A stretch of DNA of 40,142 nucleotides, taken from UHGV virus genome UHGV-0061378; one strand, 5' to 3'. The notes under the pieces are model-generated. The model had not been told where the DNA came from and ran no database searches. It saw nothing but the letters and a program-made list of their open reading frames with translations. How positions within the stretch are numbered: the stretch's first letter is position 1; each line of letters opens with the position of its first letter. Positions 1 through 40,142 of the stretch are shown one piece after another. The position numbers and the translations under genes were made by a program. Source of the stretch: a virus.

Positions 1-49
1 TGACGGGTAAAAAGTGGATAAAATAATTTTACCCACCGGATTTTTACCC

Positions 50-1207
50 ATGCTCACCGTTAAGCAGATTGAAGCAGCAAAGCCGAAAGAAAAACCATAC
101 CGCCTTCTCGATGGTAATGGCCTGTACCTTTATGTCCCTGTATCAGGGAAAAAGGTATGGCAGCTTCGCTACAAGATTGACGGTAAGGAGAAAATCCTGA
201 CTGTCGGAAAATATCCGCTTATGACTTTGCAGGAAGCAAGGGATAAGGCATGGACTGCGAGGAAAGACATCTCGGTTGGCATCGATCCGGTAAAAGCGAA
301 AAAGGCTTCGTCTAACAACAATTCCTTTAGTGCGATTTACAAGGAATGGTACGAACACAAGAAGCAAGTCTGGTCAGTAGGGTATGCGACTGAACTTGCA
401 AAAATGTTTGATGACGACATTTTACCCATCATCGGCGGTCTTGAGATTCAGGATATTGAGCCGATGCAACTGCTGGAAGTAATCCGCAGATTTGAAGATC
501 GCGGTGCAATGGAGCGAGCCAACAAAGCCCGCAGAAGATGCGGCGAGGTTTTCCGTTACGCTATTGTCACTGGTAGGGCTAAATATAACCCGGCACCTGA
601 CCTTGCTGACGCCATGAAAGGATATCGCAAGAAGAACTTCCCGTTTTTACCTGCCGACCAGATCCCGGCATTCAACAAAGCACTGGCAACATTTTCAGGA
701 AGTATCGTATCGCTCATTGCGACCAAAGTTTTACGCTACACAGCCCTAAGAACGAAAGAGCTTCGCTCCATGCAATGGAAGAACGTCGATTTTGAAAACA
801 GGATTATCACTATCGACGCCAGTGTGATGAAGGGACGCAAGATTCATGTTGTCCCGATGTCGGACCAGGTGGTTGAACTTCTCACTACGCTAAGCTCCAT
901 CACTAAACCAGTATCAGAGTTTGTTTTTGCCGGGCGCAACGATAAGAAGAAGCCAATCTGCGAGAACGCGGTATTGCTTGTGATCAAACAAATCGGCTAT
1001 GAGGGTCTGGAAAGCGGTCACGGATTCAGGCATGAATTCAGCACAATTATGAACGAGCACGAATGGCCTGCTGACGCTATTGAAGTGCAACTGGCACATG
1101 CCAACGGCGGATCTGTGCGTGGAATTTACAACCATGCTCAGTATCTCGATAAGCGCAGAGAAATGATGCAGTGGTGGGCGGACTGGCTTGATGAAAAGGT
1201 TGAGTGA
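50..1207 (+). CDS. int: Tyrosine integrase, P4-like family
   Basis: Track ORF 14..1207 starts at GTG; first ATG at 50 gives N-terminus MLTVKQIEAAKPKEKPYRLLDGNGLYLYV, the typical P4-family integrase start. Sits beside the attP core and arm-type repeats. Confidence 0.85.
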   Translation: MLTVKQIEAAKPKEKPYRLLDGNGLYLYVPVSGKKVWQLRYKIDGKEKILTVGKYPLMTLQEARDKAWTARKDISVGIDPVKAKKASSNNNSFSAIYKEWYEHKKQVWSVGYATELAKMFDDDILPIIGGLEIQDIEPMQLLEVIRRFEDRGAMERANKARRRCGEVFRYAIVTGRAKYNPAPDLADAMKGYRKKNFPFLPADQIPAFNKALATFSGSIVSLIATKVLRYTALRTKELRSMQWKNVDFENRIITIDASVMKGRKIHVVPMSDQVVELLTTLSSITKPVSEFVFAGRNDKKKPICENAVLLVIKQIGYEGLESGHGFRHEFSTIMNEHEWPADAIEVQLAHANGGSVRGIYNHAQYLDKRREMMQWWADWLDEKVE

Positions 1208-1224
1208 ACGACATTATGAACAAC

Positions 1225-1265
1225 AGGAGAACACACAAAACCTCGCAAAAATTACAAAGATTTGT
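1225..1265. repeat. 10-bp inverted repeat (AACACACAAA / TTTGTGTGTT) between convergent int and tailspike genes
   Basis: Read directly in the 81-bp int/tailspike intergenic region; possible bidirectional transcription stop, no clean U-tract. Confidence 0.4.
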
Positions 1266-1288
1266 GTGTTAGTACTTATCATTGCGAT

Positions 1289-3235
1289 TTAAAGAATAAT
1301 TCTTTCAACCTTCCAAGTTGCAGATCTACTTCCTGAAATTCCAACTCCATTTGAATCTTTGAGAAGAATTCTAAATGATGTTTCTGTTACCAAATCATAC
1401 GTTACATTTATTGCTGCGCCATCTCCTATCGATATTGAGATAAAATCAGGCACAACTCCAAGTCCGTGAGTTATTATTTGTCCATTTGAATAAACCCCAG
1501 TTCCTATTTTAGTCGTTGCATACCCGGCATTGTTTGCAAGGACAACATTAACCGAATTTGCTCCTAATTTAGCAATCTTCCTATCAGATGAAATCTCTGT
1601 AGATTGTATTGCATTATTTGAAATAACTGCATCTTTTATAGCCCTGAAATCTCCAGGTGTTCCTGATACAGCATTAACAAGTATTGCATACTGCATACTT
1701 CTATCACTTCTTTTATTGCCGAAAGCATTACCGCAAATTGTTGTCCCGGTAAATCCAGATGCTCCCGTGTTATCAAGAAGAATTCCGCACCTATATGTAT
1801 TTGATGTATCAGAAGGCAAACCTATACCTCTTATGGAATTATTGGATACTATATTATTATCTGGCTTGACATTTGCATTATTGCAGTAAATGCGAATTCC
1901 AACATCACAAAATGCATCTAATACATTATCAGATATAACATTACCCGCTCCCCACACATCAATACCCATAAACGAATCAGCACCATCTCCAAAAAATTTA
2001 TTTTGAGTAACTATTGTTCCGCTACCCCTAATCAATATAGCAGGCCTTGGAATGCTTGAAGTCTTTTTGCTATCATTGTAGCCATGATTATCGTTTATAT
2101 GAGATTCCCCCCCCGCACTATCTATGCAGCAATTACACGAATCTATTATATTTTTATTTATCCTTACATAGACAGAATCGTGTTTTATACCTGTAATAAA
2201 ATTTGATATGGAATTTGATACAAAACTAGTTGCCTTACATGGCAATGAAACGCCATGTATAGCGTCCTTAGACGCTCCTATGGCAACAAAATGTATCCCT
2301 GTAACAATTGCTGGGTTCTCATTAGATGATGTGTCACCTATGGTAATAGCAAAAGAATTCTCATCTTCAGGACCATCAATTGTTAATATCGTTTGTGGCG
2401 TATATCCTTGAGATATTTGCGATCCATTTCCTGAACCAAACCCTCTCATACTTACAAAAGATGGGATTCTTAGTTTTTCTGTTACTCTACAGTTGCCCCC
2501 CCAAAAAAATTCCTCTTTAACATGGGCAGCGGCCAGCATGATTGGAATTGTATCATCTTTAACTCCATCAAGCGTCGCTCCATAATTTCTAAGGTCATTG
2601 GTTTCATACCCATTTAAATAACCAATACATCTCCATCCTGTTGAGGTATATCTGGCAAATTTATCATCTGGGGGAACAGTAAAAGGAGGAACTGTCATTT
2701 CTCCTCCAGTTATTTCATTTTCATATACCCAAAACAACCCATCATAATCTTTGATTGCGCATCGGTTGTCACGAATGATATTTTGCTTGTCATAGTTCCC
2801 ACAATATGAAAAACCAGTTGCTAATTTCTGTAGATTTGTTCCTGATGCTGAGTTTATTAATGATGCGCCATTTTCGCTAGTTAATACATTATTTAGAGGG
2901 TCAGGATCATACTTCAGCACATTAGGAAAATAGAACTGCTGCGCACCGTACGCATCATAAACAGCCATAGAATGGCCTTGCACGGTTACGAATTTGGCAA
3001 TCTGTCCGTTATATACCGGATATCCGGCAGCGTTAATGATTATTGGTTGCGAAACAGGAACGTGAGAACCGTCTTCGTTCTCCACATAAACCTGAATCTG
3101 GTTTTCAGGATTTACAGGGTCAGTGTCAATTTTACCGATATAAATTTTGCCATTGGCAACCGCTTTAAAAGAACGCGCCATAGTGAAAAGTTGCGAAGGC
3201 ATCGATACGATCACATTGGCTGTAATGTCTGTCAT
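1289..3235 (-). CDS. Tailspike protein: P22 gp9-type head-binding N-domain fused to a divergent receptor-binding domain
   Basis: 648 aa. First ~110 aa ([46 protein letters not shown]...) match the remembered P22 tailspike N-terminus; the remainder is not P22-like and looks AT-rich by eye. Confidence 0.9.
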
Positions 3236-3292
3236 TTAATTTGCTCCAGATACAATGAATCGCCGCAGCGTGGCCACGGTGAATTTTGGGCA

Positions 3293-3316
3293 TAAAAAAA
3301 CCCAGCCGAAGCTGGG
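3293..3316 (-). terminator. Rho-independent terminator downstream of ant
   Basis: Minus strand reads CCCAGC-TTCG-GCTGGG followed by TTTTTTTAT. Confidence 0.7.
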
Positions 3317-3335
3317 TCGTTGCGTTGGTTATCTG

Positions 3336-4214
3336 TCAGTAGTTATGTACTGAAGGAGGTAATTCTTTATTCTTAAGTCTCATCCATGCGGAAAGATTCG
3401 TTGGTCCGTCTGGCTCATTAATATCAACATCTCGTGTGTGATTGATTAAAACGTCTCTCGCCATTCCGATAACATACGAGAACTCATGACCGTAGTCGTA
3501 GCATCTGCCGGAATAGTTCGATTGAATTTGTTTTAATGCCGGATACAGTTCGCGGAATAATGCCTGTGAACGGTTAGCATAATCCCATAGCCATACAAGG
3601 CTGTTTGCTTCTTTTTCAGAAAGCTCGTTTGCTTTCTTCTCTTGTTTGCCGACAAACTCGCCTTCAAGCACTACCCTGTGGATGTACTCTACGGCCAGCG
3701 GGATTTGTTCAATTGAAAGTTCATCAATGCTGTCAATACCAAAACGCTGATGAACCATATTGTATGCATCGTCATAGCGAAGTCCTTTCTTTCCTACCAG
3801 CATGTTTACTGCATCGCGTAGCGGCGTTCTTTCCTCAACAGTGGTTTTCTTGCCTTTCACATACTCGCCATGTTTGCGAATTGAAGGTAGAACTTCTGCT
3901 GTTACCCACTTGCGGAATTTGTGCGGGACCGAACCTTTATTGACAGCATCGCGGCAGCGCAGAACCAATGTATACATACCTGATTCGCTAACAATGCTTA
4001 GATTCTGCTCACCACCAAGGGTGTAACTTAAAGTTACTCCCTTTTCATCGTCATCAAGTGCAGTAAGCGCCTTGCGTGAGTTAGTCAGGGTTAAAGCATC
4101 ACAAACATCTTTTGCTACAAACCACGGCTCACCGCATTTGTTGATGACGCGGATTTCACTGTCGCCGAATTTGAAGATGGTGAAATCGTTTTGTGCCTTT
4201 GCTATACTTTTCAT
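3336..4214 (-). CDS. ant: Antirepressor with BRO-N type N-terminal domain
   Basis: Sits in the ant position of the immI region; start at internal ATG 4214 ([11 protein letters not shown]...) with AGGAAA SD, not the track start at 4280. Domain call from memory of BRO-N antirepressors. Confidence 0.75.
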
Positions 4215-4282
4215 GTCAATATTTCCTAATCCGATTTGTTGATACCGAAGCCCTGACTGTTCCCGCAGTTGGGGCTTCAACT

Positions 4283-4444
4283 TTACTCGCCAATGCGCCC
4301 TTCCTTCTTAAAGCTTTCCATTACTCTCTGATAAATCTCAGAGTTAACAGACCGACAATTCTCTTCCGCCACCTTGCGTACCAAATCCAATACTTCTTTA
4401 GGCCACCGCAAATTGAACTGCGGCATCTTGCTCATTCCTTTCAT
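4283..4444 (-). CDS. arc: Arc repressor (ribbon-helix-helix)
   Basis: 53 aa [53 protein letters not shown], near-identical to remembered P22 Arc; GAGGTG SD before ATG 4444. Confidence 0.93.
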
Positions 4445-4460
4445 ATTCACCTCACAATAT

Positions 4461-4477
4461 AGGTCCACCGTGGACCT
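4461..4477. promoter_or_regulatory. Mnt operator (17-bp palindrome AGGTCCACCGTGGACCT)
   Basis: Perfect palindrome in the arc/mnt divergent promoter region; matches the remembered P22 Omnt. Confidence 0.8.
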
Positions 4478-4486
4478 ATTGAGAAT

Positions 4487-4507
4487 ATAGTAGAGTGCTT
4501 CTATCAT
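4487..4507. promoter_or_regulatory. Arc operator (ATAGTAGAGTGCTTCTATCAT)
   Basis: Reverse complement ATGATAGAAGCACTCTACTAT matches the remembered P22 arc operator; lies between arc and mnt. Confidence 0.8.
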
Positions 4508-4534
4508 GTCAATACACTAACTTGGAGTGATGGC

Positions 4535-4786
4535 ATGGCTAGAGATGATCCGCACTTTAACTTCCGTATGCCTATGGAAGTAAGGGAGAAATTAAAATTC
4601 AGGGCGGAGGCGAATGGGAGATCAATGAACTCCGAGTTGTTACAAATCGTCCAAGATGCTCTATCAAAACCATCGCCTGTGACTGGATATCGCGACGATG
4701 CAGAACGACTCGCTGATGAGCAGTCCGAACTTGTTAAGAAGATGGTGTTTGATACGCTGAAGGATTTGTACAAAAAACCCACCTGA
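4535..4786 (+). CDS. mnt: Mnt repressor
   Basis: 83 aa MARDDPHFNFRMPMEVREKLKFRAEANGRSMNSELLQIVQDALSKPSP..., near-identical to remembered P22 Mnt. Confidence 0.93.
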   Translation: MARDDPHFNFRMPMEVREKLKFRAEANGRSMNSELLQIVQDALSKPSPVTGYRDDAERLADEQSELVKKMVFDTLKDLYKKPT

Positions 4787-4793
4787 CGGTGGG
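4778..4793. terminator. Bidirectional hairpin terminator between convergent mnt and the 337-aa gene
   Basis: CCCACC-TGAC-GGTGGG; the minus-strand reading is followed by TTTTTTG, the plus-strand reading by a weaker T-rich tail. Confidence 0.6.
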
Positions 4794-4799
4794 TTACTG

Positions 4800-5813
4800 T
4801 TACTTGTCTGAATCATCCAGTTCGTCTGTTTTCACATCCTCAAACCTTGGATGCAGGCGATTCATTTTTGCAATAAAATCTGAATAGTCGTTAGATAGCT
4901 TCATAATCGTAACGGTTGATGACAGATGCTCTCTTAATTTTTGATATCCAATATTTGGCGTCAGCCCCTGAAACAACTTTGTACCTTTTGAGGCCTTTAC
5001 GTTCTGCTTTTTAAGCTCCTCAAGGATGTTTGGTGCCAATCTCTTGTAGACGATATCATTTGTCAAAACGCCAAAATACTGAGGCCGGAAGCGGGGATTT
5101 TCCGGCGGGTATTCTAAGCCCCTTAACCTGAAAAGCTCTTCATAATAATCAGCAGGAAATGTTGTAATATAAGGTTGAATTTCCTTTGCGACAAAGGCCT
5201 CGAGTATTTTGGCGAGTGCATCTTTTTCTCTATCTCGCTGGTACCCCGTCGCTTCATCAACAAGCGCTATTATTCCGACTTTAGCTAATGAGCGCACCAG
5301 AATTTCAGCTTTCTTGGCTGTCTCTAACTGGTTTGGCCTGGTGATAGCGCCTGCCTCTCTTGCCTTTAAATAAACATCGCAGACAAGAGGTATTATGGAT
5401 GCGTCATAACCTTCCTGGACGGAGCCAGTAATCGTCTTGTATTTGACCTTATTGATCACATCCATAACATCTTGATTTATATATTTTTTAAGGTTTGCAG
5501 CATCCATAAAAGCGGGCATATTGATCACCCCCTCTTCTTGAGGTGCTCTACCCCCTCTTTGTGGTCGGCCAAATGCTTTAAAAACAGAAGCTTGTGATAT
5601 GATACGCCGTCCATTTTCGAGAACCGCGACATCTAATTCCGCATCACCGATCTTTAACTTTCCCTCATTCGCAGATACGGGCAATAAAGCTTTTTCTTTT
5701 TTTGCGGCAACAGCCTTTCTTGAGGATTCTTTTCTTTGCTCTGCTGTCATTTTTGCCGCGCGTGCCTTACCGCCTTTGGCCTTCCCACTAACATCATCAT
5801 TTTTCATGAGCAT
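4800..5813 (-). CDS. Hypothetical protein with Lys/Ala-rich N-terminal tail (possibly P63C-domain-like), in the sieA hotspot
   Basis: Long ORF; track start at 5867 is TTG, first ATG at 5813 (MLMKNDDVSGKAKGGKARAAK...). Domain assignment is an unverified recollection. Confidence 0.6.
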   Translation of the reverse strand: MLMKNDDVSGKAKGGKARAAKMTAEQRKESSRKAVAAKKEKALLPVSANEGKLKIGDAELDVAVLENGRRIISQASVFKAFGRPQRGGRAPQEEGVINMPAFMDAANLKKYINQDVMDVINKVKYKTITGSVQEGYDASIIPLVCDVYLKAREAGAITRPNQLETAKKAEILVRSLAKVGIIALVDEATGYQRDREKDALAKILEAFVAKEIQPYITTFPADYYEELFRLRGLEYPPENPRFRPQYFGVLTNDIVYKRLAPNILEELKKQNVKASKGTKLFQGLTPNIGYQKLREHLSSTVTIMKLSNDYSDFIAKMNRLHPRFEDVKTDELDDSDK

Positions 5814-5847
5814 ATCTCGTGTTGTGATTGATAAGTCAATCATACAC

Positions 5848-5865
5848 ATGCACGTTGTAACGTGC
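5848..5865. promoter_or_regulatory. 18-bp perfect palindrome TGCACGTTGTAACGTGCA plus extra half-site (candidate operator)
   Basis: Read directly in the divergent intergenic region between 4800..5813(-) and 5967..6356(+); a third TGCACGT copy lies at 5878..5884. Confidence 0.5.
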
Positions 5866-5966
5866 AATATTTAAATATGCACGTAAATTGCAAATCAGAT
5901 AATGAGGAGACTTTCTCCCCCTTGCACTGACATCATGGTATTCTGCTCAAAACTAAGGAGGTTGGT

Positions 5967-6356
5967 GTGAAGCCATTTCTTGCTGCTATGTTCTTATTCA
6001 TATCTTTTGGGGCTACAGCAGAGTGCTGGGTCGTTGGAGATATGCGCGGAATAAGCTATTCAGAACGAAATAATTTCCATCCGGAAGAAGATGGTTTTAG
6101 TGGAACATTCATCATTAAGACAAGCGGTGAAGATGCCAGCATCACATATTCTGGGACAGATGCGGGCGGCATGGCTTACAAAGCATTGTCTAAAAACTCC
6201 ATCATAGGAATCGGCGCGAATGGCGAAACTCAACGCGTTATCGACTCATGGGTAATACATCCTACTGGAACAGTTTTAATGTCAAAAACCATTTCCGGTT
6301 ATGGAAATATGGATTCAACCAAAGCTTTTGTTGGAAAAGTAAAAAGAAAATGTTAG
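5967..6356 (+). CDS. Small secreted/periplasmic protein with cleavable signal peptide (moron)
   Basis: GTG start 5 nt after a strong SD (TAAGGAGG); N-terminus MKPFLAAMFLFISFGATA-ECWVV looks like a Sec signal; opposite strand to the late operon; AT-rich by eye. Confidence 0.65.
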   Translation: MKPFLAAMFLFISFGATAECWVVGDMRGISYSERNNFHPEEDGFSGTFIIKTSGEDASITYSGTDAGGMAYKALSKNSIIGIGANGETQRVIDSWVIHPTGTVLMSKTISGYGNMDSTKAFVGKVKRKC

Positions 6357-6380
6357 CGATTGAATCCAATTTCCCATACG

Positions 6381-8222
6381 TTACTGCTGTGTTGCCTCAG
6401 TAGCAAACAGCGGTCTGATGGCATTCGCAGCGTTATTTAGCGCTCTTTCATAGGCTGGTGTTCCTGCTTTGGTGTTTGCCAAACGAAGAAGCATATTCCT
6501 TGCGGCTTTGGACTCATACAAACGCATCATTGCACCAAAGCCAGCCTCAAGCCCCATTGATACTCCAAGAGTCGCAGTTGCGCCAATCGTCCTTATCCTG
6601 TTGGCTTGTGATTGCCCCGTCTGAGTTACTACATTTGCGGTGTCTGACCTTGCTGTTTGCTGTAGAACTTCATGAAGAGCATCAAGCTCTTTCATGTGCT
6701 TTCCAGAAAAAATAGTGTTGTAAATTTCACCGCCTGACTGAGATTTAAGCTTATTAACTTCAGTGATGAACTTGGCTGGAGAGTCACCGGCCTTTTCCGC
6801 TATTTTGCTGACGTAAGCTGCACGCATAGCATCTTTCCCTTTATCATCCAATGCGCTCCAGATTCGTTTCACGTCAGATGGCTTTCTGCTTAATACAACG
6901 GTATTTATAAGTTCAGGACTGGCTTCACTGCTTGCCTTGTTGAGCTTGTTAGCAATGTTTTTATTAAGCACCTTATTATAAACGTTTGCATAATCGGAGT
7001 TTGCTTTAAGGTATTTTGCTGCGTCTGATGCACCGAGGTTTTTTGCAACTGCGTTACGAAGATCTTTTGACATTGCATTCTCTACCATATTGGTAGCTGC
7101 TTTTGCCTGGTTGGGGAAGACCATAGCATCTCCCTGAACATTGGATCTAAATGCTGTTCTGTGCTGACGCAAGAGATCAAACGTAACATCCAAATCAGTT
7201 GCAGGGTTTGCTAATTCTTCACGTAGGTTACGCAAGGATGTAAGCAAGCTTTGATTGGCAGACGTCCCAAGCCGTTCCTGTCTTGCGATCGCTGTATTCA
7301 GAGCATTCATGGTATTTGTGGTATCAACTGCGGCATTACCCATTTTATTGGTGACGTCATTGATAACAGCGCCAGCGGCATCCTTCCGTCCCCTTAACGT
7401 GGTGGTCAGAGATTTCACCACATCATCAGGGTTGTACTCACCAAAACGGTCAAAATAATTGCTTACCAGCTTACTACGCGTTGCATATTGCTCCGCTCGC
7501 TTTGAGCCTGTCCCGAGCAAAGCCCCCTCAGCATCCTGAGTAAGTCCGCGAGTGAAAGCATTTTTCGGCGGGATAACATCAGATGTCATTGGTGTCACGC
7601 CCATCGATTCTGATGTGGCAATTTTCTTCGCCACTTCTGGCGCAATATCACCTTTTATAGCCGTTATTCCACGCCCTATTCCCTTTGCTGCTGCGGAAAG
7701 AACACCCTGAGCGGCAAGGTTAACTCCGGCATTTTTAGCTGCATTTTGTGCGAAATCACCTTTCTGATTTGCGGCCTCTGCCAGTGATCCAATAGCCATG
7801 CTTCCTGCCGTTCCAACTCCTGGAACTAAATACCCGCCAATTGTTTCTCCAGCTTGAGCGTAGGGGTCTGTCGGTCTGTCTACTGGACGATAGACATCAT
7901 CCAATACTTTTGGCCCACCAAGCCCCTGACTGATTGCATTAATCAGACTTGCGCCACCCTGCAATACGTCAAATGGTATGTTTACCAGACCACGACCAGC
8001 CTGTTCTGCAATTTGCCCTGCACTTTGACCACCAGTGAGCCAATCGCCAGCTTGTTGCATCAATGATGGTTCTTCCCGTGTTGGTGCATTATTGTCCTGA
8101 TTAACTGTTTTTTGCTGAACAGCCTGACCAGCAAAATACTCATCAATGGCGGTGCCAATATCTTCCGTGCTCGTACCATCAGGGAAGGTAAATGTCTTAC
8201 CGTTTGCAGTTACTTTCATCAT
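6381..8222 (-). CDS. Ejection (internal virion) protein, P22 gp16-like
   Basis: 613 aa in the conserved gp7-gp20-gp16 order and size (P22 gp16 about 609 aa); start overlaps the gp20 stop (ATGA). Confidence 0.8.
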
Positions 8223-9631
8223 TCCACCGTAAATTGAATGCCTGATTTTGAGGTATATGATCCAACCTGATTCCGTGGTTCTCCTGAAGGCGTCGAATCT
8301 TGTGCTGGCGCTGCGTCAGTATTCATTGACATATACCGCTTAACGGCACTCCCCAATGATTCACCTTTTTTAACATCCAACCCCAATATCTGACCGCCAT
8401 TACGCGATTGTCCAGGGTTGCCATTCGCGCTCATCCACTCGGCTTTAAACTCATTAAACTGCGCGTTTCGTCGCTCAAGGTTTGCCATTGCATCAAGCCA
8501 TCTTGCGACCGTCTCAGGGTTATCCATGTCAGTTGGCGCACCCTGTCGAACGATCTCAACGTCTTTATCCGTTGCTGGGCCTGGAGGTAGGAATTTAAGA
8601 ACCTGACTGTTAACAAGGGCATTTTGGCGAATGCGCAAATCACGCAATGTCGTATCACTTCCGGTAAGTTTTGCGAACATGTTCTGTGCGTTACCGAACA
8701 AACCTGTCGTTGGTTTTTCTGCTCTGAACTGTTGAGCAAGCGCACTCATAGAATTGGCTGAGTTTGATGATGCTGTGGCATTGTTTACAGCCGTCTCGAT
8801 ACCTTTTTCCATGTTTACTGACAGCTTAGGTGCTTCGCTAATCAACTGCTGAGCCTTTTCCTGCGCTTGCTGCATCTTAAACCCGAACTCTTGCTGATCC
8901 AGAGCCAAGCGTTGTGCTGCGATATTGTGCCCAGTCATTGCTGACTGATAGGAAAGGTTTTGCCCTCTCGCCTGAAGTGCTTCTCCAGCCTGATTGCTGC
9001 GGATTGTCTCTGCCAGTCTGCCTCGGTCAATCTCACGACCAGCCATCTTGTCCTGAACATTGAAGTAATCAATCGGACCAAGCGCAGCCATCCCAAGGTG
9101 ATCAACAAACTCACCAAATCCTGAAGGATTCTGCTGATACATCTGAGCAACGTTGTTAGGGTCAACACCGACGCGCGCCAGTTCCTTGGCGTTGTTTTGC
9201 AGCCATGATTGCATTGCTTCTGGAGACGAGGCCGCAAGGCGTGCGCCAGCCGCTAAGGTGCCGATAGAATTGCGCTGGTCTTCGTCTGCCCACTTCATAC
9301 CAGACTGAATCTTCTCTAATTGACCAGGATATTTGGTCATCAGATCTCGAACCTGCTGTCGATCACCTGACTGGATGGCTGCCGCATATTCTTTTTGGAA
9401 TGCAGCATCCGCTTCCTGTTGCTTTGCGGCTTGATATGTTTGAGCGACACTACCAAGCCCCTGCAACGCCTGAAGGCCGATGTTATTGCGACCTGAACGC
9501 TCCATTTCGTTGTTCTGGCGAATATAGGCCAACGCCTCACTTACATCACTTGCCTTTGGCGCATTTGAGTTTTGCCCACCGATACCAGCAAGAAAACCGC
9601 CTGAGTTGATTCCTTGTTGCCAAGTAGCCAT
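8219..9631 (-). CDS. Ejection protein, P22 gp20-like
   Basis: 470 aa (P22 gp20 about 471 aa), synteny. Confidence 0.8.
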
Positions 9632-9640
9632 ATTCCCACC

Positions 9641-10321
9641 TTAAAACAATGATCCAAGACCACCGATAACACCGCCAGCAAGAGCACCAATACCAGTCCC
9701 AATAACAGGAACTGCACTACCAATCATTGCACCTGATGCGGCCCCACCAATGGCACCTGTAGCAAAACTCTGTAGGCCTGAAGGCTTATTGGCATTTGCT
9801 GCCGCTGCCGCCGCCTGCTGTTGATACAACTGGCTGACGTTGTTAGCGTAGTTCTGCCCGGCGTTTGCCTGACCTGTAAGAGCACCAAGGCCGATATTTG
9901 CCAGATTGTTGTAGTTGTTCATCTGACCTGACAGCCAGTTTTGACCGAGTGTAGGTGCGATTGCTGCTAACTGGTTTCCTGTTGCTGTAGAGCCTAATCC
10001 ACCCGTTGCCTCTGCTGCTGCCAGACTCTGATAGCGCGCCTGCCCTGCAAGGTCTTTATACTGCTGGGAGTTGTAATACTGGTTAAGCTCCTGACCTTGC
10101 CCCTGAAGAGAGGAAAGATTCTGCAACTGTGATACGTACTGCTGAGCGAGCGGCGTGAACGGTGCAAGGTTCTGCATGTTCGTTTGCCACATTTCACGCT
10201 GCAATTCGATGCCCTTTTCAGTTGCGCGTGCCTGGGCTTTAGAGCCTGAGTCGCTGCCGCCTTTCATATACCCATTCATGGGAAGCAATTTATTCTTGAA
10301 GCTTTCGCTAAGTACTAACAT
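9641..10321 (-). CDS. Ejection protein, P22 gp7-like
   Basis: 226 aa (P22 gp7 about 229 aa), Gly/Ala/Gln-rich; GAGGAG SD before ATG 10321. Confidence 0.75.
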   Translation of the reverse strand: MLVLSESFKNKLLPMNGYMKGGSDSGSKAQARATEKGIELQREMWQTNMQNLAPFTPLAQQYVSQLQNLSSLQGQGQELNQYYNSQQYKDLAGQARYQSLAAAEATGGLGSTATGNQLAAIAPTLGQNWLSGQMNNYNNLANIGLGALTGQANAGQNYANNVSQLYQQQAAAAAANANKPSGLQSFATGAIGGAASGAMIGSAVPVIGTGIGALAGGVIGGLGSLF

Positions 10322-10775
10322 TTAATAGCTCCTCATATTTCGAACGAGGTAATTGATAGAGGGTGATTCCAACCGGTTTTCCGTTACTCATGTAAGAATC
10401 ATCAAGGTGACCAACACGGGTAGCGCCAAGCAAACGGATAATTGCCCGTCCGTATTTCGTTGTGTCAGGAACCATAGTGATGCTGTTAAGGAATGGTGAG
10501 TTTTCGAGAAGCCATTTGCAGAATAATCGATGCCCTTGCAGTGCATATTCGCCACGGAATCCGGGGTCATACACCGCATGGCATTCCACAACGCTATGCC
10601 AGAAGTTACGCACTTCATGAACTCCAGCCAGCACTAATCCTTCGTAGATGCCGAGGTATACCGCATCAGGCTTGATGTAGTATTTATCTCCACTGTCTAC
10701 GATATTTCCCGTGTTTGCCGGGTTGTTGAGGAATTCTGCAAGCTTCACCGGATTATCGATGAGCTTTATTTCCAT
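10308..10775 (-). CDS. P22 gp14-position protein
   Basis: 155 aa from ATG 10775, coupled to the gp26 stop (ATGA); assignment by position between the tail needle and gp7. Confidence 0.6.
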   Translation of the reverse strand: MEIKLIDNPVKLAEFLNNPANTGNIVDSGDKYYIKPDAVYLGIYEGLVLAGVHEVRNFWHSVVECHAVYDPGFRGEYALQGHRLFCKWLLENSPFLNSITMVPDTTKYGRAIIRLLGATRVGHLDDSYMSNGKPVGITLYQLPRSKYEELLNVST

Positions 10776-11623
10776 CACTGCTCCGCAATGATTTTGATGG
10801 TTGTGGCAGTAAACGCCGCACCATTTGACTGAATGGTTAACGTGCTGCCATTTGTGGCAAGAAAGCCGTCTTTATCCACGCTGAAGAACGTAGCTAACAA
10901 GATGTTATCGGTTGTTGTCGCCGAGTTGCGACTGCTTACCAGTGTGTCAGGAACAGAGCCGGAAAAGGTTAGCTGCATTGACCTGTTGGCGGTTCCGCTG
11001 GGCCACGTCCCGACGATAGACAGCTTGAAGAACAAGGTTTTGTTCTCGTTGAACACAACCATCTTGTTGTTAACGGTGTCGAAGAATGGTGACAACGTGC
11101 CGGATGACGGCGTGAGAGTTTTCAGCAGACTGACAAGGTTGGTCGGCGCTGTCGGGATGGTTACTGATACGCCAGAGTAAACAACTTCTGACTTCTTGCG
11201 AGTAGTGGCATACTCCAGAGCATCGATGCGCGTTTCATGGTCTGAAACCTGCGACTCCAGCGACTGAACTCTGGTATCAAGCGACGCAATATCGCTTTCA
11301 TTCTGAGCGATTCGCGTTTCATGTTCCTGAAGAGTTAATTCTGCCTGGCTGATTCGCTCCTCATGATTAACAAGCGTTGCTTCCGCAGCAGAAATTCGCT
11401 GCTCATGGTCAGCGAGAATCACATCCTGCTCATCGTTCCTGACCTGTGCATCATAAGCGCCCTGTCCGGCCTCGTTGGCCTTGTTAGCCACGTTACCAAC
11501 ATCAGTGCCCTGTGCGATAACGTAAAGCAGATACGACTGCGAGAAGATATTGCGTGGAAGGACTGATGTGTCGAGCCGTGTAGCCTGAATGATTACCGGC
11601 ACATTGAGATTCGAATCCGCCAT
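10775..11623 (-). CDS. Tail needle protein (gp26-like) with extended C-terminal domain
   Basis: N-terminus [43 protein letters not shown]... matches remembered P22 gp26, followed by heptad-like coiled-coil repeats; 282 aa versus 233 in P22. Confidence 0.88.
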
Positions 11624-13041
11624 TACTCAATCCTTATCTGGCAGCCAGACAGAGTGACAGGTGACTTCGTGATAACGCGCAATTTGAAACCAATGTTTTT
11701 CCTGATGCGCCCTACTTTCTTCCACAAAACGCGTTTGTCGTAAACGAACGGTTCATTCTGCTCAATCATCTGCTCACGACCGTAATTGATGCCGTCAGTG
11801 GTTGCAGAGAGAAAAAGGCGGTCGGCGTACTGCGCAACACCCGTCGATGATTCCACCTCCAGATCAAAGCATCTGGCGTTATCTGCTTTGAAGAGTGGAG
11901 TAAACAGCAGGTGTTCCTGTTGAAGACCATACTGACTGCTGATATCGAACTGCAATTTCCCGGTCACCGATTCCAGCTTATCGCCGCACGTTATCTGATT
12001 TCCTTCGTAAATGAAGTCAATAGCGCGGTACACATCGTCATACAGTCCTGTTTTCAGTACGCACCATTGCGGACCATTGGCGCTTGAAGATGCGTCGTAC
12101 ACGAGAACATGGCGAGGAAGGTGGATAATCAGCAACTCATGCGCATCAAATCGCAGAGACTCCATCACACCCTCAGCCAGTTCATCAGCAGTGTAGGAGC
12201 GGAGAATTTTCTCAATGCTCGCGCTGGCGATTGGTGATACCTGACCGGAGCCGATGATGTATACAGACGGCGCACCCGTTGCCGGATTGCTGATGAACGC
12301 ATACGAATCAGCAAACGGCGTTTTGCAGTAAGTCCCGGCGATGCCTTTTTGCACCATCAGTGATGGCTGTGCGACATACAAAGCAGCACCAACGGTGGTT
12401 GCGCCAGTCAGGGAGAAATATTCAATAGTCGATGAACCAAAGCAGACGATGAAGTCTCGCCATGTTCCGATGCCAATGATGCCGTCAGGCTGAGACTCAG
12501 CACGATATTGTGCGCTGTATCGGTCAGGATGCGATTCGTCTTCAAGGTCAGTGATAAACCATGAATCAGTGCCGTCTTTTGACCACGCATAACGCCCACG
12601 TAAACGCGTAATGTCGCGAACCGAACCTAACTCATACTGCGTGAATCCGCTGTCTGTAGGCCAGTTTGAGACGGTTTTAACCGTGCCATCATAGCGATAC
12701 TCGACCAGTTGACCATTAACACCTACCGCCTGTGATGTCCGACCATGCGCCATTGATACGCGACCACTTCCGGCGACGTCACCGACTTCGCTTTCACCCT
12801 TATACAACTTGCCACCGCAAACGCGATAAACAGCATTCTGCGCCATGTTGTACTCGACTCCGCGCGATACACCGTTCACATCAGAACGTTTGGCAATGCC
12901 CGGGAATGAGCGAAGATATCCGCTGCTGTTCAGGATTTCTTTGGGTGTAGCCAGCATATTCACTGGCAGATGGTCGATATAGTCGGCGTTTCGAAAGTCT
13001 TTGCCGACACCTTTCATAAGCGGAAGTTGCTGAATCGGCAT
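11623..13041 (-). CDS. Tail hub protein, P22 gp10-like
   Basis: 472 aa, same length as P22 gp10; synteny. Confidence 0.8.
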
Positions 13042-13542
13042 TTATTCGCTCCCGTTATCGCAAGGTTCCTTCCGGTGGAAGTAATTCCAACCGTTCCACT
13101 TCGCCAACTGATTACCGCTACCAACAGGCATACGGTTTGGATAACCGGACTTACATTTAGCGGCTTTTGCTCTGTCCATTGCAGACAGTTTGACGAGTCG
13201 CTCTTTCCCGTATCTGGCAGTGGTTATAAGTTTTGCTGACGCTTCCAGCGCATAATCCGGAGCAATGCGGCAGGCAAGGTTGAAAATGACGGCATTTATA
13301 GCGTTATTTGATAAGCCGTGCTCATCGCCCGGATCCGGAGCGACATCTGCATCAGCAAAAATGTAGCCAACGTTGATACCTGGTGACGCATCACCGCCAA
13401 GCCATTCAGCCATCATCATTTCAAGGTCGTTGACGCCGTCTTCCATAGACTGCGGTTCGACATCGGTTAACGTGGCATTTGATGCCACACCGAGCTTACG
13501 TAATGCCGCAAGAACTAAATCACCCTTCGTTGTCAGGTTCAT
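13042..13542 (-). CDS. Tail adaptor protein, P22 gp4-like
   Basis: 166 aa from internal ATG 13542 ([33 protein letters not shown]...), resembling remembered P22 gp4; the track start at 13623 adds a QSQSQS extension read through a hexamer repeat. Confidence 0.8.
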
Positions 13543-13762
13543 CTGCTGCCGCCTTAGGTTTTCGACCAGGCTTTTTACGCTGTTTTTCTTCTGGCTCTGG
13601 CTCTGGCTCTGACTCTGCAACATCCTTCAGAAGGTCATCGGGATGTGCAAACCAGCCAGCATCCAGATATTCCTGAAGCTCTTCGGCTTTCACGATTTCA
13701 AAGTCGTATCCAACGCCTTTCCACTTCTTCATGTCTCCATGACGAAAGATCATGTGTGTCAT
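13520..13762 (-). CDS. Small acidic hypothetical protein with EPEPEPE repeat
   Basis: ORF between coat and gp4, starting after the post-coat terminator (GGAGA SD, ATG 13762 or 13732); overlaps the gp4 start by 23 nt. Confidence 0.45.
13591..13617. repeat. Hexanucleotide tandem repeat (CTGGCT)x3-4
   Basis: ctggctctggctctggctctgactctg read directly. Confidence 0.8.
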
Positions 13763-13774
13763 GCTTGTCTCCAG

Positions 13775-13798
13775 ATAAAAAAGGGAGCCGAAGCTCCC
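13775..13798 (-). terminator. Rho-independent terminator immediately after the coat gene
   Basis: Minus strand GGGAGC-TTCG-GCTCCC followed by TTTTTTAT. Confidence 0.75.
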
Positions 13799-13806
13799 TC
13801 TGGTTA

Positions 13807-15102
13807 TCACGCAGTCTGGTTAGGCAGACCAACACCAATTGCCTCTGGTCGTACAGCACATGCTGAATACCACACAGCAATACGGCACTTACCAGACAGA
13901 GTATTGATATCACCCTGCGTTGCGAAGATGCCGTTAACACCAATGCCAGGAATGCTGAAGGAAGACGTTTTCATGCCAGCAAACAGTTCATGGGTTACCG
14001 GAATCGGCTGAGACAGCAGGCGGATTGAGTCATCAGCCCAGAACACGTTAGCGGTGGTTGTTGCCACGTTCAGAACGTTTACCGGAGTGGTATCAGCAAG
14101 AGAGGTGTTTACGTTAGCGTAAGCCTTCTCTTCTTTTGTCAGTGACGCGTCATCCAGCGCAATCGGCTTCGGCGTGATTTCGATGTGAGTACCATCGATC
14201 ACACGGGTGATTGAGAAAGTCGCATCATCAGTCAGCACGTTCTTCGCCATCTGAGACAGGAATTTCACACCAGTGAAGCTGATTTTGTCGCCGCGCTTAA
14301 ATCCGGTGGTGGAGGATACGGTCACCGTTGCAACACGGTTATCGACGTTCTCTTTGTTACCATCGGTATCAAGGGTGTATGCCTGCGGCTTAAACTTCTG
14401 CGCACCAGAAACAGTTACACCAGTAGCGGTTGACTTGGTAACTGCGGGAAGTTTCGGTGAGCGAAGAATTTCATCAAAGCCAGCAATCTGACGCTGAATA
14501 GTACCGTTGTGATACGCGTCTTCAGTAACGCGCCCGAAGATGTCACCATCTACCAGGTTGCGGCCTGCTTTGCGGTAATCGTCAGGGTTCAGGAAGTAAC
14601 TGATGCCCATATCGCGGTTTAGCTCACGGGAGAACATCAGGCGCTCTGCATCAGACACAAAATCCCAGCCAGACAGGCCAGTAGATGGACCAATTGCGCG
14701 GGTATCGTGAACAACAAGCGAGCCCATTTCAGTTGCCTGTTTTGCAATTGCTGACTCAATGTTATTCGCCAGTTTTTTGGCGGATGCCTGGATGCGACGA
14801 CGGTAAGAACGCTCATCACGCAGGTCATCTGCACGAAGCTCGAAGAAATCGTTATCCGGATCGCCCATGTTGCATTTCACGGAGAGTTCCAGAATCCCGG
14901 TTGCGTTGCCAGTTAAATCCCAGCCAGTCTGGGTTGGCGCTTCCTGCTCAACAGGCATCCACACGGTGTTGCTTGAACGCTGCATGGATTCTGCCGGAGG
15001 GGTGTATTTTGTCACTTTTGACGCCATTGGCGTCAGGTTCTGGACGGTTTCGATGATTTCATCCAGAGCATACGTGACCAGTTGACCTTCATTTAATGCC
15101 AT
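13807..15102 (-). CDS. Major coat protein, P22 gp5-like (HK97 fold)
   Basis: 431 aa; [27 protein letters not shown]... and the C-terminus ...[11 protein letters not shown]...[13 protein letters not shown] match remembered P22 coat. Confidence 0.92.
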
Positions 15103-16013
15103 TATCGAATTCCTTTATTCAGTTGCGCCTTAAGCTTGCGGTATGTCTCTACATCCCCTTTGTTTGCTGCCGCTTCCATCTGCTTTTCAATCGCAGATAT
15201 ATTTGCAGCAACAGCGTGTCCCTGAATGGGTTCATCAGGTAGCGGGGCTTCTGAAACAGGTTTGGCTCGAGGCTTGAGAGTTAAACGTTCTGACAGTCGA
15301 GTGAGTTCAATCAGCGCGGATTGTCCGTCCATCGCCAGCAACTGGCGTGTTTTCTCAGGATTAGCACCAAGGTGATACATGAGAGCAGCGGATTTCTCCG
15401 GGAAGAGGCGCATGATGTCGGCACCGACTGCTGGCGGCACCAGTTGCATGAATGCATCCTCTTTCTCCTGATAGTCAGGGATATTGAGCTTTTCCGCTGC
15501 GTCGTAGTGCTTACGGGCTGCCTCGACGTATTGCGCTGATTGCTGGGTGAACTCCTGAGTTTTGCGACCCTGCTCGGCAACAGCCTGGCTTCGTGCGTCC
15601 ATAGCCTTGATCTGCCATTCACTGTTTGCCTGCTGGAAGGCAGCCAGTGCGCGGCTCTGGTCATAGTCGTACTTAGCCAGTGCATCTTCGGAAAGATAAT
15701 CGTTAGGGTCTGGTTGTTTTGGTAACTCAGGGTTCACCCGCAGGTGCTCCGGCAACTCTCCACGCTTAACCGCTTCCATCTGCTGCTCAAGCTCACGCTG
15801 GCGTTTGCGTTCGATGCGGCGACGGGCAAATTCAGCATTAGTTGCCGGGTCTTGTTTTGGTTTCTCATCGTCTTTCAGGACAATCTCGAAGCCTTCTTCC
15901 TGACCTGCGTTGTCGTTGGCATTATCGACAACTAAGCCATCAGCAGATGCCGCTACATGATTGCCGGGCAGGGTTAATTCTTCAGAAGCCTGAATGTCGG
16001 TGGTTTGGTCCAT
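15102..16013 (-). CDS. Scaffolding protein, P22 gp8-like
   Basis: 303 aa (same as P22 gp8), acidic and helical, between portal and coat. Confidence 0.85.
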
Positions 16014-16026
16014 GATTAACTCTCTC

Positions 16027-18192
16027 TTATTGAGGTGTCTCGGCTACTCCGCCGGAGGGGATTTGAACTTGACGCATAAGATTCGCGAAATCCATGCGTT
16101 GTGAATGAGTCTGGTCTGCATCTTTAAGAAGCAGCTCAGCGTTAGCACGAGCATCTTTGCTGCGCTGTTGCTGGAATTGACCTACGAGCTTGAGGTACTC
16201 ACGCAGTTCTGCCTGCTTGTCGAGGTCCATATTGTTGAAGATTTCTGCAATCTTCGCGGCGTTGAGTTGGTTTTGGGCTTCAACCTTGGCAGCTTCAACC
16301 TGAATCTGCGCCTGTTGGTTCTCTGCCTTGAGCAATTCAGCCTGACCTTGCAGAAGGATACCCTGCGCCTGAATTTGCTCTGCTGATGGCTGCTGCGGCT
16401 GTTGTTGTGCCTGTTGTACCATCTCCATCTCTTCAGGTGTTTCTGGTTTCTTCAGCCCCATCATCACCAGTTGCTTGTTCGCGTACTCTCGCATCATCTC
16501 GACGCCTTTACCGTCAAGGAGCGTGAAGTATTGCAGCATCAGCATCTGGAACTCTGGAGTACCTTGCGGAACCTTGGTGAGCAATTCCTGAATCTCTGCG
16601 CGGTTCTGTTCCTTCATGCTCTGGAAGGATGGCCCAACGTCCGTATAGCACTCATAGCGACCGCGAATGTCGTTGAGTGTGACCACATTGCCGGACTGAT
16701 AATCGACAACTTGCGCATAGAGTTGAACGTCTTTCTCGCTTCCATCTTCAAGTGTCAGCGTTACATGACGAGGAACGTCATAAATATCGTTGACCATTGA
16801 GGCATAAATCTCGCCATCACGTCGCATTGCGGTAGCCAGGTTATCCTGAAACACATATGTCTCAAGGTCTGCCCGCATGTTCAGTTGATTGACAGTATCG
16901 AAAGCGACCTGAGAGTTTGCTGCCTGCGCATCCACGCCAAGACTAGCCACCTCTTTCACTGCGTTGGTGGCAGCCTCAAGCATGTAAGCGTTGGCTTGCG
17001 GCACTTCAGGGTTTTCCATGTAGGAGATTGGACCAATCGGCAGGTCGTTACCGTTTTCATCAGTCCTGTTCTGGAGATAGTACGGATAGTCATCATTTCC
17101 ACCGTACATGTATTCGTAGCCTTCGATTTGCTCAGGGAAGAAGGTAGGTTTCTTCTTCGGTGAACGAGCAACAATATCGGCGTTGAACGACATGATCATG
17201 TTACGAAGGCGCTGACCGTCTTTCGTCAGCCTTACCACTCCTTCGTAGCACTCCTTGTCACCAGCGAATGACCATTCGCCGTACACAGGAACTATTGGGA
17301 TATGCTCTCCGGCTATCTTCTCGCGGTCTTTCAGTATCTGCGTGCAGGTGATGATCGACTTATACACACGCCGACGCTTGACCTTACGCTCTGCTACCTT
17401 AATGAATCCACGATTAGCCAGGTCGTCGATGACGTCTTTGATATCCTGCTGGTAATAGCTGACCGGCTCACCTGTCAGCGGGTCGCGGTAGATGAAGACT
17501 TTCTCTTTCTTCTCTTCGACCTCGTAATACTCAGCGACGTAGACGACATCATTCGATACCCACGGAAACAGCCATGTATCGTTCGGATTCTGGAAAGATG
17601 GCAAGGTGTCAGGATCAATACCGTAATCCTCTGCGAACTCTTTCCAGCCATTGCGTGACAAAGCGTTAATCACCGTGCAGTGCTTAGCGTCGCTCTTATC
17701 CATCTGCTTGCTGTTGGCGTCCCATATGACGTGTGAGCAGGCTTCATGGATTGGCAGGCGTCGGATTACCTGATTGTTGCTTGTTGGATCGTTGTCTTCG
17801 TACTGCGTGACCAGACGCCATGCACCAACGCCTGACTCTATCTGCTCACGAACGCCAACGTTAACGGCAATTTTTGCCGTGTTATGGCGCATATCAGTAC
17901 GATACATCCCCATCAACACATCGGCTGCATCAGGATTAGCACCGTCTTTTGGTCGGAAGAGAACGTCGATAGGGTTCCGGCGCATCTCTGCGACCAGTTT
18001 CCTGACCACCGGGCGAACAACATCGAATTGTCCGCGATATTGCAGGGTCGTGTAGTTTGATAGCCAGTCATCCCATTGCGACACTCGGCTAAAATACAGG
18101 TCATTTGTCGCCTCGGTTCTGGCTTCATCGCTCGCCATCCAGTCCGCGTCAAACTTACACAGAATGGAATTGAGTCTGTTTTCGTCGGCCAT
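16027..18192 (-). CDS. Portal protein, P22 gp1-like
   Basis: 721 aa (P22 gp1 about 725 aa); synteny between TerL and scaffold. Confidence 0.88.
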
Positions 18193-19692
18193 TTAAGTTC
18201 TCCGTGCGATGGGCCTGATTGGGGCTGGTATCTTTTTCTCTTTTGGTTTTTTGATGTCGCGCATCATTTTTGCGAAGCGGCGCATCATGTATGCATAGCG
18301 AACGGCGGATAGCACGTCGTCGTTAAGCTTGACGATTTTCCCGTTTTCATCGCGGTGATAAAGGCGGAACTCCTCAAAGAATGGCTCACAGGTGTTGAAT
18401 ACTTTGAAGCGACCGTCGAGCATCATGTCTCGCAATTCAGTGATTCCAGGCTCAACAGCATTACCTCCATCAGGCCATGTCGCATGCTCCTGCAACATCA
18501 TAAATCCAGCGTCCGCATACTGCCCTTTGAGCTGCTCACCGCCGCCCTTCTCGTGCTGGTTTCCGTCATGAGGCCATGCGGTTGGCACTTTATGCGCCCA
18601 TGGTTTAACAGCTCCCCACGCCTGAACGGCTGTCTTTTCTTTCGCCTTCCAAACGCGTGAAAGGTAGATTATGTCTGCGTCCTTATCCCACCAAAGCTGA
18701 ACCTGCGCCTGCGGGTGATCCCATCCGAAATCCATACCGCCAATTACGTAGAAGTGATCAGGACACTCGAACGGCTGACACTTAATCGTCTCTTCCGGTA
18801 TCTGGAAGATTCGACCACTACCCATCGTAGGAATGCCGCGAGCTCGAGCCTCTCTCTCATGCTCTGGATAGGATGCGATGATTTGCTCTTTCTGCTCGTC
18901 GGTATAGTGCTCAGCGTCATAGATGGTCATGTTGACCACTTTCTGCGACTTGCTGGGATTCTTCAGGAACTTGGTAACAACGTCAGACATCCCCATCAGC
19001 GGGGTAAACGTCAGGATTGAGAATTGCCCGTATTTGTTGGTACGGGTAAGACCTTCGCCATAAATGCTGTATGGTGGCTCTTCGTCAAACCACACGCCGT
19101 GGATTGTGTCACCCTGCCAGCGAGCACGGCCTTGCGAGTATGGTTTGAAGTAGCAGATTGAAATGCCATCTTCAACGCCATCAGCCGTGTGATGCTTAAC
19201 CAGAAGGTGATCAACAAGGTTCGGAAAGAAAGGAGACTTCTTCCAGCTAATGATGTCCTCTTTCGGTATGGAACCGTAGCCTGGCTCATCATTCTCTTCG
19301 ATACGACCGCACAGGATGCGTTGAGTAGTTTTGGTTACAGTCTCGTTTGTCTCGCCACCAATCCAGAAGACAACAGGCTCATAGAAACGCTTACCTTTCC
19401 ACTCCCCGCCATATTTACCATCAGCCGGATAGCCTTTTGTTCCCGGATAACGCCCGGTAAGGTGAAACGCGACTTCAGCAGCACCAGTAAATGACTTACC
19501 AAGCTGGTTACCAGCCATAAAACATCGCTCTGGATAGTCATGTCCGGCGTCGATGAACTCACGCTGTTTGCTGTATGGCGTAAATTCATATAGCAGGTGT
19601 GTGTTCCGGTAGTTCTCTTCTTCTTCGAGTAGTTCGAGCAATTCGATTTGCTCTTCGTCGCTCAGGTTATCAAGAATCGCGTCCAGTTCCAC
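18193..19692 (-). CDS. Terminase large subunit, P22 gp2-like
   Basis: 499 aa (same as P22 gp2); GTG start with AAGGAG SD; directly downstream of TerS. Confidence 0.88.
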
Positions 19693-20158
19693 GGTTGAAT
19701 AGCTCCTTGATACGAGAGCGCCGCTTATCGCGATCTCCCTTATCAGGTGTCACGTCTTCAACTTGCGACTGCTCTTTGAGGCCCAAATCACGGGCGATGA
19801 TGTTAGCGTTGAGAAGGTCAGCGGCTGCGCCAGAGAATTTCTGGTCGTAGATGATGTCTTCCGCTCGTGATGTGACGTCAGAAAAACCTTCCATTGACCG
19901 GAAGGTTCCCCATGTTTGCCTGGTGATATCAAGGAAGGTACACAATCCTGAAATAGTCATGGCTCGCATCTTAGGGACATTAGCCTTAATTATTTCTCCC
20001 TGATATGAAAATACCTTCCCCTCCCATAGCGGGTTATCATCAGCCCACTCGAAGTATTCACAACAAGCAGCCCACAGCGCCTCAGGCGATTCGAATTTAG
20101 GATTTCGCCCATGACTACTGCGGGCCTCCCAAAATCGGTTGCCCTTTGGTGCTGCCAT
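19670..20158 (-). CDS. Terminase small subunit, P22 gp3-like
   Basis: 162 aa [47 protein letters not shown]..., matching remembered P22 gp3. Confidence 0.9.
19866..19892 (-). other. Putative pac site inside the TerS gene
   Basis: Minus strand GAAGGTTTTTCTGACGTCACATCACG at TerS codons ~89-97 resembles the remembered P22 pac consensus (GAAGATTTATCTGAAGTCGTTACG) at the same position. Confidence 0.45.
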
Positions 20159-20237
20159 ATTGATTATTTCCCTTCTGCTTGCTTATCCCATTCATCGCGG
20201 AATTTGGATGGGTTGTCGAAACCTTGAGTTGCCATGT

Positions 20238-20480
20238 TTATGCTCCGGTAGTGAACAGGTCTAACGCTTCCTTCGATTTACGCACTGCTTCGAATGTGCG
20301 GATCGTGATATCCGAATTAGCGCCGCCTGACTGGAAGTGAATTTTGAATAGCTCAAGCTTCAGCTCGTCAGTGCCAATGAATTGAAACGCTTCCTCTGCG
20401 GCTGCGTTCTGGTTCATGACCAGTTTGTAAATCTCTAACTTGAATTTCTGTTCTTCAGTCATGGGAATAATCTCTGCCAT
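20238..20480 (-). CDS. Small hypothetical protein upstream of TerS
   Basis: 80-aa ORF with GGAG SD; P22 has an orf80 at this position, as far as I recall. Confidence 0.55.
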   Translation of the reverse strand: MAEIIPMTEEQKFKLEIYKLVMNQNAAAEEAFQFIGTDELKLELFKIHFQSGGANSDITIRTFEAVRKSKEALDLFTTGA

Positions 20481-20727
20481 TGTTGGCTCCGTTTATCCGT
20501 TAAAAGGGATATCAGTTAAGTTATCCCGTGTAGGGTATAAGCCATTGTCGAGACCACTCATTGAATGGTCTCTGCAATAACCGATGTCTTTCCATCAGTC
20601 CGCCACCACAAAGAATCTTTTTTGCCATCAGGCAGGAGGTTCATCTTTCAGTGGCTGCCAGTGTTATTTCCCCACTTACTGGCTTGGGTTGTTTCGCGGT
20701 ACTGCCGTTAATTGGTGAGTCCGGGGA

Positions 20728-21213
20728 TTATTTCAGTTCGTTACCAGGCATTTCTTTTAGCTCTTTCAAATGACAACGATTGAGACTAAACCACTCCCCG
20801 TGCGACCTATAGTTGTAATATTTTTGGTGCAATTTGGTTTCAAGCTCTCTATCGGCCGGAATCTTTGCAATTAGATTTAGCTTCCCACCACTCATGCGAG
20901 ATATCTCTGAAATTCGTTTATTAACCCTGCGACTAAACCCTATTTTTGTTAGCCCACTATCTTCAGCATGCAGAACGTACACATATGATTTTTGCGAAGC
21001 ACTGGGTGCGACTTTGTTGTAATTAATCATGTCAAACATGAAGCCTTGCTTTAGCAAAGTTTCAAAAAAGATAGAATTAACACACCCATTCCTTCTCAGA
21101 TCTGCACTTAGCTTGTCAATTTCCTCTATGATGTCGCCAGACCCCTTTCCACTTATAAGAAAATCTTGGTACATGCGACCAATTCTTGAGGTAATTTCAA
21201 CAAAGTTATTCAT
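20728..21213 (-). CDS. T5orf172 / GIY-YIG-like domain protein (moron between lysis and packaging genes)
   Basis: 161 aa; C-terminal half YVYVLHAEDSGLTKIGFSRRVNKRISEIS...HQKYYNYRSHGEWFSL fits the T5orf172 pattern; AT-rich by eye; terminator upstream. Confidence 0.65.
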   Translation of the reverse strand: MNNFVEITSRIGRMYQDFLISGKGSGDIIEEIDKLSADLRRNGCVNSIFFETLLKQGFMFDMINYNKVAPSASQKSYVYVLHAEDSGLTKIGFSRRVNKRISEISRMSGGKLNLIAKIPADRELETKLHQKYYNYRSHGEWFSLNRCHLKELKEMPGNELK

Positions 21214-21358
21214 AGCGTTTACCTTTTAGAAAGATGAGCCTGTTCGCACAGAAAAGCCGTCCCCGAGATGGTCGCCACCATATACGGCAATTCTCAGGCT
21301 CAGCTTTCTGAAAGACTCGGGATTGTTACGCGCTGCGATGCGCGGTTTACTGCAGATG

Positions 21359-21386
21359 TAAAAAAGCCCCGCAAATGCGAGGCTAA
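21359..21386 (-). terminator. Putative rho-independent terminator after the lysis cassette
   Basis: Minus strand CCTCGC-ATTT-GCGGGG (one G-U pair) followed by CTTTTTTAC. Confidence 0.55.
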
Positions 21387-21557
21387 ATCCTGGTATTTGT
21401 AATGACTGGCTCTTATTTCAACGCAGCCCCTTACCGCGCGCCAGATGCTCAATATCAAGCATCAGCAATGAGATGTTTAATCTGGATTCACTCCAGAAGT
21501 GATCACCACCCTGTCTACAGAGCCAGATGTGAAGGATGATGAGTAAAATTATCGCTA

Positions 21558-22025
21558 TCATCGAAGGCATTGTGTCCTGATGTATTCCTGAAGCGTTCTC
21601 AGTGCTGTTTGGTCGCGGATAATTCCGTCCCGGACACCGAGAACGTTTCGTCCAGCAACTGGAGAGAGTTCGACGGTGGCATCATTGCCCATGCCGGAGG
21701 CGCCGGAGGTTTCGGCTGAGGATGGCACAGGGCATTTTCCTTTGACGAGCACCCTGCCACCATTATCAAGCTTGCGCCGAAGAGCATCATTTTCAGCTTT
21801 CGCATCAGCTAACTCCTTCGTGTATTTAGCATCGAGTGCATCAGCAGCACGCTGGCGTTGCTGCATGTCAGTAATGGTGGCGGTCGCCTGCTTCAGCTCA
21901 CTGACTTTTTTATCTCGCTGTTCTTTGTAGGCGATGGCGTTATCACGGTAGTGATTAACAGCCCATGACAGGCAAACGATGATGCAGATAACCAGAGCGG
22001 AAATAATCGCGGTGACTCTGCTCAT
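21558..22025 (-). CDS. Rz: i-spanin Rz
   Basis: 155 aa; N-terminus [31 protein letters not shown]... matches lambda Rz, C-terminal half divergent; start coupled to the R stop (ATGA). Confidence 0.88.
21599..21805 (-). CDS. Rz1: o-spanin Rz1 (lipoprotein embedded in Rz, +1 frame)
   Basis: [19 protein letters not shown] lipobox followed by a Pro-rich segment, nested inside Rz as in lambda. Confidence 0.8.
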
Positions 22026-22498
22026 ACCTCAATCTCTCTGACCGTTCCGCCAGCCTCTTTGAATTTTGCAATCAGGCTGTCAGCCTTATGCTCGAACTGA
22101 CCATAACCAGCACCCGGCAGTGAAGCCCAGATATTACTGCAACGGTCGATTGCCTGACGAATATCACCGCGGTCAATCATCGGTAAAGCGCCACGCTCTT
22201 TAATCTGTTGCAGTGCCACAGCGTCCTGGCTTTTCGGAGAGAAGTCTTTCAGGCCAAGCTGCTTACGATAGGCATCCCACCAACGGGAAAGAAGCTGGTA
22301 ACGTCCGGCTGCTGTTGATTTGAGTTTGGGGTTTAGCGTGACAAGTTTGCGAGGGTGATCGGAGTAATCAGTGAATAGCTCTCCGCCAACAATGACGTCA
22401 TAACCATGATTTCTGGTTTTCTGCCGTCCGTTATCAGTTCCCTCTGACCACGCCAGCATATCGAGGAACGCCTTACGTTGATTATTGATTTCCACCAT
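22022..22498 (-). CDS. R: Endolysin, lambda R-type
   Basis: 158 aa [45 protein letters not shown]..., essentially identical to remembered lambda R. Confidence 0.93.
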
Positions 22499-22805
22499 CT
22501 TCTACTCCGGCTTTTTTAGCAGCGAAGCGTTTGATAAGCGAACCAATCGAGTCAGTACCGATGTAGCCGATGAACACGCTTGTTATATAAGCGAGATTGC
22601 TACTTAGTCCGGCGAAGTCGAGAAGGTCACGAATGAACCAGGCGATAATGGCGCACATCGTTGCGTCGATTACTGTTTTTGTAAACGCACCGCCATTATA
22701 TCTGCCGCGAAGGTACGCCATTGCAAACGCAAGGATTGCCCCGATGCCTTGTTCCTTTGCCGCGAGAATGGCGGCTAACAGGTCATGTTTTTCTGGCATC
22801 TTCAT
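22482..22805 (-). CDS. S: Holin/antiholin, lambda S-type with dual-start motif
   Basis: 107 aa [39 protein letters not shown]..., near-identical to lambda S; Met1 and Met3 both present. Confidence 0.93.
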
Positions 22806-23336
22806 GTCTTACCCCCAATAAGGGGATTTGCTCTATTTAATTAGGAATAAGGTCGATTACTGATAGAACAAATCCAGGCTACTGTGTTTAGTAATCAGAT
22901 TTGTTCGTGACCGATATGCACGGGCAAAACGGCATGAGGTTGTTAGCGCAACCTCCTGCCACCCACTTTCACGAAGGTCATGTGTAGAAAGCCGCAGCAT
23001 AACTATCACTGATGAATTCAGGATAGCCAGTGGCTACGGCCCAGTTTGGGTTGTGGCGGTCGGTGCTGAACTCCGACTTAATGACGATAGGCGTGTACCG
23101 ACGCCTCGTTTTACTTCCTCCGCTTTCACGGCTTCACCCTAGACCAGCTTTACGAAATCCTCGTAAACCTAACCGCGGCAGATATGACCGGCACGGTGTG
23201 CCATATCACGGACCGGCGGGTGTCTCGTTCACCTGATTAACGCATCAGCCTGCGTATTCACCACAACGATAAGAGCACTGCGCGGCACCTTTCACCAATT
23301 CCGCGAGGTCTGCGGGTTCAATGCTCTTACCTGTTG

Positions 23337-23393
23337 TGCAAACAAAAAAGCCACCGTTGCAACTTAAGAGTCACTAACGGCAGCTTACCCTCT
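23337..23393 (-). terminator. Late-operon leader terminator region (lambda tR'-like)
   Basis: Minus strand ...GCAACGGTGGCTTTTTTGTTTGCACAACAGGTAAGAGCATTGA parallels the remembered lambda tR' tail; the hairpin is imperfect, so boundaries are approximate. Confidence 0.45.
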
Positions 23394-23401
23394 AATTATG
23401 G

Positions 23402-23920
23402 CTAAATGGCTAATTGCATGTCAAGGTTTTTAACAGCAACATGCTTAACTTTCTCAACACGTTTACGCATTTTGAAAGCATTTTGCATTGGTTGGTACAA
23501 AACAAATAATGACGCTTTCAGGATGTCGTCAATTTCGTTTCTACAGGTTGCCAGTGAAGGTTTTCTCCATCCCTCGCCACCACGTCCACACATCTTGCGT
23601 GGCTTTGCAGTCGCGTGATAGTAGGATGCAATTGCTCGCTTAGATGAACCATGAGCGTAGTAGCTGAGGAGGATGCCAAAGGCTTTTTTGTCAATGTACA
23701 TGACGGAATCAACGACCTGAGAAATCAACATTCCATCATCATCATTGCACATTGGCCTTGTCATAACTCTTCCCGGCTCTACGCTCTCCATGAACTTCGC
23801 TATTACGCTGCTCATGCGCTTTTCCAGACGACCTGAATAAACCCATGCTCCCCACAGTTCAAGCCAGCCATTCAGCCACTCGTGCTGCTCTTTGGTGAGG
23901 TTTAGTTCTCTTATGCTCAT
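23402..23920 (-). CDS. Late gene antiterminator, Q-like (P22 gp23 type)
   Basis: 172 aa with ...WLNGWLELWGAWVYSGRLEKRMSSVIAKFMES...RPMCNDDDGMLISQVVDS..., resembling remembered P22 gp23; directly upstream of the late leader. Confidence 0.8.
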   Translation of the reverse strand: MSIRELNLTKEQHEWLNGWLELWGAWVYSGRLEKRMSSVIAKFMESVEPGRVMTRPMCNDDDGMLISQVVDSVMYIDKKAFGILLSYYAHGSSKRAIASYYHATAKPRKMCGRGGEGWRKPSLATCRNEIDDILKASLFVLYQPMQNAFKMRKRVEKVKHVAVKNLDMQLAI

Positions 23921-24105
23921 CGTCTTCCTCTCTTGCCCTGTTTGACCATCAGGACGCCGTTAACTATTACGTGACGCTCACCTTTGCTGTCTCGGTTGTA
24001 CTTGAGCACTGTTCCTCTTGCACAGGAAAGCATCCTCGCCACTTCGGTCTGATTGCCTCGTGTCTGGATAAGAAGCTCTGGTATCGTTTGAATTGTGGCG
24101 TTCAT
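23917..24105 (-). CDS. ninH: NinH-like DNA-binding protein
   Basis: 62 aa ...IPELLIQTRGNQTEVARMLSCARGTVLKY...HVIVNGVLMV resembles lambda NinH; ATGA coupling on both sides. Confidence 0.75.
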   Translation of the reverse strand: MNATIQTIPELLIQTRGNQTEVARMLSCARGTVLKYNRDSKGERHVIVNGVLMVKQGKRGRR

Positions 24106-24464
24106 ACGCTCTCCAGTTCGGTGATTTTTATTCCAAGCCTTCCGCCTGGTGCTTTCACGCCACGAATTACGCGAATGTCATCGAATTGCTCGTCGTCTTC
24201 CGCAAATCCGGCGTGGATAAGTGAGTCGAGTAAACCCTTCAGGATGTTATCGAGGTCGCGGCGGCGGGAGTCTGGAACGTCTGCGATGACTTTGATGCGG
24301 AGTCGTGATTTGGTGAAAATGTCTAACTTGAGTTGGCGGATGATTTTCTGAACGTCTTTTCGGTATTTCTGGCCTTTATCGCTTATGTAATATTGGCTTC
24401 CCCGTCTTCGCCAGTAGGTATTCACCGATGGAGGGTATGGAAGCACAAACTGATATTCGTTCAT
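24102..24464 (-). CDS. rusA: RusA-family Holliday junction resolvase
   Basis: 120 aa MNEYQFVLPYPPSVNTYWRRRG... with acidic residues near the C-terminus. Confidence 0.8.
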   Translation of the reverse strand: MNEYQFVLPYPPSVNTYWRRRGSQYYISDKGQKYRKDVQKIIRQLKLDIFTKSRLRIKVIADVPDSRRRDLDNILKGLLDSLIHAGFAEDDEQFDDIRVIRGVKAPGGRLGIKITELESV

Positions 24465-24751
24465 GGCTTAATCTTCCCCTCCTTCAGCAGTATCGCCTGC
24501 GTCCTGATCACGCCTTCGAGGTGGTAAAGTCTGGCGTCTTTGTTGTCGAGGTTATGGGTGCGTCGGTCGATTTCATCGTGACACGCGCTACAAGCCCATG
24601 CGCCGATCAGGTCGTCAGGCTTCATTCCCGTTCCGCAAATTCCAGCCATCCGGTAATGTGCCAGAACTGTAGTTTCAGGATTGCCATTGCATACGCCGTA
24701 AATACGTACCTGACATTCTCTGCCGCGTGCTTCTTTGCGTAGATTGGCCAT
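24461..24751 (-). CDS. YbcO-like (DUF1364) Cys-rich putative nuclease
   Basis: 96 aa with Cys/His motifs (CQV...C...C...CSACH), same size as the remembered DLP12 YbcO. Confidence 0.6.
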   Translation of the reverse strand: MANLRKEARGRECQVRIYGVCNGNPETTVLAHYRMAGICGTGMKPDDLIGAWACSACHDEIDRRTHNLDNKDARLYHLEGVIRTQAILLKEGKIKP

Positions 24752-25473
24752 TAAGCAGCCTCCCCTGTTACTTTCAGCATTCCGTTATCGAGCAGCTTTC
24801 TGGTCAGCCGCTGTTGACCACGCCCGGTGATTTTTGTGGTGAACGATATCTGTATTCCGTGATTTGTGTTGACCGCTGTTTCTTTCACTGTGAAATAGCC
24901 GCGCTCCATATATTCCTGCATTGGCACATTGCGCCGGGAACCTGAAGCAATAAGGATTTTGTGATCGCGCATCCACGCAAACAGTTTGTTTGGACCAATT
25001 CCAACAACCTTTGCAAAGTTTCCAATCAAAATTCCACTGGCCTCGCCAACGCGATCGGCAAACTCAACTTTAGGTGCGGCAATTGCGAGCTGGTTTTCCA
25101 GTTGCATTTTCTGCTCAGCAAGATCAGCAGCAAGGCGCAACGCTTCTGGTAGCGTTTTGGGGATATTAACCGCAGCTTCTTCAAGCTCTCGCCAACGGTC
25201 AACAAGACGAGCGGTGAATTCCGGCGACAACTGGGCAACGACAATAATGCTGTCGCGCTTACCTTGTTCGCCTTCGAAGACGTAAGCCTCGACACTACGG
25301 CGCAGTCCTAAGTTATTGATTTTTTCGAAAACCTGCAATGCAGGAAGTTGAATAACTCCAGATTTAGCAAGGCGCTCTATTGATATTTTTACGTTATCTG
25401 GACGACTTCCCACCAACTCAGCGATTTCAATGCTTGTCATTTTGATGGCATTGCCATTTATTAACTCATTCAT
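24751..25473 (-). CDS. Rha-family regulatory protein with C-terminal KilA-C/ANT-like domain
   Basis: 240 aa; N-terminal ...MTSIEIAELVGSRPDNVKISIERLAKSGV... is Rha-like. Confidence 0.7.
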   Translation of the reverse strand: MNELINGNAIKMTSIEIAELVGSRPDNVKISIERLAKSGVIQLPALQVFEKINNLGLRRSVEAYVFEGEQGKRDSIIVVAQLSPEFTARLVDRWRELEEAAVNIPKTLPEALRLAADLAEQKMQLENQLAIAAPKVEFADRVGEASGILIGNFAKVVGIGPNKLFAWMRDHKILIASGSRRNVPMQEYMERGYFTVKETAVNTNHGIQISFTTKITGRGQQRLTRKLLDNGMLKVTGEAA

Positions 25474-25636
25474 CGTCTTCTTCCTCGTACATTGAGCTAT
25501 TCGGATCGCTCATCAGTTCTGCGCAGCAATCGGAGCACACGTGAACTTCCAGCACATGCAGCTTCTGACCGCAATTAGCGCACGTTAAAGCCCGCTCGAC
25601 GCTTTCTTGTTCGTAACTTCGATTTGGGTCAATCAC
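25466..25636 (-). CDS. ninF: NinF-like zinc-finger protein
   Basis: Hand-translated 56-aa ORF absent from the track (under 60 aa): [56 protein letters not shown]; GTG start overlaps the ninE stop (GTGA). Resembles remembered lambda NinF. Confidence 0.6.
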
Positions 25637-25815
25637 CTTGTATTCCTCGCACGTTCTCTAAGCCACCGGATATCCCACAGGTGAGCCGTGTAGTTGAAGG
25701 TTTTTACGTCAGATTCTTTTGGGATTGGCTTGCGTTTATTTCTGGAGCGTTTCGTTGGAAGGTATTTGCAGTTTTCGCAGATGATGTCGGTGATACTTCG
25801 TCGCTGTCGCCTCAT
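25633..25815 (-). CDS. ninE: NinE-like protein
   Basis: 60 aa [60 protein letters not shown]; start coupled to the methylase stop (ATGA). Confidence 0.6.
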
Positions 25816-26339
25816 GCCGCCCTCCTGACGCCCTGCCCGATCGCCATCAATGCCGCTTTGGATACGGTAGTAAACATCCGTCGAGGACTGATGAACGGTC
25901 GCCAAATCAGCAGCATGGAACCTTTGCTGTTTCCCTTCTTCTCCAGCCCTGTCGATGGTTCGATAAAATTAATCCGTCCATCAGTGATAATACGAACTTC
26001 GTCAACACTCTCCAGAGCCTTGCTGAACCATCCGACAGACATATCCTCTGGCACAAGCATCACTACCGTCTGTCGCTGTTGTATACACTGCTCAGCGGCT
26101 TTTTCCACCCACGGCCTGATATTGCTGTACGGTGGGTTATTCCAGATTGCACCGTGGCTTACCCACTCAGAATTGAGCGCGTCGTCGGCCTCAGTTAGCC
26201 AGTGAGCACACAGAGCATTTTTGTCGCTCGCTGCCGAATCCAGCCAGAATCCAAACTCAATATCCAGTGCATCAAAAAGCCAAAGCGGCGTTTGCCAGCA
26301 GTCCTTGTCGTGTGCTGGCGTATTTGATTTGATAGTCAT
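25812..26339 (-). CDS. DNA N6-adenine methyltransferase (phage Dam family)
   Basis: 175 aa from ATG 26339 ([26 protein letters not shown]...IWNNPPYSN...), carrying the NPPY catalytic motif; start coupled to the ninB stop. Confidence 0.8.
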
Positions 26340-26776
26340 GCAGCCCGATCTCCCCATCGCGCTTTCCATTCGAGAGCCAGTCGCGCTTCGTCTGACCACT
26401 TAACGCCACGCTCTGTACCGAATGCCTGTATAAGCTCTAATAGCTCCGCAAATTCGCTTACACGCATCCTGCTGGTTGACTGGCCTATTACCACAAAGCC
26501 ATTCCCGGCAAGGTTAGGAACAACGTCCTGCTGCTTTAATGCTGCGGTAAACACACACTTCCAGCTTTCTGCATCCAGCCAGCGCCCATGCCATTCAACC
26601 TGACGAGAGACGTCACCTAAGCAGGCCCATAGCTTCCTGTTTTGGTCTAAGCTGCGGTTGCGTTCCTGAATGGTTACTACGATTGGTTTGGTTGGGTCTG
26701 GAAGGATTTGCTGCACTGCGTGAATAGCGTTTTGCTGATGTGCTGGAGATCGAATTTCAAAGGTTAGTTTTTTCAT
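26336..26776 (-). CDS. ninB: NinB (Orf) recombination mediator
   Basis: 146 aa MKKLTFEIRSPAHQQNAIHAVQQILPDPTKPIVVTIQERNRSLDQNRKLWACLGDV..., near-identical to remembered lambda NinB. Confidence 0.92.
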   Translation of the reverse strand: MKKLTFEIRSPAHQQNAIHAVQQILPDPTKPIVVTIQERNRSLDQNRKLWACLGDVSRQVEWHGRWLDAESWKCVFTAALKQQDVVPNLAGNGFVVIGQSTSRMRVSEFAELLELIQAFGTERGVKWSDEARLALEWKARWGDRAA

Positions 26777-26969
26777 GACTCCCCTCTCTAACAGATTTCA
26801 GGTTATTCCACTCCGTTACCGCACTGCGATAATTCGCGGCCGCCACAGCGGCATGGTTAGCGCAGTAGATTTGGCACCCGTTCTCCATGTCGAATATTGT
26901 CGGTGATTTTCCGCATTTACATTTTTTGGCATGCGGTGCGTCTGAACACATTCCGTTAACGGTGTCCAC
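26757..26969 (-). CDS. Small Cys-rich hypothetical protein
   Basis: 70-aa ORF, GTG start 6 nt after GAGGGGG; 3' end overlaps ninB by 20 nt. Confidence 0.45.
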   Translation of the reverse strand: MDTVNGMCSDAPHAKKCKCGKSPTIFDMENGCQIYCANHAAVAAANYRSAVTEWNNLKSVREGSHEKTNL

Positions 26970-26994
26970 CAGGATCCCCCTCGTTCTTAATCCA

Positions 26995-27024
26995 ATAAAA
27001 AAGGGCTACTGTGTAAATAGCCCC
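26995..27024 (-). terminator. Rho-independent terminator after the helicase gene (lambda tR2 position)
   Basis: Minus strand GGGCTA-(loop)-TAGCCC followed by TTTTTTATT. Confidence 0.75.
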
Positions 27025-27050
27025 TGTTATTAGCTCAGTGATGTAGATGG

Positions 27051-28427
27051 TCATACGTCAGCCCCTTGTGCATATCGTCTGCCACGTGCAGCGGGTGCAT
27101 TTGATGCTGTGCAAATCTGTCTGGCTTCATCCTGGTCACATGCAACAAAGTGTCCGTTGCAGAACCGCTGGTAAACCGTACCAAGTGAGCCAAAACGGTT
27201 TTTCGTCACAATGATTTCAGCAAATGGTGCGGCGCTACTGTTCTCGTCATATACCGCTTCCCGATAGAGCATGATGATTGAGTCTGCGTCCTGTTCAATG
27301 CTTCCTGAATCACGCAAATCTGCGTTTGTCGGGCGTTTGTTTGGTCGCTTCTCAACATCGCGCGAAAGCTGACTCAGGGAGATAACAGGCGTTTTCAGGT
27401 CTTTCGCCATCGCCTTCAGGCTTCCGGAGATGTGAGCAATTGCGAGGTCGTTGCGGTCTGCTTTCGGCTTCTCAATCAGGCCAAGATAATCCGCCATGAT
27501 GAGTGAGAGGTTTGGATTTTCCTGTTTGTGCCGTTCTGCGATTGAGCGTATTTCTTCGACCGATAACCGCGAGGCATCGACTACCCATACATCCAAATCT
27601 GCAAGCTGACTCATGCCGTTAGCAACACGCGCCCAGCCTTCGTCATCCATCGATGCAGGATTTCGCAGCACGCTAACCGACATCCTCCCGGCGTTGGCGA
27701 TGCTTCGCTCTGCAATCTGCAATGCGCTCATTTCCATCGAGAAAATCAACACTCCGCGCCGAACGTCAGAACCAGGGATAACGCGGCTTGCAACGCCTTC
27801 GGCAATCTTCAGCGCCAGCTCGGTTTTCCCCATACCAGGACGAGCGGCGATAATCACCAGGTCTTCCGCGTTCATCCCCCCGGTGATAGCGTCAAGTTCT
27901 TCGATTCCGGTCTTCAGGGTATCGGACTCTTCTCCGTTCCTCAGACGCCTGTCAAGCGTGTCAGTGTAGTCAGTAATGATTTCCCCTAACCGTACAGGTT
28001 TAACCTCGTCACGGGGCTTTCTGATGGCTGAAAGACGCTTTACAAGCTCATCCATCGCCTGACTCGATGCGTCGATGGTTCCGCTCTGAATTGGTTCACG
28101 CATTTCATCCATGATTTCCAGCACCAGACGGCGGTGATAGTTATCCGCGACCATTCCGGCATATCCCTTCAGGTTTGCGGCACTCGGGCAGTTTTTGCTG
28201 GTCATCAGGATTGACGTGAAATGCTCCTCTCCGCACGCCTCGGCAACCATCAGCGCGTCGATTAGGTTTCTGTTTCGCGCCTGCTTGCGGATAACCTCGA
28301 AGGCTTTCCGGTAGAGCGGAATTGAAAACGCTTCCGGCTCCAGCGTTGCCAGAACGTCACTGGCGGTTGGTGTTAATCCACCAATCAGCAGGCCACCGAT
28401 AACGCTCGCTTCGATATCCTGTCTCAT
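27051..28427 (-). CDS. Replicative DNA helicase, DnaB-like
   Basis: 458 aa with Walker A ([15 protein letters not shown]), ...IIMLYRE... and the usual DnaB-family layout; start coupled to the O-like stop (ATGA). Confidence 0.88.
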
Positions 28428-29371
28428 GCAATCCCCCTGTCTGCAAACTTCCCTTCCCGAACTCCCGTTAACGAGTCTTCTCTCAGCAGGTAATCAAAAT
28501 CAGCCGTCCAGCCCGTGTCGTTGTCTCCGAAGTAAAACGGCTTGGCCTGATGCACAAACGCCCTGACATACGCTCTGAAACCGTCCACGTTTGGCGTTTT
28601 CAGTTGCGGGATGATTTTCTTCAGGCGGCGTTTGCGTTTCTCGTTGACTGCAACAGCATGTGGAAGTCTGTCACCGACTTCGGTGTTGTAGGCGTTCAGG
28701 AAGGATTCGTAGTCGATTCGTTCTGCCTTGCGACGTTCAGGTTTAACCTGCCCATCGCCTCCCCCATTGGGGGGTAGGGGGGTATTATTTATATTCTTGT
28801 TAATACCTTCTTGTTCATGATGTGCGGTTGTTTGTGCGGCTTCATGTGCGCTTTCATGTGCGGCATGTGCGCTGAAAGCCGCGCCATTACTGGCTTTGTC
28901 ATGTGCGGCATCATGTGCGGTTGTTTGTGCGGCTTCATGTGCGGGTAAATTGTCCATTTTTTGAGCATACTCATGGTAATTTGTGATGGTGATCACACGA
29001 CCTTTTTGCTTCTCTCCATCAATGGAGATCATCCCCTCTTTCACAAAAACCTGAAGCATCCGCTCAACCTGATCACGGCTTGCTGGCTTGCCATGTCTGT
29101 CGCATAACTGAAGACCTAAATCAGCTGCTGTCACAACCAGTTGACCGGGTTGCAGATGCCATTCATGACCTTTGAAATTCGCTTTGTATGGCTTTCTGGC
29201 GGCATTCAGGAGAAGGTTTTCCCACAGGGTGCGAAGATAAACATCTTTCGCCCATGACTGTTTCAGAATGCTCCGGTACAACGGAATGTAACCAGTTTTC
29301 TGGTTCTCCATCCTGTTGCTCCTGCGCTCGTGTGCGGCGCTGAAATCGTAGATTTTTGCTGTATTGCTCAT
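28424..29371 (-). CDS. Replication initiation protein, O-like, containing ori iterons
   Basis: 315 aa; N-terminus [10 protein letters not shown]... resembles lambda O (MTNTAKILNF...); His/Ala-rich internal repeats are encoded by the iteron array. Confidence 0.8.
28780..28945. repeat. Origin of replication: iteron array (TCATGTGCGG-type units, two ~32-bp copies) with adjacent AT-rich tract
   Basis: Direct repeats catgtgcgg/tttgtgcgg read many times at 28815..28945, with an AT-rich stretch at 28780..28815, all inside the O-like gene. Confidence 0.8.
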
Positions 29372-29373
29372 AA

Positions 29374-29646
29374 CTACCTGCCTTGACGAAAGACCTTAAG
29401 AACATCGTTAAACTGACTTACGGATATGTCTTCTTTGAGAAGCTTTTCCAGAAATGCGTTTGGAATGAACGTATATCCCTCCTCTTTTGGTAGAGACGGG
29501 AGCAACGCCCTCGCCTCAGCTTTCAGAAGCTCAGTTCTGGCAACTTTCACAAAAGAGATTTGAGTTCTTTCATCAATGGAACGAAGGAAGCGCAAACGCT
29601 TAGCTTCTTTGTGTGTATCAGGTGGATTAAAGCCTTTGTTTCGCAT
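29374..29646 (-). CDS. Hypothetical protein between cII and the O-like gene
   Basis: 90 aa from ATG 29646 with GAGGTAA SD; the track ORF 29374..29919 extends upstream over cII in another frame. Confidence 0.55.
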   Translation of the reverse strand: MRNKGFNPPDTHKEAKRLRFLRSIDERTQISFVKVARTELLKAEARALLPSLPKEEGYTFIPNAFLEKLLKEDISVSQFNDVLKVFRQGR

Positions 29647-29668
29647 ATAATTACCTCGCTGGATGTTG

Positions 29669-29962
29669 TTAAAATTCCATTTGTATTTGATTAGAACGCT
29701 CGGTTGCCGCCGGGCGTTTTTTATTGGTGAGAATCGAAGCAACTTGTCGTGCCAATCGAGCCATGTCGTCGTCAACGACACCCCATTCAAGAACAGCAAG
29801 CAGCATTGAGAACTTTGGAATCCAGTCCCTCTTCCACCTGCTGATCTGCGACTTATCAACTCCCACAGCTTCCGCTGTCTTCTCAGTTCCAAGCATTGCG
29901 ATTTTGTTAAGCAACGCACTCTCGATTCTTAGAGCCTCGTTGCGTTTGTTTGCACGAACCAT
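29669..29962 (-). CDS. cII: Transcriptional activator CII
   Basis: 97 aa MVRANKRNEALRIESALLNKIAMLGTEKTAEAVGVDKSQISRWKRDWIPKFSMLLAVLEWGVVDDDMARLARQVASILTNKKRPAATERSNQIQMEF, near-identical to remembered lambda CII. Confidence 0.93.
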   Translation of the reverse strand: MVRANKRNEALRIESALLNKIAMLGTEKTAEAVGVDKSQISRWKRDWIPKFSMLLAVLEWGVVDDDMARLARQVASILTNKKRPAATERSNQIQMEF

Positions 29963-30021
29963 ATGTAAGTATTTCCTTAACAAATAAGAAGTTATGCGCA
30001 TCAACTTATGCGCGTTGTATT

Positions 30022-30064
30022 CCCGCATTTCGGCGGGAATGAGGACCATGACTGTTAAAGAGCG
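30022..30064 (-). promoter_or_regulatory. nutR (boxA CGCTCTTTAACA plus boxB hairpin CCCGCCGAAATGCGGG)
   Basis: Between cro and cII on the minus strand; same boxA/boxB pair as nutL. Confidence 0.75.
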
Positions 30065-30070
30065 GTGTTA

Positions 30071-30265
30071 CTATTTGTTTTTCTTGTTGCTTGGGAAAGG
30101 ACGAACTTCCTCTCCAATCACACTGCCATCAGGCTTTACCGTAACCATGATGTTACGGCCTGCCAGAATGGCCTTGCTGATAGCGCACTGGATTACACCA
30201 AAGTCACTGGCTGCTTTAGCCTGTCCATGGATTTTGGCGTAATCGGCAAGTGTCATTCGAATCAT
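30071..30265 (-). CDS. cro: Cro repressor
   Basis: 64 aa [64 protein letters not shown], resembling lambda Cro; GGAGAG SD. Confidence 0.88.
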
Positions 30266-30292
30266 ATGCACTCTCCGTTATTAACCATGAAC

Positions 30293-30365
30293 AAAGAATA
30301 CTACAGGTATTCAAAGCAATCAATACTCAGGGTATTTTTAGTTTAAGTACCTTAGCTATTAGAAT
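30293..30365. promoter_or_regulatory. OR region: two operator palindromes (GAATAC-N5-GTATTC at 30296..30312; AATAC-N5-GTATT at 30322..30336) with pR and pRM
   Basis: Palindromes read directly. Putative pR on minus (-35 TTGATT, 17-nt spacer, -10 TATTCT); putative pRM -10 TAGAAT about 7 nt before the cI ATG, implying a leaderless cI mRNA as in lambda. Confidence 0.7.
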
Positions 30366-30371
30366 TAAGCT

Positions 30372-31088
30372 ATGGAAAATAAAAAATCACTGACGACAGA
30401 ACAGCTCGAAGACGCTAAGCGGCTTAAGGCTTTGTATGAGTCAAAAAAGAAAGAATTGGGAATAACCCAATACTCAATCGCTGATGAACTGGGTATCACC
30501 CAAGGAGCGGTAGGGCATTATCTTAATGGCAGAAACGCGCTAAACGTTGAGGTTGCATCTGGTTTTGCACGATTGTTGCAAGTCTCAATTGCTGATTTTA
30601 GCCAGTCAATTGCTGCCAAGGTTGCAGAACAGGCAGAAAGCCTTAAGAGCGATGCCAACGTAAGGTATGCAGGGGAATACAGAGCAGGAAAGAGGTATCC
30701 GGTGTTAAGCAGTATCCAGGCTGGCTCGTGGTGTGAAGCATGCGAACCATACACCATTAAAGACATAGATGTTTGGCTTGAGTCTGACGCGCATATTCAA
30801 GGTAATGCGTTTTGGCTTAAAGTGGAAGGTGATTCAATGACGGCACCGGTTGGGTTAAGCATTCCAGAGGGAACATTCGTTCTTTTCGATACCGGAAGGG
30901 AGGCGATCAACGGCAGCTTGGTCATAGCAAAACTTTCTGACTCTAACGAAGCAACATTCAAGAAGCTGATAATCGACGGCGGAAATAAATACCTCAAGGG
31001 ACTTAATCCTGCATGGCCTCTCGTGCCAATCAATGGAAACTGCAAGATTATAGGCGTTGCAATTGAGACAAAACTAAGGCTGGTTTGA
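30372..31088 (+). CDS. cI: CI repressor (HTH plus LexA-like S24 peptidase domain)
   Basis: 238 aa; N-terminal HTH (…ELGITQYSIADELGITQGAVGHYLNG…) and C-terminal S24 region (…EGDSM…KL…); divergent from cro. Confidence 0.9.
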   Translation: MENKKSLTTEQLEDAKRLKALYESKKKELGITQYSIADELGITQGAVGHYLNGRNALNVEVASGFARLLQVSIADFSQSIAAKVAEQAESLKSDANVRYAGEYRAGKRYPVLSSIQAGSWCEACEPYTIKDIDVWLESDAHIQGNAFWLKVEGDSMTAPVGLSIPEGTFVLFDTGREAINGSLVIAKLSDSNEATFKKLIIDGGNKYLKGLNPAWPLVPINGNCKIIGVAIETKLRLV

Positions 31089-31105
31089 TCACGCAAGGGG
31101 CGATT

Positions 31106-31474
31106 ATGGTTGGAACCGCTATAGCAAGCTTTTTTGGGATGTTGGCAATCTCGACAATTTACGGCTTAGCGCATGCTTTTATTGCGAAATCTCTATCAGA
31201 AAAAATAAGTCAGGCTTGGGCGCATAGATCAGCTCGTTTCATGATTCTAGTGATCATAGCAATACAAGGGATATCTGCATTTATCCTCTATGGTTCAAGC
31301 TTATACCTGTTGTATCAAGGCGCGACATTTACGCCTTACACCAGTGATTACGGAACGCTATACGATGGTAGTGAAGACATCTCTATGGCTTGGATCGTCT
31401 TTGGTTTATCTATGGCCGTGTCTGTTGTAGCAGACATCATTAAGGTAATTCTCGTCTTAACCTTCGCTGACTAA
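31106..31474 (+). CDS. Small polytopic membrane protein downstream of cI (rexAB position)
   Basis: 122 aa from ATG 31106 (AAGGGG SD), 18 nt after the cI stop with no terminator between; 3-4 hydrophobic segments. Confidence 0.6.
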   Translation: MVGTAIASFFGMLAISTIYGLAHAFIAKSLSEKISQAWAHRSARFMILVIIAIQGISAFILYGSSLYLLYQGATFTPYTSDYGTLYDGSEDISMAWIVFGLSMAVSVVADIIKVILVLTFAD

Positions 31475-31560
31475 CCCATAATCCCGGCAGCAATAGCTAT
31501 CGGGATCCACTTCACATATCCCGCATAAAAAACACTGAACAAGCAGACACAGAAAAAATA

Positions 31561-31650
31561 AATATCCTTTGTATTCATTTGCTTATCATTATTTCACCAA
31601 AAATAAATACCTTGGGTATTTACACAATAAAATACCTACAGTATTCTTTA
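31561..31650. promoter_or_regulatory. OL/pL region: operator palindromes AATAC-N5-GTATT (31606..31620, 31631..31645, degenerate 31561..31575) with putative pL
   Basis: Same half-site consensus as OR; putative pL -35 TTTACA (31619..31624) and -10 TATTCT. Confidence 0.65.
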
Positions 31651-31692
31651 GCCATCAGCAGGACGCTGGTAGCCAAACGGAACAGATTGGCA

Positions 31693-31733
31693 GGCTCTTT
31701 AACATTGATGGGATTGTCCCGCCGAAATGCGGG
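31693..31733 (+). promoter_or_regulatory. nutL (boxA GGCTCTTTAACA plus boxB hairpin CCCGCCGAAATGCGGG)
   Basis: Downstream of pL and upstream of N; boxB is identical to the nutR copy. Confidence 0.75.
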
Positions 31734-32049
31734 AACCAAAGAGTAGTTGGCTTTGGGGTGACGTGAAGTGCAGCTGCACGACGGCAACCGGAAGATAAGC
31801 ACCCGGCGCGTCACCGCCAAAGTCAATTCCATAGGCGTTATGCAGCCGCCACCATATTCAAGAAAGCTGCACAAGAGGTAGGAGGATTTATGTGAATACT
31901 TACATTCAATTGAGAGATTAATTAAATAGAACTGATCGAGCAGAGTCCATAAAGGCTCATAAATGCTCTTCCATCCCCGTCTAATTGGCGGGGAAGGAAA
32001 CCACTTTGCAATCACTATCAATTCCAAAGTTGTTTCATCGGAGGTCAAC

Positions 32050-32349
32050 ATGACAGTAGTCATTACATATCTGGCTGACGATAACGCCAGAAATCGCCGC
32101 AGAGCACGCAGACAGGCTCAACGTGAGCAGGCAATGCAAGAGCAGCGACTGGCGCGAAAAATTGCGCTAAAGCTCTCTGGTTGCGTCAGAGCAGACAAAG
32201 CAGCATCACTCGGAAGCCTTCGCTGCAAGAAGGCAGAAGAAGTCGAGCGTAAACAGAACCGTATTTACTACCGCAAGCCACGCAGTGAAATTGGTGTGAC
32301 TTGTGTTGGTCGCCAGAAAATGAAATTAGGCAGCAAACCACTTATTTGA
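32050..32349 (+). CDS. N: Antiterminator N-like protein
   Basis: 99 aa from ATG 32050 (GGAGG SD) with arginine-rich motif DNARNRRRARRQAQREQA near the N-terminus; first gene after pL/nutL. Confidence 0.75.
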   Translation: MTVVITYLADDNARNRRRARRQAQREQAMQEQRLARKIALKLSGCVRADKAASLGSLRCKKAEEVERKQNRIYYRKPRSEIGVTCVGRQKMKLGSKPLI

Positions 32350-32360
32350 GAGGAATTAAT

Positions 32361-32984
32361 ATGTCATCAATCCGCTTAACTACGAGAATGAAAGAGAAAA
32401 TCGCTCGTAACGCTTTAATTAAGTCTGGGGTTTTCACTGAACTTGAAGAAGTAATAAAGTTAAAGAACCAGCTTGCACTTGACGCCAGAGTTATTGCGTT
32501 TGGCGGTAAAAAGAAAACTGAGGAAGTGGATCAGTTATCATCCAAGTTAGTAGCTATAAGTGAAGAACTTGAAAAGATGGGATGTTCATTTTACTCATAC
32601 GATGTTCGTTCTACTTCGATTTATCTGACTGTATCTGGAAGAAGGGTTGGCTGGCATTCATACGGAAAAGACGGCAACGGTGAAGATATATTGCTCCCCA
32701 CCCCAGAAAAAGATAAATGCATGTTTGACGCAGAACACGAAATAACAAAAAGGTTTGATGAAATCTGCGCATTGCAACAAAAACTTGAAGCCAAGAAAAA
32801 GGATATCGAATCAAATGTATTGGCTGCTTTGAACTCAGTCACAACAGTTAAGCGACTTATTGAAGTTTGGCCTGAAAGCAAAGAATTGCTACCAAAAGAA
32901 GCAGATAAAGCAAGTACAGCACTTCCTGCTTTACGGGTAGAAGATTTGAATAAGATGATTGGACTTCCTCCCGAGGCCGCATAG
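32361..32984 (+). CDS. Hypothetical protein (ral/sieB/gene-17 position)
   Basis: 207 aa from ATG 32361 with GAGAGG SD, immediately after N; no recognisable motif. Confidence 0.6.
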   Translation: MSSIRLTTRMKEKIARNALIKSGVFTELEEVIKLKNQLALDARVIAFGGKKKTEEVDQLSSKLVAISEELEKMGCSFYSYDVRSTSIYLTVSGRRVGWHSYGKDGNGEDILLPTPEKDKCMFDAEHEITKRFDEICALQQKLEAKKKDIESNVLAALNSVTTVKRLIEVWPESKELLPKEADKASTALPALRVEDLNKMIGLPPEAA

Positions 32985-33021
32985 TCGGCCTTTATTTTTG
33001 GCATAAACAACAGAGGCTAAC

Positions 33022-33318
33022 ATGGAATTTAAAGGTACTGAAGGTAAGTGGGAAATAATGATGGATGGCGATGAGATTAAAATCATCCAGGCAGACTCAC
33101 TTGAAAATGGCGCAGGCTGGCGTTCGTATATTGCAATCTGTGAGGAAGTTCAATGCATTGAAGATGCCAATCTAATAGCGGCAGCACCTGACCTTCTCGA
33201 AGCACTTCAGTTATTACTTAAGCAATCCAAAAATAGAACAACGACAACATATCCAGAATGGTATGGAGCTGTTAATAAAGGTCTTGCAGCAATCAGAAAA
33301 GCTCTTGGGGATAAGTAA
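33022..33318 (+). CDS. Hypothetical protein
   Basis: 98-aa ORF with AGAGG SD in the pL operon. Confidence 0.55.
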   Translation: MEFKGTEGKWEIMMDGDEIKIIQADSLENGAGWRSYIAICEEVQCIEDANLIAAAPDLLEALQLLLKQSKNRTTTTYPEWYGAVNKGLAAIRKALGDK

Positions 33319-33506
33319 TGAAAGTAAAAATAACTGCTTCTAATACCAGTTTTGTTAGTGTTGGTGATATTACAGAAGTAATGACAAACCATGATGGAAC
33401 ACAAGTTATGTGGTCTGATTTTTGTAAAAGATATGAGCGAGTCGCTTGGTGTAAACTCGTATGGGGCGTCGAATACGAAGAATTACCTGAAATGCATGAC
33501 GAATAA
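33318..33506 (+). CDS. Hypothetical protein
   Basis: 62-aa ORF whose start overlaps the preceding stop (TAATG). Confidence 0.45.
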   Translation: MKVKITASNTSFVSVGDITEVMTNHDGTQVMWSDFCKRYERVAWCKLVWGVEYEELPEMHDE

Positions 33507-33512
33507 GCACTG

Positions 33513-33539
33513 TGTATTCATTCCAACGAGTGAATACAC
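33513..33539. repeat. 9-bp perfect inverted repeat GTGTATTCA-N9-TGAATACAC
   Basis: Read directly; arms contain the operator half-site GTATTC/GAATAC. Confidence 0.6.
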
Positions 33540-33601
33540 GGAGCAATGTCGCTCGTAATTAAACAGGAGCCGACTTGTTCTGATTATTGGAAATCTTCTT
33601 T

Positions 33602-33628
33602 GCCCTCCAGTGTGAGGGCATTTTTTTG
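33602..33628 (+). terminator. Rho-independent terminator inside the pL operon (tL1-like)
   Basis: GCCCTC-CAGTGT-GAGGGC followed by ATTTTTTTG. Confidence 0.75.
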
Positions 33629-33639
33629 ACGGAGGAAAT

Positions 33640-33951
33640 ATGAAATTACGTGTCTGGCATATCCCGCAAGTACCTATGAAACCGTTCATTGCAGAAGTGG
33701 CAAGTGTTGAAGAGGGTGTTCGCCTGATGGACGCACTGGCTGATTATGACGCCTTTCAGTATGACAACAACATCAAGCCTGATTACTGCAATGCTAACGG
33801 CCTTGAGATGTGGGATGAGAGCCTTACCGATGAAGATTTATCAGAGATGGGGCTTACTGATCGCTGGGTGGATTGGTACAGCGAATGCCAATATTACGAC
33901 GACCCACGTAAATATCTCGAAAGCCTGAAAGAAGAGACATCAGCCGCCTAA
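33640..33951 (+). CDS. Acidic hypothetical protein
   Basis: 103 aa, GGAGG SD, strongly D/E-rich with several W/Y. Confidence 0.6.
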   Translation: MKLRVWHIPQVPMKPFIAEVASVEEGVRLMDALADYDAFQYDNNIKPDYCNANGLEMWDESLTDEDLSEMGLTDRWVDWYSECQYYDDPRKYLESLKEETSAA

Positions 33952-34026
33952 GCGCGGCTTTACCGCATACCAATAACGCTTCACTTGAGGCGTTTTCGTT
34001 ATGCAATCAAACAGAAGGAGCATCCT

Positions 34027-34197
34027 ATGCAACAGTTCGCTATTGCAGGGGCGGCATCGGTTCGCCCTTTCAACCCGATTTTATCGGTACAGCATTCACG
34101 AAAAAATATTTTAACCGGAGCAGACTTTAAACAACCAAGAATGAAAAGTTTGCTCGAAAAGCTTTGGGATATTTTGAAACAACAAGGCCGTCCATGA
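34027..34197 (+). CDS. Possible CIII-like protein
   Basis: 56 aa from ATG 34027 (AAGGAG SD): MQQFAIAGAAS...MKSLLEKLWDILKQQGRP loosely resembles lambda CIII (MQYAIAGWP...LIDILNQPG). Confidence 0.4.
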   Translation: MQQFAIAGAASVRPFNPILSVQHSRKNILTGADFKQPRMKSLLEKLWDILKQQGRP

Positions 34198-34364
34198 GTT
34201 TTACGGATAACTGGTCAGACGAAGAATTCATTCGTCAGATAAAAGAATTAATCGGCAACGAAGGAGATATTCATGTCACTTGCAACCACAGTGAAGGAGA
34301 GCAAGTTACAGAGACGCATGTACACGCAGCAGGCGTTAATGTATCGCCAGAAGGGGGATCGTGA
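34194..34364 (+). CDS. Small hypothetical protein (kil position)
   Basis: 56 aa; ATG overlaps the previous stop (ATGA). Confidence 0.4.
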   Translation: MSFTDNWSDEEFIRQIKELIGNEGDIHVTCNHSEGEQVTETHVHAAGVNVSPEGGS

Positions 34365-34453
34365 AGGTGTTCGCGTATTTTTAAATGCGGCAAAGACTGA
34401 AGTATTAAATCAGCGTTATTTCCTTGGGCCATGTCCATTCTGAGAACAAACAT

Positions 34454-35059
34454 ATGAGCAAAGAATTTTACGCAAGACTGGCAGCTATTCAGGAGAATCT
34501 GAACGCGCCAAAAAATCAGTACAACTCATTCGGTAAATATAAATACAGAAGCTGCGAAGATATTCTTGAGGGTGTTAAGCCGTTACTGAATGGCCTGTTT
34601 TTATCAATCAGCGATGAAGTTGTGTTGATTGGTGATCGGTATTACGTGAAAGCAACGGCAACTATTACTGATGGCGAAAACAGTCATAAAGCAACCGCTC
34701 TTGCACGAGAGGAAGAAAGCAAGAAAGGAATGGATTCTGCACAAGTTACGGGAGCTACAAGCTCTTATGCACGCAAGTATTGCCTCAATGGTTTATTCGG
34801 CATTGATGATGCGAAAGATGCAGATACAGACGAGCATAAACATCAGCAGAACGCAGCAGCAAAGCAATCAAAACCATCACCTACATCTGAACAGGTTCTA
34901 AAAGCATTCACTGACGCAGCAATGCAGAAAAACACCTTAGAAGAGCTTAAACAGGCGTTCGCCAAAGCGTGGAAGATGCTCGAAGGCACACCGGAGCAGC
35001 ACAAAGCGCAGGACGTTTACAACATCAGACGAGACGAATTAGAAGGAGCGGCTGCTTAA
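34454..35059 (+). CDS. erf: Erf single-strand annealing protein
   Basis: 201 aa MSKEFYARLAAIQENLNAPKNQYNSFGKYKYRSCEDILEGVKPLL..., closely matching remembered P22 Erf. Confidence 0.9.
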   Translation: MSKEFYARLAAIQENLNAPKNQYNSFGKYKYRSCEDILEGVKPLLNGLFLSISDEVVLIGDRYYVKATATITDGENSHKATALAREEESKKGMDSAQVTGATSSYARKYCLNGLFGIDDAKDADTDEHKHQQNAAAKQSKPSPTSEQVLKAFTDAAMQKNTLEELKQAFAKAWKMLEGTPEQHKAQDVYNIRRDELEGAAA

Positions 35060-35442
35060 TGGCACATTCGATTACTGTAAGACTAAACAAGCCCGCAAGA
35101 GAGTTTCAGGCCGGGGAAAATATCGGATTCAACATCCGTGCTGGCGTTCAGTATTACGATCGCCAGACAAAAAAGAAAGAATGGACAAACTACAGCGCCG
35201 TTGTATTTGCCAAGCCGGGAGCGCAAGCGGATTACTACCGTAGTGTTCTTGTTGAAGGTGGCATTGTGGAAATTACCGGAGAAAACATCAGGGTTGATGT
35301 TTATCAGGGGCAAAATGGTCAATCAATCACTCTTGAATTACTGAATGCAAAGATTGGATTTGCAGCTTCAGGAAATGGCCCGCAGCAGCAAAGCAGTAAC
35401 CAGCAGAACACTCCTGTATACGACGATTCCATCCCATTCTGA
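35059..35442 (+). CDS. SSB-like protein with host-SSB-type C-terminal tail (DDSIPF)
   Basis: 127 aa; ATG overlaps the erf stop (TAATG); Gly/Gln-rich linker followed by an acidic tip ...PVYDDSIPF like the E. coli SSB tail. Confidence 0.7.
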   Translation: MAHSITVRLNKPAREFQAGENIGFNIRAGVQYYDRQTKKKEWTNYSAVVFAKPGAQADYYRSVLVEGGIVEITGENIRVDVYQGQNGQSITLELLNAKIGFAASGNGPQQQSSNQQNTPVYDDSIPF

Positions 35443-35465
35443 TTTAGAAAAATAAGGATTCCATT

Positions 35466-35762
35466 ATGCCAGCGCCTCTGTATGGTGCGGATGACGCGCG
35501 CCGCTGTTCCGGCAATTCCGTATCGGAGGTGCTGGATAAATTCAGAAAAAACTACGACCTGATAATGTCGCTACCGCAGGAAACGAAAGAGGAAAAGGAA
35601 TTTCGCCACTGTATATGGCTTGCAGAGAAAGAAGAACGAGAGCGAATTTACCAGACATCAATCAGACCATTCCGCAAAGCCACATATACCCACTTCCCTG
35701 AATATATCGACCCGCGCCTGCGTAATTACCGCTCACGCTATGGCGCTATCAGTAATGACTGA
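35466..35762 (+). CDS. Abc2-like anti-RecBCD protein
   Basis: 98 aa [57 protein letters not shown]..., matching my recollection of P22 Abc2; sits after erf as in P22. Confidence 0.65.
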
Positions 35763-35772
35763 GGAATTTACC

Positions 35773-35937
35773 ATGAGAGGACTTGCATACAATCCCGGCA
35801 TTCTTCCGGCAGAAATGATTATTCGCCAACGCGTAAAGCCAATGCCATCGAGAGAGGAATTACTTAAGCGAGAGAGTTTCGGTTCTGTTAATGACAACAA
35901 ATATCTGAATGCGATGTTGCGGAGTGGGAAGAAATGA
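35773..35937 (+). CDS. Small hypothetical protein
   Basis: 54 aa from ATG 35773 (GAGGA SD); stop overlaps the next start. Confidence 0.4.
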
Positions 35938-36404
35938 AACAAATGTCACTAATTGAGATGGATGGTTTTCTGAAAGGTAAATGCATTCCAAGTGATTTAA
36001 AGGTTAACGAAACAAACGCTGAATATCTGGTGCGTAAGTTCGGTGAGCTTGAATCAAAACTGGAAACGGCGTTGCGGGAGTGTCGTTCTGCTGGAATCAC
36101 GATTGATAACCTTGAGGCCAAGTGCACGGCGCTGGCAGCGGAGAGTGCGGGGCTGAAAAAGTTCTGTGAAGACGCAGCGTTTGATGCTGATTATGAGTCA
36201 GAACTTCTTGGAGAACGCGGTGGATTTGTTGATGGGCTTAGCTTGGTAAAAACCCCAGCCACCGACACTTTCCTGGATGAAGTGCGGGCGCAGGGGGTGG
36301 AGATGTTCTCAGAAAAATTCGGAGGTGGCACTCCGCTTTCCAATATGGTCAAAGAGGTTGCGGCTGATTTTGCCGCGAAACTTCGCAAAGGAGGCAACCA
36401 GTGA
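35934..36404 (+). CDS. Hypothetical protein
   Basis: 156-aa ORF, coupled on both sides. Confidence 0.55.
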
Positions 36405-37009
36405 GCGAGATTAACTATCAGGCACTGCGTGAGGCGGCACAGAACGCGAAAAATTTAGGTGGGATTAAGAATTACAAGCGAGGCGAGCAAGCTGTTGCCG
36501 AATTTAAGTCCTTGATAACGCCACATATTGTGCTGGCGCTTCTGGAAGAACGGGAAAGAAACCTGCAATACATCAAACGCCGTGACCAGGAGAACGAGGA
36601 TATTGCGCTAACGGTAGGGAAGCTGCGAGTTGAGCTTGAGGAGACAAAATCAAAACTCAACGAGCAGCGAGAGTATTACGAAGGTGTTATCGCGGATGGA
36701 AGTAAACGCATAGCAGAACTGGAAAAACAATGCGCCGAATGGGAGCGAAAAGCATTAAGTAACTTTGAAGAGTGTGCTGCGATGGCTGAACGTATCGAAG
36801 AGATGAGTAAACAAAGTTGCGAAGCTCGGGAGCGTGATTTGTTTGAATCATGGGTAATGCATTCAATTTGTATTTCCAAATCGACACTTGAAGGATTGCG
36901 CACCGAAACCGGATACCGTAACGCAACCTTATCAGGCACAGACTTCAACCGAATGTGGGAACAATGGAAATCTATCCGCGCCGCTGGCATTCGCATCAAA
37001 GGAGAGTGA
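36401..37009 (+). CDS. Ead/Ea22-like coiled-coil protein
   Basis: 202 aa, GTG start after AAAGGAGG; N-terminus [21 protein letters not shown]... typical of lambdoid Ea22-like proteins. Confidence 0.65.
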   Translation: MSEINYQALREAAQNAKNLGGIKNYKRGEQAVAEFKSLITPHIVLALLEERERNLQYIKRRDQENEDIALTVGKLRVELEETKSKLNEQREYYEGVIADGSKRIAELEKQCAEWERKALSNFEECAAMAERIEEMSKQSCEARERDLFESWVMHSICISKSTLEGLRTETGYRNATLSGTDFNRMWEQWKSIRAAGIRIKGE

Positions 37010-37010
37010 T

Positions 37011-37199
37011 ATGAACGGACAAATATCAATTATTCGCCCTGGAACTACTGACGAAGAAATAAGGGTGATTATCCGCCTTGCGATGGGTAGAACAATAACT
37101 GCTCTCATTACTCCTGAAAATCTCGCATTAGCATTAACCGGAAAGTCAGACCTGCCAGTAGAGCTAAAGCTGCGAAATGTTGAGATTAAGGTGAAATAG
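37011..37199 (+). CDS. Small hypothetical protein
   Basis: 62 aa from ATG 37011 with AAAGGAGAG SD. Confidence 0.5.
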   Translation: MNGQISIIRPGTTDEEIRVIIRLAMGRTITALITPENLALALTGKSDLPVELKLRNVEIKVK

Positions 37200-37201
37200 T
37201 T

Positions 37202-37621
37202 ATGAATACTCTTACCAAAGAACGCCTGCTGAAAATCAAGCAGTGGCGCGATACATACGGACCGGGTAGCAACGTTGTGCTTCCAGCTGAAGAAGCGGAA
37301 GAACTGGCAAGGATTGCACTGGCATCGCTGGAAGCAGAGCCTATTGGTGAAGTTTCAGAGAAGCGATACGGCCTTATTATGGATGGAATGGTAGACCTTG
37401 GCGGGAAATCAACTTATCGCATCATTAAGGGAGAAAAAGCGATGAAGTTGTTGCCGCTGGGGACGAAGTTTTATACCGCACCGCCAGTGCCTGTAGTGCC
37501 GAAAGAAAAACCAATGCCTAACCCTTTTAGCATGTACGCGGTTGATGCTGTTGCCGCTATTGCAGAGGTGAGAGGCTGGAACGCCTGCCGCGCCGCCATG
37601 CTTCAGGGTAAAGGAGAGTGA
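37202..37621 (+). CDS. Hypothetical protein (C-terminal RAAMLQG motif)
   Basis: 139-aa ORF; its 3' end carries one copy of a 23-bp direct repeat. Confidence 0.55.
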   Translation: MNTLTKERLLKIKQWRDTYGPGSNVVLPAEEAEELARIALASLEAEPIGEVSEKRYGLIMDGMVDLGGKSTYRIIKGEKAMKLLPLGTKFYTAPPVPVVPKEKPMPNPFSMYAVDAVAAIAEVRGWNACRAAMLQGKGE

Positions 37622-37622
37622 T

Positions 37623-38216
37623 ATGACCACTATTACCAATAAAAAACAGTATCCCAGCGAGCAATATCTTAATGAGCTGATCACCAACATGGAGTTTGCT
37701 GCAAGGGCACCAGTTGAAGTCGTGAGAGCGATGGCAGCAGAGCTACAGAAGCGGCGCGAAGCTGATAGCGCAGAACCAGTTGCTTATATTTTCAAACATC
37801 CGGCCGGAAAATTATTCTGGGCTTTAACGGATGAAAGCAATAAAAATCAATCGGACGTTATTTCTGTTTATGCTGCCCCACCTGCACCGATATCGTCGGA
37901 GGCCATTGAAAACGCAATTGAATACATCCGCAGTATCGCTTTTCACATCGATGAAAACGATTATCACGGCAAACATATTGCGTATTTCATGCGACAAGCA
38001 TTGGCCTGGCTGGAAGGTCATTCATGCCGCGATGACAGCCAGGGCAAATCCGATAATTCACCATTGCCGCGCTACCAGGTTATCGAATTAACAATGCTGG
38101 TTAAACAATTGGTCAGCCAACTGAAAAAAGCAAAACCTGATTGCAAATTACCAGATAGGGCGATGGATTATCTTTTGCGGAACGGACTGGTAAGTGTGGA
38201 GGGTGTTTTACGATGA
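37623..38216 (+). CDS. Hypothetical protein
   Basis: 197-aa ORF, tightly packed between neighbours. Confidence 0.55.
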   Translation: MTTITNKKQYPSEQYLNELITNMEFAARAPVEVVRAMAAELQKRREADSAEPVAYIFKHPAGKLFWALTDESNKNQSDVISVYAAPPAPISSEAIENAIEYIRSIAFHIDENDYHGKHIAYFMRQALAWLEGHSCRDDSQGKSDNSPLPRYQVIELTMLVKQLVSQLKKAKPDCKLPDRAMDYLLRNGLVSVEGVLR

Positions 38217-38854
38217 CCATTTCTACCAAAAAGCCTCTTTATGCTGAGGTTAACAATGTTCCTGATGATTATGAGTTCACTGACGAGGAACTAAACAGAA
38301 TTATTGCAGGTGATATGTTCACTCCTCGTCAGGACGCAATAATGGCACGGGAGATACAGAAACTCCGCGCCGCCATGCTTCAGGGTAGCCAACCTGTAAG
38401 CCAAACTTACAACTTGCCAGAATTAATCGAAGGCATGGAAGTTTCCATTGATGTAAGCACTTGTGATGCTGATTTAGGTAATCGCTATTTCGGTACCGTC
38501 ACCGAGGCGTCAGAACTTGATACAGCCAAGAATGGTTACATCCTCCTGGTTCAGGACGCAGAGCCAAACTTCGATATAAATGACAACTCTCCGGTAACTC
38601 CGGATGGTTGGGTTATAGTGCCGAAGAAACTAACCGCTGAGAACGGCGCTAAGGGTGTGCTATCCGGTGAATTTTCAGAAACGACGTTTATAAGCTGCCC
38701 GGAATGTTTTGGCGATGATGATTGCGATACCTGTGACGGTAGCGGGCGGATTGAAATTAAAGTACCAGTCACGTGGACGACCATAAAATCCATCTGGGAT
38801 AAAGGTATTGCGTATTTTGCAGCAGAACCGAGGCAGGAGGTTAACCGTGGCTAA
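38213..38854 (+). CDS. Hypothetical protein with C-terminal Cys cluster (internal RAAMLQG motif)
   Basis: 213-aa ORF; contains the second copy of the 23-bp repeat and a CPECFGDDDCDTCDGSG motif. Confidence 0.55.
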   Translation: MTISTKKPLYAEVNNVPDDYEFTDEELNRIIAGDMFTPRQDAIMAREIQKLRAAMLQGSQPVSQTYNLPELIEGMEVSIDVSTCDADLGNRYFGTVTEASELDTAKNGYILLVQDAEPNFDINDNSPVTPDGWVIVPKKLTAENGAKGVLSGEFSETTFISCPECFGDDDCDTCDGSGRIEIKVPVTWTTIKSIWDKGIAYFAAEPRQEVNRG

Positions 38855-39131
38855 CCTGCAACTTGCAGTCAAAGGTGAATACTTCGATGCCATGATTCGC
38901 GGAGAGAAAACGGAAGAGTATCGCCTGTGTAATGACTACTGGAATAAGCGAATTATGTTCCGGGAATATGACCGCCTGATTATCACAAAGGGATATCCGA
39001 AGCGTGACGATTCCAGCCGCAGAATTGACGTTCCGTATGGCGGCTATGAAATCAAGACAATCACACATCCGCACTTCGGCGATAAACCGGTAAAGGTGTT
39101 CGCGATAAAGGTGAATATCGGCAATGAATAA
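38847..39131 (+). CDS. ASCH-domain-like protein
   Basis: 94 aa from GTG 38847 (GGAGG SD): ANLQLAVKGEYFDAMIRGEKTEEYR... fits the ASCH GxKxxExR pattern. Confidence 0.5.
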   Translation: MANLQLAVKGEYFDAMIRGEKTEEYRLCNDYWNKRIMFREYDRLIITKGYPKRDDSSRRIDVPYGGYEIKTITHPHFGDKPVKVFAIKVNIGNE

Positions 39132-39203
39132 CAATCCTCGCACTCGCGGGGATTTCTTTTATCTGAACTCGCTACGGCGAGTTTTGTTTAATGGAGACAA
39201 GAA

Positions 39204-39548
39204 ATGTCAGATTTGGCTATGAAAGTTTTGAAATGGCAATCGACTGGCGATGTTGGCATCAGTAGCGCAACTCTTGCCTCAATCGCATGTGGACTGAAAA
39301 ATAATATCTATGGTCATAGCTTCAGTGCTCCACATGACGCAGCTGATTTCCGGCGATGCGTTGCACTTGTTGAGCAGATTCCAGAAATCAGAGATTCATT
39401 CGACAAGGTTGCAAAGCGCGTTCCGGCATTCAAAGGCATCCTCAACGAATGGGATTCCCTCGTTGCTCTGTTGAAGTCTGAAATGAAGATACACGGAAAC
39501 AAAGCACCAGAGACTTACAGAAGAATCAGCGATCTACGCAAGGACTAA
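39204..39548 (+). CDS. Hypothetical protein
   Basis: 114-aa ORF followed by tandem terminators. Confidence 0.55.
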   Translation: MSDLAMKVLKWQSTGDVGISSATLASIACGLKNNIYGHSFSAPHDAADFRRCVALVEQIPEIRDSFDKVAKRVPAFKGILNEWDSLVALLKSEMKIHGNKAPETYRRISDLRKD

Positions 39549-39551
39549 CCC

Positions 39552-39580
39552 GCCTCACACTCGATGAGGCATTTTCATTT
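39552..39580 (+). terminator. Rho-independent terminator
   Basis: GCCTCA-CACTCGA-TGAGGC followed by ATTTTCATTT. Confidence 0.6.
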
Positions 39581-39605
39581 ATCAAGATATCCAGACCTAC
39601 CATCG

Positions 39606-39628
39606 CCGCATCAATGCGGTTTTTTATT
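39606..39628 (+). terminator. Rho-independent terminator (second of a tandem pair)
   Basis: CCGCA-TCAA-TGCGG followed by TTTTTTATT. Confidence 0.7.
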
Positions 39629-39637
39629 GCCTGATTT

Positions 39638-39653
39638 GCAGGTTCGATTCCCT
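39638..39653 (+). other. tRNA-Arg T-arm-like fragment (TTGCAGGTTCGATTCC)
   Basis: 16-nt match to the T-arm of tRNA-Arg(CCU)/argW as remembered; diverges afterwards and has no acceptor end, so not a functional tRNA. Confidence 0.5.
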
Positions 39654-39670
39654 ATTCGGAGATAGCACTC

Positions 39671-39871
39671 ATGCAACACGAACTACAACCTGATTCACTG
39701 GTTGATTTGAAATTCATCATGGCCGATACTGGCTTTGGTAAAACCTTCATCTATGACCGGATTAAGTCCGGCGACCTGCCAAAAGCCAAAGTTATCCACG
39801 GGCGAGCAAGATGGTTATATCGTGACCATTGTGAATTCAAAAATAAGCTCTTAAGCCGCGCCAATGGGTAA
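39671..39871 (+). CDS. AlpA/Xis-like DNA-binding protein (excisionase/regulator)
   Basis: 66 aa; last gene before the att region, upstream of int on the circular map; resembles AlpA-family proteins. Confidence 0.7.
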   Translation: MQHELQPDSLVDLKFIMADTGFGKTFIYDRIKSGDLPKAKVIHGRARWLYRDHCEFKNKLLSRANG

Positions 39872-39944
39872 AATAGCGGGTAAAATATTTTTCACATCTA
39901 AAAAACACCATTCCAATCAATCCCCTGCCGCGCCAAGTAGATGT

Positions 39945-39959
39945 CTGCAGGGGACACCA
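39945..39959 (+). other. attP core: identity with the 3' end of tRNA-Arg (CTGCAGGGGACACCA)
   Basis: 15-nt match to the argW acceptor 3' end including CCA, as remembered; between alpA/xis and int; flanked by GGGTAAAAA-type arm repeats in both orientations. Confidence 0.65.
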
Positions 39960-40142
39960 TTATTGTGTTTATCCCTAAAACCACGTAAAAACCGTAAATT
40001 ATTAAATTCGCACTAGCAGTGCCGAATAAGGCACACCAGGAACTCGTGGTCTTATTCATTATGAAGTGGTTTTTACCTGTTCTCTTAACCAAGTAATAAA
40101 TGCCTCAATTTTTGGCCACTGCCTGCCCGGTAATGTGGTGAT

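Follow-up and report, generated by a model that had tools for sequence, protein, structure and literature searches.

A 23-bp direct repeat as a mosaic joint among early-left "ea" genes of a P22-like E. coli prophage

A 23-bp perfect direct repeat in a P22-like E. coli prophage is, as judged from sequence comparison, a place of repeated past DNA exchange, that is, a mosaic joint in the "ea" region. The two 23-mers are probably two occurrences of one widespread (C)RAAMLQG allele, which marks a domain boundary at which phages recombine by short homology with the aid of Erf/Abc2 or RecA. The prophage was analysed over a stretch of 40,142 nucleotides (UHGV virus genome UHGV-0061378; hereafter, the window), and the repeat is located in its early-left "ea" region, among Ea22/EaA/DUF551-type genes.

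The repeat and the genes that carry it

An earlier note on this DNA had reported the perfect repeat and its translation as RAAMLQG in two proteins, and both points were confirmed by exact matching and translation. CCGCGCCGCCATGCTTCAGGGTA occurs as two exact copies on the + strand, 777 bp apart from start to start and in the same reading frame (Table 1). Among exact dispersed repeats in direct orientation, none in the whole window is longer; no further copy was found in the window with up to 3 mismatches permitted, and the 23-mer was matched in none of the dinucleotide shuffles (0/100). A partial third copy, CCGCGCCGC...AAAGGAGAGTGATATGA, is present at the end of an Ea22-like ORF (approximately 36976-37014). 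The copies bracket the 197-aa gene as had been described, but not that gene alone, because the interval 37611-38364 consists of the last 3 codons and the stop codon of ORF139, the whole of ORF197, and the 51 codons with which ORF213 begins.

Table 1. Coordinates of the repeat copies, the other joints, the ORFs and the recombination genes in the window
Feature	Position	Strand	Description
erf	34424..35059	+	Phage single-strand-annealing recombinase; PF04404 ERF, E = 1.2e-44; candidate catalyst
abc2	35466..35762	+	P22-type anti-RecBCD protein of the phage recombination module; PF11043, E = 4e-62
ORF139	37202..37621	+	139 aa, ends ...GWNACRAAMLQGKGE and stop; modules 139N, YxAPPxP joint, 139C, RAAMLQG, then KGE-stop
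Joint J1, copy a	37470..37491	+	FYTAPPVP codons in ORF139; second short crossover motif
Repeat copy 1 (joint J2)	37588..37610	+	(C)RAAMLQG codons at the C-terminal end of ORF139, directly followed by KGE-stop
Gene-boundary joint AAAGGAGAGTGATATGA	37610..37626	+	KGE, stop, Shine-Dalgarno, ATG; abuts repeat copy 1
ORF197	37623..38216	+	Paralogous modular gene between the repeats; 197N, VYAAPPAP joint, 197C
Joint J1, copy b	37867..37888	+	VYAAPPAP codons in ORF197
ORF213	38213..38854	+	213 aa, internal ...IQKLRAAMLQGSQPVSQTYNLP...; 51-aa N-module, RAAMLQG joint, SQPVSQTYNLP linker, C-module
Repeat copy 2 (joint J2)	38365..38387	+	(L)RAAMLQG codons inside ORF213, between the 51-aa N-module and the C-module
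Joint J3	38584..38611	+	NSPVTPDGW codons; a further short, conserved motif, at which homology to relatives ends

All three ORFs matched phrog_60, a profile of modular phage proteins (ORF139, 5.2e-24; ORF197, 1.9e-18; ORF213, 2.9e-26), and further profile matches were obtained for ORF139 (phrog_5117 and phrog_660) and ORF197 (phrog_6847 and phrog_660). None of the three had a match in Pfam or NCBIfam, including PF13935 (Ead/Ea22-like) above its gathering score, and the window's ORFs had no match to PF04448 (DUF551). The sole PF13935 match was given by the upstream 202-aa ORF (36401-37009; E = 4e-25), and PF13935 N-termini were also present on some homologues of the ORF213 C-module. ORF139 consists of N-terminal modules only, as a 'split' form of an EaA/DUF551-type protein, and its left module was found joined to many right modules. 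The C-module of ORF213 is conserved and carries a zinc-finger-like CxxC...CxxCxGxG motif; the protein had one exact match (P0001) and 5697 homologues, most of which cover only the part beyond the joint. Halves of ORF197 were recombined with halves of ORF139 in H19J and in loci L043, L278, L281, and L335.

The conserved island around the motif was found in phages of Escherichia, Klebsiella, Salmonella, Enterobacter, Shigella, and Citrobacter (407 records), where it is annotated as Ea22, EaA, or DUF551. DUF551 was the commonest C-module among motif-bearing proteins of other loci (30/103), and some of the C-terminal domains are of an anti-restriction type (Lar, dATP/dGTP pyrophosphohydrolase, and DUF551). 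In this large, hyper-mosaic family of accessory proteins from P22-like and lambdoid prophages, the N-terminal module is closed by RAAML(QG).

Homology breakpoints and codon identity at the repeat

Homology of the window to the phages 1720a-02, PAS61, K-15KW01, TB06053, and the IMG/VR locus L007 starts exactly at 38365, as does that to loci L002, L003, L004, and L006, and 14 HSP endpoints lie within 38364-38375 at repeat copy 2. Homology of the left piece to L004 and L007 stops at 37609/37610, and the left and right pieces overlap in relatives by 22-23 nt on one repeat copy. When the in-silico fusion was compared with 5426 E. coli genomes, matches began at query positions 387-413, corresponding to the repeat, and one match (H86) covered the repeat in one piece. 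Among the IMG/VR loci with the motif (n = 114), 57 left clusters and 67 right clusters were found in 98 combinations, with a single left module joined to 13 right modules. The four-gamete test was positive at both J2 (RAAMLQG) and J1 (YxAPPxP), and all 4 combinations of the window's left and right modules exist in nature.

Breakpoints were also found at the other joints. In H19J orf688, homology switches from ORF139 to ORF197 at J1 with a 22-nt overlap. The J3 motif, which is present in the family consensus as GNSPxxPDGW, had a 28-nt 100% match in H19J in another context, and 13 HSP endpoints lie near it within 38604-38615. The 17-mer AAAGGAGAGTGATATGA was found a second time at 36998-37014, after the Ea22-like ORF, and KGE-stop or KGD-stop endings are followed by differing downstream genes in many loci.

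Codon choice in the motif was compared with controls consisting of chance matches to the codon-degenerate pattern in GC-rich genome contigs, among the matches listed. Identical codons were used in most motif-bearing loci (81/120; 84/124 in a first tally). The probability that two loci had an identical 20-mer was 0.46, whereas the control genomes gave 0.0039 and codon usage predicts 0.0044, and 51% of the locus pairs unrelated on both sides shared identical 20-mers. The rare Leu codon CTT was used in 105/120 loci versus 14/121 controls (among the matches listed). Information content formed an island from approximately -8 to +27 and was close to zero on either side of it. Because codons are identical across unrelated modules, the core appears to be of recent common ancestry and to have been spread by recombination.

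A second sample was anchored on the left, its loci being chosen by the left module and unconditioned on the core. In the RAAML codons the first two positions did not vary, third-position diversity (pi3) was 0.30-0.48 in the core versus approximately 0.27-0.55 in the codons beside it within the module, and diversity leapt to random from +19. The canonical 20-mer was present in only 12/117 of these loci, and the variants RAAMLH, RAAMLK, and RAAMLA occurred. Synonymous drift is thus normal within one module lineage, which indicates that the DNA string is not a dedicated site, and the first reading of the 84/124 tally, special conservation of the DNA string itself, was tempered accordingly. The core is best regarded as a protein-constrained module end (RAAML), under no extra constraint at the DNA level. 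Synonymous divergence in relatives had been named beforehand as the sign of protein-level conservation only, and the two samples answered differently, with identical codons across motif-bearing loci and ordinary drift in the left-anchored sample.

Deletion between the copies was reconstructed in silico, and resulted in the loss of 777 bp and an in-frame 291-aa ORF139-ORF213 fusion. The same in-frame single-copy architecture exists in nature (loci L004, L007, and L296; proteins P0049 and P0010); these forms share 90-97% identity with the window, and at only that identity they are not recent derivatives of it. A near-identical (at least 99%) fusion spanning the joint was found in none of the 5426 complete E. 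coli genomes, from which the window's two-copy arrangement is absent too, so that these genomes are a weak test for recent deletion derivatives. The two-copy block was intact and 99.6-100% identical in at least 3 phage backgrounds. The proposal of the earlier note that the repeat could drive deletion or duplication of the gene between its copies therefore gained support from the breakpoints on the repeat and from the natural 'deleted' form, but not in the sense of active deletion by the window's own repeat pair, against which the divergence of the single-copy forms and the intact two-copy block both stand.

Alternative explanations and proposed mechanism

The earlier note had also offered a shared protein motif as the meaning of the repeat. 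Such a motif is present, given the common phrog_60 membership of the three ORFs and the invariant first and second codon positions, but it is probably not the whole account. It is unlikely that RAAMLQG is simply a required peptide in two paralogues, with nucleotide identity incidental and of no role in DNA exchange. Third positions that drift like their neighbours within one lineage, the scarcity of the canonical 20-mer among left-anchored loci together with the existence of amino-acid variants, and the stable inheritance of the two-copy block are all compatible with protein-level conservation. However, independent codon choice predicts approximately 0.4% identical 20-mer pairs against the 46-51% observed, which include pairs with both flanks unrelated; the rare CTT codon is nearly fixed; homology breakpoints match the repeat to the nucleotide, with all four module combinations in existence; and vertical descent cannot give unrelated modules common synonymous sites. 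A dedicated DNA site, serving as the target of a site-specific recombinase, a homing endonuclease, or another factor that promotes cassette exchange in a shufflon- or integron-like manner, is very unlikely. Conservation at synonymous positions is not higher in the core than in the codons beside it within one module, the island contains no inverted repeat, dyad symmetry, or shared fold, and no candidate recombinase was consistently linked to it, nor was a dedicated one adjacent; these observations outweigh the sharpness of a conserved island amid highly variable flanks, the sharing of the string by phages of several genera, and the very high diversity of attached cassettes. The same genes also contain other, unrelated joints (YxAPPxP, AEPV, NSPVxPDGW, and the KGE-stop-ATG boundary), and since several unrelated short motifs act as joints, generic homology-driven exchange is indicated rather than one specific site.

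An element acting at the RNA level in the early-left transcript, such as a regulatory structure, an sRNA target, or an internal start at the embedded ATG, is highly improbable. The core does contain an in-frame ATG, the PGAP CDS start in K-15KW01 is 15 nt upstream of the repeat, and the fold of copy 2 is a little more stable than those of shuffled sequences (z = -2.05). Against these, the ATG has no upstream Shine-Dalgarno sequence, synonymous drift is normal, and the two copies fold differently, each pairing with its own non-homologous flanks (copy 1, z = -0.7); as the flanks are unrelated, no covariation is possible at the motif. A search for Rfam 15 families at gathering score was negative, with only two chance-level matches elsewhere at 39.1 kb, and the ARAGORN check was negative as well. 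A recent local tandem duplication within the window's phage, with the copies marking its ends, was rejected as extremely improbable: the repeats are direct, in frame, and 777 bp apart, but identity ends at 23 bp, the flanks are unrelated both upstream (GWNAC versus IQKL) and downstream (KGE-stop versus SQPVSQ), and each copy occurs with its own flank separately in other phages.

Exchange by short homology at the domain-boundary motif would proceed as follows. Constancy of the segment at the protein level would maintain an island of near-identity of approximately 20-35 bp between otherwise unrelated sequences, and homologous or homeologous recombination (by Erf/Abc2 or host RecA) could cross over in this island, exchanging the left and right sides. 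The outcome would be many combinations of N-modules with C-modules, among them 'split' forms, where KGE-stop, an RBS, and a new gene come after the joint. Since two family members stand in tandem in the prophage, the joint is present twice, and a crossover between the window's copies would cause loss of the 777 bp (ORF197 and the ORF213 N-module). The genes for Erf and Abc2 lie 2.5-3 kb upstream of the repeat. Erf-type recombinases recombine short or diverged homology (De Paepe 2014, PMC3945230), the minimal homology is approximately 30 bp, and modules are known to be exchanged by way of short conserved sequences at their flanks (Martinsohn 2008, PMC2327257). From this literature and the presence of erf and abc2 in the window, catalysis by Erf or RecA is presumed; the direction of events is likewise presumptive, and exchange is presumed to be ongoing, not merely historical. 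Because the 23 bp of exact identity are at or just under the approximately 30-bp minimum for efficient recombination, exchange would be rare per generation. Selection could account in part for the placing of the breakpoints at a domain boundary, if only whole-domain recombinants survive wherever the crossover fell, and crossover need not have favoured the motif itself. An AlphaFold2 model of the natural fusion P0049 (42-sequence alignment) had a mean pLDDT of 35.8 and was unusable; the predicted structure of the motif, the end of a helix with a linker after it, is only suggestive.

Relation to known systems and significance

Lambdoid mosaic joints have 'linkers', short sequences that are conserved at the boundary (Clark et al. 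2001, HK620; cited in PMC2327257). The present joint is like them in that an island of near-identity lies between unrelated segments in the window's family, with exchange breakpoints on the island. Unlike the linker joints as characterised in that citation, it is intragenic, at a protein domain boundary and not between genes, and it is one of at least 4 intragenic joints chained in one gene family. Also comparable is the relaxed homologous recombination that Rad52-like recombinases of phages carry out (Martinsohn 2008, PMC2327257; De Paepe 2014, PMC3945230), the window belonging to a temperate enterobacterial phage with an SSAP (Erf) and homology near the minimum of approximately 30 bp. In the lambda exo-xis and P22 ea regions, Ea22 variants are mosaics of a common N-terminal part and unrelated C-terminal domains including DUF551 (PMC10834534); the region and the family names in annotations (Ea22/EaA/DUF551) are the same as here, whereas that work treated protein-block mosaicism in a few variants, without the nucleotide joint, codon identity, or combinatorics. 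Mosaicism by short-homology exchange is thus of an ordinary, known kind (Clark 2001; Martinsohn 2008; De Paepe 2014), and no new mechanism is revealed. The RAAMLQG joint specifically appears to be previously undescribed, as neither RAAMLQG nor CGCGCCGCCATGCTTCAGGG was found in the searchable literature by a full-text search for the peptide 'AAMLQG'.

Conserved motifs also mediate domain swapping in phage tail fibres, reportedly at the 'His boxes' of T-even gp37 (Tetart et al. 1998), and at the junction of the head-binding and receptor-binding domains in P22-family tailspikes. In those proteins, too, short conserved intragenic motifs part variable domains and crossover there yields in-frame chimeras, but late host-range determinants are diversified, whereas the window's family comprises early accessory proteins. 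In polymorphic toxins, a conserved pre-toxin motif (e.g. VENN in CdiA) is combined with downstream cassettes. The likeness lies in a constant N-terminal part, in a short conserved peptide at which a hypervariable C-terminal domain begins, and in downstream copies, arranged in tandem, that have the motif in common and could replace the C-terminus by recombination. Compared with polymorphic toxin systems, the subject of Zhang et al. (2012, PMC3482391), the window has neither a toxin/immunity pair nor a secretion signal, ORF213 has a start of its own and is a complete gene, not an orphan cassette, and variability is as great on the left side as on the right. It is conceivable, though rather doubtful, that the tandem ea genes constitute a phage 'polymorphic effector' system in which the joints ALASLEAEPV, YxAPPxP, RAAMLQG, and NSPVxPDGW are kept for in-frame cassette exchange. 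If so, exchange between the tandem paralogues and incoming phages would quickly give adaptor N-modules new C-terminal partners from a variable set of effector domains, and the joint would be an analogue of a VENN-type pre-toxin motif serving phage-host or phage-phage conflict.

Short-homology exchange at RAAMLQG provides an example at nucleotide resolution of how temperate-phage accessory genes are rebuilt, in that a domain-boundary peptide held by selection would give just enough DNA identity for in-frame module swaps. Because the tandem joints are 777 bp apart, an exchange event is easy to score by PCR, and the long-standing question whether phage mosaicism arises by homologous or by illegitimate recombination could be put to a natural test at this locus. 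Module swapping also accounts for the inconsistent annotation of ea genes (EaA, Ea22, DUF551, DnaJ, or hypothetical), and the locus draws attention to a varied set of C-terminal domains that may be of functional interest, some of them anti-restriction-like.

The repeat, its ORFs and the prophage

The 23-mer CCGCGCCGCCATGCTTCAGGGTA encodes RAAMLQG in frame at both of its positions, in ORF139 and ORF213 (ORFs are named by length in aa), and exceeds every other exact dispersed direct repeat of the 40,142-bp window in length; no third copy was found in the window with up to 3 mismatches allowed, and 0/100 dinucleotide-preserving shuffles contained a match. The earlier note's observation of an exact repeat shared by two proteins was thereby confirmed, far beyond chance. 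From the ORF positions, the interval between the copies comprises ORF197, the ORF139 tail and codons 1-51 of ORF213. No Pfam or NCBIfam match was obtained for these three ORFs, and all three matched phrog_60, a large PHROG of unknown function. The ORF213 C-module, almost invariant in 40 homologues, carries at residues ~160-180 the motif CPECFGDDDCDTCDGSGRIE (CxxC...CxxCxGxG, a DnaJ-type zinc-finger pattern); its homologues are named 'molecular chaperone DnaJ' by PGAP, and neither Pfam nor NCBIfam gave a match.

A P22-like E. coli prophage is present in full in the window, with Bro/Ant-like, replication O, DnaB and gp17 superinfection exclusion genes, and its virion genes are ~95% identical to those of Escherichia phages Louie and IME10. 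The gene order (Ea22-like ORF, ORF139, ORF197, ORF213, small ORFs, AlpA/Xis-like gene) places the repeat in the early-left 'ea' accessory region. The Nmad5 protein may have a DNA-modification or anti-restriction role. The iteron-like array, which lies within the replication-O-like gene, is probably the phage origin. The T-arm-like string follows a T-rich terminator-like sequence between a 114-aa ORF and the AlpA/Xis-like gene; no tRNA was called there by ARAGORN, and the string may be what is left of an att site or a tRNA. Because integrase and AlpA/Xis-like gene lie at opposite prophage ends (14-1207 and 39671-40142), and host LysR and GntP genes directly follow the latter in locus L247, circularisation would place attP between xis and int, and the window would thus contain the entire prophage together with a few hundred bp from the host.

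Features of the prophage and of the repeat region (window positions)
Feature	Position	Remarks
Integrase	14-1207	
P22-type tailspike	1289-3235	
Replication-O-like gene	28424-29371	minus strand
Iteron-like array	28816-28943	~12-nt units (CATGTGCGG core), 5 overlapping 35-nt copies
CI-like repressor	30372-31088	
Nmad5 (nucleotide-modification-associated domain 5) protein	32301-32984	early-left region, E = 1.2e-70
Erf	34424-35059	
Abc2, anti-RecBCD	35466-35762	
Ea22-like ORF	36401-37009	PF13935
Mechanical 103-aa ORF	36888-37199	probably a 62-aa gene from ATG 37011: PHROG matches limited to residues 42-103, gene callers on L247 give 62 aa
17-nt repeat AAAGGAGAGTGATATGA	36998-37014, 37610-37626	exact
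ORF139	37202-37621	copy 1 at C-terminus, ...GWNACRAAMLQGKGE, stop
YxAPPxP motif	37470-37491, 37867-37888	
23-mer, copy 1	37588-37610	plus strand, exact
ORF197	37623-38216	between the copies
ORF213	38213-38854	copy 2 internal, ...IQKLRAAMLQGSQPVSQTYNLP...
23-mer, copy 2	38365-38387	plus strand, exact
NSPVTPDGW motif	38584-38611	
T-arm-like string TTGCAGGTTCGATTCCC	39614-39652	
AlpA/Xis-like gene	39671-39871	

Architectures and module combinations at the joint

Recombination between the copies in silico removes 777 bp and yields an in-frame 291-aa ORF139-ORF213 fusion. A BLAST search for the 876-bp fusion sequence in 5426 complete E. coli genomes gave a one-piece match across the junction in strain TB06053 (query 275-827, 92.6%), and many other matches began at query 387-413, which is the repeat. 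In TB06053 (locus L004), window 37476-37609 and 38365-38821 correspond to 2501-2634 and 2613-3069 with a 22-nt overlap; an IMG/VR locus (L007) has the single-copy joint with a 23-nt overlap, and L296 shares this architecture. Natural full-length single-copy proteins are P0049 (278 aa) and P0010 (272 aa). Being 90-97% identical to the window, the single-copy forms are relatives and not recent deletion products. The two-copy form was found in no complete E. coli genome of the RefSeq set; the exact ORF213 protein (P0001) is encoded on four public contigs, all with the whole 139-197-213 block and both repeats 777 bp apart. Locus L247 matches window 34213-40142 at 100% identity; L248 (99.6% identity) has a RecT/Gp157 recombination module upstream in place of Erf/Abc2, and L249 (99.9% identity) carries an integrase fragment and gtrABC on the downstream side. 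The two-copy form is real and stable. Of 120 IMG/VR loci, 9 contained a pair of directly oriented relaxed copies spaced 163-1080 bp apart. The comparison of relatives proposed for 37611-38364 thus found this interval absent in L004, L007 and L296 and present in L247-L249. The earlier note's interpretation was partly right: as to repeat-driven deletion or duplication, the repeat is a recombination joint whose 'collapsed' equivalent exists in nature, but there is no sign that it destabilises this prophage.

Megablast of the repeat region against 50,697 phage records gave patchy matches only. By pairwise BLAST, homology of 1720a-02 ('EaA') and PAS61 ('Ea22') to the window starts exactly at 38365, inside one gene with a different N-terminus; H19J orf588 follows the ORF213 N-module as far as the repeat and continues with a DUF551 C-terminus, and H19J orf688 joins the ORF139 start (37202-37491) to the ORF197 end (37867-38216) at a second common motif, FYTAPPVP / VYAAPPAP. 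Pooled over all fetched loci, 14 HSP endpoints fell at 38364-38375 and 13 at 38604-38615, the NSPVTPDGW motif.

An IMG/VR scan with the codon-degenerate pattern CGNGCNGCNATGYTNCARGG returned 120 loci, of which 114 family loci were kept after a few chance matches were dropped; these comprised 57 left-flank and 67 right-flank clusters in 98 combinations, and one left module was paired with 13 different right modules. Right modules included AEPVSQPYTLP... followed by DUF551, ADGNSPVIPDGW..., AEQPQN..NIPENIP..., AENAES..., AEQTNYRAIVERI... and KGE-stop, after which a new gene begins. For the modules of the window itself (N or C after the ORF number), the four-gamete test was satisfied at the RAAMLQG joint (139C+KGE-stop/197N, 12 loci; 139C+NLPELIEG, L004, L007 and L296; 139C+KSQHTQ, 5 loci; 213N+NLPELIEG, the window and L247-L250; 213N+KSQHTQ, H19J) and at the YxAPPxP joint (139N+139C and 197N+197C, the window; 139N+197C, H19J; 197N+139C, L043, L278, L281 and L335). 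Two other short conserved coding motifs of these genes, YxAPPxP and NSPVTPDGW, also act as crossover points; at the former, H19J is the reciprocal recombinant of L043-type loci. An additional joint, ALASLE-AEPVSQTYNLP, has AEPV microhomology. The ORF213 C-module had 5697 homologues, most aligned only after the joint, mostly of 174-332 aa with differing N-termini, some Ea22-type. The 103 distinct motif-bearing proteins contained DUF551 (30), dATP/dGTP pyrophosphohydrolase (5), Lar restriction-alleviation (4), Ead_Ea22 (2) and zinc ribbon (1) domains, the remainder having no Pfam domain; 9/103 were 'split' forms ending within 6 residues of the motif. The 17-nt repeat is a gene-boundary cassette (KGE, TGA stop, Shine-Dalgarno, ATG) after the Ea22-like ORF and after ORF139, directly adjoining copy 1 in the second case; in other loci KGE-stop or KGD-stop is followed by various genes, and the cassette looks like an intergenic mosaic joint.

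Conservation of the core and competing explanations

The identical 20-mer CGCGCCGCCATGCTTCAGGG occurred in 81/120 viral matches and the rare Leu codon CTT in 105/120, as against 1 and 14, respectively, of the 121 control matches listed from unrelated bacterial genomes. The probability that two matches are identical was 0.46 in the viral set and 0.0039 among the control matches listed, with 0.0044 expected under independent codon choice (approximate E. coli codon usage). In 51% of the locus pairs whose left and right flanks were both unrelated, the two members had a common 20-mer. Such codon identity across unrelated modules means that the core is common by recent descent, and hence recombination. 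Information content formed an island from ~-8 to +27 with flanks near zero, and the 41-nt consensus island matched 407 phage records (hosts Escherichia, Klebsiella, Salmonella, Enterobacter, Shigella and Citrobacter) annotated as Ea22, EaA, DUF551 or hypothetical.

A sample not conditioned on the core was drawn with the codon-degenerate left-module anchor VDAVAAIAEV (117 loci, 81 distinct). The canonical 20-mer was present in only 12 of these loci, and synonymous (CGT GCC GCT and others) and amino-acid variants (RAAMLH, RAAMLK, RAAMLA, RAAMLQS) were common. Third-position diversity of the R/A/A/L codons (0.45, 0.36, 0.48, 0.30) was indistinguishable from that of neighbouring codons (~0.27-0.55), which indicates no constraint on the DNA string beyond coding; first and second positions were invariant, and diversity at all positions rose to ~0.7 (random) from +19 on. 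The core thus consists of the final codons of a module, held by protein constraint, with homology stopping right after RAAML. The shared protein motif suggested by the earlier note was therefore borne out, and its view that synonymous divergence would mean protein-level conservation only holds for the ordinary drift of the left-anchored sample but does not cover the identical 20-mers across unrelated pairs.

A dedicated DNA site for a site-specific recombinase or nuclease is disfavoured, since the core DNA lacks such extra constraint in the left-anchored sample and several other, unrelated joint motifs occur in the same genes. An RNA element would be at odds with the lack of any Rfam family or tRNA and with folds that are unremarkable and unlike each other in the two copies, and a local duplication with identity that ends at 23 bp between unrelated flanks. 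Crossovers anywhere, with survival of domain-boundary chimeras only, may contribute beside recombination at the joint.

Proposed mechanism of recombination at short conserved joints

Phage recombinases of the Rad52-like type, Erf among them, act on short and diverged homology far better than RecA does, and a role as drivers of lambdoid mosaicism has been proposed for them (PMC3945230). Erf and Abc2 are encoded 2.5-3 kb upstream of the repeat. Red- and RecA-dependent recombination is quoted as needing at least ~30 bp of homology (PMC2327257), and the same source credits Clark et al. 2001 with exchange via 'flanking, short and conserved sequences'. Mosaicism of Ea22 variants at the level of protein blocks is already on record, a variant with DUF551 among them (PMC10834534). 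The phenomenon falls within an established kind, in which short conserved sequences serve as mosaic joints; the peptide 'AAMLQG' was in no paper of the searchable literature, and neither the RAAMLQG joint inside these genes nor the family's chain of joints appears to have been described.

In the most likely picture, purifying selection on the domain-boundary peptide would keep a 20-35-bp island, in which Erf or RecA would occasionally cross over; the partners would be phages or prophages resident in one cell, or the two tandem copies. Products of an in-frame joint placed at a module boundary would be viable and accumulate, and the canonical allele would be over-represented because it is copied into every new combination.

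Follow-up and report, generated by a model that had tools for sequence, protein, structure and literature searches.

The DNA analysed here, UHGV virus genome UHGV-0061378, which we refer to in its whole length as the window (40,142 nt, one strand, 5' to 3'), is a P22-like (Lederbergvirus-type) prophage in the integrated orientation that starts within the P' arm of attL and ends just beyond attR. Its recombination module and the leader of its excisionase gene comprise the following features:

50-1207, + strand: intS, the integrase gene, with Arm-DNA-bind_3, Phage_int_M and Phage_integrase domains (compared with K-12 attL/intS)
39605-39626, + strand: intrinsic terminator GCCGCATCAATGCGG followed by a T-run (terminator scan), homologous to the HK022 tL4 region
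39627-39639, + strand: TTGCCTGATTTGC, of the form TTGC-N5-TTGC, annotated in HK620 as the 'cII protein' site of the 'phage integration' promoter and in Sf6 as pI
39636-39651, + strand: the 16-mer TTGCAGGTTCGATTCC, an exact match to nt 46-61 of K-12 argW
39639-39651, + strand: the 13-nt form of the T-arm box, CAGGTTCGATTCC
39642-39651, + strand: the invariant core of the T-arm box, GTTCGATTCC, from cross-genus comparison
39658-39661, + strand: GGAG, the Shine-Dalgarno (SD) sequence of torI (sequence and lineage table)
39671-39871, + strand: torI, encoding a 66-aa recombination directionality factor (RDF, excisionase; ORF list, RefSeq annotation and literature)
39866-39887, + strand: two direct repeats GGGTAAAATA, putative IntS arm-type sites of the P arm (repeat search)
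39921-39954, + strand: inverted repeat TCCCCTGC-N18-GCAGGGGA (arms at 39921-39928 and 39947-39954)
39945-39960, + strand: the attR core CTGCAGGGGACACCAT, the 3' end of argW, corresponding to the published 16-nt KplE1 core, beyond which lies bacterial DNA of the dsdC side

The 66-codon gene at 39671-39871 is named torI in the matching RefSeq genomes of E. coli, and E. coli loci in public genome contigs encode an RDF with 100% identity to its product; we take TorI to be a structurally characterised winged-helix RDF. The initial annotation had called this gene alpA, a name that the RefSeq annotation contradicts and to which Pfam lends no support either, since the torI product (39671-39868) gave zero Pfam hits at E ≤ 0.001. 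TorI is the RDF of the KplE1 (CPS-53) prophage, whose recombination core measures 16 nt (PMC2951348), and the order torI-attP-intS is common to HK620, Sf6, IME10, HZ41 and Kapi1 (PMC2951348; for Kapi1, PMC8787464). In the window the core CTGCAGGGGACACCAT is present in a single copy. The tetranucleotide TAAA occurs in every published IntS arm-type site (PMC2951348); the attribution of the GGGTAAAATA repeats to this class of sites is our own and remains putative.

In the P arm of the window the beginning of the att core is repeated in inverted orientation (TCCCCTGC-N18-GCAGGGGA). This repeat is retained in most TorI-type modules (also in loci L018, L019, L013, L015, L020, L025 and L027) and covaries with the core, reading CCCCTACA/TGTAGGGG in Rouxiella and TCCCTGCA/TGCAGGGA in Edwardsiella, while two Pantoea modules pair TATGGTG with CACCATA instead. 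Its role could lie in DNA, as a dyad for IntS, or in RNA, as a minihelix (8-bp stem with a CACCA tail) that ends torI transcripts. A 50-codon ORF at 39864-40016 (+ strand), a homologue of HK620 hkaB and Sf6 gene 17, overlaps the end of torI and spans the att core; because its 3' part in the prophage comes from bacterial DNA, its product differs between attP and attR.

The leader of torI contains a short piece of the tRNA gene into which the prophage is inserted. The 16-mer TTGCAGGTTCGATTCC, which is found once in the window and on the + strand, is identical at 16 of 16 positions to K-12 argW and runs from the end of the variable region across the 5' strand of the T-stem and the T-loop to the second base of the stem's 3' strand; its last ten bases, GTTCGATTCC, are argW nt 52-61. 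The initial annotation had recognised this exact match to the T-arm, with the correct argW sequence, and had placed it at 39638-39653: the site is real, but its true position is 2 nt further left. Between the end of the 16-mer and the attR core lie 293 nt, in agreement with the earlier estimate of about 290 bp, and 19 nt separate the 16-mer from the ATG of torI. Around the att junction K-12 argW reads ...GGGCTAATTGCAGGTTCGATTCC|TGCAGGGGACACCA (in longer form GTCCTCTTAGTTAAATGGATATAACGAGCCCCTCCTAAGGGCTAATTGCAGGTTCGATTCC|TGCAGGGGACACCA), so that the match ends exactly at the start of the att identity block, save for an overlap of 1 nt. Coincidence had been thought improbable from the outset, and it is ruled out for the exact 16-mer, because even with up to three mismatches allowed only 0.42 hits are expected in the window. 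Across the whole window the 13-mer CAGGTTCGATTCC has neither a second copy nor an inverted partner with fewer than three mismatches. An intact tRNA, for which the initial annotation had proposed to look, is likewise absent: ARAGORN reports no tRNA gene in the window, a search of 39300-40142 against Rfam yields no tRNA fragment at E ≤ 10, and the identity to argW is confined to 16 nt, unlike a tRNA gene or pseudogene. The sequence is that of a tRNA-derived fragment, with 16/16 identity to K-12 argW, in which invariance across lineages is limited to the generic T-loop core GTTCGATTCC.

To the left, the 16-mer abuts a module boundary. The terminator, whose counterpart is labelled 'tL4 terminator' in the HK022 record X51962, is the left edge of a block common to all sampled E. 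coli torI modules: two unrelated families of left flanks (the HK620/Sf6 type and the HK022-ORF114 type) meet there, about 30 nt left of the box, and both continue rightward as terminator-ATTGCCTGAT-box-SD-torI. Similarity of the window to HK022, HK97 and mEp235 stops at 39633, and similarity to 434 and the Stx phages stops at 39624; beyond these points the lambda-type phages go on into their pI/xis region and the window into the 16-mer, torI, attP and intS. In the alignment HK022 continues with TTGCGTGTAATTGC, which we take to be the lambda-type CII box of pI, and then with xis. A mosaic breakpoint with lambda-type modules, of the kind that the initial annotation had suggested looking for, is thus real and lies 3-12 nt left of the 16-mer. 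The first four nucleotides of the 16-mer also serve as the second TTGC of TTGCCTGATTTGC. As a short conserved block at the junction of exchangeable modules, the leader has the character of a lambdoid mosaic 'boundary sequence' (Clark/Casjens), and in the Sf6 GenBank record the boundary sequence bsq2 spans torI and its leader (Casjens et al.). Elsewhere on the + strand, TTGC-N6-TTGC boxes are present at 29940-29953 (TTGCGTTTGTTTGC) and at 23595-23608. The former is presumably identical to the lambda pRE CII site, and these pRE-like and paQ-like boxes are likely to be the phage's real CII/C1-dependent promoters.

The T-arm sequence is conserved at this position far beyond the window. The identical 16-mer occupies the same place before torI in K-12 KplE1, Sf6 and HK620, and among some 80 E. 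coli-type viral contigs the box is present in all 65 distinct upstream variants, a few of them with a single-base change in it. Loci outside E. coli were retrieved solely by similarity of the RDF protein, from phage records, species-representative genomes and viral contigs; of the 119 distinct upstream 75-mers anchored on an RDF gene, 89 contain the exact core GTTCGATT(T)[C/A]C. The box reads CAAGTTCGATTCC in Salmonella phage g341c and its relatives, CCAGGTTCGATTCCTG in Serratia fonticola, CCGGTTCGATTCCTG in a Pantoea sp. and ACAGGTTCGATTCCCTGT in Edwardsiella and Pantoea stewartii; it has GATTTCC in Citrobacter, is duplicated in tandem in Erwinia phage Midgardsormr38 (CAGGTTCGATTCCCGT CAGGTTCGATTCCC), and recurs in several additional lineages. 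Its distance from the RDF start codon is mostly 16-19 nt (25 nt in Serratia), and the block GGAGAT(A/G) is kept together with it. In a blind scan of viral contigs for box-N3-9-GGAG-N5-11-ATG, every hit was a true tRNA or a torI-like RDF gene except for two unrelated ones, of which the first was an integrase gene right behind the 3' end of a tRNA-like sequence and the second another ORF. The tandem boxes of Midgardsormr38 (locus L005, 2485-2514) have a period of 16 bp, as do those of L454, L455 and L458; L451 carries only the core in two copies, and L459, from the same Erwinia-type group, has one copy.

The limits of the conserved element are sharp. In a comparison of seven lineages, identity is 96% over the 13-nt box, 73% over the RDF coding sequence, 52% at third codon positions and 28% over the 30-nt left flanks, which are unrelated. 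The three bases 5' of the core vary (CAG, CAA, TCA, CCT or CCG); the CAG specific to argW is therefore merely semi-conserved and the invariant part is generic T-loop sequence, and since the bases preceding GTTCGATTCC are semi-conserved, the extra TTG that extends the match to 16 nt in E. coli is partly lineage-specific. About 25 of the 30 upstream 75-mers that lack the exact core show no trace of a box, typically with terminator-TTGCCTG fused directly to the SD, and a handful are one to three changes away from the core. Because the box is either intact or cleanly gone, with boundaries that are fixed in unrelated contexts, we regard it as a selected element that is occasionally lost rather than one in neutral decay. 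It is unchanged between RDF clades with just 48% protein identity. Part of this conservation reflects recent exchange, since whole leaders have moved between RDF alleles: L126, with a g341c-type RDF deeply diverged from TorI, and L221, with a TorI-type RDF, share a near-identical terminator-box-SD block, an exchange in keeping with the bsq2 boundary sequence of Sf6. This caveat does not apply to lineages that differ on both flanks of the box. The box is also dispensable, because functional phages and prophages exist without it (Klebsiella phage Chronis, Dryocola, Tatumella, several Pantoea and the approximately 25 clean-loss variants). Other AlpA/Vis-type RDF genes do not share the feature: no T-arm-like box was found before alpA of CP4-57, whose target is ssrA, or near vis of P4.

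Two further sets of loci deserve mention. In Arsenophonus nasoniae (L022), TTGCGTGAGATTTGCGTGTAATTG, which resembles the lambda pI CII box, stands in place of the T-arm box upstream of a torI-like gene, and this arrangement suggests that different leaders have been swapped before one RDF family. Enterobacterial torI modules encoding products 85-92% identical to E. coli TorI are also present in an 'Actinomycetes MAG' (L012, JAEWEJ010000341) and a 'Parachlamydiaceae MAG' (L029, JBKEAL010000209); they lie on short contigs and are most likely bin contamination.

How the box relates to the att sites is apparent from its register. GTTCGATTCC lines up exactly with the left ('B') arm of attB, which reads TTCGATTCC|TGCAGGG in argW, and the consensus of the left ('C') arm of attP across lineages, (A/G)TTCGATGT(A/C)|TGCAGGG, has the same register. 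The conserved extent of the box (TTCGAT plus 3 nt) equals that of the C arm, about 10 bp each, so that the box mimics the B arm in both sequence and register. The B arm is the sole core-type site common to all modules whatever their RDF or C-arm variant, and the box is likewise constant. A second att core is not what the box represents: GATTCC is followed by CTATTCG and not by the overlap TGCAGGG, and a B'-like partner arm is absent. Nor is the box needed for the recombination reaction itself, as excision proceeds in vitro on an attR of 135 bp (PMC3509656), which begins at the 3' end of torI and whose left primer maps to 39848, 197 nt downstream of the box, and as phages such as Chronis are viable without it.

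A tRNA-derived origin of the box is likely. In Serratia and in Pantoea L016, identity to the tRNA extends into the 3' strand of the T-stem (GATTCCTG), and Edwardsiella and P. stewartii show the same extension with one extra C; because identity in these lineages continues past GATTCC, the ancestral piece would have been a full T-arm fragment that probably reached into the core. The same extensions (GATTCCTG, and GATTCC(C)TG in Edwardsiella) led us to drop the idea that the right end of the 16-mer marks an IntS cleavage junction. In the one case in which the host tRNA for an Edwardsiella-type core could be recovered (L253), its T-arm is the same as in E. coli. A donor in which the 5' part of argW is fused to torI was found in none of 5,426 complete E. 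coli genomes, where matches begin exactly at the 16-mer. As for a junction formed through microhomology, lambda pI and argW both read ...TAATTGC, but the window now reads GATTTGC.

Several explanations other than a binding site for recombination proteins can be weighed against these observations. The initial annotation took the 16-mer for an orphan relic of an earlier att site or of illegitimate module exchange, devoid of present function. Its tRNA identity and the neighbouring module boundary are borne out, and an exact argW match that ends at the edge of the att core, a breakpoint 3-12 nt to its left and the GATTCCTG extension in Serratia and Pantoea L016, which fits a once longer tRNA fragment, are all what such a history would leave. 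Neutral debris, however, would not be expected to stay about 96% identical where synonymous sites have fallen to 52% and the flanks are random, to keep the same position and left boundary in at least seven lineages with unrelated surroundings, or to be either intact or deleted and seldom decayed, and the argW-torI fusion that a simple version of this scenario predicts is missing from the E. coli genomes; we therefore consider neutral persistence as a relic improbable. The outcome that the initial annotation had itself named as counting against its reading, a conserved non-tRNA regulatory element, is essentially what the constancy of the box in many genera presents. Less probable still, and indeed very doubtful, is the reading given in the GenBank annotations of HK620 (Clark et al.) and Sf6 (Casjens et al.), by which CII binds TTGCCTGATTTGC to activate a pI promoter and the box is mere promoter spacer. 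The first TTGC does align with the first TTGC of the lambda/HK022 box TTGCGTGTAATTGC, but the repeats at 39627-39639 are spaced by N5 and those of the boxes at 29940 and 23595 by N6, which does not fit a CII promoter; N5 matches are common in the window (eight of them), and most of the other lineages with the box lack the second TTGC (TTCCAGG, GACAGG, TTACAGG). A spacer would hardly be the best-conserved part of a promoter, activation by CII would have the RDF transcribed during lysogenisation, and a scan of the torI strand from 39400 to 40142 found no sigma-70-like promoter.

Two other readings assign the box a role in the control of torI. It could be an operator at which the excisionase autoregulates its own gene, as P4 Vis, 186 Apl and P2 Cox do, by binding the GTTCG of the box in the way it represses intS through attL. 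The five TorI sites on attL (I1-I5) are 8-mers with the core GTTCG, GATCG or GTCCG, and mutation of the core abolishes repression of PintS (PMC2951348). The box holds this GTTCG core, agrees in its AGGTTCGA with K-12 site I4 (TGGTTCGC) at 6 of 8 positions, has the variants CAGTTCGA and CTGTTCGA, and in its Erwinia tandem form resembles an array of TorI sites. Yet GTTCG is followed by A in the box but by C or T in each of the 15 attL sites compared (K-12, Erwinia and Klebsiella), nothing in the TorI sites corresponds to the invariant ATTCC, a single box is unlike the cooperative arrays of attL, and its constancy between RDF clades only 48% identical is not what would be expected of a site read by the RDF, so that we rate this possibility as open to considerable doubt. 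Alternatively, the element could act in RNA, with GAUUCC of the box pairing with GGAGAU of the SD region, or with a T-arm-like hairpin, to dampen translation of TorI from read-through transcripts. UUCC can indeed pair with GGAG, minimum free energy structures pair GGUU with AACC and AUUCC with GGAGAU in 7 of 12 lineages, a real T-arm-like hairpin can form in Serratia, Edwardsiella and P. stewartii, and the short and near-constant distance to the start codon is equally compatible with a role at this level. Folding energies, however, are ordinary (z from -2.2 to +0.7), SD occlusion does not exceed that of shuffled boxes, the TCAGUU and CCUGUU variants break the GGUU:AACC stem without a compensating change, unpaired positions are as invariant as paired ones, and the T-arm stem is gone in most lineages. 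A structured leader would show stability above background and compensatory changes, and an RNA element accordingly appears unlikely to us. The relic, the pI promoter and the RNA hairpin are all weaker rivals than a binding site for recombination proteins.

On the strength of its sequence, register and conservation, the box is probably a regulatory mimic of an attB arm, conserved in the leader of the excisionase gene, that helps to control excision of the prophage. The reading that we favour takes the 16-mer as the form that a conserved cis element in the torI leader of KplE1/HK620/Sf6-type argW modules has in E. coli; the element would act through binding of IntS or TorI, a proposal for which we see the chances as about evenly balanced. 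The B-arm half of attB, which lies immediately left of the crossover region on the T-loop side of argW, would have been copied once, early in the history of the module; selection would since have kept it 16-25 nt (mostly 16-19 nt) before the torI start, with some lineages losing it by clean deletion. The box would then be a DNA site for the module's own recombination proteins, with IntS the favoured candidate, as the same sequence must be recognised in attB, and TorI, with its GTTCG-core sites, the alternative binder. Its occupancy would tie expression of torI, and hence the excision switch, to the level of IntS or TorI. Both the protein binding and the regulatory effect on torI are our inference. 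In the KplE1 system IntS and TorI repress intS through att sites that overlap its promoter (attL/PintS), expression of the RDF is the excision switch, and the promoter of torI has been called 'non-characterized' (PMC2951348); because IntS and TorI already repress intS and RDF expression sets the switch, a site for recombination proteins in the leader of torI would lend itself naturally to feedback. A more specific and quite tentative version of this proposal is that the box is a half-attB decoy, held by the core-binding domain of IntS, which would thereby repress torI; a bridge from the arm-type sites that follow the gene may loop it out. Lone core-type half-sites are usually weak integrase targets.

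If the decoy version were true, it would combine with the repression of intS by TorI into a double-negative toggle between Int and RDF by which the direction of recombination is set, and such a toggle would apply to the large class of tRNA-inserted prophages that carry int and xis at opposite ends. In prophages of this class low-level synthesis of the integrase is constitutive and excision hinges on the production of TorI, and a box of 10-13 bp that stands before torI in at least seven enterobacterial genera and is identical to the arm targeted by the integrase offers a concrete handle on the control of excision. Reading the box in this way would also correct the annotation of HK620 and Sf6, now 20 years old, which places a pI promoter and a CII site here, and would mean that a fragment of the integration target has been recruited as a regulatory site within the mobile element. 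The interest of these points, which concern a function that we infer, is specialist rather than broad.

The closest known system is the argW module of KplE1 (CPS-53), HK620 and Sf6 studied by the Ansaldi laboratory, which has the same genes, the same att core, the same torI-attP-intS order and the 16-mer upstream of torI. The accessible published work on this module describes the IntS, TorI and IHF sites on attL and on the 135-bp attR and leaves the box unmentioned (PMC2951348, PMC3509656), as do the passages found in the Kapi1 paper (PMC8787464); a literature search with the motif strings returned only unrelated tRNA papers. The accessible literature thus does not describe the box, apart from the GenBank annotations of HK620 and Sf6 (pI promoter, cII site and bsq2). 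Set beside the B arm of attB, as used by tRNA-targeting tyrosine recombinases, the box shows full identity to the 10-13 bp of argW adjoining the crossover and has the same register as the C arm of attP; it differs in being a lone half-site, 293 nt from the real core, without an overlap region or partner arm, and outside the attR that suffices for excision. With the TorI operators I1-I5, which lie on attL and repress PintS, it shares the GTTCG core and a place before a recombination gene, whereas its 3' half has ATTCC where those sites have a pyrimidine, it usually occurs in one copy, and its conservation is far stronger than theirs. In lambda and HK022 the pI promoter with its CII box, located upstream of xis or within it, occupies the same map position, after a tL4-type terminator and before the RDF gene, and shares a partial TTGC repeat; in the window, by contrast, the spacing is N5 rather than N6, the TTGC repeats are not conserved together with the box, and the RDF gene would lie within the transcript. 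In the K-12 RefSeq record (L001, 10585-10599), the 15-nt attR core of KplE1 is annotated as the pseudogene pawZ (pseudo-argW), and the 16-nt T-arm copy carries no annotation. Orphan 3' fragments of the pawZ type, found at the borders of islands and prophages, are likewise short exact pieces of the target tRNA within a prophage; these fragments are duplicated att cores left by integration, whereas the box comes from just outside the core, is not made by integration, and appears to be under selection.

Follow-up and report, generated by a model that had tools for sequence, protein, structure and literature searches.

The att site near the right end of virus genome UHGV-0061378 is almost certainly the attR of an integrated HK620/Sf6/KplE1-type prophage, followed by a flank of host chromosome, as judged from comparison with occupied and unoccupied sites. 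From left to right, the end of the 40,142-nucleotide stretch analysed here (the window) carries torI, two predicted IntS arm-type sites, a conserved A/T-rich and CCCCTGC block, the 16-bp core and host DNA running into dsdC. The sequence CTGCAGGGGACACCA (39945..39959, + strand) was identical to nucleotides 61-75 of the annotated E. coli tRNA-Arg(CCU) gene argW, confirming the earlier claim that this 15-mer is the 3' end of argW; the reference was the tRNA-Arg gene adjoining intS in E. coli strain 7/2 (GTCCTCTTAGTTAAATGGATATAACGAGCCCCTCCTAAGGGCTAATTGCAGGTTCGATTCCTGCAGGGGACACCA). With the following T it becomes CTGCAGGGGACACCAT (39945..39960, + strand), the attR copy of the published 16-bp core of KplE1, HK620 and Sf6. 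The duplicated core of KplE1 is the same 16 bp (PMC2951348), and the 'attP core' annotations of HK620 and Sf6 denote an identical 16 bp. Identity between attP and attB extends to 39961, giving 17 bp with the present host allele, and a 17-bp duplication has been described for Kapi1 lysogens (PMC8787464). A single copy of the core was found within the window, where the 15-mer occurred once. An ARAGORN scan detected no tRNA genes in the window, hence the core is a tRNA fragment and not a gene. A scan of 39400..40142 against Rfam at E<=1 returned no match, and IMG/VR contained no exact copy of the core/host junction. A chance likeness to a tRNA 3' end, devoid of att function, would draw on nothing but the shortness of the match (15 nt) and was excluded: every base agrees, experimentally defined cores have the same sequence, and the flanks are a conserved P arm on one side and, on the other, precisely the host DNA found after argW. 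Related modules carry the core variants ATGCAGGGAACGCCA, ATGCAGGGGGCAAT and CTGTAGGGGACACCA (L105 and L107, Edwardsiella; L106, Pantoea stewartii; L104, Rouxiella), which presumably track species-specific 3' ends of tRNA-Arg(CCU). Wherever the core motif GCAGGGGAC was found, the distance from the start of the recombination directionality factor (RDF) gene to the core was 276 nt, with the exception of a partial Erwinia tracheiphila locus.

Six att sites were anchored on the core and their flanks compared with the window, ungapped, over 90 bp to the left and 182 bp to the right. The attP sites of HK620 and Louie each matched at 86/90 positions on the left, and at 50/182 and 51/182, respectively, on the right, while attL of strain 7/2 agreed at 26/90 and 51/182. 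At the unoccupied argW-dsdC locus of STEC299 (attB), 26/90 positions matched on the left and the right flank was identical throughout (182/182). Both flanks were matched by attR of strain 98218 (89/90 and 179/182) and attR of phiv205-1 (86/90 and 178/182). A phage-type left flank joined to an attB-type right flank is the signature of attR, that is, P arm, core and the host B' flank as it stands at the unoccupied site; the contiguous P arm, core and P' arm of an attP were not found, since host DNA follows the core. The original prediction was therefore right in recognizing the att core of an argW-integrating phage, but the site is attR and not attP, as its right flank is that of attB and not that of HK620 attP. 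Similarly, its placement of att between alpA/xis and int holds for the circular form of the phage (torI-att-int), whereas the site present in the window is attR.

The host origin of the right flank was also evident in complete genomes. A synthetic attB query, consisting of argW joined to window positions 39960..40142, was recovered as one uninterrupted piece (258/258 identical) in prophage-free genomes, annotated there as tRNA-Arg followed by dsdC, and places covering at least 80% of this query occurred in 944 of 5,426 complete E. coli genomes. The segment 39500..40142 was found entire in 852 E. coli genomes, as torI followed by dsdC. Positions 39962..40142 (no strand assigned) constitute the B' flank, comprising the argW-dsdC spacer and the 3' end of dsdC, whose last 27 codons and stop (ITTLPGRQWPKIEAFITWLREQVKTTS) lie at 40059..40142 on the - strand and correspond to the C terminus of annotated DsdC. 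Among the phage matches listed (25 of 71), homology in records covering att, including HK620, Sf6, Kapi1, IME10, N7, Louie and others, ended at 39959-39961, and the other phage records matched only DNA upstream of torI. The sole record among those listed to continue further was phiv205-1, which is prophage-derived and itself annotates attR at this position. At near 100% identity over the whole window, neither a complete E. coli genome nor a phage record was found, only mosaic relatives with coverage of at most 74%. Because the attL side lies outside the window, we infer integration at argW from attR alone.

A different topology had been proposed, in which 39872..40142 plus 1..50 form one continuous attP of a circular or permuted genome linearised within att. 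The order torI (xis)-core-int is that of the HK620 and Sf6 attP, and arm-type repeats do lie close to both window ends, yet we find this arrangement barely credible: the right flank is that of the empty attB (182/182, against 50/182 for attP), dsdC codons lie inside the right end of the window, phage genome matches end at 39961, and the proximal 111 bp of the P' arm, with its five TorI sites and the -35 box of PintS, are all absent. In HK620, Louie and the attL of strain 7/2, the sequence found at window position 1 (TGACGGGTAAAAAG...) follows the core at a distance of exactly 111 bp, and this intervening P' segment is missing from the window. It reads ttatcaGTTCGctcc...accaGTCCG...cgcaGTTCGtaatgGTTCGcgtcaGATCGTTGACAgccgcactcca and is also given as TTATCAGTTCG...CGCACTCCA, with GGGGACACCA as the argW end; in the strain 7/2 lysogen, argW is annotated directly before it. 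These 111 bp carry all five TorI sites (GTTCG, GATCG and GTCCG, in two blocks) together with the PintS -35 box TTGACA, and P'1 overlaps the PintS -10 box TAAAAA (PMC2951348). The -10 box TAAAAA was found at window positions 8..13 and the -35 box belongs to the missing 111 bp, hence position 1 falls between the two boxes of PintS. Neither the five TorI sites nor the -35 box of the proximal P' arm was found in the window; the TorI-site block is absent because of where the window was cut, which does not indicate that the prophage itself lacks TorI sites.

The right boundary of the window lies inside host dsdC. Since 111 bp of the P' arm are absent and host DNA lies to the right of the core, the window ends are not contiguous, and the window is, on this comparison of sequences, a linear slice of a lysogen chromosome. 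Relative to the prophage, it falls short by 111 bp and the core on the attL side and exceeds it by 181-182 bp on the attR side. If 40142 were joined to 1, a fragment of dsdC would run directly into the PintS -10 box. The idea of a circular genome opened in the att region thus fails on the host DNA at 39962..40142 and on the missing 111 bp of P' arm, and the repeats thought to span the 40142/1 junction fall with it, because that junction is not real. Aberrant excision would yield exactly such content, namely an attR side with host DNA and an attL side with a deletion, if illegitimate recombination had produced a specialised-transducing-like genome that lost 111 bp of P' arm and the attL core and gained 182 bp of host DNA from the dsdC side. 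Such an event is nonetheless very improbable. The two ends share no microhomology or overlap (the host runs from GGTGAT into GTAATAATG, and the phage from CACTCCA before position 1 into TGACGGG), an element without TorI sites, core and PintS -35 box could neither integrate nor excise, and computational provirus calls typically have arbitrary cut points. The preferred reading remains that of an integrated prophage with a host flank, and we recommend that the record be corrected to this effect, that its ends not be joined and that its last 181 bp (39962..40142) be trimmed. In IMG/VR, the end of many provirus contigs that carry this module lies either 3 nt after torI or ~280 bp beyond, and provirus boundary calls around the module routinely miss or overshoot the att sites.

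Arm-type repeats were identified on both arms. Across the whole window, GGGTAAAA occurred in six exact copies against 1.06 expected, a count reached in 0/100 shuffles, at positions 5 (+), 27 (-), 42 (-), 420 (-), 39866 (+) and 39878 (+). All coincide with HK620 repeat_regions annotated as attP repeats; this enrichment and placement agree with the earlier suggestion that the GGGTAAAA repeats next to int are arm-type sites of the integrase, and they are here taken as predicted IntS sites. On the P arm, two direct copies of GGGTAAAATA (39866..39875 and 39878..39887, + strand) overlap the torI stop codon, such that the true P-arm repeats lie at or just outside the left edge (39872) of the interval first assigned to att, and within them ATGGGTAAA and CGGGTAAAA were invariant in an ungapped alignment of 13 taxa. 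Positions 1..49 (+ strand) represent distal P' arm sequence, part of attL in the lysogen, and correspond to attP repeat_regions of HK620. The arm-type repeats of this stretch comprise GGGTAAAAA at 5..13 (+), which overlaps the PintS -10 box, GGATAAAA at 16..23 (+, one mismatch) and the GGGTAAAA copies at 27..34 and 42..49 (-). GGGTAAAAA (5..13) and TTTTTACCC (41..49) form an exact 9-nt inverted repeat. A TAAA motif occurs in the IntS P' sites of KplE1 (PMC2951348). The sixth exact GGGTAAAA copy (420..427, -) lies inside intS and, as the homologous position in HK620 is annotated as an attP repeat, is a putative site; it lies ~370 bp from the P' cluster, in a 15-nt, 87% complementary inverted repeat with 1..15.

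The arm-like motifs originally listed on the two sides of the core fared differently: those at 5..13 and 41..49 were retained, while 39981..39993 (CACGTAAAAACC, more than one mismatch from GGGTAAAA) and 40068..40079 (GGTTTTTACCTG, one mismatch) proved to be host DNA. CACGTAAAAACC and GGTTTTTACCTG form an imperfect 12-nt inverted repeat with each other, both are unchanged at prophage-free argW-dsdC loci, and the second lies inside the dsdC coding sequence. Imperfect inverted repeats of the host (39982..39993 with 40068..40079, and 39977..39991 with 40059..40073) straddle the dsdC stop and the argW-dsdC spacer; they are unchanged at the empty attB and are unrelated to the phage. A direct repeat of GCCGCGCCAA (39855 and 39927) was not conserved in HK620 and was treated as chance.

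The rest of the P arm (39888..39944, + strand), between the arm-type repeats and the core, includes the conserved block AATCAATCCCCTGC (39915..39928, + strand), which combines an IHF-like motif with TCCCCTGC. No exact IHF consensus was found in the att region, and the only site with one mismatch, at 39915..39927, is a candidate IHF site by its likeness to the consensus. In the ungapped alignment of 13 taxa, P-arm architecture was fixed as two arm repeats, a CA..CCCCTGC block, T.G..GT.TGCAGGG and the core, with CA..CCTGC invariant at fixed spacing. Beyond the core, attP sequences share ...AGTTCGC (TorI site I1), whereas attR sequences, including that of the window, diverge into host-specific DNA.

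The genes for both recombination proteins were present. Adjoining the P' arm, intS (50..1207, + strand) encodes a P4-like heterobivalent tyrosine integrase of 385 aa that is identical to HK620 Int at 381/385 positions (99%) and contains the Pfam domains Arm-DNA-bind_3, Phage_int_M and Phage_integrase; homologues of 50..1207 are annotated as intS in E. coli genomes. Directly upstream of the P arm, torI (hkaC in HK620, gene 18 in Sf6; 39671..39871, + strand) encodes an RDF/excisionase of 66 aa that matches PDB 1Z4H, 'Tor inhibition protein', at 66/66 positions, and its end at 39871 overlaps the first arm repeat. Annotations of E. coli genomes name the gene torI. In KplE1, TorI serves as the excisionase; HK620 HkaC and Sf6 gp18 are identical to it, and the module is conserved (PMC3509656). 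The backbone, a mosaic of P22-like type, encodes portal, terminase, coat, ejection proteins and tailspike; the prophage is apparently complete at ~40 kb, and at most 52% of its first 25 kb was shared with any phage among the matches listed.

Upstream of torI, we found a second segment of argW. This tRNA T-loop-like box, TTGCAGGTTCGATTCC with the core (C)AGGTTCGATTCC (39636..39651, + strand), equals argW nucleotides 46-61 and lies 20 nt upstream of the torI start codon, with AGGTTCGATTCC ~28 nt upstream. Taken jointly, box and att core cover the final 30 nt of argW in the same order and on the same strand, 293 bp apart, with torI and the P-arm repeats between them. An argW match of 16 nt was reached in 0/200 random windows. 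Among 11 aligned taxa (~7 genera), GTTCGATT was invariant ~28 nt upstream of the starts of TorI-family RDF genes, with diverging flanks. Positions in individual relatives were 858-886 (L008), 866 (L011) and 871 (L012), and ~-28 from the RDF start in L097-L102 and L105-L107. Conservation was assessed in a species-level genome set, the IMG/VR loci related by RDF being 100%-identical copies only. The box was present in Salmonella phage Emek, with an RDF 49-52% identical, and in Erwinia phage phiEt88, with an RDF 36-39% identical and different arm and RDF-site repeats, as well as in Serratia, Pantoea and Edwardsiella prophages. Erwinia phage Midgardsormr38 carries two tandem copies, and Citrobacter and Enterobacter prophages the variant GGTTCGATTTC. 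Where the RDF gene abuts the upstream gene (Chronis, EhrS_49), the box was absent. Since it is conserved amid diverging flanks and absent where the RDF gene abuts another gene, the box looks selected and not like a neutral relic.

Several functions were considered for the box. An RNA structure, pairing with torI codons or the Shine-Dalgarno sequence, was rejected, as minimum free energy z-scores in four taxa (-0.76, -1.10, -0.34 and +0.98) were not significant. A role as TorI operator, suggested by the GTTCG that the box contains, is unlikely and was weakened by phiEt88, which keeps the box while its P'-arm repeats are of another type (GATGTAACC). That the box may be a copy of the left half-site of attB, bound by the integrase, is compatible with all data. 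It overlaps a 'pI promoter / cII site' predicted in HK620 and Sf6. A sigma-70 promoter scan around torI yielded no promoter-like site on the + strand, and two terminator-like hairpins only. These hairpins have T-runs and lie just upstream of the torI module (39552..39570 and 39605..39620, + strand); the second ends ~15 nt before the box, near position 39616, where the conserved homology with the HK620/Sf6 module begins, and HK97 has a 'terminator' annotation at the corresponding position. This arrangement suggests that torI expression needs read-through or a promoter of its own; the torI promoter region was called uncharacterised in 2010.

The P arm contains a further core-like element, an inverted copy of GCAGGGG(A) 18 bp upstream of the core. 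There, TCCCCTGC (39921..39928, + strand) forms a perfect 8-bp inverted repeat with GCAGGGGA (39947..39954, within the core). The pair was kept at fixed spacing in 13 taxa, with 87.7% of cells complementary, and in Edwardsiella one two-sided change (C-to-T / G-to-A) tracked the host tRNA variant. Covariation evidence is thin, since most pairs never vary, and the TCCCCTGC/GCAGGGGA repeat may be either an extra core-type site or a hairpin. Both the box and the inverted copy were conserved in Escherichia, Erwinia, Salmonella, Serratia, Pantoea, Edwardsiella and Citrobacter, while flanks, RDF sites and arm-site sequences diverged. We tentatively suggest, as a possibility more doubtful than probable, that the two elements might be extra core-type sites of the integrase, resembling attB half-sites, that would tie RDF expression or the geometry of the intasome to occupancy by Int. 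Both are undescribed in the KplE1-module literature examined, and they may already be mapped in Panis 2007 (J Biol Chem 282:21798) or 2010 (Virology 404:41). The T-loop-like box is the only possibly new item and, if functional, would bear on the control of excisionase expression in a widespread module.

The recombination mechanism established for KplE1 and HK620 probably applies to the present prophage, given identities of 97-100%. In those systems, IntS recombines identical cores and binds arm-type sites through its N-terminal domain, TorI and IHF are required for the attL x attR reaction that yields attP, and the intS promoter, located inside attL, is repressed by both IntS and TorI (PMC2951348, PMC3509656). 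By analogy, the N-terminal domain of IntS would here engage the GGGTAAAA arm sites, and its C-terminal domains the core. During excision, TorI would occupy the five GTTCG/GATCG/GTCCG sites in the P' arm of attL and act with IHF. Recombination of attL with attR within the 16-bp identity would then restore attP and an attB in which argW is intact and followed by dsdC. As the core equals the tRNA 3' end, the phage supplies an identical 3' end and argW stays intact in the lysogen.

The site belongs to the argW module of KplE1, HK620, Sf6, CUS-3 and Kapi1, a system already known, and the window holds all the defining features of this module that it can show. Few heterobivalent integrase systems are listed as fully characterised, and the argW module is one of them (bioRxiv 10.1101/2023.11.06.565760); because the att system of KplE1 is fully characterised, the core and the arm repeats add nothing new. 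KplE1 (CPS-53 of E. coli K-12) shares the core CTGCAGGGGACACCAT, the argW...dsdC locus, an identical TorI, an orthologous IntS, and an arm-type motif with TAAA whose P'1 copy lies over the PintS -10 box, as here. It is, however, a 10.2-kb remnant, whereas the prophage bordered by the present module is P22-like and, at ~40 kb, apparently complete, and the window, unlike KplE1, is without the part of attL that bears the TorI sites. HK620 attP (AF335538) matches in its P arm (86/90), has an identical core and an identical distal P' arm (window 1..40), and encodes an Int identical at 381/385 positions and an HkaC that is TorI; its P arm, core and P' arm are contiguous, with 111 bp after the core, whereas in the window host DNA follows. 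Sf6 and Kapi1 have the same core and xis-att-int order, and the lysogen junctions of Kapi1 lie between yfdC and dsdC (PMC8787464), but their backbones are different mosaics (tailspike, early genes), sharing 43-52% of the first 25 kb. The attR of lambda likewise combines arm-type and core-type sites and undergoes RDF- and IHF-dependent excision between hybrid attL and attR junctions. Unlike in lambda, int and the RDF gene of the KplE1-type module lie on opposite sides of attP (PMC2951348), and thus at opposite ends of the prophage, intS has its own promoter in attL, the RDF sites are confined to the P' (attL) arm, and the target is a tRNA 3' end (PMC2951348).
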